Below are positions 1 through 45,439 of a DNA stretch of 45,439 nucleotides, one piece after another. A program made the position numbers and the translations under genes. Position 1 is the stretch's first letter; each line of letters starts with the position of its first letter. The notes under the pieces are model-generated. The model was not told the DNA's origin. It searched no databases and was given only the letters and a program-made list of their open reading frames with translations. This DNA is from Candidatus Pacearchaeota archaeon CG1_02_32_21 (lineage in GTDB: Archaea > Nanobdellota > Nanobdellia > Pacearchaeales > GW2011-AR1). The stretch covers positions 1 to 45,439 of the forward strand of contig MNVX01000021.1 in NCBI GenBank assembly GCA_001872185.1. The letters are read 5' to 3'.

Positions 1-2090
1 ATTTTAAGAAAATCATAAATTATCTCAAGTATTTCATAGTCAATAGAACCTTCTTGTAAGCTGTCATCAGATTTTTGTTTTGAGATTTCGACAGCAAATT
101 TCGTTAGCCTATCATAAACTTCTTCTCCGATAACTTTAGCAATTGATAATAGTGGCTTCCACAATTGAAGGTTTCTAGAACGAATTTCAATATTGACATC
201 AAACTCTCTATATTCTTTTTCAACTTTTTTCCAATTTTGCAAGGCAAATATATACAAGTCATTTCTTATTTCTTGCCAGATTGGATTAGATTCATCATTT
301 GTAGGATCCAATTCTCCTCTTGCATCTCCCTTTCTAACACGGGTTGTTATGTGGGTGATTGCTCTGCTTTCGGTTGCTCCAAAAAGACCATTTATGCTAC
401 TTATCATAGTTGGTGAATAACAAGAGTACCATTTTGTTACAAATTTATTTCCTTCTTTTTCCTGTCTGGGAACAGCTCCTTTTTTATAGTAGCCAGCATT
501 GATAAGTTCAGCTCTAGAATCTGCTTCATATTTTCCTGAGTTCTTATTAAAAAAGAATAGTCTTTCAGCTTCATCAAAATACTTAGTAGGTCTTGAATCA
601 TTTGTCTCTCTAAATAAAGAGGATTCGCTAGGATTTATCATAATATCTGTGGCATTAAAAGCAGTAAAACTAGAAACTGTCATCGCTTTTGTTTTTGCAG
701 TTTCCTTAACGCCCCTCATTTCTAACAAAGGGAAAGTAGAAAATAGCGTAAACATATAGGTTCCAATATCCCAAATTGCATGAACATCATAAAATTCCGA
801 GTCTCTAAAATAAAGGTATTTTTCATACTGTCCTTTTATTTTATTAAATAATTCTAATCCTTCAACTGAAGGATATTCCCCCTTCATATATTTTTGAATT
901 GCTTTAAGGGAGAGTCTTAGATTAATTCTAGTTGGAATGTCATGATATTTTATCTTAAATTTCTCCTCTAGCATCGCTTCGTTGCACTCCACTAGTTTTT
1001 CTCCATCTGAACAAAGTAAGACTGGAAGCATAATTTGAGTTTTTCTTATCTGATCATCGTTAGTCATAGTAATTTCTCTTGGAAGGAAAAATCCAAAAGC
1101 AAGGACATTATCATTTAACTTATCTTGAGAAAATACTTTTGGTTTAATTAATAATGAATCATCAAAAATAAATTCTCCCATTGTTCTCTCAGTTCCATCT
1201 TTTTTATGTTCGATGCCTGCGCGTTTCATTAATATTCTAATTGCTTTTTTTCTTTCATGCCCTGAAAGTTTTATAAAAAATCCGATAATGTTGCTACTAA
1301 ATTCACAACCGAAACAATGAGCAAGACCTTTGCCTTCGTCTAAACTTAAGGATGGATTTTTGTCATCATGAAAGGGACAAATATATAATCCATTAGCTCC
1401 CTTAGTTAGTCCAAATTCTGAAGCAATATCTGTGATGTTTATTTTTTTAGCTATTTTATCAGAAAGAGTATTCTTAGTTTTTCTCTTGCTTTGAACTTTT
1501 ATTTTAACCTTATACTTTGGATCATTTATGTTAACTTTACCACCTTCTGATTTTTTAACAAGTTTCTTTATAGTTCCATATTTCCAATGCGGTGCAAAAG
1601 GAACTGGGAACAACTTTCTTTTAGATACAAGCAAACTAATATCAATAAAATCTCTTGACTCTCTCGGAGCATAATAAAATGCAATTGCTTTCTTATGTTC
1701 TGGAGTAGCATCAGAGTTTAAGGGTATGTGGATATGTGGACACTTTCCCTCGTGATCAAAAAGATTATACGCTATTCCTTCTTTTTCTAATTTCTTTTTT
1801 ACTTTTTCTATCCAAGCTAGCCTCTGTTCTTTTGTGCAATGTTTTCTTTTAGACTCATCTGATTCTTTGTCGCTTTCATCATATTCAAAGATAATTAGAT
1901 CATTCGGGATTTGCAACAGGTTTATCCTTTTGTTATATTTCTCATTTGTATAATCTAACAACCATTTTTTCTCTGCTGAAGTGCCCGGATATATCTCATT
2001 GTAAGCAAGACCTTTTCCTGCAAAAGCTGCTAAGTATTCTTTGTGCAGTCTTGCATATTCTGATTGCTGCTCTGGTGTTTCATCGTTCAT
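1..2090 (-). CDS. Replication protein: AEP/prim-pol-like N-domain + DnaG-type CHC2 zinc finger + DUF3631-like C-domain (3' end runs off the window)
   Basis: Open minus-strand frame from ATG 2090 to the window edge (>696 codons; not in the ORF track because no stop is in the window). Motifs read by eye: LIIFEYDES, GKCPHIHIPL, FIDIS..FPVPFAPHWK (AEP-like I-III); CPFHDDKNPSLSL-x8-HCFGC (CHC2); KYFDEAE and LINAGYYKKGAVPR..SPTMISSINGL..ESRAI (DUF3631-like). Confidence 0.75.
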   Translation of the reverse strand, partial: MNDETPEQQSEYARLHKEYLAAFAGKGLAYNEIYPGTSAEKKWLLDYTNEKYNKRINLLQIPNDLIIFEYDESDKESDESKRKHCTKEQRLAWIEKVKKKLEKEGIAYNLFDHEGKCPHIHIPLNSDATPEHKKAIAFYYAPRESRDFIDISLLVSKRKLFPVPFAPHWKYGTIKKLVKKSEGGKVNINDPKYKVKIKVQSKRKTKNTLSDKIAKKINITDIASEFGLTKGANGLYICPFHDDKNPSLSLDEGKGLAHCFGCEFSSNIIGFFIKLSGHERKKAIRILMKRAGIEHKKDGTERTMGEFIFDDSLLIKPKVFSQDKLNDNVLAFGFFLPREITMTNDDQIRKTQIMLPVLLCSDGEKLVECNEAMLEEKFKIKYHDIPTRINLRLSLKAIQKYMKGEYPSVEGLELFNKIKGQYEKYLYFRDSEFYDVHAIWDIGTYMFTLFSTFPLLEMRGVKETAKTKAMTVSSFTAFNATDIMINPSESSLFRETNDSRPTKYFDEAERLFFFNKNSGKYEADSRAELINAGYYKKGAVPRQEKEGNKFVTKWYSCYSPTMISSINGLFGATESRAITHITTRVRKGDARGELDPTNDESNPIWQEIRNDLYIFALQNWKKVEKEYREFDVNIEIRSRNLQLWKPLLSIAKVIGEEVYDRLTKFAVEISKQKSDDSLQEGSIDYEILEIIYDFLK

Positions 2091-2397
2091 TTTCAGACAC
2101 CTCAATCGCATAATACGGGATTATTTTACCCAAAGATCTAAACTCCTCAAATGAGATTTGTCCAGAATTAAGAACGGTGCTTAAGACAGACTCTAATTTT
2201 TTTGAACACTCCTCACAAAAACTAGCCATAAATGCCTCTCCATTTGCCACATTAATAATTCCTACTTGATAAGCAAACTCGCCAATTTTAGATGTGCACA
2301 TGAAACAACCTTCTCTTTCTAATTTTTTTCTTACTCCAGGATCATTTATTAAAGCAAATCTTTTTACCGTACTTGTGCAATATTTTATGCTTTTCAT
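2080..2397 (-). CDS. Small zinc-finger protein (CxxC ... FCEEC, FCS/TRASH-like)
   Basis: 105-aa ORF whose stop overlaps the replication gene start by 11 nt. Cys pattern is CFMC...SFCEEC. Confidence 0.6.
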   Translation of the reverse strand: MKSIKYCTSTVKRFALINDPGVRKKLEREGCFMCTSKIGEFAYQVGIINVANGEAFMASFCEECSKKLESVLSTVLNSGQISFEEFRSLGKIIPYYAIEVSENER

Positions 2398-2524
2398 ACT
2401 AACCGCCCCCTTTTAGCCATATTATTCCCCATAATCTTGGAGATAATGGGCTGCGACCTACGCGACAGGCCCTGAAATATCAACGCTGCTAACATTCTTG
2501 ATTGCTCCTCTATTCCTGTGTATT

Positions 2525-2761
2525 TCATTGTTTTGCTCCCATTATTCTTTCTATTTCTTCAAAGCTCTTCTGTTCATAGTCTCCGCCGTCACGTGGTTCT
2601 TCGGTATAATAGCTTAAATTTTCTTTATTTTTCTTAAGCCATTTTTGGAAACAATGAAATGAGCAAAATTTACGAGTGTACACATCAACCATCTTGCTCA
2701 CTTTGACTTTGAAAAGAACTTCATATACTTCTTTACATACAAAACATCTTCCGTTACTCAT
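2525..2761 (-). CDS. Small zinc-finger protein (CxxC ... FCSFHC, FCS/TRASH-like)
   Basis: 78-aa ORF with Cys pattern CFVC...KFCSFHCFQKW. GGAGG lies upstream of the ATG. Confidence 0.6.
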   Translation of the reverse strand: MSNGRCFVCKEVYEVLFKVKVSKMVDVYTRKFCSFHCFQKWLKKNKENLSYYTEEPRDGGDYEQKSFEEIERIMGAKQ

Positions 2762-2778
2762 TTTTTTACCTCCATGAT

Positions 2779-2997
2779 TTAATTTAATACCTCTTGAGAT
2801 TTTTTAATTAAAGAGTTTGTTTTTCTATCTCCGAAATGACAAAATGAAAAACCAATTACCCACGTAACTAAACATTCGGCAGAGCAATAGTATCTAAAAT
2901 CTCTACTTTCATCAAGTCCAAAATCTAATGCTGCAATTGATTGGTTTTCAGATTGGTTTTCATTATTCAACTCACATCTACAATATTCACACTTCAT
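2779..2997 (-). CDS. Small zinc-finger protein (CxxC ... YYCSAEC, FCS/TRASH-like)
   Basis: The track ORF is 2779-3045. The internal ATG at 2997 is preceded by GGAGGTGA and is taken as the start. Cys pattern is CEYCRC...YYCSAEC. Confidence 0.55.
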   Translation of the reverse strand: MKCEYCRCELNNENQSENQSIAALDFGLDESRDFRYYCSAECLVTWVIGFSFCHFGDRKTNSLIKKSQEVLN

Positions 2998-3277
2998 TTT
3001 TCTTTTCACCTCCCTTTTCAATTTTTTTAATGTCTTTGAGTGCAATAGTACCTCTTCTAACGTGGCCTAACCTTTCTTGTTCTGCCATATAATCCTCCCA
3101 GTCAAGAGATTTTAGGCCAGTCTTAGCATAATCCCATAAGATGTCACAAATTGCTTCTTTGTATCCAGCAAGGTACATAACTGGAGCTATTCCAGATTTA
3201 GTTTGAATCTCTCTAACTAACCTGTCAACTGCAATATTAATTAAACGATTATCAATCTCTTTTTGCATTCCCATCAC
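2987..3277 (-). CDS. Hypothetical protein (mobile-element operon)
   Basis: 96-aa ORF whose track start is GTG; ATGs at 3274 and 3268 follow a GAGGTGA. No recognisable motif. Confidence 0.5.
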   Translation of the reverse strand: MMGMQKEIDNRLINIAVDRLVREIQTKSGIAPVMYLAGYKEAICDILWDYAKTGLKSLDWEDYMAEQERLGHVRRGTIALKDIKKIEKGGEKKNEV

Positions 3278-3401
3278 CTCTGTTTCTAATATCTATTTTG
3301 TCTGGTTTTATGATCTGCTGGATTTCTATGATACGTGCAATAACTCTGTCTATAACTTCACCAAAATTATCACTAGAATGATTGATATTTATGGTGCTCA
3401 T
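3252..3401 (-). CDS. Hypothetical 49-aa protein
   Basis: Manual translation MSTININHSSDNFGEVIDRVIARIIEIQQIIKPDKIDIRNRGDGNAKRD. Its ATG makes an ATGA overlap with the upstream gene's stop, and GGTGA lies upstream. It is below the ORF-track size cut-off. Confidence 0.4.
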   Translation of the reverse strand: MSTININHSSDNFGEVIDRVIARIIEIQQIIKPDKIDIRNRGDGNAKRD

Positions 3402-3535
3402 CTTTTCACCTTCTTCTTTAAATAGTAATCATGGCGCTTGCAAAAAGGACATTCTCGGGGAAGACCTCTTGTTCTTGGTATCCAGACATACCTACAAAGC
3501 CTGCATCGTATCTTATTTCCTAATTTTGTTTTCAT
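3398..3535 (-). CDS. Small zinc-ribbon protein, first gene of the element operon
   Basis: Manual translation MKTKLGNKIRCRLCRYVWIPRTRGLPRECPFCKRHDYYLKKKVKR. The CxxC-x3-W-x-PR-x7-CPxCK pattern matches the paralog at 22903-23109. Confidence 0.55.
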   Translation of the reverse strand: MKTKLGNKIRCRLCRYVWIPRTRGLPRECPFCKRHDYYLKKKVKR

Positions 3536-3545
3536 TGTATTAATT

Positions 3546-3622
3546 GACTTGCACTAAGCCATCCGTAAAAAGGAGGCACGGCAAAAGACTGAATTCTTTT
3601 GAATATGACTTGTGCAAGCCAT
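3546..3622. repeat. Two imperfect direct repeats GACTTG(C/TG)AC..AAGCCAT in a divergent intergenic region
   Basis: GACTTGCACTAAGCCAT at 3546-3562 and GACTTGTGCAAGCCAT at 3607-3622, between the minus-strand operon and the 3684 gene. Confidence 0.5.
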
Positions 3623-3683
3623 AGTATTAATAGTAACATTTATATAATTTAAACAGTACTATTCTAAATAGTTAATTCGTAAA

Positions 3684-4574
3684 ATGCTAAAGAAACAAGG
3701 TTTAGAATATATAAGAAAAGGTAAGGGGGTAGAAATAGCCAGGCATTTCTTTAGAGAATATACGACTGCTTCTAAGATAAGTAAAAATGTTTATTCAAAG
3801 ACTGTTGAAATATACAAACGAAAAACGAAAAAATCTAGCTGGTCTATGCCCCTAGTTAACGAATTTTCTATTAAATGGAGAAAGTTGGGATATTTTTCCA
3901 CAGCAATCTTTCCTCAAGAATATAGGAGATATGGCAAAACACATTATGAAACACGCCTCCATTACATGTTGAATCTTTATCCGTTGTTTGATTTTTATAA
4001 GGAGGAAATTAATTCGGAGGGGTTTACAGAAAGTGAAAAGAGTATTTTAACATGGATATTTTATCCGATTAATACAAGAAGGGAGATACTAGATTTATAC
4101 TCAAAAGATATAGATATTATTACAGCGATTATGAAGTTTTATATGGGTGTTCTTTTTATTCCTTCGCTATCAGCAAAAAGAAGGATTATCCTTAGAAGAT
4201 ATAAAAATAGATTCCCTTCAAGAAAATTCTTTCAATTTTTAGCTACTAAAATAGTTCAAAGAGGGGATACAAAAAAACTAAATGTTAAGCAATACAAAAC
4301 AATAAACAACGCTGAAGCATTAAAGGTCAAAGAAAAAGAAAATAGTTTTGAGTACTATTTAAGTAAAAATCATAAATTTATTGAATTATATGAATCTTCC
4401 TCGCGGGCGATTTACACAAAGAAAAATAATACAACTGAATTAGTCGCACCACACAGAAAATTTGATTCTTTTTACTTAGCACATTACTTATACTTACATG
4501 AGTGTTTACCAAAAATAATGAAAGAATTAGATAAGAAAATGCTTCAAGCATTAGGAATTTATTTTGAATATTAA
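3684..4574 (+). CDS. Hypothetical basic protein (element-encoded)
   Basis: 296-aa ORF with no recognisable motif, convergent with the integrase (4-nt overlap of the 3' ends). Confidence 0.6.
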   Translation: MLKKQGLEYIRKGKGVEIARHFFREYTTASKISKNVYSKTVEIYKRKTKKSSWSMPLVNEFSIKWRKLGYFSTAIFPQEYRRYGKTHYETRLHYMLNLYPLFDFYKEEINSEGFTESEKSILTWIFYPINTRREILDLYSKDIDIITAIMKFYMGVLFIPSLSAKRRIILRRYKNRFPSRKFFQFLATKIVQRGDTKKLNVKQYKTINNAEALKVKEKENSFEYYLSKNHKFIELYESSSRAIYTKKNNTTELVAPHRKFDSFYLAHYLYLHECLPKIMKELDKKMLQALGIYFEY

Positions 4575-5707
4575 TTTCTACTCTGTTTAATTAATAATAA
4601 TTCCTTCCTTAAATTTTCTAATTCACCAGCTACAAGGTTAAGTTTATCAGTTGCCATTTGTCTTTCATATTTTTCTTTAGATAAATCTGCTTTCATTTCA
4701 GATAAGTCTGTGTTTAAAACTTTAGCATCTACATCTTCTAAAATAATTCCTTTCCTTGCGATATAGACGTCGGGCATCGGGCTACTAAAATTCCACCCAA
4801 AATAAAAACACATTTGGTTTCTATTAAGTCTATTACTTATCCATGTTGCACAAGATGATCTAAATAAGTGAAAATGAATATCCCGGTCGAGAATTTGTTT
4901 TCCCAATCTTGCTAACTTTTTTCTAGCGGTTGATGAACCCTTTACAAAAACAGCCTCTTCTGGTTTAATACCTTGTTTAATTCTTTCGTCTAAGAATTCT
5001 TTAACTGCATCTAATGCGTTTTTGTAATACAAAGAAATTGTTCTTCCTTTTGTTTTTGAGAATTCTTCTCTTAAAGTTAATTTGACAAAATTTTCATCTC
5101 CTTTTGGTAATTGTATATCAGACCTACGGATGTTATAAAATTCTCCTCTTCTTGCACCAGAAGAAAATAATACTGCGATCAAAAAACGCTCTTCTGCATT
5201 TTTACAACCTTGATAAAGTGCATCTACTTCTTCCTCTGTCAAAAACTTTGGAGTTCTTTGTTTCTGTCTTGTTCTGACTTTTAAATTTTTTACAAACTTA
5301 AGCGCTTTCAAATCATCTCCTAATCTCCATCCAATATATTGGGATAATATTCTTCTAATCTGAACTTTAATTCCTTCAGATAGGGGAGTTCCAATAACTT
5401 TTCCATTAGGTGCTTTTCTTTCTGACTTAAGTTTATCTTTTAACAAAGCCATAGATAAATTATCAATATCTTTTTCTGTAAGTTGTTCTGAGGGTTTATT
5501 AAGAAATTCTAATCCTCTTTTTAGATAATAAGTATAAGGTTCTAAACTCCCCCTTTCAGCAACTCGATTGGTAATCTTTCCAAGTTCATAATCTCTAAAA
5601 AAATCTTTTACAAATTTCTTCTCTTTTTGAGGGATTTTCCACTTCTCTACCCTCAATAAAAGTTGTTCGTAAATTTCCTTTCTTAATCTAATCCTCTTTT
5701 CTACCAT
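4571..5707 (-). CDS. Tyrosine recombinase / integrase
   Basis: Motifs SGARRGEF (box I Arg), HFHLFRSSCATW (H-x-x-R) and a C-terminal W..DVYIARKG (Tyr); coiled-coil tail. TTTAAATA lies 21 nt upstream of the ATG. Confidence 0.85.
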   Translation of the reverse strand: MVEKRIRLRKEIYEQLLLRVEKWKIPQKEKKFVKDFFRDYELGKITNRVAERGSLEPYTYYLKRGLEFLNKPSEQLTEKDIDNLSMALLKDKLKSERKAPNGKVIGTPLSEGIKVQIRRILSQYIGWRLGDDLKALKFVKNLKVRTRQKQRTPKFLTEEEVDALYQGCKNAEERFLIAVLFSSGARRGEFYNIRRSDIQLPKGDENFVKLTLREEFSKTKGRTISLYYKNALDAVKEFLDERIKQGIKPEEAVFVKGSSTARKKLARLGKQILDRDIHFHLFRSSCATWISNRLNRNQMCFYFGWNFSSPMPDVYIARKGIILEDVDAKVLNTDLSEMKADLSKEKYERQMATDKLNLVAGELENLRKELLLIKQSRN

Positions 5708-5742
5708 AAAGCGATTTAAACTTTAAACTATTTAAACTTTAT

Positions 5743-5768
5743 TATAGTGTCCTAAAAGGGACACTATA
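5743..5768. repeat. Perfect 10-bp-stem palindrome TATAGTGTCC-TAAAAG-GGACACTATA
   Basis: Read directly; it lies 36 nt upstream of the integrase start codon. Confidence 0.8.
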
Positions 5769-5824
5769 TTATTGTAATAGTGGAAATGGTAAACCTGCAA
5801 AAAAATTTAATTCAGAAAACAATA

Positions 5825-5855
5825 ATGTGCCCCTTTTAGGGCATTAAATTTATAA
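5825..5855 (+). repeat. Direct repeat copy A (ATGTGCCCCTTTTAGGGCATTAAATTTATAA), candidate att site
   Basis: Aligns with 7007-7036 (ATG-CCCC...GGGC-TTAAATTTATAA). A weaker related unit follows at 5857-5880. Confidence 0.5.
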
Positions 5856-5925
5856 ATTGTGCCCACAAAATGGGGCATAATTTTTTCTTCGATAGGTTTT
5901 TAAGTAAATTCTTCTTGGATAATAA

Positions 5926-6954
5926 ATGAGGAGTGGGTATATTCAATTTATTCTTATTTTTATATTTCTGTTTCTGACAATGAGTTTTAATGTGTTAGCA
6001 CAAAATCCCACAATTCTTGAATCTCAAACTGCCCCTGAGATAATTCCATTATATAATACTAGTTGCCCAGTTAATGATTATATTTATGGAGATGGTGGAA
6101 GAGAAACATTTGATGTAATTTATTCTTTTGATAAATGTTATCAAGATTTTCTAAATAAAGGTTGGGACGAGTCTATTTGTGGCAAATTTTCTGAAGAAGA
6201 ACAAACATGGTCGACTATTTTAGATTTTAAAACCGATGCTTGTTTTTTAGGATTCGCGATTGCTAAGGAAGATTATAGGATATGTGATGGAATAAAAGAT
6301 GAAACAAACTATCAGAATGTCTATATTGATTTACCTACCTGTTACACTTATACGGCAGTAGTATCAAGAGATTTAACTTCTTGTAAATTACTTAATGGAG
6401 AAAATAAAGAAGATTGTTTTAAGTTCTTTGGACCTTCACTTAATTCGAATTGGGTTTTATGGTTTTTACCTAAAGTTATTTTATACGCTTTAATTTCCTT
6501 GTTCATATTTGTCATTGGCTCTATTTTTGTAAAGTCAGAATATAGAAAGAGATTAATTTCCATTTCTATTATCACGACAATACTACAATTTTTATTAGTT
6601 CTAATCTTCTTTTTGAATGGGAAATTTACAACTGATGCATTAAGTTTTGTAATTATTGCTCCGTTTACTTCTTTGTTTTTATCTGCCTTCATTGTTCAAG
6701 GATATAATTTTTTAACTAAAATAGCAAATAAAAATTGGATTTTCTTAGTATTTAGCATTCTAGTTGGTTTTATACATGGATTTTTGACAATTTTTATAAC
6801 GTCATTTATGGTTTATTCTAAATATGGAATTGGTCTAGAGATAATTGGAATCTTTGTTTATTCTTTAGTTATGGGGGGAATCTTAGCAGTTGGATATTTG
6901 CTTCTTTATCTGTTTTTAATATCTAAAGTAGTCTTAAATGAAACAAACAAATAA
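5926..6954 (+). CDS. Membrane protein with signal peptide, Cys-rich ectodomain and multi-pass C-terminal half
   Basis: 342-aa ORF with a hydrophobic N-terminus ending ..NVLAQ, about 10 Cys in the first 170 aa, then 5-6 hydrophobic segments. Confidence 0.65.
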   Translation: MRSGYIQFILIFIFLFLTMSFNVLAQNPTILESQTAPEIIPLYNTSCPVNDYIYGDGGRETFDVIYSFDKCYQDFLNKGWDESICGKFSEEEQTWSTILDFKTDACFLGFAIAKEDYRICDGIKDETNYQNVYIDLPTCYTYTAVVSRDLTSCKLLNGENKEDCFKFFGPSLNSNWVLWFLPKVILYALISLFIFVIGSIFVKSEYRKRLISISIITTILQFLLVLIFFLNGKFTTDALSFVIIAPFTSLFLSAFIVQGYNFLTKIANKNWIFLVFSILVGFIHGFLTIFITSFMVYSKYGIGLEIIGIFVYSLVMGGILAVGYLLLYLFLISKVVLNETNK

Positions 6955-7006
6955 TTTCCACTAATTTCTCATATTGTGCTCCCATTTAGAAACCATCAAA
7001 TAAATT

Positions 7007-7036
7007 ATGCCCCAGAAACTGGGCTTAAATTTATAA
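7007..7036 (+). repeat. Direct repeat copy B (ATGCCCCAGAAACTGGGCTTAAATTTATAA)
   Basis: Matches copy A at 5825-5855 and contains the hairpin GCCCAG-AAA-CTGGGC. Confidence 0.5.
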
Positions 7037-7061
7037 TAGAGTATTATTTTTGAGTACCTTA

Positions 7062-7682
7062 TTAATGACTGGTCAAATGAATGTCTTCTTTTATCATTTT
7101 CACAATTTCTGGGAATTTAGATATCTTAAAATGGCCATTCTTACTTTTGTATATTATAACTTTTGCACTTCTTAGTTTAGTTTTATATTTCTCGGCATGG
7201 GATATTGGAACAGTACCATCATCTTTTGAAAATAACAAACTAACTTTTTTACAGTTCTTATCGATCATTGATAGGTCTGACTTAAGTTTAAATCCTCCAA
7301 CTAAATCTTCTCCTTCAATCGTGTTGTCAAATGGAGGACAAATTAAATAAATTGATTTTATCTTTTTAGGAAATTTATTTTCTGACAAGTATTTTGCAAG
7401 AAAAATTCCTCCTAGTGATAAACCAATCAGTATAATGTTTCTTCTAAAATAAGGTAAATATCTTTCAAAATGAATTCTCCACTCATCATACTTTGCATTT
7501 TCTTTTAAAGGCATACTTAATCTAATAATCTCAAAATGTTCTCCTAGATTTTTATCTAAATATAATTCATTCCACCTTATTTTCTTCTCAATAGATATCT
7601 TTCTGCTCTTTAGAAAATCTAAATAATCTCTTTTATTTTTAAAAGTAGTTCCTCCATTGATTAATACTATTTGGGTTTTCAT
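7062..7682 (-). CDS. Alpha/beta-fold serine hydrolase (YdeN/RBBP9-like)
   Basis: 206-aa ORF with a nucleophile elbow GLSLGG and a late D/H (..DDGTVP.., ..NGHF..). AATTTAAA lies 21 nt upstream. Confidence 0.65.
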   Translation of the reverse strand: MKTQIVLINGGTTFKNKRDYLDFLKSRKISIEKKIRWNELYLDKNLGEHFEIIRLSMPLKENAKYDEWRIHFERYLPYFRRNIILIGLSLGGIFLAKYLSENKFPKKIKSIYLICPPFDNTIEGEDLVGGFKLKSDLSMIDKNCKKVSLLFSKDDGTVPISHAEKYKTKLRSAKVIIYKSKNGHFKISKFPEIVKMIKEDIHLTSH

Positions 7683-7781
7683 ACTACTTTATGGAGATTC
7701 TAATTTAAATTTCTATCTCTTTTTAAATAAGACTTTCACTTTGAAACTATTATTTAACTAAATTGACATAACTAAATAAAA

Positions 7782-8192
7782 CTAGTAAGCCTCAAACTTA
7801 CGGCTGTCTTGAGGCGCATTCTGCTGGCCTTGAGAAGGTTGTTGTGAGCCAGGAATATGTATTTGAGCAAAAGCAGGAGTTGCAATTACAATATTTTCTC
7901 CAAATCCAGTAATATTTCCTTCAAGAGCTTCTGTTGTTTTCTTTATTTTAGATATAGCTCTTTTAAGCTCTATTACATCTTTTTTCCTAAGAGTCTGAAT
8001 GTCTATTACAGCAATAGTGTATCCTTCTCTTAGAGAAGCTAGTATATCATTAACATCTTCAAATTTCTTTAGAACAAAAGGTCTAACACTTACTTTTGAC
8101 TCTTTTTTGTCTTGTCCCAAATCGATCTCAACATAGTCTCCAGCACCTTGAGAACCGAGGGCAAAACTCTTTTTTAATTTATCAAACACCAT
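7782..8192 (-). CDS. sepF: Cell-division protein SepF (DUF552)
   Basis: The core RPFVLKKFEDVNDILASLREGYTIAVIDI..L.. is typical of SepF. The start is set at ATG 8192, exactly 21 nt from TTTATAAA (8214-8221); the track start at 8240 is probably too far upstream. Confidence 0.75.
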   Translation of the reverse strand: MVFDKLKKSFALGSQGAGDYVEIDLGQDKKESKVSVRPFVLKKFEDVNDILASLREGYTIAVIDIQTLRKKDVIELKRAISKIKKTTEALEGNITGFGENIVIATPAFAQIHIPGSQQPSQGQQNAPQDSRKFEAY

Positions 8193-8251
8193 GCATTGAA
8201 TAAAATGGCCTAGTTTATAAAGATTTCTGTAGTGATACAATTACTTTGCAG

Positions 8252-8584
8252 TTACTTTATTTTACTGACGATATCTCCTCTTAATCTTTCAACATTTTCC
8301 CTTAAAGACAATTCCTGCTTTTCTAAGGTCTTAGTTCTTATATCCAGAAGCTTCTTTTTATCTTCTAGCTCTTTTTTTGTAGTATTTTTATCTGCTTTTA
8401 TCATTATTTGCCCGATTATTTTGAATATATCTCCCTTAGACTTATCAATCTCTTCAAGGGCAGTTTTAACTTCATTTAATTCAAGCTGGAAAGTTTGCTT
8501 CTGCATCAATAAATTTTGAAATGTTCCCTCTAGAATTTGTAATTCCTGCAATTTTTCAGCAGCCCCTTTATCTATTTCGGTCAT
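8252..8584 (-). CDS. pfdB: Prefoldin beta subunit
   Basis: 110-aa coiled coil - IFKIIGQIMIKADK - coiled coil, next to rpoP and L37ae (conserved archaeal neighbourhood). Confidence 0.85.
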   Translation of the reverse strand: MTEIDKGAAEKLQELQILEGTFQNLLMQKQTFQLELNEVKTALEEIDKSKGDIFKIIGQIMIKADKNTTKKELEDKKKLLDIRTKTLEKQELSLRENVERLRGDIVSKIK

Positions 8585-8637
8585 TTAACAAACATCCTGC
8601 GGGTTTCTTAGAGTTCCAGCAACCAATTTTATCACCA

Positions 8638-8775
8638 TTATTCTGCTTTTATCTTTACAATAGCCCTTCTAGGCTTGTAAAAAATCCTAGAATTACAATG
8701 AGGACAGGTAAACCTCTTGTCTAATTTCTTAGAAGAGATTAATTTTCCACACTTGAAACATTTATAGTCAGCCAT
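8638..8775 (-). CDS. rpoP: RNA polymerase subunit P (Rpo12)
   Basis: Manual translation MADYKCFKCGKLISSKKLDKRFTCPHCNSRIFYKPRRAIVKIKAE (CxxC-x14-CxxC-RI-x-YK). It is below the track size cut-off. Confidence 0.85.
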   Translation of the reverse strand: MADYKCFKCGKLISSKKLDKRFTCPHCNSRIFYKPRRAIVKIKAE

Positions 8776-8790
8776 TTAAAAGACAACAGG

Positions 8791-8814
8791 GTTTTCTTTT
8801 ATAAACTTTCCCCT
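8791..8814 (-). promoter_or_regulatory. rpoP promoter module (copy of the L37ae module)
   Basis: GTTTTCTTTTATAAACTTTCCCCT on the plus strand. In gene sense, TTATAAAA lies 21 nt from ATG 8775. Confidence 0.6.
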
Positions 8815-8847
8815 AAAAACAAATTTATTTAATTTTACCATTTTAGT

Positions 8848-9063
8848 TTATTCTAAATAATAAGCTCCCCCTGAAAAAGTTTTCCCACATTTTTTACAGG
8901 CCCATATACCTGCAGATTTTCGTTTAGCTGTAAGTTTATTGCAAAATGGACATTTTTGTTTTTGTTTTTGTTTTGATTCAACAGCAATAAGTTTACGTCT
9001 AACATTAGTTCCATATCCGGTCTTGTACCTACCACTTGATTTTACTTTTTTTGTTCTTGCCAT
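8848..9063 (-). CDS. rpl37ae: Ribosomal protein eL43 (L37Ae)
   Basis: MARTKKV..GRYKTGYG..CPFC..WACKKCGKTFSGGAY is a characteristic sequence. Confidence 0.93.
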   Translation of the reverse strand: MARTKKVKSSGRYKTGYGTNVRRKLIAVESKQKQKQKCPFCNKLTAKRKSAGIWACKKCGKTFSGGAYYLE

Positions 9064-9078
9064 ATAAAGACAACCAAG

Positions 9079-9138
9079 GTTTTCTTTATCAAACTTTCCT
9101 TTTTATAGACAAAGTTTTCTTTATCAAACTTTCCTTTT
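9079..9138 (-). promoter_or_regulatory. Tandem duplicated promoter module upstream of L37ae
   Basis: Identical 25-mers GTTTTCTTTATCAAACTTTCCTTTT at 9079-9103 and 9114-9138. The proximal TTGATAAA (gene sense) lies 21 nt from ATG 9063. Confidence 0.6.
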
Positions 9139-9316
9139 ACGAGAAAAGGATTATCCTTAGTTATTGTTTAGTTGTTAATATTTGAAAAGGATCGTTTTTA
9201 AATTCTTTCTTTTACCTAGCTTTGATATTCCAGCTATAATTCCCGTCATAAGATCAGACAAATATAAATTCGTTTTATTTTTGCTTCTTAATTTCATTTT
9301 ATAAATATATTTGAAA

Positions 9317-9390
9317 TGGGGTCGCCCGGATTTGAACCGGGGTCACGAAGTCCCAAACCTCGGATACTAGCCAGGCTATACTACGACCCC
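9317..9390 (-). tRNA. tRNA-Pro (anticodon UGG)
   Basis: Manual fold of the reverse complement: acceptor GGGGTCG/CGACCCC, anticodon stem CGAGG/CTTCG, loop TTTGGGA, T arm CCCGG-TTCAAAT-CCGGG, discriminator A. No encoded CCA and no intron. Confidence 0.9.
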
Positions 9391-9413
9391 ATAATAAAAG
9401 GGGATTAAAGGAA

Positions 9414-9421
9414 TTTATAAA
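9414..9421 (-). promoter_or_regulatory. TATA box of tRNA-Pro
   Basis: TTTATAAA lies 23 nt upstream of the mature 5' G (9390). Confidence 0.55.
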
Positions 9422-9431
9422 AGTTGTTAAT

Positions 9432-10124
9432 TTACTTTTTCCCTGCCGGTTTAGTAGTTGGTTTAGCCGTTTTAGCAGGAGCTGCTGTTTTTTCAGCAAT
9501 TTCAGCAACTGGTGCTGGTGCTGTTGCTTTTTCTGCTTTAGCAGCTTCTTCTTCAGCTTTTTCCTGCTGTAGTTTAGCTTCTTGCTTTTTATGCAACTGA
9601 GAGAAAAATTCTTGTAATTCTTTTTTCTTTGCTTCAGATGTCTCTGTTTTACCTGCCTTAATTTCTTTATCATATTCTCCGTCGCTAACTTTTCCAGCAA
9701 ACTCTACAGCAGAGAGGTTTTCAATCATTATTCCCAAGCTAACACAGCTTCCAACAACAGTTTTAACTGCAGCTTTCAAATCTTTTTCCAGCATATCTGG
9801 GAGTTTTGTTTTAGCAACTTTTATTACCTGCTCTACAGAAATATTAGCAACTTGTAATTTTTTATGTTCCCCTGTTCCTTTATCAATCCCAGCTTCTTTT
9901 TTCAATAACTCCGGTACAGGTGGAGACTTTATTGAAATTGTAAATTGTTTTGTACTTACATCTATATCTAAATCAACTGGAACCTTCATTCCCTTGAAAT
10001 CTTTTGTAGCATCATTAACTTTAGAAATTACCTGTCCTATGTTTATTCCTAAAGGTCCAAGCTTCTGAGCTAGAGCTGGTCCTGGAGCCATACTTCCACC
10101 TTCAACCAATAATCCTACTTTCAT
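9432..10124 (-). CDS. rpl11: Ribosomal protein uL11 with a ~70-aa Ala/Lys/Glu/Pro-rich C-terminal extension
   Basis: The N-terminal 155 aa are typical L11 (GGSMAPGPALAQKLGPLGINIG...). ATGA overlap with spt5. Confidence 0.92.
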   Translation of the reverse strand: MKVGLLVEGGSMAPGPALAQKLGPLGINIGQVISKVNDATKDFKGMKVPVDLDIDVSTKQFTISIKSPPVPELLKKEAGIDKGTGEHKKLQVANISVEQVIKVAKTKLPDMLEKDLKAAVKTVVGSCVSLGIMIENLSAVEFAGKVSDGEYDKEIKAGKTETSEAKKKELQEFFSQLHKKQEAKLQQEKAEEEAAKAEKATAPAPVAEIAEKTAAPAKTAKPTTKPAGKK

Positions 10125-10594
10125 TTCATTTCCTCGTCTGAATTTTCTTCTTGTTCGTTTCCTCTTCGGATAACTTTAACATTTTCTATCTTGATAGTAA
10201 CTGGGATCTGTACAACAGCTCCAAGCAGACTAACTACTACTTCTCCTTTCTGTTTGTCTATTCTTAAAACTTTTGCTTTTTCTTTTTTGAAAGGCTCAGT
10301 TAAGATCTCTATAATGTCATCTTGTTCAATACTAACTGTTTCAATATTATGTTCAACCATATTTTTTACTTCTTCATAAGAAATAGTTTTTCCAATTATT
10401 CCTTTAACATAAGGCAGTCCAAAACAAGCTTCTTCTGCACTTTCACGATCTTCACTTTCTAGAATTATATATCCTCTAAGTCCTTTTGGCTTTGCAATTG
10501 CATAAATGTTAATGCCTTTTCTTAGTATAGTGCTTGCTATAACATCTAATGCTCTTTCTTCTTTGTTTGTTGTTACTTTTACGACGAAAATCAT
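10121..10594 (-). CDS. spt5: Transcription elongation factor Spt5 (NusG)
   Basis: NGN domain (FVVKVTTNKEERALDVI..GYIILES) plus a KOW motif (KGEVVVSLLGAVVQIPV), upstream of L11. Confidence 0.9.
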   Translation of the reverse strand: MIFVVKVTTNKEERALDVIASTILRKGINIYAIAKPKGLRGYIILESEDRESAEEACFGLPYVKGIIGKTISYEEVKNMVEHNIETVSIEQDDIIEILTEPFKKEKAKVLRIDKQKGEVVVSLLGAVVQIPVTIKIENVKVIRRGNEQEENSDEEMK

Positions 10595-10688
10595 TTTATT
10601 TTATTTAACCGTTCTACCGCTACCTCTTAATATTTAAAGAAGCAGTGGTAATATTTAAAATAAGGGGTTTATTAAGTTTTCTATATGT

Positions 10689-11231
10689 TTATGCAGCAAA
10701 AACAACTGCGGCAATAGTTGTTGTCCATAAACCGTCTTTATTCCCTTCAGCAGTCTGAGTTATATTCGTTGTTTTGAATATATGCCCGCTTGCCTTGTAT
10801 ATCTGCTCTCTTTCTTCCCATGCAGTATCTGGGTCAAATTCTATTCCAAGAGTTGTTGCAAGCATTGTGGCTGCTAAATCTTCAGCATAATCTCCTGATT
10901 TCTTAGCATTCTCCCCATATCCATGATGTTCTGAAATATATCCGTATTGGTTTTCATTTTTTGGAACTGCAATACCTACTGAAGAAAAAATTAATCTGTT
11001 TGGTTCATTTGTTTCGCTACGAGCCATAACACAAAATGTTACCTGTCCAGGACTTAGTAATTTAATTCCTTCCTCTTTAGGAACTATTTTAACTTTTGGA
11101 GGAAGTATACTTGAAACATAGACTAAGTTGCATTTTTCTATACCTGCATTTCTTAGTGCTAATTCAAAAGAAGCTAATTTGTCTTTATGGACTCCTACTC
11201 CTTTTGTAAAAAATATTTTTTTAGGGATCAT
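10689..11231 (-). CDS. pdaD: Pyruvoyl-dependent arginine decarboxylase
   Basis: [42 protein letters not shown] contains the self-cleavage Ser-Ser site; 180 aa. Confidence 0.85.
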
Positions 11232-11398
11232 TTCAAAAAAAACCGTATTATTGTAGCAATTATAAAACCAACAAGCCCAATGATCAGTATTCCTACAGCT
11301 GAAACTTTAGCAATAGTTAAAAATTCTTCTCTCGACGGTTTTCTTAATACTTTCCAAACTCTTACACATTTACTAAAAAATACTTTTGGCGATTCCAT
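11228..11398 (-). CDS. secE: Preprotein translocase subunit SecE (Sec61 gamma)
   Basis: Manual translation [56 protein letters not shown], with a single C-terminal TM. It lies between ftsZ and spt5, and its stop makes an ATGA overlap with pdaD. Confidence 0.8.
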
Positions 11399-11436
11399 AC
11401 TTTGAATAATTAGAATGTGTTTTTAAAGGTTTTTAA

Positions 11437-12555
11437 TTACCTGAAGAATTCAATTCCAAGCTCATCTGAAAGCTCACCCTGATTTCTTTCTTCTAATGAA
11501 CGTTTTGGATTGCCGAGTATCTGCTGACTTTTAACTCCAGTAACTATTAACATAACCCTAAGTGTCTTCTCCATGTCTGGAGCAATTTGAGCTCCCCAAA
11601 TTAATCTTGCTTGATCTCCAAGATGTTTATTGATTTCTTCTATAACTACTTTGGCTTCATCTAAACTCATATCTGGTCCACCGACAATATTAACAAGTGC
11701 ACCTGAAGCATTTGTAACGTCAACATCGAGCAAAGGATTGTTTAGCGCCTTTTCAACAGCTTCGTAAGATCTGTTTTCTGTATCAGATTCTCCGCTGCCT
11801 ATAAGAGAAACGCCTCCATTTTGCATGACTGTTCTAACATCTGCAAAATCTAAGTTAACAAGACCTGCTTTTGTAACAAGTTCTGCAATTCCTTTCACAG
11901 CATTTGTAAGAATTTCGTCTGCAACTTTAAAAGCTGTTTGCAAAGGCAAGTCTGGAGCAATTTCTAATAGTTTATCATTTGGAATAACTATTAATGTGTC
12001 AACAATACTTTCCATTTTTTCCAGACCATTGTTTGCATTTTCCAGCCTTTTAGCCCCTTCTATTGTAAATGGCATTGTAACAATACCTATAACTAAAGCT
12101 CCTTGTTTTTTAGCAAGGTCTGCAATTACAGGGGCTGCTCCAGTTCCTGTCCCTCCACCTAAGCCGCATGTAATAAAAACCATATCTGCTCCAGAAATTT
12201 TTTGTTTTATTTCATGTTCTGTTTCTTTCGCAGCTTCTTCACCAACGCCAGGGTTACTTCCAGCACCAAGTCCTTTTGTTAATTCTTTACCAATTAATAT
12301 TTTTTTGTCAGCATTAGCATATAACAGGTCCTGAGCATCTGTATTAACTGCAATCATTTCTCCTCCTTTAATTCCTATTTCATACATTCTAGAAAGAGTG
12401 TTATTTCCTCCTCCACCTACTCCTATTACTTTAATCTTAGCTGTTTGCTTTTTAATCAGCTCTTCTAATTCACGATCTATTTCAAGAAGTTCTGAATCAA
12501 TAATAGAAGACGGATCCCTCACAGGAAAACCTTCTTTTTCATATATTGCGGACAT
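11437..12555 (-). CDS. ftsZ: Cell-division GTPase FtsZ
   Basis: GVGGGGNN and GLGGGTGTGAAPVIA tubulin signatures; 372 aa. CTTATAAA lies 21 nt upstream. Confidence 0.95.
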   Translation of the reverse strand: MSAIYEKEGFPVRDPSSIIDSELLEIDRELEELIKKQTAKIKVIGVGGGGNNTLSRMYEIGIKGGEMIAVNTDAQDLLYANADKKILIGKELTKGLGAGSNPGVGEEAAKETEHEIKQKISGADMVFITCGLGGGTGTGAAPVIADLAKKQGALVIGIVTMPFTIEGAKRLENANNGLEKMESIVDTLIVIPNDKLLEIAPDLPLQTAFKVADEILTNAVKGIAELVTKAGLVNLDFADVRTVMQNGGVSLIGSGESDTENRSYEAVEKALNNPLLDVDVTNASGALVNIVGGPDMSLDEAKVVIEEINKHLGDQARLIWGAQIAPDMEKTLRVMLIVTGVKSQQILGNPKRSLEERNQGELSDELGIEFFR

Positions 12556-12576
12556 ATAACAAAAAGTCTAAGATAA

Positions 12577-12584
12577 TTTATAAG
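12577..12584 (-). promoter_or_regulatory. TATA box of ftsZ (leaderless geometry)
   Basis: CTTATAAA (gene sense) lies exactly 21 nt from ATG 12555. Confidence 0.55.
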
Positions 12585-12624
12585 GTTTGTTATAGTCAAG
12601 GATAGCTTTAGCTATTTGCTTAAA

Positions 12625-12632
12625 TTTATAAA
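12625..12632 (+). promoter_or_regulatory. TATA box of the SDR gene (leaderless geometry)
   Basis: TTTATAAA lies exactly 21 nt from ATG 12654. Confidence 0.55.
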
Positions 12633-12653
12633 TTAGTATTTCTTGATAAATAA

Positions 12654-13328
12654 ATGGAACTAAAAAATAAGGTGATAGTTATAACTGGGGGAAATACAGG
12701 CATAGGAAAAGAGACAGCATATAAATTTGCTGAAGAGAAGTGTAAATTAGTCGTTACATATTATCAGTATAAAAAAGAAGCGCTGGAAGTTAAAAAAAAA
12801 TGCTATGAATTAGGAGCTAAAGATGTTTATATTACATATCTTAATTTAAGAAAAGAATCAGATATTAAGAGAGTTGTAAAAGAAACTGTTAAAAAATTTG
12901 GAAAAATTGATATCTTGGTCAATAATGCAGGCATGCTTATTTGGAAAAGTTTTAAGGGACAAAGTTTTAAGGAAATTAGCGAACAAGTTGAAACTAATTT
13001 AATTGGCCCTATAAAAATGACAAATGAAGCTCTTCCAAATATTAAAGAAAAGATAATCAATATTGCCAGCATGGCTGGAATTAAGGGATATGCTGGAGCA
13101 ACGCCTTATTGCGCAACAAAATTTGGAGTCAGAGGTTTTACTAAGGCTCTTGCACTTGAATTAAATAAGATCAAGGTTTATAGTGTTAATCCTGGAGCAA
13201 CTTCAACTAGAATGACAAACTTTAAAGGGATACCTCCAAGCAAAGTAGCCCAATTAGTCTGCGATGTAGTTAAGGATAAGTATAAACTAAAATCTGGAAG
13301 TGATTTTAACGTAGGAGATTATGTTTAG
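12654..13328 (+). CDS. Short-chain dehydrogenase/reductase (SDR)
   Basis: TGGNTGIGK cofactor motif, NNAG, and a catalytic S...YCATK. Confidence 0.85.
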   Translation: MELKNKVIVITGGNTGIGKETAYKFAEEKCKLVVTYYQYKKEALEVKKKCYELGAKDVYITYLNLRKESDIKRVVKETVKKFGKIDILVNNAGMLIWKSFKGQSFKEISEQVETNLIGPIKMTNEALPNIKEKIINIASMAGIKGYAGATPYCATKFGVRGFTKALALELNKIKVYSVNPGATSTRMTNFKGIPPSKVAQLVCDVVKDKYKLKSGSDFNVGDYV

Positions 13329-13332
13329 ACAG

Positions 13333-13965
13333 TTATTTCTTCAATTCAAACTCTAAGTTAATTATTGATTTGAATTTGTTATTAAGTATTGCAATAATTG
13401 GAGAAAAGGCTTCTTCAATCTCAAGAAGTATTTTTGTGTCTTTTAGGTCAAATTTAACATCTTTTCTAATGAAATAGTCTGTAATTGCCTGAATTTTTTC
13501 ATTTATATCGTCTACCTTACGCTTTATTGTAAATTCATAACTAACTATTTTTCCAGATAATGGATTGTTAAAGTCAACTAGCACTCTCCCTCCTGAAACA
13601 CTTACAATCTTAACAAGCATGTTATCTAAAGCAAGAGTCATGCCTTGTTTAGGAAGTATTTTTTGTTGTGTAAAAACACTTAATGGAATTAACCTGACCA
13701 AAGAGCTTTTTCTTTCCTGAAATGCCTCACTAGGAAGCAAATCGACTGAAGAAGTTTTTCCAATTTCTTTTCCATTGAGTGATTTGTCAAGTCCTTTAAT
13801 AACCATCTCCTGCCCGATACATAAAATAAATGGCTTGTCGTCAATTTTTAGTCCGATTTTCTTAGCTTCTTCTGAAATATTTGTATCAAAAACCTCTCCA
13901 TTTTTAACTTTTCCTATAAATTCTAATTCAATAAAGTCATTCTTTTTTACTTTTTCCATTGCCAT
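13333..13965 (-). CDS. FKBP-type peptidyl-prolyl cis-trans isomerase (archaeal long/SlyD-like)
   Basis: DFIELEFIGKVKNGEVFDTN...FILCIGQEMVIKGLDKSLNG is an FKBP core with an IF-domain-like insert. Confidence 0.8.
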   Translation of the reverse strand: MAMEKVKKNDFIELEFIGKVKNGEVFDTNISEEAKKIGLKIDDKPFILCIGQEMVIKGLDKSLNGKEIGKTSSVDLLPSEAFQERKSSLVRLIPLSVFTQQKILPKQGMTLALDNMLVKIVSVSGGRVLVDFNNPLSGKIVSYEFTIKRKVDDINEKIQAITDYFIRKDVKFDLKDTKILLEIEEAFSPIIAILNNKFKSIINLEFELKK

Positions 13966-13986
13966 GAAGAAAGAATTAAGGTAAGG

Positions 13987-13994
13987 TTTATAAA
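13987..13994. promoter_or_regulatory. Single palindromic TATA box shared by divergent FKBP and aIF5A genes
   Basis: TTTATAAA is its own reverse complement. It lies 21 nt from ATG 13965 (-) and 21 nt from ATG 14016 (+). Confidence 0.6.
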
Positions 13995-14015
13995 TCTATT
14001 TTTCTGAAGTTAATT

Positions 14016-14411
14016 ATGGCTTTTAAGATAATTGATGCTACAATGGCAAAGATTGGTACAACAATTATGATTGAAAATGAACCCTGCACTGTAAGAAGTT
14101 TTGATGTAAGTAAAACTGGAAAACATGGTCATGCAAAGGTAAGGATTGAAGCTGTTGGAGTTTTTGATGGTAAAAAAAGAGTTATCGTAAGACCAGGGCA
14201 TGAAAGATTTGAAGTTCCTATGATAGATAAAAGGAAAGCTCAGGTTCTATCTATCAATGGCAATCATGCAAGTGTGATGGACCTTGAAAGTTTTGAAACT
14301 TTAGATCTGATTATACCAGATGAAGACGAACTGAAGTCTGAAATAAAAGAAGAGTCTTATGTAGAGTACTGGGAAGTTGAAGGTAAAAAAGCGATAAAGA
14401 GGTTGGTATAA
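14016..14411 (+). CDS. eif5a: Translation initiation factor 5A (aIF5A)
   Basis: Hypusination loop SKTGKHGHAKV; 131 aa. Confidence 0.93.
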   Translation: MAFKIIDATMAKIGTTIMIENEPCTVRSFDVSKTGKHGHAKVRIEAVGVFDGKKRVIVRPGHERFEVPMIDKRKAQVLSINGNHASVMDLESFETLDLIIPDEDELKSEIKEESYVEYWEVEGKKAIKRLV

Positions 14412-14412
14412 A

Positions 14413-14574
14413 ATGGCAAAATTACAAGCAGCTCAAAATAGACTTTATAAAAACTTATTTTTATGCAAGAATTGCGGAGCCAAAATTAAGGTTGACCCAA
14501 AAAAAATACTTGAAGGAAAAATTAAGTGCAGAAGATGTAAAAAAAAGAAGTTTAGGGCTCACAAGAAAAAATAA
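14413..14574 (+). CDS. rpl40e: Ribosomal protein eL40 (L40e)
   Basis: Manual translation MAKLQAAQNRLYKNLFLCKNCGAKIKVDPKKILEGKIKCRRCKKKKFRAHKKK (CxxC...CxxC, basic). It starts 1 nt after the aIF5A stop. Confidence 0.7.
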   Translation: MAKLQAAQNRLYKNLFLCKNCGAKIKVDPKKILEGKIKCRRCKKKKFRAHKKK

Positions 14575-14575
14575 G

Positions 14576-16063
14576 ATGGGATTTTTAACAGGATTTGTAT
14601 TCTATGATTTGGCATTACTAGTTATTTTCATAATTTTAAGTATTTATTTTTTGCATAAAAACAGAGCTAGTTTAGAGAAACAGGGCATTATGTACCTGTA
14701 CAAAGCAAAATGGGGAATAAAATTAATACATTATGTTGGAAAGAAGTATAAAAAAACACTTGGAATTTTCAGTTATGTCTCAGTAATTGTTGGCTATGCT
14801 TTGATGATATGTATGATTTTTCTTTTTGCACAGGCTATTTATGTTTACGTCCGCTTTCCACAAGTAACAGAAATTGTTAAAGCTCCCCCTATTGTACCTG
14901 TTATTCCTTACTTTACAAATATATTTGGGTTAGAAAGCTTTTTCCCTACATTTTATTTCACCTATTTTATAATTGCTGTTTCATTTGTAGCAATAGTTCA
15001 CGAGTTCTCACACGGAATATTTGCAAGTTATAACAAAATAAAAATCAAAACTACAGGCCTTGCATTTCTCGGGCCTATTCTTGGCGCTTTTGTAGAGCCT
15101 GACGAGAAAAAAATGGAGAAGAAATCTATTTTCAGCCAGTTAAGCATTTTATCTGCAGGAGTGCTAGCAAACCTGATATCTGCAGGAATATTTTATTTGA
15201 TTTTAGCTTTATTTTTTATTAACTTTTTCACACCAGCAGGAGTTTATTTTACAGGCTATGCCTCTGGGGTTGTAAACTCATCTGTAATTACAAGCATAGA
15301 CGGTATACCTATACAAGGTTTGGATAATGAATCTGTTCTTGCAATGATTGAAGAAAACAATATTGGAGATGAACAAATCGGAAGTTTTAATCTTACTGAA
15401 GTAGCAATTGGCAATCAAAGCGCATTAATTCCCGTTAAGAACCTAAAAGTTATTTTTTCTGATAACCAAAGGGCAGTAGTCTTGCTAAATTCTCCTGCAA
15501 TTAAATCAGGATTTCCAAATGTTGACCCCATACATAAAGCAGCAATTGTCGAGATAAACGAAGTAAAGATAAAAAGCTACCAGCAGTTAAGCAATGAAAT
15601 TTTAAAGCATTCTCCTGGAGAAAATATCAGCCTTAAAGTAAAGTACAACAAAGAAGAAAAGATTTATAATTTAACCCTAGAAGAACATCCTAATAATCCG
15701 AAGATAGGGTATATTGGCATAACATCTCAAACAACGAGCAATGGGTTTACTGGTAGGATACTGAGCAAAATAAATTTTTATAAGGATCCTTATGTAAATT
15801 ACGAGCCTGTAGGTTATTCAACTTTAGTTATATTAATACATGACTTCTTATGGTGGATAGCTTTAATCAACTTACTTGTTGCTTTATTCAATATGCTGCC
15901 ATTAGGAATTTTAGACGGGGGAAGATTTTTTTATCTCACTATTCTTTCAATAACAAAATCTGATAAAGTTGCAAAGATAATTTCTTCTGCAGCAACTTAC
16001 ATTATTTTATCATTATTAGCGCTTATAATGTTGATTTGGTTCTTTCAGGTTTTTGTACTTTAA
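14576..16063 (+). CDS. Site-2 protease family (M50) membrane metalloprotease with PDZ-like insert
   Basis: HEFSHG (HExxH) and NMLPLGILDGG motifs, multi-pass. The start is set at ATG 14576, just after the L40e stop; the track ORF's 5' part overlaps L40e. Confidence 0.85.
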   Translation: MGFLTGFVFYDLALLVIFIILSIYFLHKNRASLEKQGIMYLYKAKWGIKLIHYVGKKYKKTLGIFSYVSVIVGYALMICMIFLFAQAIYVYVRFPQVTEIVKAPPIVPVIPYFTNIFGLESFFPTFYFTYFIIAVSFVAIVHEFSHGIFASYNKIKIKTTGLAFLGPILGAFVEPDEKKMEKKSIFSQLSILSAGVLANLISAGIFYLILALFFINFFTPAGVYFTGYASGVVNSSVITSIDGIPIQGLDNESVLAMIEENNIGDEQIGSFNLTEVAIGNQSALIPVKNLKVIFSDNQRAVVLLNSPAIKSGFPNVDPIHKAAIVEINEVKIKSYQQLSNEILKHSPGENISLKVKYNKEEKIYNLTLEEHPNNPKIGYIGITSQTTSNGFTGRILSKINFYKDPYVNYEPVGYSTLVILIHDFLWWIALINLLVALFNMLPLGILDGGRFFYLTILSITKSDKVAKIISSAATYIILSLLALIMLIWFFQVFVL

Positions 16064-16187
16064 TTTCTCGTCGGTAAAATTTTATTAGAAATAAAGAAAA
16101 ATTGTGAAATTCCAAAAAAATAGAAAGGTATATAAATGATTTTTCATTATTTTAATTAATAAAAGTAAAGAAAAGAGGTAATAACAC

Positions 16188-16229
16188 ATGGCAAAGAAAA
16201 AAGCTGCAAAGAAGAAAAAAAGAAGATAA
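16188..16229 (+). CDS. Tiny Lys/Arg-rich ORF (MAKKKAAKKKKRR), possible eL41-like micro-protein
   Basis: TATATAAA at 16129-16136, GAGGT 8 nt before the ATG, and a T-rich tract after the stop. Very short, so weak. Confidence 0.3.
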   Translation: MAKKKAAKKKKRR

Positions 16230-16294
16230 TTTTTCTTTTATAAAAATTTCTTTATTTTTTTAAATGATTTGATCTATTTCTTTTTTATTTTTAT

Positions 16295-16645
16295 TTACAA
16301 ATAAACAATTCCGTCTTTTGTCAATGCGACAAATCGAATTCCTACAGGTTCAGACAATAGTGCAGATATTAAGGCCATGTGCTCTTTACCATCACCAGAA
16401 GCTATACTTAATGCTACTTCAGTTCCATTAATTTTTCCCTTTAGCTTGCTTGATATCTCTTTTTTTAATTCAACTAACTTTTTATCCAAGTCTACTTTAA
16501 TAAATTCAAATTTTATTTCTGAAGTAAACTCTTTTGCAAACTCTCCGCCAATTAAAATTGTTTTATCCCATTCACCATGCTTCATCAATCCAGAAACTTG
16601 CCCCCATGTTCCTTTTCCAGAACTTAATAATGCCACTAATTCCAT
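16295..16645 (-). CDS. Hypothetical small alpha/beta protein
   Basis: The start is set at ATG 16645 (MELVALLSSGKGTWGQV...), 21 nt from the shared TATA box. The track start at 16714 would overlap the divergent gene. Confidence 0.55.
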   Translation of the reverse strand: MELVALLSSGKGTWGQVSGLMKHGEWDKTILIGGEFAKEFTSEIKFEFIKVDLDKKLVELKKEISSKLKGKINGTEVALSIASGDGKEHMALISALLSEPVGIRFVALTKDGIVYL

Positions 16646-16666
16646 AACAGATGTAAAAAGAGTAGA

Positions 16667-16674
16667 TTTATAAG
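16667..16674. promoter_or_regulatory. Single TATA box shared by the divergent genes 16645(-) and 16696(+)
   Basis: TTTATAAG/CTTATAAA lies exactly 21 nt from both start codons. Confidence 0.55.
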
Positions 16675-16695
16675 TTTTTATTTCATTTTTTATAT

Positions 16696-17142
16696 ATGCC
16701 AAAAGACAGTGCAATTAATGAAATAACTCTAAGAAAGTATGAAAAACCTTATTCTACAGACAAAAGGCAACTTATAAAAAAAATTTGTTTGTCACTTGGA
16801 CTACTACAGCCGGGAGATGGCAGAGATATAATTGTCGATATTTTGCTTGTACTTGTAGAAGAACAAAAAAACAAAAATAAGCTTGATTCTGAGGAGATAA
16901 GAAAGAGAGTTGGGGAAATAAGAAAGGAACATAATCTTGAGTTAAAAGGACTAGCTGAGAGCAACATAAGACGGCAGCTAAAAAGACTCAGGGATTTGAT
17001 GATAATTGAGAAGAATAATAATTTGTATCATCTAAGTGAGTTTGAATCCTTACAAGAAATTTTTGACAATAAAATTCAGAAGTTTATAATTGACCCGAGT
17101 ATTCAAAGGGTAAGAGAGTATCTTAATGAGCTGGAGAAATGA
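16696..17142 (+). CDS. Putative winged-helix DNA-binding protein
   Basis: 148-aa ORF. The segment GLAESNIRRQLKRLRDLMIIEKNNNLYHL resembles a wHTH recognition helix plus wing. Motif-level only. Confidence 0.5.
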   Translation: MPKDSAINEITLRKYEKPYSTDKRQLIKKICLSLGLLQPGDGRDIIVDILLVLVEEQKNKNKLDSEEIRKRVGEIRKEHNLELKGLAESNIRRQLKRLRDLMIIEKNNNLYHLSEFESLQEIFDNKIQKFIIDPSIQRVREYLNELEK

Positions 17143-17156
17143 ATGGTTGGAGGTGA

Positions 17157-17357
17157 TTAATTTATCTTCTTCTTAAATTTTTCTTTAATTAAAGGCATTG
17201 TTCTTGTTAGTATAATTACAATAACTAACAAAATAAAAACTGTAAAGACTGGGTAAGATAAATCTATCGGATAATCTACTTCCATAAAAGACATAGTTAA
17301 GAATACTAACCCTAAAATAACAATCCACCATAATATTCTTTCAACTCTTGTAATCAT
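17157..17357 (-). CDS. Small two-TM membrane protein
   Basis: 66-aa ORF with two hydrophobic segments. TTTAAAAT (gene sense) lies 21 nt upstream of the ATG. Confidence 0.45.
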   Translation of the reverse strand: MITRVERILWWIVILGLVFLTMSFMEVDYPIDLSYPVFTVFILLVIVIILTRTMPLIKEKFKKKIN

Positions 17358-17433
17358 AATAATTGCTATATCTATGTAATTTTAAACTTTTCTTACTAGG
17401 TAATTTATGCACCAAAGAAAACTCATAAAAACA

Positions 17434-17441
17434 TTTATAAA
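17434..17441 (+). promoter_or_regulatory. TATA box of the L1-L10-P1 operon (long leader)
   Basis: TTTATAAA lies 84 nt upstream of ATG 17526. The leader contains the hairpin AATCCA-TGTTC-TGGATT (17481-17497). Confidence 0.5.
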
Positions 17442-17525
17442 CCGCTTCAGTTAATTAAAATCACCAAACTACATCGCTTTAATCCATGTTCTGGATTGTT
17501 AGCGCATAGGTAGTAGGTATTTAAA

Positions 17526-18149
17526 ATGGAAATGTTAAAATTAGAACAGGCTGTAGAACTCCTAAGAAAAGATAAGGAGAGAAAATTTAATCAAAGTATT
17601 GACTTAATTGTTAATCTTAGAAAATTTGACTTGAAAAAAACGCAAATTAATACTTTTGTTAGCATTCCACATAAGATAAAAGATAAAAAAGTTTGTGGAT
17701 TTATAGAATCAAAAAGCTCTATTATTAATACAATCCAAAAATCACAATTTCCGATTTATAAAGATAAAAAGAAAGTAAAAAAACTTGTTAAGGAATATGA
17801 TTTCTTTATAGCTTCAGCACCTAACATGCCCTTAGTAGCCACAACTTTTGGTAGAGTTTTAGGGCCAGCTGGAAAAATGCCTTCTCCAAAATTAGGAATT
17901 TTAGTTGATGATAGTGAAAAAAATGTGAAAGAGTTAGTTGAAAGAATAAATAAAACAATAAGGGTACAGACAAAAGAGCCTTCTATTAAGGTTTCAATTG
18001 GAAAATTAAGCATGAAAGATAGTGAGTTAATAGAAAATGCTACTCAGGTTTATAACTCTATTTTAAACGAACTTCCAAACAATAAAGATAACATTAAGTC
18101 AGTGATGATAAAAAGCACAATGAGCAAATCTTTGAGAGTTGAAATGTAA
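17526..18149 (+). CDS. rpl1: Ribosomal protein uL1
   Basis: 207-aa ORF with typical L1 sequence (..FDFFIASAPNMPLVATTFGRVLGPAGKMPSP..). Confidence 0.93.
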   Translation: MEMLKLEQAVELLRKDKERKFNQSIDLIVNLRKFDLKKTQINTFVSIPHKIKDKKVCGFIESKSSIINTIQKSQFPIYKDKKKVKKLVKEYDFFIASAPNMPLVATTFGRVLGPAGKMPSPKLGILVDDSEKNVKELVERINKTIRVQTKEPSIKVSIGKLSMKDSELIENATQVYNSILNELPNNKDNIKSVMIKSTMSKSLRVEM

Positions 18150-18150
18150 A

Positions 18151-18966
18151 ATGGCACAAACAAAAACACATGTTTCAAAAGAAAAGCTAAGAACAGTGAA
18201 AGAGTTAGTTGAGCTCATAGAGTCCAATAATACCATAATGCTAGCTTCTATTAAAAGTCTTCCTTTGAAACAGTTTCAGAAAATAAAAAAACAATTATCT
18301 CAGGAAGTAGCAATAAAAGTTGTTAAAAAAAGAATATTCAAGAAATCTTTAGATTCTTCAAAAAAAACAAATGTAAAAGACCTTGCCAATTTTATTAAAG
18401 AGGATTGTGCAGTTTTGATTTCCAATATGGATGCATTTGAACTTTCTTATAAATTAAGTGAAAGTAAATCTCCTGTAAAGGCAAAGGCTGGACAAATTTC
18501 TCCTATTGACATTGAAGTTGAGACTGGACAGACTGATCTTCCTGCAGGACCTGCAGTTAGTGAGCTTGGGGGGTTAGGAATTACAGTTAAGGTTACTCAA
18601 GGTAAAATAGAAATTGTATCTCCAAGAGTAATAGTTAAAGAAGGTAAAAAAATAAGTGAAGAAGCTGCAAGTGTTATGGGTAAACTTAACATTCTTCCAT
18701 TTTCAGTTGGATTCATCCCTTTGGTGGCTTATGATTCAAAATCTGCGAAGATATATGAAAGCATCAAAGTAGATAAAGAAGGAACAATAGAAAGTTTACA
18801 GGAAAGTGCAAGAAAGGCGTTGGCATTTGCTGTAAGCATTGCATTCACAACAAAAGACAGTTTGAAATTTTTACTAGCTAAAGCAGCAAGCCATGAAAAA
18901 GCTATAAACGATTTAATTAATAAAAATTATTCTCAAGAAAATAAATCTGTGGGAGAAGAAAAATAA
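18151..18966 (+). CDS. rpl10: Ribosomal protein uL10 (P0)
   Basis: The start is set at ATG 18151 (MAQTKTHVSKEK..), 1 nt after the L1 stop. Conserved position between L1 and P1. Confidence 0.88.
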   Translation: MAQTKTHVSKEKLRTVKELVELIESNNTIMLASIKSLPLKQFQKIKKQLSQEVAIKVVKKRIFKKSLDSSKKTNVKDLANFIKEDCAVLISNMDAFELSYKLSESKSPVKAKAGQISPIDIEVETGQTDLPAGPAVSELGGLGITVKVTQGKIEIVSPRVIVKEGKKISEEAASVMGKLNILPFSVGFIPLVAYDSKSAKIYESIKVDKEGTIESLQESARKALAFAVSIAFTTKDSLKFLLAKAASHEKAINDLINKNYSQENKSVGEEK

Positions 18967-19253
18967 TGGAATACATATATGCGGCTCTTTTGTTGCATAA
19001 ACTAGGCAAACCAGTTGATGAAGCACATTTAAAAAAAGTTGTTTCAGCATCTGGAGCTGAAGTTGATGAAAGCAAGGTTAAGGCGCTTGTAGCTAGTTTA
19101 CATGGCGTAGATATAGACAAAGAACTTGAAAATGCAGTTCTTGTTGCATCAAGCGGAGCACCTAGTGGAAAGGCAACTGAAGAGAAAAAGGAAGAAAAGA
19201 AAGAAGAAAAGGCAGAAGCTGCTGCTGAAGGACTCAGTTCATTATTCGGATAA
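18966..19253 (+). CDS. rpl12: Ribosomal stalk protein P1 (aL12)
   Basis: MEYIYAALLLH..; EEKKEEKKEEK hinge; C-terminal GLSSLFG. Confidence 0.93.
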   Translation: MEYIYAALLLHKLGKPVDEAHLKKVVSASGAEVDESKVKALVASLHGVDIDKELENAVLVASSGAPSGKATEEKKEEKKEEKAEAAAEGLSSLFG

Positions 19254-19410
19254 AATTATTTAAAATAAGAACTGAGTCTTCTTCTATCTTAGCTAAGTCT
19301 CTTTGATATAATCTCCTTTGGAGACTTAACATAACATTAATGTTTAAAAATAATACTTCTATCTAATTATTAAGCTGACATCGCATAGCCGAATAAATTC
19401 GATAGTTTAT

Positions 19411-19418
19411 TTTATAAA
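19411..19418 (+). promoter_or_regulatory. TATA box of tRNA-Ser
   Basis: TTTATAAA lies 25 nt upstream of the mature 5' G (19444). Confidence 0.55.
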
Positions 19419-19443
19419 CTGATACGATGTCTGTGTAAGTAAT

Positions 19444-19524
19444 GCCGACATCGCATAGTGGTATTGCAACTGGCTTGAGACCAGTGCCCTTCGGGGCCCC
19501 CCGGTTCGATTCCGGGTGTCGGCG
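19444..19524 (+). tRNA. tRNA-Ser (anticodon UGA)
   Basis: Manual fold: acceptor GCCGACA/TGTCGGC, anticodon stem ACTGG/CCAGT, loop CTTGAGA, long variable arm GCCC-TTCG-GGGC, T arm CCCGG-TTCGATT-CCGGG, discriminator G. No CCA and no intron. Confidence 0.9.
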
Positions 19525-19621
19525 TTAACAACTTTTCTTTAGAAAAGAAAAGTTCTTAGAGTCAAAAGAAACTAATAGTGCTCAAAAGAAACTAGATAAA
19601 AATTGAAATTGTATCGTTAAC

Positions 19622-20656
19622 CTATTCTTTTTTTTGTTTAGATGCATTGTGCTCAAAATAAATCTCAAATAAAGTAGCAAGATATGCAACCACTAAAGGC
19701 CCAACAATAACTCCAAAAATTCCAAAAACTAATAATCCTCCAACCATTCCGATAAGAGTGAATGAGGTTGGAAGCTGAGACTGCCTTGACACAAAAATTG
19801 GATGGGTTATGTTGTCAAAAAAGGATACAAATAATCCGTTATACAATAGGAGCAGTATAGCAGGTAAAGTTTGTCCTGAAATAAACAATCCTGCAACAAC
19901 AGGTATCCAAACAATCCATGGCCCAACAATAGGTATCACTCCTGCAAGTATTGCAATAAACGTAAGAAGAGTTGAGTTTGGCACTCCTGCAATATAAAAG
20001 CTTATTCCAGACAACAGCCCCGTGATAATTCCTATGATTATTCTTCCATATATAACTGAGAATGTAACATCTTTTGATTTTTTAATAAATCTAGCTGTTA
20101 AACTTTTATTAAATGGCAATGTATCTTCCAAGACTTTTATTAATTTGCTTCCGTCGCGTAACCCGTAAAAAAAGACCAGTGCAACAACAGCAAGTTTTAG
20201 TAATAAATTGGGAAGATCAATGACAAACGCGGTAAATCTTTCTAAGGTTGTTTGAGTTGTAGTTGAAACAAATGTGCTGTAAGCTGCTGCAAAATTTGCA
20301 GTTATTTGGTCAGAAGTAAATAATATTGGTATTGCTTTTTTCAGAACACCAACTGCATCCATGCCAATAACCATATTATAAGTGTTAAATATCTGGGTAA
20401 CTAAAATTGGTACAACAAACCAAATAAACAGTCCGAGCAAAGCAACTACTATTAAAGAGGTTATACATGCTGAAATTGTTCCGTTTTTAATAAGTTTAAT
20501 AAGTCTTTTATCTATTGGATTAAAAATATAAGCAAGTATTAATCCAAGTATTATTGAAAAAAAGATAGGCTTAATTATTAAAAATGTGAAAACAATTAAT
20601 ATACTTATAAGTCCCATTGCAATAAGTTGTTTGATTGATTCTTCGTTAAGTGGCAT
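19622..20656 (-). CDS. AI-2E family transporter (PerM/UPF0118) membrane protein
   Basis: 344-aa multi-pass protein. Topology and conserved C-terminal segments (..GLRDG..., ..PIVGPWIVWIP..) are typical of the family. Confidence 0.75.
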   Translation of the reverse strand: MPLNEESIKQLIAMGLISILIVFTFLIIKPIFFSIILGLILAYIFNPIDKRLIKLIKNGTISACITSLIVVALLGLFIWFVVPILVTQIFNTYNMVIGMDAVGVLKKAIPILFTSDQITANFAAAYSTFVSTTTQTTLERFTAFVIDLPNLLLKLAVVALVFFYGLRDGSKLIKVLEDTLPFNKSLTARFIKKSKDVTFSVIYGRIIIGIITGLLSGISFYIAGVPNSTLLTFIAILAGVIPIVGPWIVWIPVVAGLFISGQTLPAILLLLYNGLFVSFFDNITHPIFVSRQSQLPTSFTLIGMVGGLLVFGIFGVIVGPLVVAYLATLFEIYFEHNASKQKKE

Positions 20657-20730
20657 ACAAAGAGATATATTTTATAATATATAAACATTTTCTGCCGGTA
20701 AATTCCAGTTAAGTTAAGGCAATGAAAAAC

Positions 20731-20738
20731 TTTATAAG
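20731..20738 (+). promoter_or_regulatory. TATA box of gene 20760 (leaderless geometry)
   Basis: TTTATAAG lies 21 nt from ATG 20760. Confidence 0.5.
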
Positions 20739-20759
20739 TTAATAATAAAATGTAATAAG

Positions 20760-21464
20760 ATGGATTCGTTTATAAAAAAGATATTCGATAAAAAAGAAGA
20801 TAATTTTGTTCATATCCAATTACAAAAATTTAGCAAGGGCTTATTTAAAAATAAAGCCCTGATTAAAGCTTCTAAATCTGGTTCAAATTATTCAATCAAT
20901 ACAACTGCAGAATATGCAAATGAACTTGTAAGAAGTGTAGCAGAATTGCTTGATGATGGACAAAAAGTCAAAACAATAGGAATAATAGTTTCTACAAGGG
21001 ATCTATCAAATGAACTTTCTTTTAAAAATAAGAAACAGTTTATGGGAATAAAGCAATATGTAATTGATTCTGAAATGACTAAAAAACAAATAATTGAAAT
21101 ATGTGACAAATTTCCTGCATCATTTATTGGTTTATCATTTTCAGTAAATGGAACAGAACTTAAGATAAAGCCTAAAGCTCCAAAATCAGCTAAACCAAGT
21201 ACAAAGGAAGATGGAAAGTTCAAAGTTGACTTTTGCAAGATAAAAACTGGTAATGAAAAATTGGTCAGAAGCTTATTGTTTGATGTTTCTGAATTCAAAA
21301 AAGTAGAAATATTTCATGATTTTGAAATTACAGGGTTAGACATACCTAAAAATGAGTCAGATCCTTTGAAAATGAGAGAAAATACAGTAAGAAATGGTAA
21401 GTTAGTAAGAAAATTAGTTGTAGACGGCAAAAATATTGAAAAAGTTGTTGAATTCTCTGCGTAA
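20760..21464 (+). CDS. Hypothetical soluble protein
   Basis: 234-aa ORF, Lys-rich, with no motif I can recognise. Confidence 0.6.
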   Translation: MDSFIKKIFDKKEDNFVHIQLQKFSKGLFKNKALIKASKSGSNYSINTTAEYANELVRSVAELLDDGQKVKTIGIIVSTRDLSNELSFKNKKQFMGIKQYVIDSEMTKKQIIEICDKFPASFIGLSFSVNGTELKIKPKAPKSAKPSTKEDGKFKVDFCKIKTGNEKLVRSLLFDVSEFKKVEIFHDFEITGLDIPKNESDPLKMRENTVRNGKLVRKLVVDGKNIEKVVEFSA

Positions 21465-21475
21465 GATAAAAACAA

Positions 21476-21496
21476 GGGAGTGTCGCAGATTAGGGA
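21476..21496 (+). repeat. Left terminal inverted repeat (IRL) GGGAGTGTCGCAGATTAGGGA
   Basis: Matches the reverse complement of 25165-25185. It contains the transposase stop codon and is preceded by the 9-bp target duplication. Confidence 0.75.
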
Positions 21497-22728
21497 GTTA
21501 TCATCATTTTCTCCTCTCCTGTCACATTGCGGGAGTTTTTTAATTTAATTGCATTTAATAGCATAGTTTCCCAAGCATTTCCATTTATTCCTATTCCACA
21601 TTTATCAGCAGGAGTTAAGTTTTCTCTTGCGTTTTTTCTAACAAAGTTATGAAATACCTTAAACCCGTCTTGATATTCTTGAACTTTTGTAACTCCTCGC
21701 CTTACTTTGTGAAACTCTTTTTGATGTGAGTGATGGCTTTCTATTGCGTTGTTGTTTACAGCTTTTCTCTGTCCTTTGATTGAAGTAAACTTGACCTTTC
21801 TTTCATTGCCCCAATTTCTAAAAGTTTTTCTACATCCATCTTCATAACCTTTGTAACCATCAACGATTATCTGAAAAGGTATTTTTCCGTTTTGTTTGTA
21901 TGCTTCTGTAAAAACTTTCTGTGCGTCTTTGCTACTTCGGCTTCTGCCAGAATTTATAGAGGCAAGTAAAAATTTAGTTTTATTATCCATTACATTCCAA
22001 ACATAATCATAATTTCCAGTAAGATTACCTTTTTCTTTTCCTCTCTTGCTTAAAACCAAAGTTTCATCAGCGTTCCAAACCCCAGAAGTTTTAGGAGTTA
22101 GAGTTTTGCTATATTTTTCCATAACTTCTGTAAATCTTAAAACCCATCTTCTTATTGTTTCGTGATGTAATTTTAATCCATAGAATTGATTAAATTGGTC
22201 TGCAATATCCCTATAAGATAATCCTTTGTAATAGCAATCCATAGCCAAACAAACAAGTTTAGCATTTCCTTTAATGTATTTAATTGGTTCTAAAACAAAT
22301 CTCTTTTTACAATCCTTACAGCTAAATCTTTGTTTATCGCTTGTTTTATCGTGCCTTACTCCTCTTTTGATTAAATTTTGAGATTGGCAGTAGGGACAGC
22401 AGTTTTCAGTTGGTTTTTCTAAAATTAATTCTATTTCTTGTTTTATTGGTGTAGCTTCAATTTCATAATGATTTTTTAGTTTTTCAAATATTAGAATAGC
22501 TTTGATATGTTTGCAGTATAATCCTTTTCCCTTACATCTTAATTCAAAATCCTTACAATTACAAGAATAACTATCAAAATGAGTAACTTGATATTTTTTA
22601 TTGCTATCAAATTGAGAAGGAACTAAGTAAGTATTCTCATCTAAACATTCTGGTTTAGAGTTTTCTAATATCTGTCTTGCTCTTTGCTCTCTCTTATCTG
22701 AAAGTTGTTTTATTGTTTGTGTTATCAT
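21490..22728 (-). CDS. DDE transposase (IS6/IS240-like core) with N-terminal SWIM zinc finger and IS1-style zinc ribbon
   Basis: SWIM: YSCNCKDFELRCKGKGLYCKHIKA. Ribbon: CCPYC..QRFSCKDCKKRF. DDE core: VWNADETLV / IIVDGYKGY / NNNAIESHHSHQKEF. Confidence 0.85.
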   Translation of the reverse strand: MITQTIKQLSDKREQRARQILENSKPECLDENTYLVPSQFDSNKKYQVTHFDSYSCNCKDFELRCKGKGLYCKHIKAILIFEKLKNHYEIEATPIKQEIELILEKPTENCCPYCQSQNLIKRGVRHDKTSDKQRFSCKDCKKRFVLEPIKYIKGNAKLVCLAMDCYYKGLSYRDIADQFNQFYGLKLHHETIRRWVLRFTEVMEKYSKTLTPKTSGVWNADETLVLSKRGKEKGNLTGNYDYVWNVMDNKTKFLLASINSGRSRSSKDAQKVFTEAYKQNGKIPFQIIVDGYKGYEDGCRKTFRNWGNERKVKFTSIKGQRKAVNNNAIESHHSHQKEFHKVRRGVTKVQEYQDGFKVFHNFVRKNARENLTPADKCGIGINGNAWETMLLNAIKLKNSRNVTGEEKMMITP

Positions 22729-22752
22729 TTTTTTTATTTCCTTATTTATCTA

Positions 22753-22815
22753 TATACTATTTAGGTATATAGAGTATTTAAATATTATTGTAGTAGACTA
22801 TACTATTTAGGTATA
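22753..22815. repeat. Two identical 17-bp direct repeats TATACTATTTAGGTATA (each an inverted TATAC/GTATA pair)
   Basis: Copies at 22753-22769 and 22799-22815, in the divergent transposase/cargo intergenic region. Copy 1 overlaps the predicted transposase TATA box (22750-22757). Confidence 0.8.
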
Positions 22816-22902
22816 CCCTTTTTTATATATGTTTAATCCTGTATATAACAAAAGGTTTATATAGTAGTGTCACTTTAAAATACTGAGGTTAATTATATAA
22901 AC

Positions 22903-23109
22903 ATGGCAGAACGCAGTATTAGTATGAAAAAAGAGGAATTTGGAGTAAATGTTCTTATAGTGGGTCATAGATGTTGGCGTTGTAAACACGCTTGGGTTCC
23001 TCGTGATATAGGAGAAATACCTGAAATTTGTCCTAAATGTAAAAGTCCATATTGGAAAAAACCTAAGACTTTATTTAAAAAAGGAGAGAAGAAAAATGGA
23101 AAAAAATAA
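22903..23109 (+). CDS. Small zinc-ribbon protein, first gene of the cargo operon
   Basis: HRCWRCKHAWVPRDIGEIPEICPKCKSPYWKKP with a Lys-rich tail. GAGGT lies 13 nt upstream, and the ORF overlaps the methyltransferase start by 14 nt. Confidence 0.7.
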   Translation: MAERSISMKKEEFGVNVLIVGHRCWRCKHAWVPRDIGEIPEICPKCKSPYWKKPKTLFKKGEKKNGKK

Positions 23110-24307
23110 TCATCTTAATACTATCCTTGAAAAAAGTAAGAAACATTTGATATTAGAATTTGGAGAAGCGGAAGCTCAAGAATTTATAAAAGAAGTTAAA
23201 TTAAAAATAAATTCTAAAGAAACTAAGGAGATTATCCAGCAGTTTAATGAAATATATGTAAAAAAAATAAAACAGAAATATCAAAAAGAAACAAGCCCAG
23301 AATATGATAAAAAATTATTTAGCTTCATAAAAAAAGATAATAAGAAAATAAAAATAGTTTGGGGGGATTGTTATGAAAACTTAAAAAAGTTACCTTCTGA
23401 AAGTGTGCATTTAATGGTTACTTCTCCACCTTACTATAATGCAAGAGAATACTCTCAATATGGAGATTTAAATAAATATCTTGATGATATGAAAAAAATA
23501 ATTTCTGAATGTTATAGAGTTTTAGACAATCATCATGTATTTGTTTTTAATGTTGGAGATATATTTGATAATGATAATATTACTACTAAATCAGTTTGGG
23601 GAGATAGAAGATTACCTCTTGGTGCTTACTTCATAAAAATATTTGAAGAAGTGGGTTTTACTTTTGTAGATGATTTTATCTGGGATAAAGGAGAAGTCCA
23701 AAGCGAAAGACATAAAAATGGAAATAATCCTTATCCATTTTATCAATATCCTATGAATTGCTATGAACATATTTTAATATTTCATAAGCATAGATTAGAT
23801 AATACTCATTTTCCTTGTCCTGTTTGTGGAACATTACAAGTAAATAGCAACACCCAATCAGAAATAGGTTTAATGTCTTGGGAATGTAAAAATTTAGAAT
23901 GTTTTGAAAGAAGTGCAAGTGATAGAGGCAAAAGATTTTCATTAAAAACAAATATGACACAAAGCCCATTAATTAGGGAAGGAAACGAAGTTCCACATGA
24001 TTTAATTAAAAAGTGGAGAAGGGATATAATTAAATTTTCTCCTGTAATAAAAATAAATAGTAAGGGAGAAAATAAATTAGGACATACTGCACCATTCCCA
24101 GAGGATATACCTGAAATAGCAGTTTGGTTTTATTCATATAAAGGAGATATAGTTTTAGACCCTTTTGCAGGGAGTTTTACAACTGCAATAGTTTCTAATA
24201 AATTAGGTAGAATAGGGGTAGGTATGGAATTAAGAAAAGATTTATTTGAAAATGCAATAAAGGATAATCTTAATAAAAAAGAACAGGATTTTGAGGAATT
24301 TAATTAA
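23096..24307 (+). CDS. DNA methyltransferase, beta-class N4/N6 family (motif IV SPPY before motif I)
   Basis: LMVTSPPYYNAREY (motif IV) ... VLDPFAGSFTTAIV (motif I, FxGxG-like). A Cys4 ribbon CPVCG...ECKNLEC lies between them. Confidence 0.88.
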   Translation: MEKNNHLNTILEKSKKHLILEFGEAEAQEFIKEVKLKINSKETKEIIQQFNEIYVKKIKQKYQKETSPEYDKKLFSFIKKDNKKIKIVWGDCYENLKKLPSESVHLMVTSPPYYNAREYSQYGDLNKYLDDMKKIISECYRVLDNHHVFVFNVGDIFDNDNITTKSVWGDRRLPLGAYFIKIFEEVGFTFVDDFIWDKGEVQSERHKNGNNPYPFYQYPMNCYEHILIFHKHRLDNTHFPCPVCGTLQVNSNTQSEIGLMSWECKNLECFERSASDRGKRFSLKTNMTQSPLIREGNEVPHDLIKKWRRDIIKFSPVIKINSKGENKLGHTAPFPEDIPEIAVWFYSYKGDIVLDPFAGSFTTAIVSNKLGRIGVGMELRKDLFENAIKDNLNKKEQDFEEFN

Positions 24308-25153
24308 TTATTCTAAGGTTTTAAAGTTATTTTCAAATTTTTTCCATTTTCCATAATCTTTAGAACTGAAATGTTGTCTATCTTGGTCTTTTAAAAAAGA
24401 TGTTCCTTTCATTGAATTACCCATAGTTTTAATAAAATCTTGAACAGACATAACTAAAAAATTAGGTTTATCATTATCATCTATTAAACACCAAATAAAG
24501 AAATGGTCTTTAGATAATATCATATCTCTTGGTTTATGGTCTGTTGCATAGGTATTTTTTGATTTTTCTCCAATATATTCTACTCTTGAAGATTTTACTT
24601 GTATTGACCTAAATTTAGTTTTATATTCTTTAGAACCACAATCACAATAATAATTAATTAACTTTACTTCTCCGCCACACTTATCACAAGTAGGAATAAG
24701 AGTAAAATTATCTACTCCTTTATTGTCACATTTTTTACAATTTGTGCTACTTCCTTCTGTTTTTGTTTTACACTTATTACATATTTTTATAGGTTTAATA
24801 TTTCTCTTTTCAGTTTTAGAAAAGTCTTTATGGCATTTATCACAAATTAAAGAAGGTGTCATAGCCCAATTCTTACCACATTTAGCACAAGCATATTTAT
24901 GTGCAATAATATCAATATATTCGTCATACATAGGACTATACACATTCCAACCATGTTTAGATAATTCAAAAGAAACCAAAAACTCACCATATCTTGAAAA
25001 GTGTTTTACATTCAAATCCGAAGTGGTTTTATATTGTCCTTCTTGAGTTTCTTCTGAATCTTCATTTTCTATATTATCTCCCACTAATCCCTTTTCCATG
25101 AATTTACAACAGAAATCTAATATAAAAACTTTCCTAAGTCCCTCATGCGACAC
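24308..25153 (-). CDS. Putative PD-(D/E)xK restriction endonuclease interrupted by three zinc ribbons
   Basis: GEFLVSFELSKHGWNVYSPMYDEYIDIIAH ... IQVKSS (D...QxK-type nuclease motifs), separated by six CxxC-type pairs. It lies tail-to-tail with the methyltransferase with 0-nt spacing. The track start is GTG 25153; ATG 25099 is an alternative. Confidence 0.6.
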   Translation of the reverse strand: MSHEGLRKVFILDFCCKFMEKGLVGDNIENEDSEETQEGQYKTTSDLNVKHFSRYGEFLVSFELSKHGWNVYSPMYDEYIDIIAHKYACAKCGKNWAMTPSLICDKCHKDFSKTEKRNIKPIKICNKCKTKTEGSSTNCKKCDNKGVDNFTLIPTCDKCGGEVKLINYYCDCGSKEYKTKFRSIQVKSSRVEYIGEKSKNTYATDHKPRDMILSKDHFFIWCLIDDNDKPNFLVMSVQDFIKTMGNSMKGTSFLKDQDRQHFSSKDYGKWKKFENNFKTLE

Positions 25154-25164
25154 TAAGTTTCAAG

Positions 25165-25185
25165 TCCCTAAATTGCGACAAGACC
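25165..25185 (-). repeat. Right terminal inverted repeat (IRR) TCCCTAAATTGCGACAAGACC
   Basis: Its reverse complement GGTCTTGTCGCAATTTAGGGA matches IRL 16/21. A subterminal partial copy at 25141-25157 shares AGTGTCGCA. It is followed by TAAAAACAA. Confidence 0.75.
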
Positions 25186-25198
25186 TAAAAACAATATC

Positions 25199-25206
25199 TT
25201 TATAAA
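25199..25206 (+). promoter_or_regulatory. TATA box of the L3 ribosomal-protein operon
   Basis: TTTATAAA lies 68 nt upstream of ATG 25275. The leader contains the perfect palindrome GGATTAATTAATCC (25219-25232). Confidence 0.55.
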
Positions 25207-25274
25207 CACTCTTTTTTTGGATTAATTAATCCGTAAGAAGCCTAAAATGGTAATACTCCGCAAAAAAGTAGACT

Positions 25275-26228
25275 ATGGCAAAGCTATCAAGACCGAGAAG
25301 AGGAAGTTTGCAGTATTGGCCCCGAAAACGGGCTAAAAAACTGATTCCTAGTGTTAACTGGACAATTATTTCTTCAAAGAATTCTGATAAACAAATTTTA
25401 GGTTTTATAGGTTATAAGGTTGGCATGGCCAGTGCTTATGTTAAAGACAACACAGCTGATTCTATGACTAAAAGTAAAAGAATTAGCATTCCTGTTACGA
25501 TCATTGAATGCCCTAAACTAAAAATACTTTCTACAAGATTTTACAAAAATGGGCAGGTTATTGGTGAAGTTGTAAATAAAAACTTAAACAAAGAGCTTGT
25601 GAGGAAAATAAAGATTCCAAAAAAGATATCTAAAAAAATTGAAGATTACAAAGATTATGATGATATAAGAATTGTTGTTTATACTGACCTTAAGAATTTC
25701 ATCAAAAAAAATCCTGATATACTTGAAGTGAGCCTTGGAGGGAGTTTAGAAAATAAATTATCTTTTGTTAAAGAGCATATTGACAAAACAATAAGCGTTT
25801 CGGAGGCACTTCAACAGGGACAGTTAATTGATGTTAAAGCAGTTACAAAAGGTAAGGGGTTACAGGGACCTGTCAAAAGATTTGGAGCAGGATTAAGACA
25901 GCACAAGGCTGAAAAGGGAGTTAGAAAAATAGGGTCTATTGGACCATGGCATCCTTCAAGGGTTAGTTTTAGAGTTCCAATGGCTGGACAGATGGGATTT
26001 TTTAATAGAATACAATATAATAATAAAATTGTTTTTGTGAGCAATACTTTTGATAATAACATCAATCCTTCTGGAGGATTTAATCATTTTGGTAACATAC
26101 AGGGTGATTATATTCTTGTTACGGGAAGTGTGCAGGGACCTGCAAAAAGACAGCTTGTTATAACCCATCCATTAAGAGCAACAAAAAAACAATCTAAAAA
26201 AAATTACGAGTTTATTGAACTAAGATGA
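25275..26228 (+). CDS. rpl3: Ribosomal protein uL3
   Basis: MAKLSRPRRGSLQYWPRKRA..; 317 aa; first gene of the conserved operon. Confidence 0.95.
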   Translation: MAKLSRPRRGSLQYWPRKRAKKLIPSVNWTIISSKNSDKQILGFIGYKVGMASAYVKDNTADSMTKSKRISIPVTIIECPKLKILSTRFYKNGQVIGEVVNKNLNKELVRKIKIPKKISKKIEDYKDYDDIRIVVYTDLKNFIKKNPDILEVSLGGSLENKLSFVKEHIDKTISVSEALQQGQLIDVKAVTKGKGLQGPVKRFGAGLRQHKAEKGVRKIGSIGPWHPSRVSFRVPMAGQMGFFNRIQYNNKIVFVSNTFDNNINPSGGFNHFGNIQGDYILVTGSVQGPAKRQLVITHPLRATKKQSKKNYEFIELR

Positions 26229-26563
26229 AAATGAAAAGAACATTGCCTCACCAAAATCCATTAGAACATGCGAATGTATATTTGAATAAAGCTGAAGAAT
26301 TATTAATCGGATACTCTAGCAATCATAATATTCCTAGAATCATAAAAAATCAATATAAAATTTTAAGAGAACTTGCAGAAAGTTTTGGTGCAGAAGTTTC
26401 TGGATTACCAGAAAGATTAGATATGTTAGACAGGACTGAAGAGTTTGTAGCTGAATATAGAGAACCTGCTATTGAAATGGTTGAAGAAACTCGTGAGAGA
26501 TTATTTGATCCAAAAATACCAAGTTCATGGGAGGACTTACCGGATAAGTATTCTATAAGATGA
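26225..26563 (+). CDS. Acidic hypothetical protein inserted between L3 and L4
   Basis: 112-aa ORF with ATGA overlaps to both the L3 stop and the L4 start. No r-protein-like basic character and no recognisable motif. Confidence 0.6.
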   Translation: MKMKRTLPHQNPLEHANVYLNKAEELLIGYSSNHNIPRIIKNQYKILRELAESFGAEVSGLPERLDMLDRTEEFVAEYREPAIEMVEETRERLFDPKIPSSWEDLPDKYSIR

Positions 26564-27366
26564 AATCACAAATAATATCAATAGAGGGTAAAAAGATAAA
26601 AGATATAGAACTTCCAAAAGTTTTTTCCAGCAAAATAAGGGAAGATATCTTAAAAAAAACATTTGAGTCTGAACAAATAGCTCATCCATACGGACCTTCA
26701 TTCGTTGCTGGAAGACAACACTCTGCATCTGGAATAATCAGGCACATAAGACATAAATGGAAATCAGGTTATGGAAGAGGAATGTCTAGGATACCTAGAA
26801 AAATACATTGGAGAAGAGGTACACAATTCTACTGGATAGGTGCAGAAGTTTCTGGAACTAGGGGTGGTAGAAGAGCTCATGGGCCAAGACCTGAAGGAAC
26901 AGTGCAAATAAGAAAAATAAACAAGAAAGAAAGAAAACTTGCAATATTTTCGGCTATAGCAGCGACAGCTTCTTCAGACAAAGTAATTGGAAGATATAAC
27001 AGGATTGATGAGATTAAGGAAGTTGCACTACCTGTAATTGTAGAGTCAAAAATATCAGAGTTAAAAACAAAGGAATTAATTAACGCTCTTGACAAAATAC
27101 TTGGCAAGTTAAGTATACAAAAGGAAAAAAATTATCGCTCTGGTAAGGGCAAGTTAAGAAATAGAAAGTACAAGAATTCAAGAGGCCTAATTATTATAAC
27201 TGGAAATGATGAAAAAATCAAGACAGATATGATAGAAAGTGTAAGGGTAAAGGGCCTAATGGTGAGTGATTTATACCCTAGTGGAAGAATAGCTGTTTAT
27301 ACTGAAAAGGCAATTAAAGACTTAGAGAATATAGATAAAGTTAATGCAGGAGTAAAGGAAAAATGA
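26560..27366 (+). CDS. rpl4: Ribosomal protein uL4
   Basis: ..GRQHSASGIIRHIRHKWKSGYGRGMSRIPRK..RRAHGP.. is typical of archaeal L4. Confidence 0.93.
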   Translation: MKSQIISIEGKKIKDIELPKVFSSKIREDILKKTFESEQIAHPYGPSFVAGRQHSASGIIRHIRHKWKSGYGRGMSRIPRKIHWRRGTQFYWIGAEVSGTRGGRRAHGPRPEGTVQIRKINKKERKLAIFSAIAATASSDKVIGRYNRIDEIKEVALPVIVESKISELKTKELINALDKILGKLSIQKEKNYRSGKGKLRNRKYKNSRGLIIITGNDEKIKTDMIESVRVKGLMVSDLYPSGRIAVYTEKAIKDLENIDKVNAGVKEK

Positions 27367-27605
27367 TAAGAAAACCAATAACAACTGAAAAGGCAATAAG
27401 GCTTATAGAAGCAGAGAATACTATTTTGTTTGAAGTGGATACAAGAAAAACAAAAGATGAAATAAAAAAATCTGTTGAAAAAATATTTAATGTTAAAGTT
27501 GAAAGTGTAAACACCTCTAACAGAGGTTCAAAAAAAATAGCATATGTTAAACTCGATAAAAAAAATCATGCAATAGATGTTGCAACTAAGCTTGGGATGA
27601 TATAG
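27363..27605 (+). CDS. rpl23: Ribosomal protein uL23
   Basis: 80 aa; IRKPITTEKAIRLIEAENTILFEVD..; operon position. Confidence 0.93.
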   Translation: MIRKPITTEKAIRLIEAENTILFEVDTRKTKDEIKKSVEKIFNVKVESVNTSNRGSKKIAYVKLDKKNHAIDVATKLGMI

Positions 27606-27606
27606 A

Positions 27607-28323
27607 ATGGGTAAAAGAATAATAAGTCAGGCAAGAGGGCATGGAAGCCTAACATATAGAGTCAGAAGTAAAGCATTTATATATGAAATAAAATACCCTC
27701 TGCAGTCTTTTAGTGGTGAAGGAGAAATTGTTAAGTTTATTCATTCCGGAGGACATTCAGCTCCTTTAGCAAAAATAAAACTGGGAGAGATTATATTCTT
27801 TAATCCTTCTGCAAATGGGATGTATGAAGGACAAAAAATATCTATTGGAAAAGATAATGGTATGGGCAGCATTGTAAAATTAAAAGATATTCCTACTAAA
27901 GCAACAGTTTATAATATTGAAGCAAATCCTGGAGATGGTGGTAAATTTATAAGAAGCGCCGGGTCTTTCGCAACTATTACTAAAAAAAGTAAAAATGACG
28001 TAATTATCCTTATGCCTTCAAAAAGGGAGAAAGTATTTAGTGGAGATTGCAGGGCAAGCATAGGAGTAATTGCTGGAAATGGAAGAAAGGATAAGCCTGT
28101 AATGAAAGCAGGAAGAATGTTTTATATTAAAAAGGCAAAAAACAAGTTATGGCCTAGAACATCTGCAGTTAAAATGAATGTAATTGACCATCCATTCGGA
28201 TCTGGAAGAGGAAAGAATTTAACTCATGGAAACCTTGGAAAAATTCCTAAGAGGAATGCTCCTCCTGGAGCCAGAGTAGGTTCTATAAGAGCAAGAAGAA
28301 CTGGAAAGAGGAAAGCTAATTAA
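27607..28323 (+). CDS. rpl2: Ribosomal protein uL2
   Basis: MGKRIISQARGHGS..; ..VIDHPFGSGRGK.. Confidence 0.95.
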   Translation: MGKRIISQARGHGSLTYRVRSKAFIYEIKYPLQSFSGEGEIVKFIHSGGHSAPLAKIKLGEIIFFNPSANGMYEGQKISIGKDNGMGSIVKLKDIPTKATVYNIEANPGDGGKFIRSAGSFATITKKSKNDVIILMPSKREKVFSGDCRASIGVIAGNGRKDKPVMKAGRMFYIKKAKNKLWPRTSAVKMNVIDHPFGSGRGKNLTHGNLGKIPKRNAPPGARVGSIRARRTGKRKAN

Positions 28324-28324
28324 A

Positions 28325-28738
28325 ATGGCAGAAGAAAATATTGACGTTCAGAGAAAGAGAGAATTTTTGTATAGAGGTAAAACTATTGTAGACCTTCAAA
28401 AAATGGATATAAGAGAATTTTCTAAGCTGCTCCCTTCTAGGGAAAGGAGAACAGTTTTGAGAAATAGTGATAATATTGAAAAATTTCTCACTAAATGCAG
28501 AAAAAGGAATGACAAAAAGAAACCAATAAAAACACACGATAGGGAATTGGTTATTGTTCCTGAAATGGTTGGTTTAAGTATAGGAGTGCATAACGGAAAA
28601 TCATTTGTTAAAATAGACGTTATTCCTGAAATGATAGGCCATAGATTGGGAGAATTTGCCCTAACAAGAGGAATTGTTAAGCATGGAGCTGCAGGTATTG
28701 GAGCAACAAGATCGAGCGCTTCAAGGAGTGTAAAATAA
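28325..28738 (+). CDS. rps19: Ribosomal protein uS19
   Basis: ..VHNGKSFVKIDVIPEMIGHRLGEFALTR.. Confidence 0.95.
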   Translation: MAEENIDVQRKREFLYRGKTIVDLQKMDIREFSKLLPSRERRTVLRNSDNIEKFLTKCRKRNDKKKPIKTHDRELVIVPEMVGLSIGVHNGKSFVKIDVIPEMIGHRLGEFALTRGIVKHGAAGIGATRSSASRSVK

Positions 28739-29329
28739 ATGGCAGATGAACAATTGAACCAAGTTAAAATACAAAAAACAAATATTGTACATGGAAATAA
28801 GCAACCTATAGCTGTAGATGTACATCGTACAAAACATGATAAAAATGAAAAAATCTCTGAAAAAGAAGCTGGTATGGGAGAAACAAATACTGAAGCTAAG
28901 AAAGATGAAAAACGAAAACAAACAAAAGCTCCACAAAGAACAGAGGCAAGTGTTTATGGAAGAAGCTTAAAAATATCTTTAAAGCAGAGTAAAGCAGTTG
29001 GCAAATTCATAAAAAACAAAAAAATTGAAGATGCAATTAAAGACTTAAATCAAGTTTTGCTAAAGAAAAGGGCTGTTCCAATGTCAGGAGAAATAGCCCA
29101 TAGAAGAGGAAACATTATGTCTGGAAAATATCCTATTAATACTTCTAACGAGTTCATAAGGCTATTAAAGACTTTAAGTTCTAACAGTACAATGCATGGA
29201 TTGGATTTGGATAAAACAATAATTTATGAAGTTATACCAAACAAAGCTCCTGATCAGTTGCATAGATTCGGGTCAAGAAAATTCAAGAGAACCCATATCA
29301 CAATAAAAGCAAAGGAGTTAAAGAAATAA
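28739..29329 (+). CDS. rpl22: Ribosomal protein uL22 with a Lys/Glu-rich N-terminal extension
   Basis: The core begins around ASVYGRSLKISLKQSKAVGKFIKNKKIEDAI. About 45-60 extra N-terminal residues are present if ATG 28739 is used. Confidence 0.9.
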   Translation: MADEQLNQVKIQKTNIVHGNKQPIAVDVHRTKHDKNEKISEKEAGMGETNTEAKKDEKRKQTKAPQRTEASVYGRSLKISLKQSKAVGKFIKNKKIEDAIKDLNQVLLKKRAVPMSGEIAHRRGNIMSGKYPINTSNEFIRLLKTLSSNSTMHGLDLDKTIIYEVIPNKAPDQLHRFGSRKFKRTHITIKAKELKK

Positions 29330-29330
29330 T

Positions 29331-29942
29331 ATGGAAGAGAAAAAATTTGTTAAATTTAAGAAAGATGAATTTGAAATAAGGGAATTTGTAAAAAAGTATT
29401 TGGGAAAGGGGAAGGTAAGTAAAGTAAATATAGAATATACTCCTGTCGGGGAAAAGATAGTTATACTTACAAGCAGGCCAGGATTGATTATCGGAAGAGG
29501 TGGAGAAAAAATAACCCACCTTACTGAAGTTCTTAAAAAGAAATTCAAATTTGAAAACCCGCACATTGAAATTAATGAAATACTCAACCCTTATCTAGAC
29601 TCTCAAAGTGTTGCTGATGAAATCGCACTTAGTATTGAGAATAAGGGTTCGTTAAAATTTAAAATTGTTGCATATAGAATGTTAAAGCAAATAGTAGATG
29701 CTGGAGCTAAGGGAGTTGAAATAAAGCTGGCTGGAAAATTGCCAAGTGCAAGAGCTAAAACTTGGAGATTTAAAAAGGGTTTCCTGAAAAAAGTGGGGGA
29801 TAGCTCTAAAGTGGTTGATAGAGCAGAAGCCATTGCAAGTACAAAAACAGGGGCTATAGGAATTAGTGTCAGCATATTACATCCAGATGCAAAAATCCAT
29901 GATCAAATTTCAACAAGGAGAAATGTAAATGAAAAGATTTAA
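29331..29942 (+). CDS. rps3: Ribosomal protein uS3
   Basis: KH domain (..VILTSRPGLIIGRGGEKI..); operon position. Confidence 0.95.
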   Translation: MEEKKFVKFKKDEFEIREFVKKYLGKGKVSKVNIEYTPVGEKIVILTSRPGLIIGRGGEKITHLTEVLKKKFKFENPHIEINEILNPYLDSQSVADEIALSIENKGSLKFKIVAYRMLKQIVDAGAKGVEIKLAGKLPSARAKTWRFKKGFLKKVGDSSKVVDRAEAIASTKTGAIGISVSILHPDAKIHDQISTRRNVNEKI

Positions 29943-30138
29943 AGAACTATCAAAACTTGGGAAAAATGATATTAACAAGAAAAAAATGGAAATTGAAATG
30001 GAAATTATAAAGGCAAGAGTAACTGCAAGCAAGGGCGGAAAAGTTAAAATAAAAGAATTAAAGAAAACTCTTGCAAATTTGAAAACACTCAACAAACAAA
30101 ACAATGGAGATAGATCCAAAAACAGGGTTGCCAGTTGA
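29929..30138 (+). CDS. rpl29: Ribosomal protein uL29
   Basis: 69-aa helical protein, ..IKELKKTLANLKT..; operon position. Confidence 0.9.
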   Translation: MKRFKELSKLGKNDINKKKMEIEMEIIKARVTASKGGKVKIKELKKTLANLKTLNKQNNGDRSKNRVAS

Positions 30139-30403
30139 GGCTATAGCGTGGGAAGACCTCTCACGAGGCGAACAGAGAATCCAAGTAACAACAGCCAAAA
30201 AAAAGTTTGGCAAAAGTGTTACAATAGTGTCGGGATTTGACAGAGGAACTGACCTCAAAAGAATAGCTAAGGAGCTTAAGGAAGAGCTTGGTTGTGGAGG
30301 GACAGTAAGAGACGACTCGATAGAGTTGCAGGGAGATCACACAAGAAAGATCAAACCAATCCTTGCGAGACTTGGGTTTTCAGAAAGCACAATCAGCAAC
30401 TAA
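30104..30403 (+). CDS. Translation initiation factor aIF1 (SUI1)
   Basis: ..RIQVTTAKKKFGKSVTIVSGFD....LKEELGCGGTV....IELQGDH.. is a SUI1 signature. Confidence 0.9.
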   Translation: MEIDPKTGLPVEAIAWEDLSRGEQRIQVTTAKKKFGKSVTIVSGFDRGTDLKRIAKELKEELGCGGTVRDDSIELQGDHTRKIKPILARLGFSESTISN

Positions 30404-30417
30404 AACCCCAAAATAAA

Positions 30418-30768
30418 ATGGAAAAGAAAAATAAGAAGACAGACTTGAAAGTCAGAAATAGAGTAGTTGGAACCCGTGGAAGAAAATTTGAAGGACATGT
30501 GATAAGAAAGTTCGATAAAAGGGTAACAATTCAGCTTGAGAGAGTAAAATACATCAGAAAATATGAAAGATATGCTAAATATCAAACTAAAGTACATGCT
30601 TACTTACCTGAAAACATGAAAGAACAAATCCAGATAGGAGATTATATACAAGTAATGGAAACAAGACCTTTAAGCAAGATTATACATCATCTCGTAGTAA
30701 AGAAAATAAGGGACGCTGATATTAAGGCGCAGGCTATAGAGAAACTTAAGGAGCAAACAAAAAAATGA
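30418..30768 (+). CDS. rps17: Ribosomal protein uS17
   Basis: The start is set at ATG 30418 (MEKKNKK..GTRGRKFEGHVIRKFDKRVTIQ..YIRKYERY..). The upstream part of the track ORF overlaps SUI1. Confidence 0.92.
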   Translation: MEKKNKKTDLKVRNRVVGTRGRKFEGHVIRKFDKRVTIQLERVKYIRKYERYAKYQTKVHAYLPENMKEQIQIGDYIQVMETRPLSKIIHHLVVKKIRDADIKAQAIEKLKEQTKK

Positions 30769-31166
30769 CCTCGGGAAAAATAAATGGTTTATATGTTGAA
30801 TTAGAAAACGTAACAAAAGAGTGTGGCGGTTTAGATAATGAGCCATCAAGAGAAATAGTAAGGCAGATAGAAGAAGAAATTGGGTTAAATACAAGAAGAA
30901 TACATGAGGGTATAGCAAAGGTGCATGGACCTTATAGTGACTTTGAAAAGTTAATGGAAGAATATGAAAGGCGTATGATGGAATGTGATGTTGGTGGGGC
31001 AATTAATGTTATAAACAAGTACAGAAATCAGGTTTTAGAAAATGGAGCATTACATTATTTACCAGTATTTACATCTTTAGACAAACATTCATTTAACACC
31101 TCATTACAATTATCAGGGTATGGAGTTCATGATGCATATAAAATAACTGTGGGGTTTTTCGGATGA
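30765..31166 (+). CDS. Acidic hypothetical protein inserted between S17 and L14
   Basis: 133-aa ORF with ATGA overlaps at both ends. AAGGAG lies 11 nt upstream. No recognisable motif. Confidence 0.6.
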   Translation: MTSGKINGLYVELENVTKECGGLDNEPSREIVRQIEEEIGLNTRRIHEGIAKVHGPYSDFEKLMEEYERRMMECDVGGAINVINKYRNQVLENGALHYLPVFTSLDKHSFNTSLQLSGYGVHDAYKITVGFFG

Positions 31167-31564
31167 AAGCAATAAGCGCAAGAGCAACCAGAGGATTGAA
31201 TATTGGCAGTGAGGTAGTGGCTACAGACAATAGCGGAGCAAGAATTGTAAGAATTGTTGGTGTAAAAAGAGGAAAAACAGTTAAGAAAAGACAGCAGTAT
31301 GCAAAGATATCTGACTTGGTTAAAGTTTCTGTAAGAAAAGGAAAGCCAGAAATGAAAGGGGAAGTTTTTGATGCTGTAGTTGTTAGAGCAAGGAAACCTT
31401 GGAGAAGGAAAAATGGAGAAAGAATTGCATTCAGTGATAATGCTGTAGCTTTATTAAAAGATGAAAAAGGAAATCCAAAAGGAACTCAGATAAAGGGACC
31501 TATTGCAAGAGAAGTACTTGAAAGATGGGTAAGTGTAGCTAAAATTGCGAGGATAGTGGTTTAA
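31163..31564 (+). CDS. rpl14: Ribosomal protein uL14
   Basis: ..VATDNSGARIVRIVGV..; 133 aa. Confidence 0.95.
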   Translation: MKAISARATRGLNIGSEVVATDNSGARIVRIVGVKRGKTVKKRQQYAKISDLVKVSVRKGKPEMKGEVFDAVVVRARKPWRRKNGERIAFSDNAVALLKDEKGNPKGTQIKGPIAREVLERWVSVAKIARIVV

Positions 31565-31565
31565 A

Positions 31566-32003
31566 ATGAATAAAAAATTTTCACAACATTGGAAGGCAAG
31601 CAAGCAAATAAGGAAACAAAGAAAATATTTAGCTAATGCTCCATTGCATACAAAAAATAAATTTGTTTCAAGCAATTTGAGCAAATCTTTAAGAAAAAGC
31701 TACGGAATTAGAAGTTTGCCATTAAGAAAAAATGACGAAGTTAAAATTCTTAGAGGAAAGTTTGATGGAAAAAGCGGTAAAATTAATAGTGTTGATTTAA
31801 AGAAAACAAGGGTGACAATAGAAGGAATTCAAAATAAGAAGAAAGACGGAACTAAAATTAATGTTTATTTTCATCCATCTAATTTGCAGATAATAAATAT
31901 TGGATCTGAGGATAAAAAAAGAATTAAAAGACTTGGTAAAAAGGGAAAGGTAGAGAATAAGGAATCAAAAACTGAAGAAAAGAAATCAGGAGGCAATGAA
32001 TAA
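31566..32003 (+). CDS. rpl24: Ribosomal protein uL24
   Basis: KOW motif (..LRKNDEVKILRGKFDGKSGKI..) with a Lys/Glu-rich C-tail. Confidence 0.92.
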   Translation: MNKKFSQHWKASKQIRKQRKYLANAPLHTKNKFVSSNLSKSLRKSYGIRSLPLRKNDEVKILRGKFDGKSGKINSVDLKKTRVTIEGIQNKKKDGTKINVYFHPSNLQIINIGSEDKKRIKRLGKKGKVENKESKTEEKKSGGNE

Positions 32004-32005
32004 AA

Positions 32006-32644
32006 ATGCATCTGAAAAGACCAGAGACAAGCAAGATATGGCCAATATCCAGGAAAGGTACAAAATATTTAGTTGTACCAAGCCATTTTAAAAATTACGG
32101 AATTCCACTGCTTGTAGTTCTAAGGGATGTTCTTAAAATTGTTAGAACAAGAAAAGAACTTGTTAAAATTCTAAGAGAGGGCCAAATTTTAGTTAATGAT
32201 GAAAAACTAAGGGATGAAAGCAGAGCATTGGTTATATTTGACATTATAAGCATACCTGCATTAAATAAATACTATAGAGTTAATTTCTCAGACAATGGTA
32301 AGATTGGTTTTGATGAAATAAGTGAGAAAGAATCTCACTATAAAACAGTTAAATTAAGTAATAAAAAAATACTTGGAAAGGGAATTACTCAATTAAACTT
32401 CAGTGATGGCAGGAATATTATTTCAAAAGATAAAATATCTGTGGGGGACTCTACACTAATTAGTTTTAAAGATAAGAAACTGACAAAAGTTATGCCAATA
32501 GCAGATAAATCAAATGTTATGATTATAAGCGGTAAGCATAGAGGTACAAAGGGTATTATAAACCTCGCGGGTGATAAAATTTTCGTCAAGTCTAAAGATG
32601 TTAAATTTGAAATAGGCAAAAAGGAGTTAATAGTTATAGAATAA
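32006..32644 (+). CDS. rps4e: Ribosomal protein eS4
   Basis: MHLKRPETSKIWPISRKGTKYLV.. is a typical S4e N-terminus. Confidence 0.93.
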   Translation: MHLKRPETSKIWPISRKGTKYLVVPSHFKNYGIPLLVVLRDVLKIVRTRKELVKILREGQILVNDEKLRDESRALVIFDIISIPALNKYYRVNFSDNGKIGFDEISEKESHYKTVKLSNKKILGKGITQLNFSDGRNIISKDKISVGDSTLISFKDKKLTKVMPIADKSNVMIISGKHRGTKGIINLAGDKIFVKSKDVKFEIGKKELIVIE

Positions 32645-32645
32645 A

Positions 32646-33149
32646 ATGGCAAATAATAAAATGCAGATTGTAGAAATGGAAAAATTAGTTTTATCTTTTG
32701 GAGGAGTTAAAGATGAGCTTGAAAAGGGGTATAAACTTTTACAAAAAATATCTAAAGAAAAACCTTCCAGAAGAATGACTGTAAAGAGAATACCTAGTTT
32801 TGGTATAAGACCTCAAATGGAAGTAGGATGTATGGTAACACTTAGGGGAAATAAAGCAAAGGCCCTTCTCAAAAGATTACTGGACTCAATAGACAACAAA
32901 ATAAAGAAAAAACAAATTGCTAAAAATCAGTTTTCATTTGGAATAAAAGAATACATAGAGATACCTGGAGAAGAGTATGACAGAGAAATCGGGATGCTTG
33001 GATTCAATGTAGTAGTTGTTTTCTCAAGAAAGGGCAAAAGGGTGGGTATTAAAAAGATAAAACGTGGTAAATTGCCGGAAAGACACCATGTAACTCAAGA
33101 TGAAATAGTTCAGTTCATGAAAGAAAATTTTAAGGTGAGGGTAGAATGA
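32646..33149 (+). CDS. rpl5: Ribosomal protein uL5
   Basis: ..[18 protein letters not shown].. ..[13 protein letters not shown].. Confidence 0.93.
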
Positions 33150-33376
33150 CAGCAAGTGATTGGAAAAAGCTTATGAATCAACTGAAAAATAAACCAGCTG
33201 TAGCCAGAAAGTTTATGAAACATAATAAACCTAAAGATAGAAAATTCGGAATCGCTGCTCAAAAATGTGAGCGTTGTGGACGTTATGGGGCAAGAGTCAG
33301 CCAGTATGGGCTAAACTTTTGCAGGCAATGCTTTAGAGAAGTAGCAGAAGATGTGGGATTTAAAAAATATTCGTAA
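33146..33376 (+). CDS. rps14: Ribosomal protein uS14 (zinc type)
   Basis: ..[26 protein letters not shown].. ATG 33146 has GGTGAGG upstream and an ATGA overlap with L5, which gives a ~23-aa N-extension relative to the usual ~53-aa form (internal ATG at 33215). Confidence 0.9.
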
Positions 33377-33377
33377 A

Positions 33378-33752
33378 ATGAGCCAAGATATAATTGCAGA
33401 CGCACTAAACCAGATAATGAACGCGAAAAAAGCTGGTAAGAAAGAAGTAGTTTTAACTAAAAATTCCAAATTGCTTCTTAAAGTGTTAGACATAGCTAAA
33501 GAGTATAATTACGTAGAAGACTATGAAGTTTCTGAACATAATCTGACTGTCAAAATCGGAAAGATAATAGAATGCAGGGCAATAAAGCCGAGATTTAATG
33601 TTAGTACAGACTCAATTAACAAGTATATGAGAAGATATCTTCCGGGAATAGGGCTTGGCATTATTATTATCTCAACAAACAAAGGAATTATGACTCATAA
33701 TGAGGCACTTGAAAAATCAATTGGAGGAAGTTTACTAGCTTACTTTTACTAA
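33378..33752 (+). CDS. rps8: Ribosomal protein uS8
   Basis: The start is set at ATG 33378 (MSQDIIADALNQIMNAKKAGK..), 1 nt after the S14 stop. Confidence 0.93.
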   Translation: MSQDIIADALNQIMNAKKAGKKEVVLTKNSKLLLKVLDIAKEYNYVEDYEVSEHNLTVKIGKIIECRAIKPRFNVSTDSINKYMRRYLPGIGLGIIIISTNKGIMTHNEALEKSIGGSLLAYFY

Positions 33753-33753
33753 A

Positions 33754-34302
33754 ATGAAAGAAGAAATTACAGAAACAATAGAAATTCCTGAGGGGATAGA
33801 GTTTAAAATAGATGGGAGTAGAATATCTGCAAAATCCGGAGATAAGTCCATAACTAAAAAAATTGATCTTAAAAATTTTTCAATTAAAATGGAAAATGGA
33901 AAAATAATTTTGCACGCGAAAAAAGCTACCAGAAGTGAAAGCAGGATTATACATACTATCAAAGCACATATAAACAACATGCTAAATGGTTTATCAAACG
34001 AATTTGAATATGAGCTTGAAGTTGCTTATTCACATTTTCCAGTTAGCATTGAGCTTGACAACTCCAATCATAAGCTAATAATAAAAAATTTTCTTGGTGA
34101 AAAAAAGAATAGAGTTGCTAAGTTACTTCCCGAATCAGATGTCTCAGTTAAAGGAAATATCATATTCGTTAAGTCCTATAATAAAGAAGTTGCTGGCCAA
34201 ACTGCAGCTAATATCGAGAAAGCCACACAGATAAAAAATAGAGACAGGAGAAAATTCCAAGATGGAATATATATCACTCAAAAACCAGGGAGGGAAATAT
34301 AA
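33754..34302 (+). CDS. rpl6: Ribosomal protein uL6
   Basis: 182-aa two-domain L6 sequence; operon position. Confidence 0.93.
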   Translation: MKEEITETIEIPEGIEFKIDGSRISAKSGDKSITKKIDLKNFSIKMENGKIILHAKKATRSESRIIHTIKAHINNMLNGLSNEFEYELEVAYSHFPVSIELDNSNHKLIIKNFLGEKKNRVAKLLPESDVSVKGNIIFVKSYNKEVAGQTAANIEKATQIKNRDRRKFQDGIYITQKPGREI

Positions 34303-34682
34303 TGCCAAATAAAAAATTCCTCAGAAGAAACACTAATGAATATTTAAAGCTTGGAAAGAAAAGGAAGAAAGCACAAAAATGGAGAAGACCAAGAGGTAGA
34401 GACAATAAAATGAGACTTAAAACAAAGGGCCATCCGTTAGTTGTTAAAGTGGGTTATAAACAAAACAAGCTGCACAGAGGAAAAGTTAATGGTAAGGACC
34501 TAAAGATAATTATGACAATTAATGATTTGAATGAAATAAGGGGAAAGACTTTGCAACTTGGAAAAATTGGGATGAAAAAGAAAATCGCTATAGCAAAAAT
34601 TGCTGTGGAAAAAAATATAGATTTTATTAATTTTAACCCTAAAAAGACACTTGAAAGTGTTAAAGCGAAGGAAAAGAAATGA
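34302..34682 (+). CDS. rpl32e: Ribosomal protein eL32
   Basis: ..KWRRPRGRDNKMRLKTKGHP.. Confidence 0.93.
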   Translation: MPNKKFLRRNTNEYLKLGKKRKKAQKWRRPRGRDNKMRLKTKGHPLVVKVGYKQNKLHRGKVNGKDLKIIMTINDLNEIRGKTLQLGKIGMKKKIAIAKIAVEKNIDFINFNPKKTLESVKAKEKK

Positions 34683-35074
34683 ACCTCTCTAATAAAAAAA
34701 TATTAGCAGCAAAAACTCTTGGAGTTGGTACTGGTAGAATTGAACTCAATATTAATAGGCTGGACGAGATAAAAGAAGCTATAACAAGACAGGATATTAA
34801 AGACCTAGTAAAAAGTGGAGCTATAAAAATAAAAGAAACAAAGGGCAGAAGGAAAAATGTGAAAAGAAAACAGAGGAGGAGAATAGGAAAAATAAAACTC
34901 AAAGTAAAGGCAAGGAAAAGAAGTTACATCATAATAACCAGGAAGTTAAGGACTTACATAAAAGGCCTTAAAACTCAGGAAAAGATTACGAACGAAAAAT
35001 ATGCTGAACTAAGGAAACAAATTAGGAACAGATCTTTCAAAAGTAAAAGGCACCTTAAGGAGAACTTACAATGA
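34679..35074 (+). CDS. rpl19e: Ribosomal protein eL19
   Basis: ..KKILAAKTLGVGTGRI.. ..IKETKGRRK.. Confidence 0.93.
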   Translation: MNLSNKKILAAKTLGVGTGRIELNINRLDEIKEAITRQDIKDLVKSGAIKIKETKGRRKNVKRKQRRRIGKIKLKVKARKRSYIIITRKLRTYIKGLKTQEKITNEKYAELRKQIRNRSFKSKRHLKENLQ

Positions 35075-35562
35075 GAACAATAAGAAAAAGAAGAACTGAG
35101 AACAAGACTGACTACAAATTAAGAATAGGTTTGCTAAAATACAAAAACCCCAGGGTTGTTGTGAGAAAAACAAATAAGCATTTAATCGCCCAGTATACTC
35201 AAAGCCAAAATGCTAAAGACAAAGTTCTTATAGGCATAACCTCAAAGGAACTTGTCAAATATGGCTGGCCTAAAGAGTCTAGTGGATCTTTAAAATCAAT
35301 ACCTGCAGCATACTTAACAGGATATATTTTAGGTAAAAAAATACTTGCTAAATATCCAAAATCTGAGAGTGTTTTAGATACTGGATTACAAAGGAATATC
35401 CACGGATCAAGGATATATGCTTTATTAAAAGGCCTTGTTGATGCAGGAGTTTCAATTCCGCACAATAAAGATGTTTTCCCAAGTGAGGATAGGATAACTG
35501 GTAAGAATATGAAAAAGGATATTTCAGATTTAATAAAAAAAATAAAGTCTAATGCAAAATGA
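35071..35562 (+). CDS. rpl18: Ribosomal protein uL18
   Basis: ..RRTENKTDYKLRIGLL..PRVVVRKTNKHLIAQ.. Confidence 0.93.
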   Translation: MRTIRKRRTENKTDYKLRIGLLKYKNPRVVVRKTNKHLIAQYTQSQNAKDKVLIGITSKELVKYGWPKESSGSLKSIPAAYLTGYILGKKILAKYPKSESVLDTGLQRNIHGSRIYALLKGLVDAGVSIPHNKDVFPSEDRITGKNMKKDISDLIKKIKSNAK

Positions 35563-36302
35563 GTGAAAAATCTATAAAAGGGGCAGAAGAGAAGAAAGAA
35601 GTAGAAGACATAGTTGAAATTGTAGAAGAAATTGTGGAGGAAAAAGTTGAAGATAAAAGGGAAATGTCACAGGAGCCTTTATACTCGTGGGTTCCTAAAA
35701 CAAAACTTGGAAAGCTTGTCAAAGAGGGTAAGATAAAAAATATTGATGAGATACTTGATAATAAAATGAGAATGCTAGAACCTGAGATTGTTGACAAATT
35801 AATAAGTGTTGATAGTGATTTACTTTTTGTAGGACAGTCTAAAGGTAAATTTGGCGGAGGAAAAAGAAGAGCGTGGAGGCAGTCTCAGAAAAAAACCAAA
35901 GAGGGTAATGTTATAACTTTTTCTGCATTTGCAGTAGTTGGAGATAAAAACGGCCATGTTGGACTTGGATTTGGAAAAGCAAAAGAAACACTTCCTGCAA
36001 GAGAGAAAGCACTAAGAAAGGCTAAGCTTAACATAATAAAAATAAAGAGGGGAAGTGGCAGTTTTGAAGGCTCTTCACATGAGCCACACAGCATTCCTTT
36101 GCAAGTTGAGGGAAAATGTGGAAGTGTAAGGGTTATATTAATACCTGCACCCCAGGGTACAGGTCTTGTTATCGGTAATGAGGGTAAAAAAATATTGAAA
36201 TTAGCAGGAATACAAGATATATACAGTAAATCATTTGGACATAAAAGAACAACAATGAATTATGGTAAAGCTATAATGGAGGCTTTGAAAAAATTAGAAT
36301 GA
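35559..36302 (+). CDS. rps5: Ribosomal protein uS5
   Basis: ..WVPKTKLGKLV.. ..FAVVGDKNGHVGLGFGKAKE.. with an acidic N-terminal segment. Confidence 0.93.
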   Translation: MSEKSIKGAEEKKEVEDIVEIVEEIVEEKVEDKREMSQEPLYSWVPKTKLGKLVKEGKIKNIDEILDNKMRMLEPEIVDKLISVDSDLLFVGQSKGKFGGGKRRAWRQSQKKTKEGNVITFSAFAVVGDKNGHVGLGFGKAKETLPAREKALRKAKLNIIKIKRGSGSFEGSSHEPHSIPLQVEGKCGSVRVILIPAPQGTGLVIGNEGKKILKLAGIQDIYSKSFGHKRTTMNYGKAIMEALKKLE

Positions 36303-36712
36303 TAGTTGTAATAAGAATAGCAGGGATGGTTAATATGAACAGACCTATGGAAGAAACTTTGTACAGACTTAGATTAAGAAGAAAATATTCATGTATAGTT
36401 GTTTCTGAAAGTAAAGAAGTAATGGGGATGTTAAAAAAAGTCAGGAATCTTGTGTCTTATGAAAAGATAGATGAAAATACTTTGAAAGAGCTTATTAATA
36501 AAAGAGGTCAATCTGAAAATAAAAAAGCAAAAATTAATACTGAAGGAGTAATAAAATATTTTCATGAGAATAAAACTCTTGATGGGTCTGGAATAAAGCC
36601 ATTTTTTAGACTGCATCCTCCAAGGGGAGGAATTAATACTAAATATCATTTTCCAAAAGGAGTTTTAGGTGAGAATAAAGAAATAAATAAATTAATTTTG
36701 AGGATGTTATAA
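36299..36712 (+). CDS. rpl30: Ribosomal protein uL30
   Basis: ..VVIRIAGMVNMNRPMEETLYRLRLRRK..; operon position. Confidence 0.92.
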   Translation: MIVVIRIAGMVNMNRPMEETLYRLRLRRKYSCIVVSESKEVMGMLKKVRNLVSYEKIDENTLKELINKRGQSENKKAKINTEGVIKYFHENKTLDGSGIKPFFRLHPPRGGINTKYHFPKGVLGENKEINKLILRML

Positions 36713-36903
36713 TGATTAAATCTGGTTTTATGTGGGAATGTGAATGCGGAAAAACAATACTTGGAGAAAAATCTCCTGAAGAGTGCAATAAATGCGGAAG
36801 AATTGACAGTTTTGTGCAATTACCAGAAGAAATAGTTGAAGAAAGAGAAAAAGATATGGTTTATGAAAAAGACGAAGATATAGAGGATTATGAAGATGAA
36901 TAA
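36712..36903 (+). CDS. Small rubredoxin-like zinc-ribbon protein with a highly acidic tail, inserted between L30 and L15
   Basis: WECECGKTILGEKSPEECNKCG followed by ..EEIVEEREKDMVYEKDEDIEDYEDE. TAATG overlap with L30, and GAGGA lies 7 nt upstream. Confidence 0.6.
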   Translation: MIKSGFMWECECGKTILGEKSPEECNKCGRIDSFVQLPEEIVEEREKDMVYEKDEDIEDYEDE

Positions 36904-37324
36904 TAAAAAAAGAAAAAAGGCTAGCAGAATGAGAGGAAGTCATACTCATGGAAGAGGATTTATGAAAAAGGGAAGAGGTAGCGGTCATAGGGGAGGTAAA
37001 GGAATGGCTGGTACTGGTAAAAGAGCTGATCAGAAAAAAACCCTAATAATAAAAAAAGAGCTTAACTATTTTGGCAGTACTGGTTTAAAACCTAAAATCA
37101 AAAAGTATAAAATAATTAATGTTTCAGAAATAGAAAAGATAGCTGGTGGTAAAAAAGAGATTGATTTAAATAATTACAAGATTTTAGGAAATGGAGACAT
37201 AAATATAAGCATAAAGATAAGCTCATTTAGTGCGTCAAAATTAGCGATACAAAAAATAAAAAAAGCTGGGGGAGAAGTAATACTAAAGAATGGTAGTCAA
37301 AAAAATAATAAAGAATCTGCCTGA
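36890..37324 (+). CDS. rpl15: Ribosomal protein uL15
   Basis: ..SRMRGSHTHGRGFMKKGRGSGHRGGKGMAG.. Confidence 0.93.
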   Translation: MKMNNKKRKKASRMRGSHTHGRGFMKKGRGSGHRGGKGMAGTGKRADQKKTLIIKKELNYFGSTGLKPKIKKYKIINVSEIEKIAGGKKEIDLNNYKILGNGDINISIKISSFSASKLAIQKIKKAGGEVILKNGSQKNNKESA

Positions 37325-38651
37325 AGTTCAATCGCCTGCAGAAAAAAAACTTGACTTCAAGGTAAAGGCAAAATGGACATTAATTATTCTCGGAGCTTTT
37401 TTTGTTCTAGCAAATATTCCTCTTTACGGACTGTCTGGAAATTCTTTATCAAGATTTGAAAACCTAGCCGTTTTGCTTGGAACAGACTTTGGAAGCATAA
37501 TTTCATTAGGTATCGGTCCCATTGTAACAGCATCTATTATTCTTCAGTTATTAGTTGGAAGTAAAATTATAAATATAGACACCTCAACTGCCGAGGGTAA
37601 AAAGTACTTTCAGGGAATACAAAAATTAATGGTTATATTTTTTGTAATATTTGAAGCATCTGTTTTTGTTCTTATGAAAGGTTTGGAAGCTTCTCCAGGA
37701 TATGTTTGGGTTGTTATAGTTCAATTAATTCTAGGTGGAATAGCAATCATGTTGATGGATGAAGTTTCTAATAAATGGGGTTTTGGCTCTGGAGTTTCAT
37801 TATTCATTGCTGCTGGAGTTTCTTGGAGACTGTTCACTAGTCTATTCCAGTTCATAGGACCTGAGGGCAATATAGCTGCAAGTGGACAGCTTTTAGTTTT
37901 GATTAACTCTATAATAAGCGGAAATACCATTGGAGCAACTATTGCTGCTGCTGCGATAATCTCAACTATATTAGTGTTTTTAATAATTGTTTGGGCCCAG
38001 TCATTAAAAGTTGAAATCCCTCTATCTTTTGACAGATTGAGAGGATATGCTATAAAATGGCCCCTTTCATTTTTCTATACTTCTGTTATGCCAGTTATAT
38101 TGGTTTCTGCTCTTGCTGCCAATATTCAATTAGCGGCCGGACTTTTGGAAAACTGGCTTGGGCATGCCACAATTTTAGGTGGATTTCAGGGAGGAGTTCC
38201 TATTTCTGGATTCTCGTTATGGATAAACTCAAGTAATTTACTACAGGCAATAATTACTGGAAGTTTCACAACAATAATGATTTGGCAGTCTATTTTTCAT
38301 ATTTTGTTTTATGTTACATTTAGTGTTTTGTTTGCATTTTTCTGGGTAAAAACAAGTGGAATGGATGCACAAACTCAGGCTAAAAATATAATGAATTCTG
38401 GACTAACAATTCCTGGATTTAGAAAAGATGAAAGAATACTTGAAAGTGTTTTAGAAAGATACATACTTCCTTTGACTATAATGGGAGGAATTGCGATTGG
38501 TTTACTATCTGCACTATCAGACCTTGCAGGAACTTTAATACAAGGAACATCATTCTTGCTAGTAATTATGATTATGTACCAGTATTATCAGCAAATAGCC
38601 CAGCAACATTCGATGGATATGGCTCCTGCACTTAAGAAATTTATCAAGTAA
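37290..38651 (+). CDS. secY: Preprotein translocase subunit SecY
   Basis: 453-aa, 10-TM protein; ..LGIGPIVTASIILQLL..; follows L15. Confidence 0.95.
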   Translation: MVVKKIIKNLPEVQSPAEKKLDFKVKAKWTLIILGAFFVLANIPLYGLSGNSLSRFENLAVLLGTDFGSIISLGIGPIVTASIILQLLVGSKIINIDTSTAEGKKYFQGIQKLMVIFFVIFEASVFVLMKGLEASPGYVWVVIVQLILGGIAIMLMDEVSNKWGFGSGVSLFIAAGVSWRLFTSLFQFIGPEGNIAASGQLLVLINSIISGNTIGATIAAAAIISTILVFLIIVWAQSLKVEIPLSFDRLRGYAIKWPLSFFYTSVMPVILVSALAANIQLAAGLLENWLGHATILGGFQGGVPISGFSLWINSSNLLQAIITGSFTTIMIWQSIFHILFYVTFSVLFAFFWVKTSGMDAQTQAKNIMNSGLTIPGFRKDERILESVLERYILPLTIMGGIAIGLLSALSDLAGTLIQGTSFLLVIMIMYQYYQQIAQQHSMDMAPALKKFIK

Positions 38652-38681
38652 ATTTAAAAACAGTGATTAGTTCTTACTAAG

Positions 38682-39218
38682 ATGGATAAAAAAAATGGTT
38701 TTTTTGGAATTATTGTTGTAATGTTCGCTTCTATGGCAATTGCCTCTTTATGGAATGTTATCCCGCAAATAAGGGACTCTATACATTATATACTCGACCC
38801 TATACTTGGTAGTTTGTTGGATTTGAACTTAACTTTTGGAATGCTAGGGATAACACTTATAATCACTCTTATAACCACTTTAATTCAGAAATATGGGACT
38901 GATCAAGAAACTCTGAAGAAACTAAAAAACGATCAAAAAAAGCTTTCTGATGATATGAAACAATACAAAAATCAGCCTGATAAAATAATGGAACTTAACA
39001 AAAAGCAGTTTGAATTTATGGGTGAAATGATGAAGCATTCTATGAGGCCTATAATATACACAGGTGTTCCACTTGTTTTACTATTCAGATGGTTTGTAGA
39101 TTATTTTGATAAAATGGCAGACTTCAGGTTTTTTGGATTTTTAACATGGTTGTGGATGTATCTAATATTTTCCATAATTTTTAGCACAATACTAAGAAAA
39201 GTATTCAAGGTTGCTTAA
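38682..39218 (+). CDS. DUF106 family membrane protein (archaeal YidC/Oxa1-like insertase, MJ0480-type)
   Basis: Three TM segments with a coiled-coil loop (..QETLKKLKNDQKKLSDDMKQ..). Canonical position downstream of secY. TTTAAAAA lies 21 nt upstream. Confidence 0.7.
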   Translation: MDKKNGFFGIIVVMFASMAIASLWNVIPQIRDSIHYILDPILGSLLDLNLTFGMLGITLIITLITTLIQKYGTDQETLKKLKNDQKKLSDDMKQYKNQPDKIMELNKKQFEFMGEMMKHSMRPIIYTGVPLVLLFRWFVDYFDKMADFRFFGFLTWLWMYLIFSIIFSTILRKVFKVA

Positions 39219-39219
39219 A

Positions 39220-39615
39220 ATGGTTAAAAAAGAATTAAACATTAAAAATAAACAAGAAGAACTTTTAAAATTGCAGATATTTGAGAATCAAGTTAGCCAG
39301 TATGAGGAACAGCTTAGGATTATTGAACAGCAGATTAACGAGTTAGGTCAACTTAAAACAGATTTAGAATTCCTAGAAAAATCAAAAGAAGATGAAATTT
39401 TCAGTGAATTTGGCAAGGGAATATATATAAAATCTGTAGTCAAAAAACAATTGTTGGTTGATGTCGGATCTAAAGTTTTAGTTCCGAAAACTTTTAATGA
39501 AATAAAAGAAGTTGTTGACAGCCAGATAGAAAAGTTTGATAAAATAAAACCTGAAATTTTGAACCAAATAGAGTCTATTAATCAAGAACTTGATAAAATA
39601 ATAAATGAAAAATAA
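39220..39615 (+). CDS. pfdA: Prefoldin alpha subunit
   Basis: Coiled coil - EFGKGIYIKSVV..LLVDVGSKVLVPKT - coiled coil. ATG 39220 lies 1 nt after the previous stop (the track start is TTG 39211). Confidence 0.8.
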   Translation: MVKKELNIKNKQEELLKLQIFENQVSQYEEQLRIIEQQINELGQLKTDLEFLEKSKEDEIFSEFGKGIYIKSVVKKQLLVDVGSKVLVPKTFNEIKEVVDSQIEKFDKIKPEILNQIESINQELDKIINEK

Positions 39616-39691
39616 ACCTTTTGCGAAAAGGTTTCCAAAATACTTTTGTAAAAGTAACAAAACAAACCTTTGAAAAAGGTTTCCAAAATAC
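39614..39691 (+). repeat. Two tandem hairpin-containing repeats AAACCTTT(T)-loop-(A)AAAGGTTTCCAAAATAC
   Basis: 39614-39643 has the 9-bp stem AAACCTTTT/AAAAGGTTT. 39664-39691 has an 8-bp stem. Both are followed by the identical CCAAAATAC. Confidence 0.8.
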
Positions 39692-39752
39692 AAAATAAAG
39701 GGGATAACATTTAAAGTGATAAGATTAAAAGGACAAAATTCTTAAAATTACC

Positions 39753-40613
39753 ATGTTAGAAATGATTCTAAGTCCTGGGAGATCTGAAAGAAGACCTTGG
39801 GAGCTCTTTTTTGTCGGAGTATTTTATGCAAGTCTTTCAGTTATCATGGTAAACTGGATATTTGCTGCTGACCCTGTTTTGTCAAGATATTCTGGGATAC
39901 TTATTGTAACCTTTGCAGTTATGTTTTCTATGCCTTATGTTTATTACACTATAAGAATGGAAGAAAATAAAAGTGCTACACTAAAAGAATTTAGGCTTTT
40001 AACAGAACATGGCAAGGCAATAAATGCATTTTTATGGCTATTTATAGGGTTTATAATAGCTTTTTCTTTTTGGTTTATAGTTCTTGGATCTCCTGACAAT
40101 TTCAGAGCCCAAATAGAAACGTACTGCTCAATAAACAATCCACAAAATTATCAGAGTTGCGTAAGTGAACATGGAATTTCTTCTGGGACAACTGGATTTG
40201 TTACTGGAAGTGTTAGTACAGGAAGCTTATTTGGGGGGATATTTACAAATAACCTTTATGTTTTGATATTTGCTGTAGTGTTTTCAGTAATATTTGGGGC
40301 TGGTGGAATATTCATCCTTACCTGGAATGCAACAGTCATATCTGCAGCAATGGTTATCTTTGCTAAATCAAATATATACAGTTTACCGTTAAGTCTTGGG
40401 AGATATATGATACATGGAATTCCTGAAATTGCAGCTTATTTCATAGGCACTTTAGCTGGGGGAATAATAGGTTTGTCAATAGTTCGGAAGGAATTTAAAA
40501 CTGAAAGGTTCTGGGACATACTTTACGACTCAGTTATACTAATAGTAATTGCTATAGTAATATTACTCTTTGCCGGAATAATAGAAGTTTTTTTGACACC
40601 CAGACTATTTTAA
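39753..40613 (+). CDS. SpoIIM-like (DUF95) integral membrane protein
   Basis: 286-aa multi-pass protein. ..MIHGIPEIAAYFIGTLAGG.. is typical of the family. Confidence 0.65.
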   Translation: MLEMILSPGRSERRPWELFFVGVFYASLSVIMVNWIFAADPVLSRYSGILIVTFAVMFSMPYVYYTIRMEENKSATLKEFRLLTEHGKAINAFLWLFIGFIIAFSFWFIVLGSPDNFRAQIETYCSINNPQNYQSCVSEHGISSGTTGFVTGSVSTGSLFGGIFTNNLYVLIFAVVFSVIFGAGGIFILTWNATVISAAMVIFAKSNIYSLPLSLGRYMIHGIPEIAAYFIGTLAGGIIGLSIVRKEFKTERFWDILYDSVILIVIAIVILLFAGIIEVFLTPRLF

Positions 40614-40666
40614 AGTCATGGATACAGATTAAAAACATTTTAATACTACTATTTCTAATCTCTAAG

Positions 40667-40813
40667 ATGGCAAAATTTAGGTGTAAAAGATGCAATTACT
40701 CTTTTTCAATGGAGTCAAGAACAACCCCAAAAGTTTGTCCAAATTGTGGAAATACAAACTGCATTGGAAGGGAAAAAAGTGCTTCAGAATTACTTGATGA
40801 AACAGAAGAATAG
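40667..40813 (+). CDS. Small zinc-ribbon protein
   Basis: Manual translation MAKFRCKRCNYSFSMESRTTPKVCPNCGNTNCIGREKSASELLDETEE. TTTTAATA lies 21 nt upstream. It is below the track size cut-off. Confidence 0.5.
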   Translation: MAKFRCKRCNYSFSMESRTTPKVCPNCGNTNCIGREKSASELLDETEE

Positions 40814-40819
40814 AATAGT

Positions 40820-43714
40820 ATGGAAAATAACAAGGAAATAGTTGAAATAAGAAAAGAAAAAATAGTAGATTTTTCTAGGAAAAATAAGTTCTTATCTATC
40901 CTAATAATTCTTACAGTTATATCATTTATATTTAGTTTCTTGGCAAAATTCTCTATAAATATTCCTCTGTTATCAAGTTATTACTCTATTCTTGGAGGCC
41001 TAAATTGGTTTTTACTTGGAACTGCTTTAGTTATTTCTTCACTATTAGTTTATTATTACAAAGGAAAATTTTTTGCCTATCCATTATTAGTATGGGTTGT
41101 CTGGATTTCTGTGTATATACGCTCTCTCAATATAACAAGATTAAAAGACATAACAACAAACACCTGGACATTGGGTCCAGATTTAGACCCTTTCTTATTT
41201 TTAAGATGGGCCAAGTATATTGTGAAAAATGGCATGTTAATGAGTGTTGATATGATGAGGTATGTTCCTTTAGGATATAATACTGCAAGGGAGCTAAAAA
41301 TGGTTCCTTATTTAATAGCTTTATTCCACGAAATTCTTTCTAAACTACCTGGTTCAATAATAAAATTTCTTCCTGGAAGCCCTAGTGAAATAAGCATAAC
41401 ATATTCTGCAATACTAATGCCAGTGTTCATGTTTGCACTTACTGTTATAGCTTTTTTCTTCTTAACAAAAGAAATATTTATTGATCAATTTAAAAATAAA
41501 AAATATCCCTATTTAATTGCACTTGTTGCTTCATTTTTTCTTAGTGTCCTTCCCCCATTATTACCAAGAACAATTGCAGGTATTCCTGAAAAAGAGTCTG
41601 TGGCTTTCTTTTTTATGTTTTTATCATTCTATGCATTTTTAAAAGCCTGGAAAAGTAAAAAAATAATTCACAGAGTAGCTCTTTCTATATTAGCTGGATT
41701 GTCTACTGGTTGCATGGCCATAACTTGGGGCGGATATAATTATATATTTTTAATACTGTTAATCTCTGTAGCCATAGCCTTTTTATTAGGCCAAGTAAAA
41801 AGAGAACATATCCTAACTTATGGTCTTTGGCTATTATTTTCATTTACTTTAATGGTCCCTTTTTCTTCGAGATATCAGTCACTTGGGCTTTTAATTGCTA
41901 TAACAACAGGATCTGCTGTTGCTTTGGGCTTAACAATGACAATACATGAACTGATTTTCAGGACAAAATTAAAAGAGCTTTATGAAAAAAGGTTCAGTAA
42001 GATACCTAAAGAATTATTTACACTAGTTATTGTTATTTTGCTGGGAATAACAGCTTCTTTAGTTATTTATGGTCCTTCCTGGATAGTTGGAGAGATTAAT
42101 AATGTTATATCTAACTTAGTAAAACCAGCAGTCTCCAGACTAATACAAACAGTTGCTGAAAACAGGCAGCCTTTTTTCAGTGAATGGGCTTATGAATTTG
42201 GCCCGGTAATATTTAAGATACCTATATTCTTCTGGCTTTTTTTTATTGGCTCAATATACTTGTTTTATACTACTTTAAGCAAATTTGACAAAAAAGACAG
42301 GATTATTTTAACATCATCTTATACAATATTTTTAATAGCAATAATATTCAGCAGGTATAATGGCAATAGTGTGCTAAATGGAACAAATTCTACTAGTTTA
42401 CTTTTATATACCTTAGGATTTGTTGTTTTACTCGCAAGTGTCGCTTATTATTATTTTAAATACTACAATAATAGTGATAAAAAATCTATAATAAAAGAAA
42501 TAAATTTCAGCATGATATTTGTTTTAGCTTTTTTCTTTTTTGCTATAATTTCTGCAAGGGGAGCTGTTAGGCTTATTATGGTATTGGTTCCGATTACTTC
42601 AATTATAGTTGCTTTTTTTATTGCATCAATGGTTGAAAAAGCAGGAAAAGAAAATAAGGGTAAAAATTACTTAATAGCATCAGTATTTTTAGTATTAATA
42701 TTATCTTTTGCAGGATTGCAATTTTATCAAGCTAGCGCCTCTCAGGCTTCAATTTATGCTCCTTCATATTACAACTATCAGTGGGAGAGAGCTATGTCTT
42801 GGGTGAGAGAAAGTACTCCGGAAAATGCTGTGTTTGGACATTGGTGGGATTATGGATATTGGTTGCAAAGCATAGGAGAGAGAGCAACTATTTTGGACGG
42901 AGGAAATGCAATATCTTACTGGAATCATCTTATGGGAAGATATGTACTAACAAGTTCTAGTGATGATGACGCTTTAGAATTTTTGTATTCTCATAATGCG
43001 ACACATTACCTAATAGATTCTACTGAAATTGGGAAATATGGCGCTTATAGTTTAATAGGATCAAATCCTAGCTTGGACAGGCAAAGTTTTATTCCTACAA
43101 TAGTACTGGATCAAAAACAGTCAAGAGAAACAAAAGACGGGATGATGTATGTATATTCTACAGGCGTATCTCTTGATGAAGATATCTTATTAGAAGGAAA
43201 TAACACACAGATAATTACAAAAGAAAACTCTGGCATTGTAGCTTTTACAGTTGAAGAATCAAATGGAAATTTAATGCAACCTAAGGCAGTAATAATCAGC
43301 CAGGGCAAACAAATAAGCTTGGGATTAAGGTATGTTTATTATAATGGAGAATTGAAAGATTTTGGGAATGGCATTGATGCTGGCTTATTTTTAATGGATG
43401 CTTATAATCAAAATAACAATCAATTGTCAATGGTAAAAAGAGGTGCTGGGTTTTACTTAAGCCCTAGAACTGTCCATTCTTTTTTGGCGAGGAAATATTT
43501 ATTCGGTGAAGAGGGTAATTTTAAATTAGCCCATTCTGAACCATCTGAAGTTGTTAGTTTATTAAGATCTCAAGAAATAAATGTAAGTGATTATATATAC
43601 TTTCAAAGCAACTTTTTTGGTCCGATAAAAATTTGGGAGATAAATTATCCAAGCAACATAAAGGTTAATGAAGACTATCTTAAAACAAGTTATCCTAATG
43701 AAATAAAATTTTAA
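40820..43714 (+). CDS. aglB: Oligosaccharyltransferase AglB (STT3 family)
   Basis: 964 aa, with a multi-pass N-terminal half and the hallmark WWDYGYW motif. Confidence 0.9.
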   Translation: MENNKEIVEIRKEKIVDFSRKNKFLSILIILTVISFIFSFLAKFSINIPLLSSYYSILGGLNWFLLGTALVISSLLVYYYKGKFFAYPLLVWVVWISVYIRSLNITRLKDITTNTWTLGPDLDPFLFLRWAKYIVKNGMLMSVDMMRYVPLGYNTARELKMVPYLIALFHEILSKLPGSIIKFLPGSPSEISITYSAILMPVFMFALTVIAFFFLTKEIFIDQFKNKKYPYLIALVASFFLSVLPPLLPRTIAGIPEKESVAFFFMFLSFYAFLKAWKSKKIIHRVALSILAGLSTGCMAITWGGYNYIFLILLISVAIAFLLGQVKREHILTYGLWLLFSFTLMVPFSSRYQSLGLLIAITTGSAVALGLTMTIHELIFRTKLKELYEKRFSKIPKELFTLVIVILLGITASLVIYGPSWIVGEINNVISNLVKPAVSRLIQTVAENRQPFFSEWAYEFGPVIFKIPIFFWLFFIGSIYLFYTTLSKFDKKDRIILTSSYTIFLIAIIFSRYNGNSVLNGTNSTSLLLYTLGFVVLLASVAYYYFKYYNNSDKKSIIKEINFSMIFVLAFFFFAIISARGAVRLIMVLVPITSIIVAFFIASMVEKAGKENKGKNYLIASVFLVLILSFAGLQFYQASASQASIYAPSYYNYQWERAMSWVRESTPENAVFGHWWDYGYWLQSIGERATILDGGNAISYWNHLMGRYVLTSSSDDDALEFLYSHNATHYLIDSTEIGKYGAYSLIGSNPSLDRQSFIPTIVLDQKQSRETKDGMMYVYSTGVSLDEDILLEGNNTQIITKENSGIVAFTVEESNGNLMQPKAVIISQGKQISLGLRYVYYNGELKDFGNGIDAGLFLMDAYNQNNNQLSMVKRGAGFYLSPRTVHSFLARKYLFGEEGNFKLAHSEPSEVVSLLRSQEINVSDYIYFQSNFFGPIKIWEINYPSNIKVNEDYLKTSYPNEIKF

Positions 43715-43715
43715 A

Positions 43716-44732
43716 ATGGCTATAGACTTAAGACTTGCACTTCCGCTTACACTGAGTTTTATTATAGTTATATTAGTAATACCTATATGGATCAAAAAGG
43801 CAAAATGCATTGGACTAATATGGGAGGATATGAACAAATTTCAAAAAACTTATGTTGCAGGCTCTGGAGGATTGATTGTTTTACTTGGTTTTGTTATAGG
43901 ATTATTAAGCTATGTTGCTTACAGAGTGTTTATATTAAATGAGGGTAATCACTTTCTTGTTGAGATCTTTGCGTTACTTGCAGTTATTTTAATCTTAGGA
44001 GGTATTGGATTAATAGATGACCTGCTTGGATGGAGACGCGGTGGATTAAAAAGGGTAACCAGAATACTACTTGTGGCATTTGCATCTATACCTTTAGTTG
44101 CAATAAATGCTGGCAGATCAGTTATAGCCTTACCTATTTTTGGAAATGTGGACCTTGGCATATTATACCCTGTTTTAATAATTCCAATTGGAATAGTCGG
44201 AGCAGTTACAACATTTAATTTTTTAGCTGGTTTTAATGGTCAAGAGGCAGGGCAAGGCATTATAATTCTTACTGCACTTTCAATAGTTGCTTATTTAACT
44301 GGAAGCCCTTGGCTAACGGTAATAGCTTTATGCATGGTGGCTGCATTATGTGCATTTTTATTTTTTAATTACTCTCCAGCAAAAATATTTCCTGGTGATT
44401 CCTTAACATATTCCGTCGGAGGATTAATAGCAATAATGGCAATAATTGGGAACTTTGAAAGAATTGCTGTTTTTTTCTTTATTCCATATATTATAGAAAC
44501 AGCATTAAAGTCAAGGGGAAAGCTAATAAAACAAAGCTTTGGAAAACCTAATAGTGAAGGAAACTTAGATTTGAAGTACAACAAAATTTACAGTTTAAAC
44601 CATGTAGCAATATTTCTGCTAAATAAAACAAAAATGAAAGCAAATGAAGAAAAAGTTACATTGTCGATATGGTTATTTCAAATATTAGTGATAATACTCG
44701 GTTTTATAATTTTTAACAGGAGTTTATTTTAG
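43716..44732 (+). CDS. Dolichyl-phosphate GlcNAc-1-phosphate transferase (MraY/WecA/GPT family, AglH-like)
   Basis: ..GLIDDLLGW.. and ..NFLAGFNGQEAG.. motifs; multi-pass. Confidence 0.8.
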   Translation: MAIDLRLALPLTLSFIIVILVIPIWIKKAKCIGLIWEDMNKFQKTYVAGSGGLIVLLGFVIGLLSYVAYRVFILNEGNHFLVEIFALLAVILILGGIGLIDDLLGWRRGGLKRVTRILLVAFASIPLVAINAGRSVIALPIFGNVDLGILYPVLIIPIGIVGAVTTFNFLAGFNGQEAGQGIIILTALSIVAYLTGSPWLTVIALCMVAALCAFLFFNYSPAKIFPGDSLTYSVGGLIAIMAIIGNFERIAVFFFIPYIIETALKSRGKLIKQSFGKPNSEGNLDLKYNKIYSLNHVAIFLLNKTKMKANEEKVTLSIWLFQILVIILGFIIFNRSLF

Positions 44733-44734
44733 TT

Positions 44735-45439
44735 ATGAAAAACAAGTTTTTCAATACTATCTTTGGAGGAAGCCTGCTTTTATTAATAACAATTAATATT
44801 TTTTTTGTTTTAAATTATTTTTTTCATTTTGCCATGGCAAGAATGCTTCCTATCGAGCAGTATGGAATTCTCGTTACTCTTTACTCAATAATCTACATAA
44901 CGGCAGTTTTTTCAGAATCTATTCAGTTGGTAATATCTAAGTATACTACAGAAAAAAATGATGGTGAAGTTAAAAACTTAATTAAAAAGTCCTCTATAAG
45001 ATCATTCAAAATATCTTTCTATTTATTTTTAGTTTATTTGGTTATAGCATACCCACTTTCAATAATTATTAAGATAGATTATCCATTAGTCGCCCTTACA
45101 GGTACTATAATTTTCAGCTCTTTTTTGCTACCTATAACTAGGGGGGTTTTACAGGGTAATAAAAGATTTGGAACTCTTGGGTTTAACATGATTAGCGAAG
45201 CTGTTGTTAAATTATCTTCTGCTATATTTTTAGTTATGGTCGGATGGATGATTTATGGGGCCATAGTTGCAACATTGTTAGGAACTTATTTCTCTTTATT
45301 GATATCTTTTGTAAGCTTAAAAGATATCTTCAAGGGTGAAGAAATAAAATCAAAAAATCCCGGAATATATGCGTACAGTGCTCCTGTTTTTGTGGCAATA
45401 ATCGCAGTAATTGTTTTTTATAGTATTGATGTAATAATA
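44735..45439 (+). CDS. Polysaccharide/oligosaccharide flippase (MOP/Wzx-like), 3' end outside the window
   Basis: Open frame from ATG 44735 to the window end (235 codons). Hydrophobic multi-pass protein located next to aglB. Confidence 0.6.
   Translation, partial: MKNKFFNTIFGGSLLLLITINIFFVLNYFFHFAMARMLPIEQYGILVTLYSIIYITAVFSESIQLVISKYTTEKNDGEVKNLIKKSSIRSFKISFYLFLVYLVIAYPLSIIIKIDYPLVALTGTIIFSSFLLPITRGVLQGNKRFGTLGFNMISEAVVKLSSAIFLVMVGWMIYGAIVATLLGTYFSLLISFVSLKDIFKGEEIKSKNPGIYAYSAPVFVAIIAVIVFYSIDVII

What the first reader, a model, noticed from the sequence alone, without database searches (positions are those of the whole stretch)
21467..25194. 3.7-kb IS-like transposon carrying a whole restriction-modification-like module, inserted 4 bp upstream of the ribosomal-protein operon TATA box
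IRL is GGGAGTGTCGCAGATTAGGGA (21476-21496). The reverse complement of 25165-25185 is GGTCTTGTCGCAATTTAGGGA, identical at 16 of 21 positions in two solid blocks (TGTCGCA and TTAGGGA). An identical 9-mer TAAAAACAA abuts the outside of both repeats (21467-21475 and 25186-25194), as expected for a target-site duplication. I found no second IR copy between the transposase start (22728) and the cargo, so the transposase, zinc-ribbon gene, methyltransferase and nuclease would move as one unit. Conceptually excising the element leaves a roughly 90-nt spacer running from the stop of gene 20760 straight into TTTATAAA (25199) of the L3 operon. A selfish DNA-modifying module sitting directly on the promoter of the most conserved operon of a reduced genome is unusual. 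IS6-type enzymes are usually described with 8-bp duplications and without passenger genes.
Basis: seen in the sequence. Interest (0 to 1): 0.8.

Follow-up and report, generated by a model that had tools for sequence, protein, structure and literature searches.

The report
Promoter-targeting, defence-carrying archaeal transposon
This is a real 3.7-kb mobile element in a tiny-genome (DPANN) archaeon that carries its own restriction-modification genes, and it belongs to a previously undescribed transposon family that always carries defence genes and inserts exactly 4 bases upstream of host promoter TATA boxes.

Summary
Window 21476-25185 (3,710 bp) is a discrete transposon bounded by imperfect terminal inverted repeats and a 9-bp duplication (TAAAAACAA). 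Three independent metagenome contigs carry the precise empty site, with one TAAAAACAA and flanks 99.8-100% identical. Filled and empty alleles coexist in one sample.

The element encodes four proteins:
- an IS6-related DDE transposase with two extra N-terminal zinc modules;
- a small Zn-ribbon regulator;
- an N6/N4 DNA methyltransferase;
- a partner protein that pairs with the same methyltransferase in bacteria (a probable restriction nuclease).

The element is one of at least 54 delimited relatives in Pacearchaeota/Nanoarchaeota. All have 9-bp duplications and two transposase-site copies at each end. All carry 1-6 kb of cargo, almost entirely defence systems, and none is transposase-only. One relative occurs 100% identical over 4,117 bp at two different sites.

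The "4 bp upstream of the TATA box" position is a family rule. A TATA motif starts exactly 13 nt from the element end on 39 of 108 flanks (0.37 expected, P about 3e-67), in either orientation. A second, distinct family member sits at the very same base upstream of the L3 operon. I found no published description of this family.

The parts
21467..21475 (.). Left copy of the 9-bp target-site duplication, TAAAAACAA
   Evidence: Sequence. Only a single copy is present in the empty-site contigs L016, L021 and L026.
21476..21499 (+). Transposase-proximal terminal inverted repeat (outer transposase site), GGGAGTGTCGCAGATTAGGGAGTT. It overlaps the transposase stop codon.
   Evidence: Conserved at the same position in 110 family loci.
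21520..21537 (+). Inner copy of the end motif (TGTCACATTGCGGGAGTT), 39 nt from the outer copy, inside the 3' end of the transposase gene
   Evidence: the 39-nt spacing occurs in 40 of 54 family elements, and the half-sites co-vary with the outer copy.
21490..22728 (-). Transposase, 412 aa: SWIM zinc finger (residues 54-80), IS1/IS1595-type Zn domain (111-146), and an IS6-like DDE core (156-364; D221, D290, E330)
   Evidence: Pfam DDE_Tnp_IS240 E=1e-9 and SWIM. NCBIfam IS6 E=4.6e-27 over the whole profile, but 95 bits against a cutoff of 125. 488 homologs. Invariant residues.
22729..22902 (.). Divergent control region. Two palindromic operator-like sites (TATACTATTTAGGTATA at 22753-22769 and 22799-22815) bracket the transposase TATA box. 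A TATA lies 29 nt upstream of the Zn-ribbon gene.
   Evidence: The palindrome sequence co-varies with the Zn-ribbon subtype across 16 elements.
22903..23109 (+). 68-aa Zn-ribbon protein (CxxC...CPxC), a probable DNA-binding controller. It overlaps the methyltransferase start by 14 nt.
   Evidence: Cluster c0 lies next to the transposase in 16 of 54 elements with at least 5 kinds of partner gene. 41% identical to the L010 copy despite a different MTase family. The 53 homologs all appear confined to this element family.
23096..24307 (+). Type II DNA methyltransferase (N6-adenine/N4-cytosine class), 403 aa
   Evidence: Pfam N6_N4_Mtase E=9e-34. PADLOC MTase_II E=1e-92.
24308..25099 (-). ORF4, 263 aa from the ATG (the ORF listing GTG start at 25153 is unlikely). 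Probable cognate restriction endonuclease: a PD-(D/E)xK-like motif interrupted by a Cys-rich Zn insert.
   Evidence: 170 homologs, 57-96% identical, across archaea and bacteria. Invariant E45, D59, D63, K68 and Q167-x-K169. Lies immediately downstream of a 409-aa N6_N4 MTase in Kuenenbacteria and WOR-3 with no transposase. Fold search not significant.
25117..25129 (-). TATA-like promoter element for ORF4 (reverse complement GTTTTTATATTAG), about 27-29 nt upstream of its ATG. The same sequence is conserved at the distal end of L010.
25136..25152 (-). Inner copy of the end motif at the distal end (reverse complement TGTCGCATGAGGGACTT), 28 nt from the outer copy
   Evidence: 27/28-nt spacing in 52 of 54 elements.
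25162..25185 (-). Distal terminal inverted repeat (reverse complement GGTCTTGTCGCAATTTAGGGACTT)
25186..25194 (.). Right copy of the 9-bp target-site duplication, TAAAAACAA
25195..25206 (+). Host target feature, not part of the element: a BRE-like TATC followed by the TATA box TTTATAAA (25199-25206) of the L3 ribosomal-protein operon

Best explanation
Window 21476-25185 is an autonomous DDE transposon of a DPANN-archaeal family related to IS6.

Shown:
- The 3,710-bp unit is a clean insertion/deletion polymorphism with a 9-bp target duplication.
- Relatives have the same ends, always carry cargo, and move as whole units.
- Insertion sites lie at a fixed position, with the 9-bp staggered cut spanning -13 to -5 relative to the first base of a promoter TATA box (four bases, -4 to -1, remain between the duplication and the TATA). 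Insertion occurs in either orientation.

Inferred:
- The 412-aa transposase binds two bipartite sites at each end (outer and inner copies of TGTCGCA-N5-GGGAnTT), pairs the ends, and integrates at the upstream edge of the BRE/TATA element.
- Because the 9 duplicated bases include the first bases of the BRE, the host promoter is rebuilt intact. The element therefore sits in a harmless 'safe harbour' even in front of the L3 ribosomal-protein operon.
- How the promoter is recognised is unknown. It could be direct reading by one of the extra N-terminal zinc domains, or capture of DNA bent by TBP/TFB.
- The cargo is a Type II restriction-modification pair (an N6/N4 methyltransferase plus a PD-(D/E)xK-like nuclease with its own promoter in the distal end). 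It probably benefits the element through post-segregational stabilisation and the host through virus defence.
- The 68-aa Zn-ribbon protein, co-transcribed with the methyltransferase, probably binds the two palindromes that bracket the transposase promoter. That would couple transposase and R-M expression in the way a C (controller) protein does.
For: Boundaries and mobility
- IR and duplication are confirmed and non-random.
- Precise empty sites occur in three contigs from three samples, with 99.8-100% identical flanks.
- Filled (L006) and empty (L026) alleles coexist in sample 3300025150.
- Contig breaks fall exactly at the element borders (L017 and L018 end at 21475; L025, L027, L028 and L029 start at 25186). 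A 3,830-bp contig equals the element plus 60 nt on each side.

Family
- The transposase has 488 homologs.
- 54 distinct elements are delimited by IRs plus perfect 9-bp duplications. They measure 2.3-7.1 kb, and none is transposase-only.
- The L115 and L116 elements are 100.0% identical over 4,117 bp at different sites.
- The doubled, co-varying end sites are family-wide.

Targeting
- YTTAWA lies at exactly offset 13 on 39 of 108 flanks against 0.37 expected (P=2.7e-67). At offsets 12-15, 46 of 54 elements have one on at least one side.
- With 51 flank-independent sites, the count is 37 of 102 sides.
- An A that was not part of the search pattern is 97% conserved at position 10, in a BRE-like context.
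- Outward genes start a modal 29 nt from these TATAs. The same -29 geometry holds for 10 of 30 ordinary genes in the window.
- The median free non-coding space on the other side of the insertion is 54 nt, so survivorship alone does not explain the precision.
- L015 belongs to a different lineage: 94-97% identical to L099 and L101, but 81% identical to the window's transposase gene. It sits at the identical base.

Cargo
- Methyltransferase.
- The ORF4-methyltransferase pairing is conserved in bacteria.
- The family cargo is dominated by Type IIG, Type III and other Type II R-M systems, GmrSD/HNH, SoFic, PDC-S33 and PDC-M19.
Against: - Nothing here shows catalysis or de novo transposition. All evidence is comparative.
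- The transposase scores below NCBI's IS6 cutoff, and its structure model was unusable (pLDDT 44). Domain roles are therefore inferred from sequence profiles only.
- ORF4 has no significant fold match: best hit DpnI, E=0.03, TM below 0.25.
- Under the strict pattern, 16 of 54 elements lack a TATA at offset 13 on both sides (8 of 54 under the loose pattern). Targeting is strong but not absolute, or some promoters are non-canonical.
- Recognition of TBP/TFB-bound DNA versus direct sequence reading cannot be distinguished.
- The regulator role of the Zn-ribbon protein rests on co-variation that could equally reflect co-inheritance with the transposase subtype.
Confidence: 0.85

Rival explanations
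1. The promoter-adjacent position reflects survivorship, not targeting. The transposase inserts more or less at random, and in these compact genomes only insertions that spare genes and promoters persist.
For: DPANN genomes are gene-dense. In the window, the upstream gene ends only 2 nt before the duplication. In 5 of 32 measurable cases, 10 nt or less of free space exists on the other side. All data come from fixed or segregating insertions, not new ones.
Against: Selection would give a spread of tolerated positions, not a single-nucleotide peak (39 flanks at offset 13 against 0-5 at any other offset). The median free space is 54 nt, and it is at least 30 nt in 22 of 32 cases. Two different family members hit the same base. 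Both orientations show the same offset.
Confidence: 0.1
2. This is an ordinary short IS (transposase only) that happens to lie beside an independently acquired R-M island. The distal 'IR' and the 9-mer would then be coincidental, or a remnant of a second IS copy (a composite or pseudo-compound transposon, as for IS26).
For: IS6 family elements classically mobilise cargo as pseudo-compound transposons flanked by two IS copies (PMC7986276). The window's IR is imperfect, at 16 of 21 positions.
Against: The empty sites lack the whole 3,710 bp and keep a single 9-mer. There is no internal IR next to the transposase start in the window or in 101 of 105 loci. No transposase-only element was found among 54. 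There is no second transposase copy. Whole elements are collinear at different sites, one pair at 100% identity. The distal end has its own conserved doubled-site architecture.
Confidence: 0.03
3. The element is mobile, but the R-M genes (or a host recombinase) drive its movement and the transposase is a passenger or inactive, as was considered for bacterial R-M units flanked by inverted repeats.
For: Furuta et al. 2010 (PMC2853133) could not decide whether IR-flanked R-M units move through R-M gene products or through a transposase acting in trans.
Against: The cargo is unrelated between elements (N6/N4, C5, Type IIG, Type III, SoFic, DUF488 and others). The transposase, the end sites and the 9-bp duplication are the only constants. 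The DDE residues are invariant across 13 homologs sharing 70-85% identity with the window's transposase.
Confidence: 0.02

Closest known systems
IS6/IS26 family insertion sequences (Varani et al. 2021, PMC7986276; Harmer and Hall 2019, PMC6807381)
   Same: - The best profile match of the DDE core is the IS6 family model (E=4.6e-27 over the full model; Pfam DDE_Tnp_IS240 above its threshold).
- The terminal repeats start GG (or GA) with G at position 7, as in IS26-type TIRs.
- The motif after the catalytic E reads E-x-H-H-x-x-x-K, close to the bacterial E-DH---K signature.
- There is a single transposase gene running to the end of the element, with its stop codon inside the IR.
   Different: - The score is below NCBI's curated IS6 cutoff (95 against 125 bits).
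- Duplications are 9 bp rather than 8 bp in all 54 elements.
- Size is 2.3-7.1 kb rather than 0.7-0.9 kb.
- Cargo lies inside one pair of IRs, whereas the reviews list a single passenger-carrying member (ISDsp3), and IS26 moves cargo between two IS copies.
- Each end has two transposase-site copies with asymmetric spacing (28 and 39 nt).
- The transposase has an extra N-terminal SWIM finger and an IS1/IS1595-type Zn domain.
- The hosts are DPANN archaea, which are absent from the published IS6 clades.
- Insertion is precisely promoter-proximal.
Promoter- or transcription-complex-targeting eukaryotic elements (Ty3 at Pol III start sites via TFIIIB; Tf1 at Pol II promoters; Ty1 upstream of Pol III genes). 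From my own knowledge, not checked here.
   Same: Insertion occurs at a fixed, short distance from a core promoter element. The downstream gene stays intact, which gives a 'safe harbour' in a compact genome.
   Different: Those elements are LTR retrotransposons with integrases tethered by known host factors. This one is a prokaryotic DNA transposon, no tethering factor is known, and the archaeal BRE/TATA may be read directly.
Site-selective bacterial cargo transposons that carry defence systems (Tn7-like elements and CASTs; the 'guns for hire' concept). From my own knowledge.
   Same: A transposon with variable defence cargo between conserved ends that carry multiple transposase-binding sites, with insertion into a harmless, conserved kind of site.
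   Different: Tn7-like elements use a multi-protein machinery (TnsA, B, C plus a target selector), give 5-bp duplications, and insert in one orientation at one attachment site. This element encodes one transposase, gives 9-bp duplications, inserts in both orientations, and can use many promoters.
Transposon-like R-M units flanked by inverted repeats (Furuta, Abe and Kobayashi 2010, PMC2853133)
   Same: R-M genes bounded by inverted repeats and a short target duplication, with an empty site found by genome comparison.
   Different: Those are isolated bacterial cases with 8-bp duplications, mostly without their own transposase. No archaeal case passed their filter, and they describe no family, no exchangeable cargo and no target rule.

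Membership tests
IS6/IS26 family | The DDE transposase matches the family profile above the curated threshold | tested here: inconclusive
   NCBIfam NF033587 gives E=4.6e-27 over profile positions 8-202 of 202, but 95.1 bits against a cutoff of 125. Pfam DDE_Tnp_IS240 gives 39.1 bits against a cutoff of 27, so it passes.
IS6/IS26 family | 8-bp direct target repeats | tested here: not met
   The window has 9 bp, as do all 54 delimited relatives. The criterion comes from PMC7986276.
IS6/IS26 family | Length of about 700-890 bp, with only the transposase gene | tested here: not met
   The window element is 3,710 bp and the family spans 2,348-7,084 bp. All carry cargo.
IS6/IS26 family | Short TIRs beginning GG with G at position 7 | tested here: met
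   GGGAGTGTCGCA and GGTCTTGTCGCA in the window, and GRGAGTGT... across the family. The criterion comes from PMC6807381. A second, inner site at each end is not an IS6 feature.
IS6/IS26 family | Transposition by cointegrate formation (replicative, or conservative and targeted) | not testable with these tools
   No cointegrate or tandem-copy structure was seen, but metagenome contigs could not reveal one.
Type II restriction-modification system | A DNA methyltransferase of a recognised class | tested here: met
   Pfam N6_N4_Mtase E=9e-34. PADLOC MTase_II E=1e-92. The SPPY and FAGS motifs are visible in the sequence.
Type II restriction-modification system | An adjacent cognate restriction endonuclease | tested here: inconclusive
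   ORF4 matches no family in Pfam, NCBIfam or PADLOC, and its fold matches are non-significant, although the top nuclease hits are DpnI, PvuII and the SPARDA DREN domain. In its favour are the conserved gene pairing with a 409-aa N6_N4 MTase in Kuenenbacteria and WOR-3 and the invariant E...D...QxK motif.
Type II restriction-modification system | Sequence-specific cleavage that is blocked by the cognate methylation | not testable with these tools
   This needs biochemistry.
Autonomous DNA transposon (general) | Terminal inverted repeats, a target-site duplication, an empty site, and identical copies at different sites | tested here: met
   IR and duplication, empty sites, and L115/L116 identical at two sites.

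The most novel reading that the evidence does not exclude
This family selects its targets by recognising the archaeal transcription pre-initiation architecture, either the BRE/TATA sequence itself or DNA bent by TBP/TFB. That would make it the first prokaryotic DNA transposon known to home to core promoters (an archaeal counterpart of Ty3/Tf1 targeting), and the main vehicle moving restriction-modification and other defence systems between DPANN genomes. Its transposase could serve as a single-protein tool for promoter-proximal, safe-harbour insertion in archaea.
Probability: 0.6. Interest if true: 0.9.

Novelty: new variant of a known kind. Interest (0 to 1): 0.8.

Why it matters
- It identifies a concrete vehicle for defence-gene exchange in DPANN archaea. 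Their small genomes were recently reported to be poor in R-M systems but enriched in SoFic and PDC systems (PMC12988326), and those are among the cargos found on these elements.
- It reveals a target-selection rule, exactly 4 nt upstream of the TATA box in either orientation, for which I found no precedent in archaea. It shows how a selfish element can sit in front of an essential ribosomal-protein operon without harm, because the duplication rebuilds the BRE.
- It gives a testable system for how a single-protein DDE transposase reads a promoter.
- The unannotated cargo modules (for example the recurrent c6-c7-c8-c16 set) are ready candidates for new archaeal defence systems.
- It adds a well-delimited clade to the open question of whether archaeal and long-transposase 'IS6' elements belong in that family.

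Tried and rejected
- Fold search of the ORF4 model (pLDDT 80) against the PDB gave no significant match, so I did not use the fold as evidence.
- The AlphaFold model of the transposase from a 13-sequence alignment was too poor (pLDDT 44) and was not fold-searched.
- A sequence search of the transposase against the PDB found nothing at E of 1 or below.
- My first, strict element search (fixed core and offsets) found only 11 elements. Relaxing the core while still requiring the 9-bp duplication found 63 loci, or 54 distinct elements.
- I considered that L015 was an in-situ recombinant of the window element, because the first 62 nt are identical. I rejected this because L015 matches the L101/L099 lineage throughout, including those 62 nt.
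- I considered that the TATA boxes might belong to the elements. I rejected this because they lie outside the duplication, usually on one side only, and are present in the empty site.
- I considered ORF4 as a TnsA-like transposition nuclease belonging to the backbone. I rejected this because the corresponding ORF in L010 is unrelated, and because ORF4 travels with the methyltransferase in bacteria.
- Viral contigs hold only 2 family members, so spread by viruses is not supported.
- Rfam found no RNA family in the element.
- Several literature searches timed out. Later searches found no description of this family or of promoter-targeted archaeal transposons. The library is limited to open-access papers, so a description elsewhere cannot be excluded.

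Full report
**1. The observation**

- The left repeat GGGAGTGTCGCAGATTAGGGA is at 21476-21496. The reverse complement of 25165-25185 is GGTCTTGTCGCAATTTAGGGA, matching at 16 of 21 positions.
- An identical TAAAAACAA abuts both repeats on the outside (21467-21475 and 25186-25194).
- The repeat core TGTCGCANNTTAGGGA occurs nowhere else in the 45-kb window (2 matches against 0.13 expected).
- The window is 31.7% G+C. It carries an archaeal ribosomal-protein operon starting with L3 at 25275.
- It corresponds to NCBI assembly GCA_002792685.1, contig PFOU01000025.1.

**2. Gene content**

- The minus-strand ORF 21490-22728 (412 aa) is a DDE transposase. Its catalytic core matches the IS6 family model best: E=4.6e-27 over the whole profile, but 95 bits against a curated cutoff of 125. 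Pfam DDE_Tnp_IS240 is above its threshold.
- The transposase has two extra N-terminal zinc modules, a SWIM finger and an IS1/IS1595-type domain.
- 22903-23109 encodes a 68-aa Zn-ribbon protein.
- 23096-24307 encodes a Type II N6/N4 DNA methyltransferase (Pfam E=9e-34; PADLOC MTase_II E=1e-92).
- 24308-25099 (minus strand) encodes a 263-aa protein with no family match. I call it ORF4.

**3. It is a discrete mobile unit**

Looking up contigs that encode the exact flanking proteins gave three contigs from three JGI samples (L016, L021, L026). In each, window position 21475 is joined to 25186 through one copy of TAAAAACAA, with flanks 99.8-100% identical.
- The filled allele (L006) and the empty allele (L026) come from the same sample.
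- Several contigs end at exactly 21475 or start at exactly 25186. One 3,830-bp contig (L004) is the element plus exactly 60 nt on each side. That is the signature of an assembly-graph bubble between the two alleles.
- The whole 3,710 bp, and nothing more or less, is therefore an insertion with a 9-bp target duplication.
- No IR copy lies between the transposase and the cargo.

**4. A family, not a one-off**

The transposase has 488 homologs, and the best 120 listed are 69-100% identical. Those that carry names come from Pacearchaeota and Nanoarchaeota.
- I fetched 136 loci from genome and metagenome collections. I delimited elements by requiring the terminal repeat and a matching 9-mer on both sides.
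- This gave 54 distinct elements of 2,348-7,084 bp, nearly all with perfect 9-bp duplications.
- None is transposase-only. Only 4 of 105 loci have even a weak IR-like match near the transposase start.
- The L115 and L116 elements carry a transposase, a 45-aa RHH protein and an 800-aa Type IIG R-M enzyme. They are 100.0% identical over all 4,117 bp but sit at different sites with different duplications in different metagenomes. This proves that transposase and cargo move together.
- Other whole-element pairs at different sites are collinear at 77-87% identity.

**5. End architecture**

Each end has two copies of a bipartite ~19-nt site (in the window, TGTCGCA-N5-GGGAnTT).
- The spacing is 27-28 nt at the distal end in 52 of 54 elements, and 39 nt at the transposase end in 40 of 54.
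- Both half-sites co-vary between subfamilies. This is typical of coevolving transposase-binding sites and is unlike the single 14-bp TIR of IS6 elements.
- In the window, the inner copies are at 21520-21537 and 25136-25152.

**6. Cargo**

The 54 cargo regions hold 197 ORFs in 86 clusters. Annotated representatives are overwhelmingly defence genes:
- Type IIG restriction-methylases
- Type III mod/res pairs
- GmrSD-HNH nucleases with EcoRI-like methylases
- C5 methylases with partner ORFs
- N6/N4 methylases
- Type I/II specificity subunits
- SoFic
- a RelA/SpoT-like PDC-S33
- DUF488 PDC-M19A/B

A recurrent four-gene module has no annotation: an 88-aa wHTH protein, a 370-aa protein, a 71-aa protein and an RHH protein.

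The gene next to the transposase is usually a small DNA-binding protein. It is the Zn-ribbon protein in 16 elements and an RHH protein in others.

**7. The window's R-M pair**

- ORF4 has 170 homologs, 57-96% identical, across DPANN, CPR bacteria, WOR-3 and Deltaproteobacteria.
- In Kuenenbacteria and WOR-3 it lies immediately downstream of a 409-aa N6_N4 methyltransferase, with no transposase nearby. The two genes therefore form a conserved module.
- The alignment shows invariant E45, D59, D63, K68 and Q167-x-K169, flanking a Cys-rich insert. This is compatible with a PD-(D/E)xK nuclease.
- A good model (pLDDT 80) found only non-significant matches. The top nuclease hits were DpnI, the SPARDA DREN domain and PvuII.
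- I therefore call ORF4 a probable, not proven, restriction endonuclease.
- In L010 the same transposon frame carries a C5 methylase and an unrelated partner ORF. Its Zn-ribbon protein, however, is homologous (41% identity, E=7e-12).

**8. The Zn-ribbon protein belongs to the backbone**

- Its 53 detectable homologs are 62-94% identical and mostly sit on short contigs.
- The two I examined on longer contigs lie beside a related transposase or a remnant of one.
- Two palindromes bracket the transposase TATA box. Their sequence co-varies with the Zn-ribbon subtype.
- This suggests a controller-like repressor, although co-inheritance with the transposase subtype is not excluded.

**9. The target rule**

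I aligned the outside flanks of the 54 elements at the element ends.
- A TATA-like YTTAWA starts at exactly offset 13 (9-nt duplication plus 4 nt) on 18 proximal and 21 distal flanks, against 0-5 at any other offset.
- This is 39 of 108 flanks against 0.37 expected (binomial P=2.7e-67).
- 38 of 54 elements have it on at least one side, and 46 of 54 do if offsets 12-15 are allowed. The two orientations are equally frequent.
- After collapsing to 51 flank-independent sites, the result stands at 37 of 102 sides.
- An A outside my search pattern is 97% conserved at position 10, within R-A-W-A-A-N directly upstream of the TATA. That is a BRE-like element.
- Genes read outward from these TATAs (29 of 37 TATA sides against 23 of 62 other sides, P=7e-5), with a modal TATA-to-ATG distance of 29 nt.
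- The same -29 geometry holds at 10 of 30 ordinary gene starts in the window. These are therefore real promoters, mostly for leaderless genes.
- The staggered cut spans -13 to -5 relative to the TATA, leaving four bases between the duplication and the TATA. The duplication regenerates the upstream bases of the BRE on the promoter side.

**10. Targeting or survivorship**

- The free non-coding space on the other side of the insertion has a median of 54 nt. It is at least 30 nt in 22 of 32 cases. Many harmless positions were therefore available but unused.
- Contig L015 carries the same host flank with an identical junction base, but its element belongs to another lineage. It is 94% identical over 2.95 kb to L099 and 96.6% identical to L101, against 81% to the window's transposase gene. 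Its cargo is also different, a 480-aa DGQHR-motif protein.
- Two family members therefore hit the same nucleotide upstream of the L3 operon independently.

**11. Comparison with the literature**

- The IS6 reviews give 8-bp duplications, lengths of 700-890 bp, and TIRs with GG and G7. They list one passenger-carrying member (ISDsp3) and long zinc-finger transposases only in Clostridia. Their archaeal members come from Halobacteria, Thermococcales, Methanococcales and Sulfolobales.
- This family shares the catalytic-core similarity and the TIR signature. It fails the duplication-length, size and gene-content criteria, so I treat it as an IS6-related but distinct family.
- Furuta et al. 2010 described bacterial R-M units flanked by IRs with 8-bp duplications, and found no archaeal case.
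- A 2026 survey of archaeal immunity reports that DPANN are poor in R-M systems and enriched in SoFic and PDC systems. It does not link them to a transposon.
- Searches for promoter-targeted archaeal transposons or for this family found nothing.

**12. Verdict**

Following it up shows an undescribed family of promoter-homing, defence-carrying transposons in DPANN archaea.

The comparative facts are shown: boundaries, empty sites, whole-unit mobility, end architecture, cargo spectrum and target geometry. Four points are inferred:
- the chemistry of transposition;
- how the promoter is recognised;
- the nuclease activity of ORF4;
- the regulatory role of the Zn-ribbon protein.

Noticed in passing
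L015 (ENA ERZ17912254, NODE_48195), junction at L015 1392-1420; corresponds to window 21458-21500: A different family member (L099/L101 lineage) occupies exactly the same insertion point upstream of the L3 operon in a near-identical host. Its transposase gene is only 81% identical to the window's, and its cargo includes a 480-aa protein with a GGQHRNQAI (DGQHR/ParB-like) motif.
   Followed up: yes
window 22753-22769 and 22799-22815: Two copies of the palindrome TATACTATTTAGGTATA bracket the transposase TATA box. Across 16 elements the palindrome sequence co-varies with the subtype of the adjacent Zn-ribbon protein, so these are candidate operators.
   Followed up: partly
L048 8106-9834, L076, L094, L100, L155, L162, L039, L070 (cargo clusters c6, c7, c8, c16): A recurrent cargo module has no Pfam or PADLOC match: an 88-aa wHTH-like protein, a ~370-aa protein, a ~71-aa protein and a ~60-aa RHH protein. 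It occurs in 7-8 elements, often beside R-M genes, and is a candidate new defence system.
   Followed up: partly
L030, L041, L042, L044, L046, L050, L052, L062, L063, L066: Transposase homologs that end at about residue 394-402 lack the terminal IR. Some (L041, L042, L066) are followed by a similar conserved downstream sequence. They may be decayed or domesticated copies.
   Followed up: no
L173 1-742 (GCA_038045725.1): The same Zn-ribbon gene, the operator palindrome (TATACCTAATAGGTATA) and an R-M layout lie next to a transposase-like gene whose N-terminus starts directly with the CPKC...CKSC zinc domain, with no SWIM region. This is a related element type with a shorter N-terminus.
   Followed up: partly
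window 13966-14015 (TATA at 13987-13994): A single palindromic TTTATAAA lies exactly 29 nt from the start codons of both divergent genes (13965 on the minus strand and 14016 on the plus strand) in a 50-nt spacer. It appears to be a shared bidirectional TATA box. The same geometry may apply to the 12555/12654 pair.
   Followed up: partly
window 26225-26563: A 112-aa ORF with no Pfam hit is wedged between the L3 and L4 genes of the ribosomal-protein operon, overlapping both by 4 nt. This is an unusual extra gene in a highly conserved operon.
   Followed up: no
window 25221-25234: The perfect palindrome GGATTAATTAATCC lies in the 76-nt stretch between the TATA box and the L3 start codon, whereas most genes here are leaderless. 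It may be a regulatory hairpin of the operon leader.
   Followed up: no
window 24308-25153 versus 24308-25099: The mechanical ORF call starts ORF4 at a GTG inside the inner end repeat. Gene callers in public assemblies, the homolog alignment and a TATA about 27-29 nt upstream all support the ATG at 25099 (263 aa).
   Followed up: yes

Follow-up and report, generated by a model that had tools for sequence, protein, structure and literature searches.

Comparative evidence indicates that a short open reading frame (ORFx) lying between the genes for ribosomal proteins uL3 and uL4 of a Pacearchaeota genome is a genuine protein-coding gene under purifying selection, and the repeats at its two ends suggest that it was inserted into the coupling junction between its neighbors, duplicating that junction. 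The gene was analyzed within a 45,439-nt stretch of DNA, referred to here as the window, and in related genomes. The genetic and evolutionary picture, of a fast-evolving and dispensable gene of a small clade that was inserted in the uL3/uL4 junction and is chained translationally to the genes on both sides, is well supported. Our explanation as a whole, in which this gene encodes an accessory protein, is proposed tentatively and with somewhat less than even confidence.

Position of ORFx in the ribosomal protein operon

The operon is the archaeal ribosomal protein (r-protein) cluster of a member of the DPANN (Pacearchaeota). The nearest database matches are groundwater genomes assigned to Candidatus Pacearchaeota or 'Nanoarchaeota' (DPANN), and contigs L053-L055 belong to the same species as the window. 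The gene order is L3, ORFx, L4, L23, L2, S19, L22, S3, L29, SUI1, S17, followed by ORFy, L14, L24, S4e, L5, S14, S8, L6, L32e and then by L19e, L18, S5, L30, a 63-aa ORF, L15 and SecY. The initial annotation had described an ORF of 112 codons between L3 and L4, and this ORF is present at 26225..26563 on the forward strand, where its ATG shares the sequence ATGA with the L3 stop codon (26225-26228) and its TGA shares ATGA with the L4 start codon (26560-26563). It had also been stated that L3 and L4 normally adjoin directly and that the composition of the ORF resembles that of the surrounding genes. Both observations are borne out, as fewer than 200 nt separate the two genes in 29 of 39 related genomes and the GC content of ORFx (0.321) is like that of the window (0.317), L3 (0.332) and L4 (0.341). 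Promoter or terminator signals at ORFx were not in excess of those in shuffled sequence. The features discussed below are collected in Table 1.

Table 1. Positions of ORFx, its neighbors and other features of the window
Feature	Position	Strand	Remarks
P1 gene	18966-19253		acidic stalk protein of the window
uL3 gene	25275..26228	+	first gene of the operon; PF00297 at 3.4e-60, TIGR03626
Upstream TAAGATGAAA copy	26221..26230	+	last codons and stop of L3, and ATG
ORFx CDS from conserved start	26231..26563	+	110 aa and stop
Helical hairpin core, residues 10-51	26258..26383	+	predicted antiparallel helices 10-28 and 36-51 (AlphaFold2)
Last 20 ORFx residues, LFDPKIPSSWEDLPDKYSIR	26501..26560	+	identical in three close lineages; candidate docking peptide
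Downstream TAAGATGAAA copy	26556..26565	+	last codons and stop of ORFx, overlapping the L4 ATG
uL4 gene	26560..27366	+	PF00573, TIGR03672; start overlaps ORFx stop (ATGA)
SUI1 gene	30104-30403		non-r-protein gene within the r-protein cluster of the window

Evidence that ORFx encodes a protein

Searches covering 5.8 billion clusters, 1.8 billion representatives and metagenome contigs yielded an ORFx family of five members: the window protein, P0002 (L006, 86% identical to ORFx), P0003 (L002, 63%), P0007 (L015, about 30%) and P0008 (L014, about 22-30%). All five are encoded between L3 and L4. Extra phmmer matches among the 1.8 billion representatives were only of low complexity, in giant proteins; the profile search and the scans of metagenome and viral contigs returned no further members, no copy of ORFx was found on viral contigs, and no paralogue was found within the 45,439-nt window. 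The family is confined to a narrow clade after exhaustive searching and is under coding selection, which are the marks of a taxonomically restricted orphan. The peptide LFDPKIPSSWEDLPDK is an example from ORFx.

It had been proposed in the initial annotation that frameshifts or stops at this junction in related genomes would speak against the ORF. The reading frame is instead kept, and a 9-nt indel among the relatives falls in frame. Pairwise dN/dS values for ORFx range from 0.42 to 0.56 and are significantly below 1 (Fisher p=0.004), while those of L3/L4 in the same genome pairs range from 0.08 to 0.11, such that the ratio for ORFx is ~4-5-fold higher than that of its neighbors. Conservation is concentrated in the C-terminal tail, where the coding stretch contains 0 non-synonymous and 2 synonymous differences, compared with a dN of about 0.29 elsewhere in ORFx. 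A tail motif, L-[FI]-x-P...[WY]-E-[DE]-[LMI]-x-[DK]-[KR], is also present in the homologues with 22-28% identity despite their different DNA, and we conclude from this that the constraint on the tail acts at the level of the peptide. An RNA element as the cause of the 3' conservation was rejected, given that no Rfam family matched the ORFx 3' end and no RNA structure was detected in its conserved part (fold z=0.47).

These data leave next to nothing of the idea that ORFx is no gene but arose by chance as an open frame in AT-rich spacer DNA. While a lack of any family or structural match whatever would be expected of such an ORF, the five family members, down to 22% identity, the in-frame indel, the dN/dS below 1 and a confidently predicted helical hairpin (see below) all argue against it, and together they effectively refute a non-coding artefact.

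Start codon and probable translational coupling

In L006 and L002 the stop codon of L3 is TAA, and 1-2 nt separate it from the start of the ORF, an ATG equivalent to position 26231 of the window. The database copy of the ORFx protein (P0001) is likewise annotated at 110 aa, and alignment therefore places the conserved ORFx start at 26231, two codons inside the 112-aa reading and 2 nt downstream of the L3 stop. An additional in-frame ATG at 26225 gives rise to the 112-aa reading, which is the length called for ORFx on the same-species contigs; the L002 homologue is 107 aa long. The ATGA overlaps that were noted on both sides of the ORF are accordingly of different standing: the one on the L4 side is conserved in three lineages, whereas only this species has the one next to L3. 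Since ATGA overlaps are found at 7 other junctions of this operon, the overlap at ORFx is by itself nothing special.

ORFx is co-oriented with L3 and L4 and adjoins both, so placed that ribosomes travelling from L3 to L4 have to translate it, in agreement with the position on which the proposal of coupled translation had been based. A GGAG lies ~12-17 nt upstream of the start in most of the operon's other genes, and no GGAG-type Shine-Dalgarno sequence is found within 25 nt upstream of either ORFx or L4. As judged from its missing GGAG, translation of L4 therefore probably depends on ribosomes that have finished ORFx. We envisage a relay in which termination on L3 would be followed by reinitiation on ORFx, and termination there by reinitiation on L4. 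The output of ORFx would then be comparable to that of L3 and L4, and a nonsense mutation in ORFx would be polar on L4, so that the relay would render the protein abundant and lock the frame open.

An improbable alternative takes this coupling as the whole function of ORFx: the frame would be kept open as a bridge because L4 is without its own ribosome-binding site, and the peptide would merely have to be harmless and soluble. Such a bridge would fit the L4 start that overlaps the ORFx stop without a Shine-Dalgarno sequence in three lineages, a dN/dS that is high for a gene of this operon and the clean loss of ORFx in relatives. It is difficult to reconcile with a dN/dS significantly below 1, with an invariant 20-residue tail whose motif is kept in the protein, not the DNA, of distant homologues, with 3' conservation in the absence of RNA structure, and with a hairpin that is confidently predicted from just 5 sequences.

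Probable insertion with duplication of the junction

Within the window, the 10-mer TAAGATGAAA has just two copies, at 26221 and 26556, and these flank ORFx. The downstream copy has exactly the sequence of the uninterrupted L3/L4 junction in genomes lacking ORFx; there, the direct junction reads TTAAGATGAAA, with the stop overlapping the start, or TTAAGATAAAATGAAA. Because the 10-mer is found only at the ORFx flanks and matches the intact junction of relatives, we interpret the arrangement as suggesting that ORFx was inserted into the coupling junction and that the junction was duplicated in the process. Consistent with this, the same repeat pair, with one mismatch, is found in L006, L002 and L014, where the upstream copy reads TAAGATAAAA, and L014 retains TTAAGATGAAAGC downstream of the stop codon of its ORF, in what is there non-coding sequence. 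The last ORFx codon (AGA) and the stop are best read as derived from the end of L3 by duplication.

The repeats correspond to the target-site duplication that accompanies insertion of a mobile element. Further hallmarks of such an element, namely a transposase, terminal inverted repeats or copies elsewhere, were not found for ORFx; the repeat search covered direct repeats, and inspection by eye showed no inverted repeat at the ends of the insert. Across the 39 inserted ORFs of related genomes the excess of junction duplication was marginal (p about 0.05), and we therefore claim duplication for ORFx only. The earlier opinion that ORFx is not an obvious recent insertion is thus right with regard to base composition, whereas comparative genomics reveals an insertion that is limited to a clade, at a junction that is direct elsewhere.

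The repeat would mark the insertion and would also allow ORFx to be lost cleanly, with the ancestral ATGA junction re-established. The sequence TTAAGATGAAATCACAAATA is found at the direct L3/L4 junction of both L010 and L050, and recombination between the two repeats would recreate exactly this junction.

Distribution among relatives

In a neighbor-joining tree built on L3+L4+L23+L2, the window, L002 and L010 form one small clade and L014 and L015 another, both inside a wider Pacearchaeota group. ORFx is not present throughout this lineage, as a core gene would be. It is missing from L010, whose L3 and L4 are 83% and 79% identical to those of the window, from L050 (85% and 80%), and from L011-L013, L016-L021 and others, which are most of the relatives. 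As it is absent from L010, L050 and most other relatives, ORFx is dispensable. ORFs between L3 and L4 of the distant L027, L028, L029, L033 and L040 were considered as diverged orthologues and rejected, as they gave no hmmsearch or hhalign signal.

The ratio of ORFx to L4 divergence, derived from the identities, is about 2.8 for the near pair and about 2.4 for the far pair. The similarity of these ratios fits vertical descent of ORFx with repeated loss, although the gene may instead have moved between genomes by recombination at its conserved flanks. No residues or indels of L3 or L4 were found to co-vary with the presence of ORFx.

Inserts in related r-protein operons

About 40 related species-level genomes were surveyed for spacers of at least 200 nt between adjacent genes of the operon. 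At the junctions from L3 to S3 and at S17-L14, 10-35% are occupied by other ORFs, which are mostly orphan and mostly acidic. Such spacers were found at L3-L4 in 10 of the 39 genomes having both genes, and correspondingly at L4-L23 in 6 of 40, L23-L2 in 13 of 38, L2-S19 in 5 of 38, S19-L22 in 4 of 38, L22-S3 in 7 of 36 and S17-L14 in 5 of 22. The ORFs in these spacers encode about 80-220 aa. Among 38 of them, DEDDh exonucleases were found four times, in every case at L4-L23, and an HD-domain hydrolase and an alpha/beta hydrolase, the latter read together with L22, once each; the remainder have no Pfam family, and BLAST among the spacer ORFs detected no mutual similarity for most.

The set of inserts also differs between close relatives. 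The window has ORFx, ORFy (whose AlphaFold model is poor, with a pLDDT of 58.8) and the 63-aa Zn-ribbon ORF, and L002 has five inserts (ORFx and four others), while L010 has zero from L3 to L14. L050 has an exonuclease, an L22-S3 ORF that is 52% identical to that of L002, an ORFy homologue (60%), a 60-aa Zn-ribbon ORF and another ORF of 131 aa. The S17-L14 ORFs of the window and L002 are non-homologous. Of the inserts, 73% have a pI below 7; among the remaining non-r-protein ORFs of the window, a small background of 25, the share is 28% (p=4e-4). Literature searches yielded no account of such inserts in the r-protein operons of DPANN.

As unrelated ORFs are found at junctions of the same operon, position in the operon is by itself weak evidence for a ribosomal role. 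This is in line with ORFx being a passenger, acting outside of translation in a tiny genome where the operon supplies expression to a gene without a promoter; its role could then be, for example, in host-cell interaction, mobile-element conflict or a clade-specific cytosolic function. We regard a passenger as possible, if somewhat doubtful. It would explain why unrelated inserts differ between the window, L002, L010 and L050, why a DEDDh exonuclease, an HD hydrolase and an alpha/beta hydrolase are among the inserts, and why two close relatives have non-homologous ORFs at S17-L14, as well as the fast evolution and patchy distribution of ORFx and the lack of L3/L4 co-variation with it. It would not have predicted that five of five family members are at exactly one junction, and the protein has no signal peptide or membrane segment, no PADLOC, PHROG or BFVD match and no viral-contig copy; moreover, guilt by association in r-protein operons is often informative.

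Predicted product and family searches

The ORFx product is predicted to be a mildly acidic, cytosolic protein of 110 aa, consisting of a helical hairpin, a third helix and a disordered, invariant 20-residue tail. AlphaFold2 modeling on the five-sequence alignment gave a mean pLDDT of 69.5, with a block of 87-92 across residues 11-60, in the region of the hairpin. Alignments of the hairpin region show the motifs NPLEHA..YL..AEEL and LAES.G..VSGLPE.L. The third helix (residues 72-91) is weaker in the model and the C-terminal tail is predicted to be disordered (pLDDT about 51). No hydrophobic segment, signal peptide or membrane segment was found in the protein.

The profile and structure searches suggested in the initial annotation returned no family for ORFx, including none unrelated to translation, in keeping with its remark that the protein could not be assigned. 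With the window protein as query, Pfam returned 0 families at E<=1, and over all five members its best match was irrelevant (E=0.11); NCBIfam gave only noise (E>0.1), and no r-protein profile of either collection matched significantly. PADLOC, covering defence systems, gave 0 families at E<=1, and the best PHROG match (E=0.0057) involved one member only and a family without assigned function. The best hit of a sequence profile search of the PDB was a designed helical protein (E=0.28). Foldseek of the AlphaFold model found nothing in the PDB at E<=0.001 and only generic helical noise in BFVD.

The description of the protein as Glu/Asp-rich and unlike any r-protein applies in part. It is acidic, with 21 D+E versus 15 K+R, though only mildly so (pI 5.1), and it matches no r-protein family; acidity as such does not set it apart, since acidic r-proteins exist, such as the P1 of the window. 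ORFx as a diverged P1 was rejected, with an hhalign probability of 0.1 against the window's P1 and no PF00428 match. A diverged copy of L3 or L4 was also rejected, the sole similarity to L4 being a non-collinear GAEVSG / 18-nt match that is missing from the older ORFx lineages.

Possible roles of ORFx

It had been expected from the coupling on both sides that ORFx would be made in stoichiometric amounts with the r-proteins. A near-stoichiometric new component of the ribosome is not supported by our data: ORFx is absent in L010 and L050, its dN/dS indicates fast evolution, L3 and L4 do not co-vary with it, and it is part of a mosaic of inserts. A clade-specific structural r-protein, stoichiometric in the large subunit, is accordingly very improbable. 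Position and coupling between uL3 and uL4, the small size of ORFx and its persistence between the two genes in lineages with L4 proteins of about 60% identity would be natural for such a protein; its absence in close relatives with near-identical r-proteins, its fast evolution and the lack of a Pfam r-protein family match would not. Furthermore, ORFx is acidic and unrelated to P1, and to our knowledge r-proteins are all basic apart from the stalk proteins.

Returning to the accessory protein gene that we tentatively favor, its product may be a non-essential factor of translation or ribosome biogenesis, a possibility that we raise with considerable reserve. Speculatively, the protein could serve as an escort or modulator whose C-terminal peptide docks on the large subunit, or else on the highly basic uL3/uL4 while these are free. 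A ribosome-linked role is weakly favored by the long retention of ORFx at one junction in a small, deletion-prone genome, and by the acidic enrichment among the inserts of the operon. A passenger is nearly as likely as an accessory factor. The junction may merely give expression, since enzymes with no obvious tie to the ribosome, as well as unrelated orphans, sit at similar junctions, and part of the constraint on ORFx could be explained by selection against misfolding at high expression together with polarity on L4.

On a wider scale, it is conceivable, albeit as a long shot, that operon junctions of Pacearchaeota/Woesearchaeota are capture sites for small genes, duplicating the junction upon capture, and that ORFx and the many unrelated, mostly acidic inserts form an undescribed ribosome-associated layer with fast turnover, made up of clade-specific proteins that might, for instance, escort or modulate basic r-proteins. 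If ORFx and other inserts did bind ribosomes or r-proteins, DPANN would have a lineage-specific, fast-evolving accessory layer on a reduced translation apparatus, which would bear on how ribosomes are built and regulated in ultra-small symbionts. Even as a passenger, ORFx would provide a clean natural case of a new gene being taken up by the cell's most conserved operon; here the duplicated coupling junction would keep the essential downstream gene translated and the new frame locked open. DPANN binning and phylogenomics that use syntenic blocks of r-protein genes should allow for such inserts. Overall, the mosaic of inserts in DPANN operons is a more interesting lead than ORFx alone.

Comparison with known systems

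ORFx is a variant of two kinds of gene that are already known, non-ribosomal genes within the r-protein cluster and orphan genes. Among the former, aIF1/SUI1, the RNase P protein Rpp29, adenylate kinase and SecY have long been known in the archaeal r-protein cluster. Like them, ORFx is co-oriented and tightly packed, and presumably co-transcribed, with r-protein genes. In contrast to these ancient and widespread genes of known families, ORFx is without a family and evolves fast, and it is limited to five lineages of one Pacearchaeota group and missing in close relatives. Enolase has also been documented inside a 'ribosomal superoperon' (PMC4390880).

As with other orphan genes, ORFx is short, fast-evolving and restricted to a narrow clade, with weak but real purifying selection. 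Unlike typical orphan genes, it lies within a coupling junction of the most conserved operon, has copies of a duplicated 10-mer at both ends and is one of a mosaic of comparable inserts found across related genomes.

Two further comparisons concern the protein. P1/aP1 (Pfam Ribosomal_60s) resembles the ORFx product in its length of ~100 aa, its acidity, a helical N-terminus, a flexible region and a conserved C-terminal peptide, and an 'LFD' is also present in ORFx. ORFx differs in that it does not adjoin L10 and in its tail, which reads SSWEDLPDKYSIR compared with AEGLSSLFG in P1. Acl4 for uL4 and Rrb1 for uL3 are dedicated eukaryotic chaperones, acidic and non-ribosomal, that shield these basic r-proteins prior to assembly, and both are far larger than ORFx. 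The ORFx protein resembles no solved structure, whether in sequence or in fold, and in this is unlike Acl4 and Rrb1; as a functional analogy only, it is like them in being acidic, helical and, by virtue of its gene, encoded beside uL3 and uL4.

Inserted ORFs in the ribosomal protein operons of related genomes

Comparison of the window with related genomes showed that the junctions between their r-protein genes hold a mosaic of small ORFs, most of which are orphan and most of which are acidic. At any given junction, between 10 and 35% of the genomes have an inserted ORF, and our literature search found no published description of such a mosaic. Two of the inserted ORFs in L002, a relative with a homologue of ORFx (63%), located at the L23-L2 and L22-S3 junctions, show weak similarity to one another as well as to the L23-L2 ORF of L029, another related locus. 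At the L4-L23 junction, several Pacearchaeota and Woesearchaeota genomes have a DEDDh (RNase T-like) 3'-5' exonuclease of ~200-217 aa, with mutual identities of 38-59%. One possibility is that this exonuclease acts in RNA processing and has become a stable recruit of the r-protein operon.

Features of the window and of related loci
Feature	Locus	Position	Strand	Remarks
Island	window	21490-25153		directly upstream of L3 promoter region
DDE transposase with SWIM finger	window	21490-22728	minus	in island
68-aa Zn-ribbon ORF	window			in island
N6/N4 DNA methyltransferase	window	23096-24307		in island
Cys-rich 281-aa ORF	window		minus	in island
Exact 18-nt repeat GGTGCAGAAGTTTCTGGA	window	26387-26404; 26839-26856		in ORFx; in L4
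L22	window	28739-29329	+	196 aa
ORFy	window	30765-31166	+	133 aa, pI 5.3; S17-L14
63-aa ORF	window	36712-36903	+	L30-L15; overlaps both neighbours
DEDDh exonuclease	L017	4452-5105		L4-L23
DEDDh exonuclease	L018	4750-5376		L4-L23
DEDDh exonuclease	L027	2522-3118		L4-L23
DEDDh exonuclease	L038	3465-4094		L4-L23
DEDDh exonuclease	L050	2553-3203		L4-L23
Inserted ORFs	L002	3067-3420, 4556-4861, 5440-5823, 7270-7686		
Further inserted ORFs (~30)	L014-L043			

Other features of the window operon

ORFy, the second orphan ORF of the window operon, shares an ATGA overlap with each of its neighbours and belongs to no Pfam family. It has just two known homologues, both at the S17-L14 junction: one in Pacearchaeota CG10 (98%) and one in L050 (60%), a close relative lacking ORFx. 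The same junction of L002 holds a non-homologous 138-aa ORF. The AlphaFold model of ORFy is all-helical and poor (pLDDT 58.8). The 63-aa ORF, also outside any Pfam family, encodes a zinc-ribbon-like CxC...CxxC motif and ends in a tail that is very acidic (MIKSGFMWECECGK...EDIEDYEDE). This ORF is conserved in L053 (same species as the window) and L050 (84%).

ORFx and L4 share an 18-nt repeat translated as GAEVSG in both copies, the L4 copy falling in the universally conserved L4 motif YWIGAEVSG. The older ORFx lineages have GEDVSG at this position, with 5 nt differences. The repeat is most easily taken as a coincidence or as a short patch of gene conversion from L4, and not as a sign that the two genes share an origin.

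The island upstream of L3 is an insertion, since in the relative L001 L3 directly follows a 234-aa gene that in the window precedes the island. Its Cys-rich ORF may encode a restriction enzyme. Further downstream, L22 has a Lys/Glu-rich N-terminal extension of ~70 residues, the Pfam domain beginning at residue 74, and the length of this extension differs between relatives. In archaea, the RNase P protein gene (Rpp29) is usually found between L29/SUI1 and S17; in the window, S17 follows SUI1 almost directly (30403-30418), leaving too small a space for this gene.
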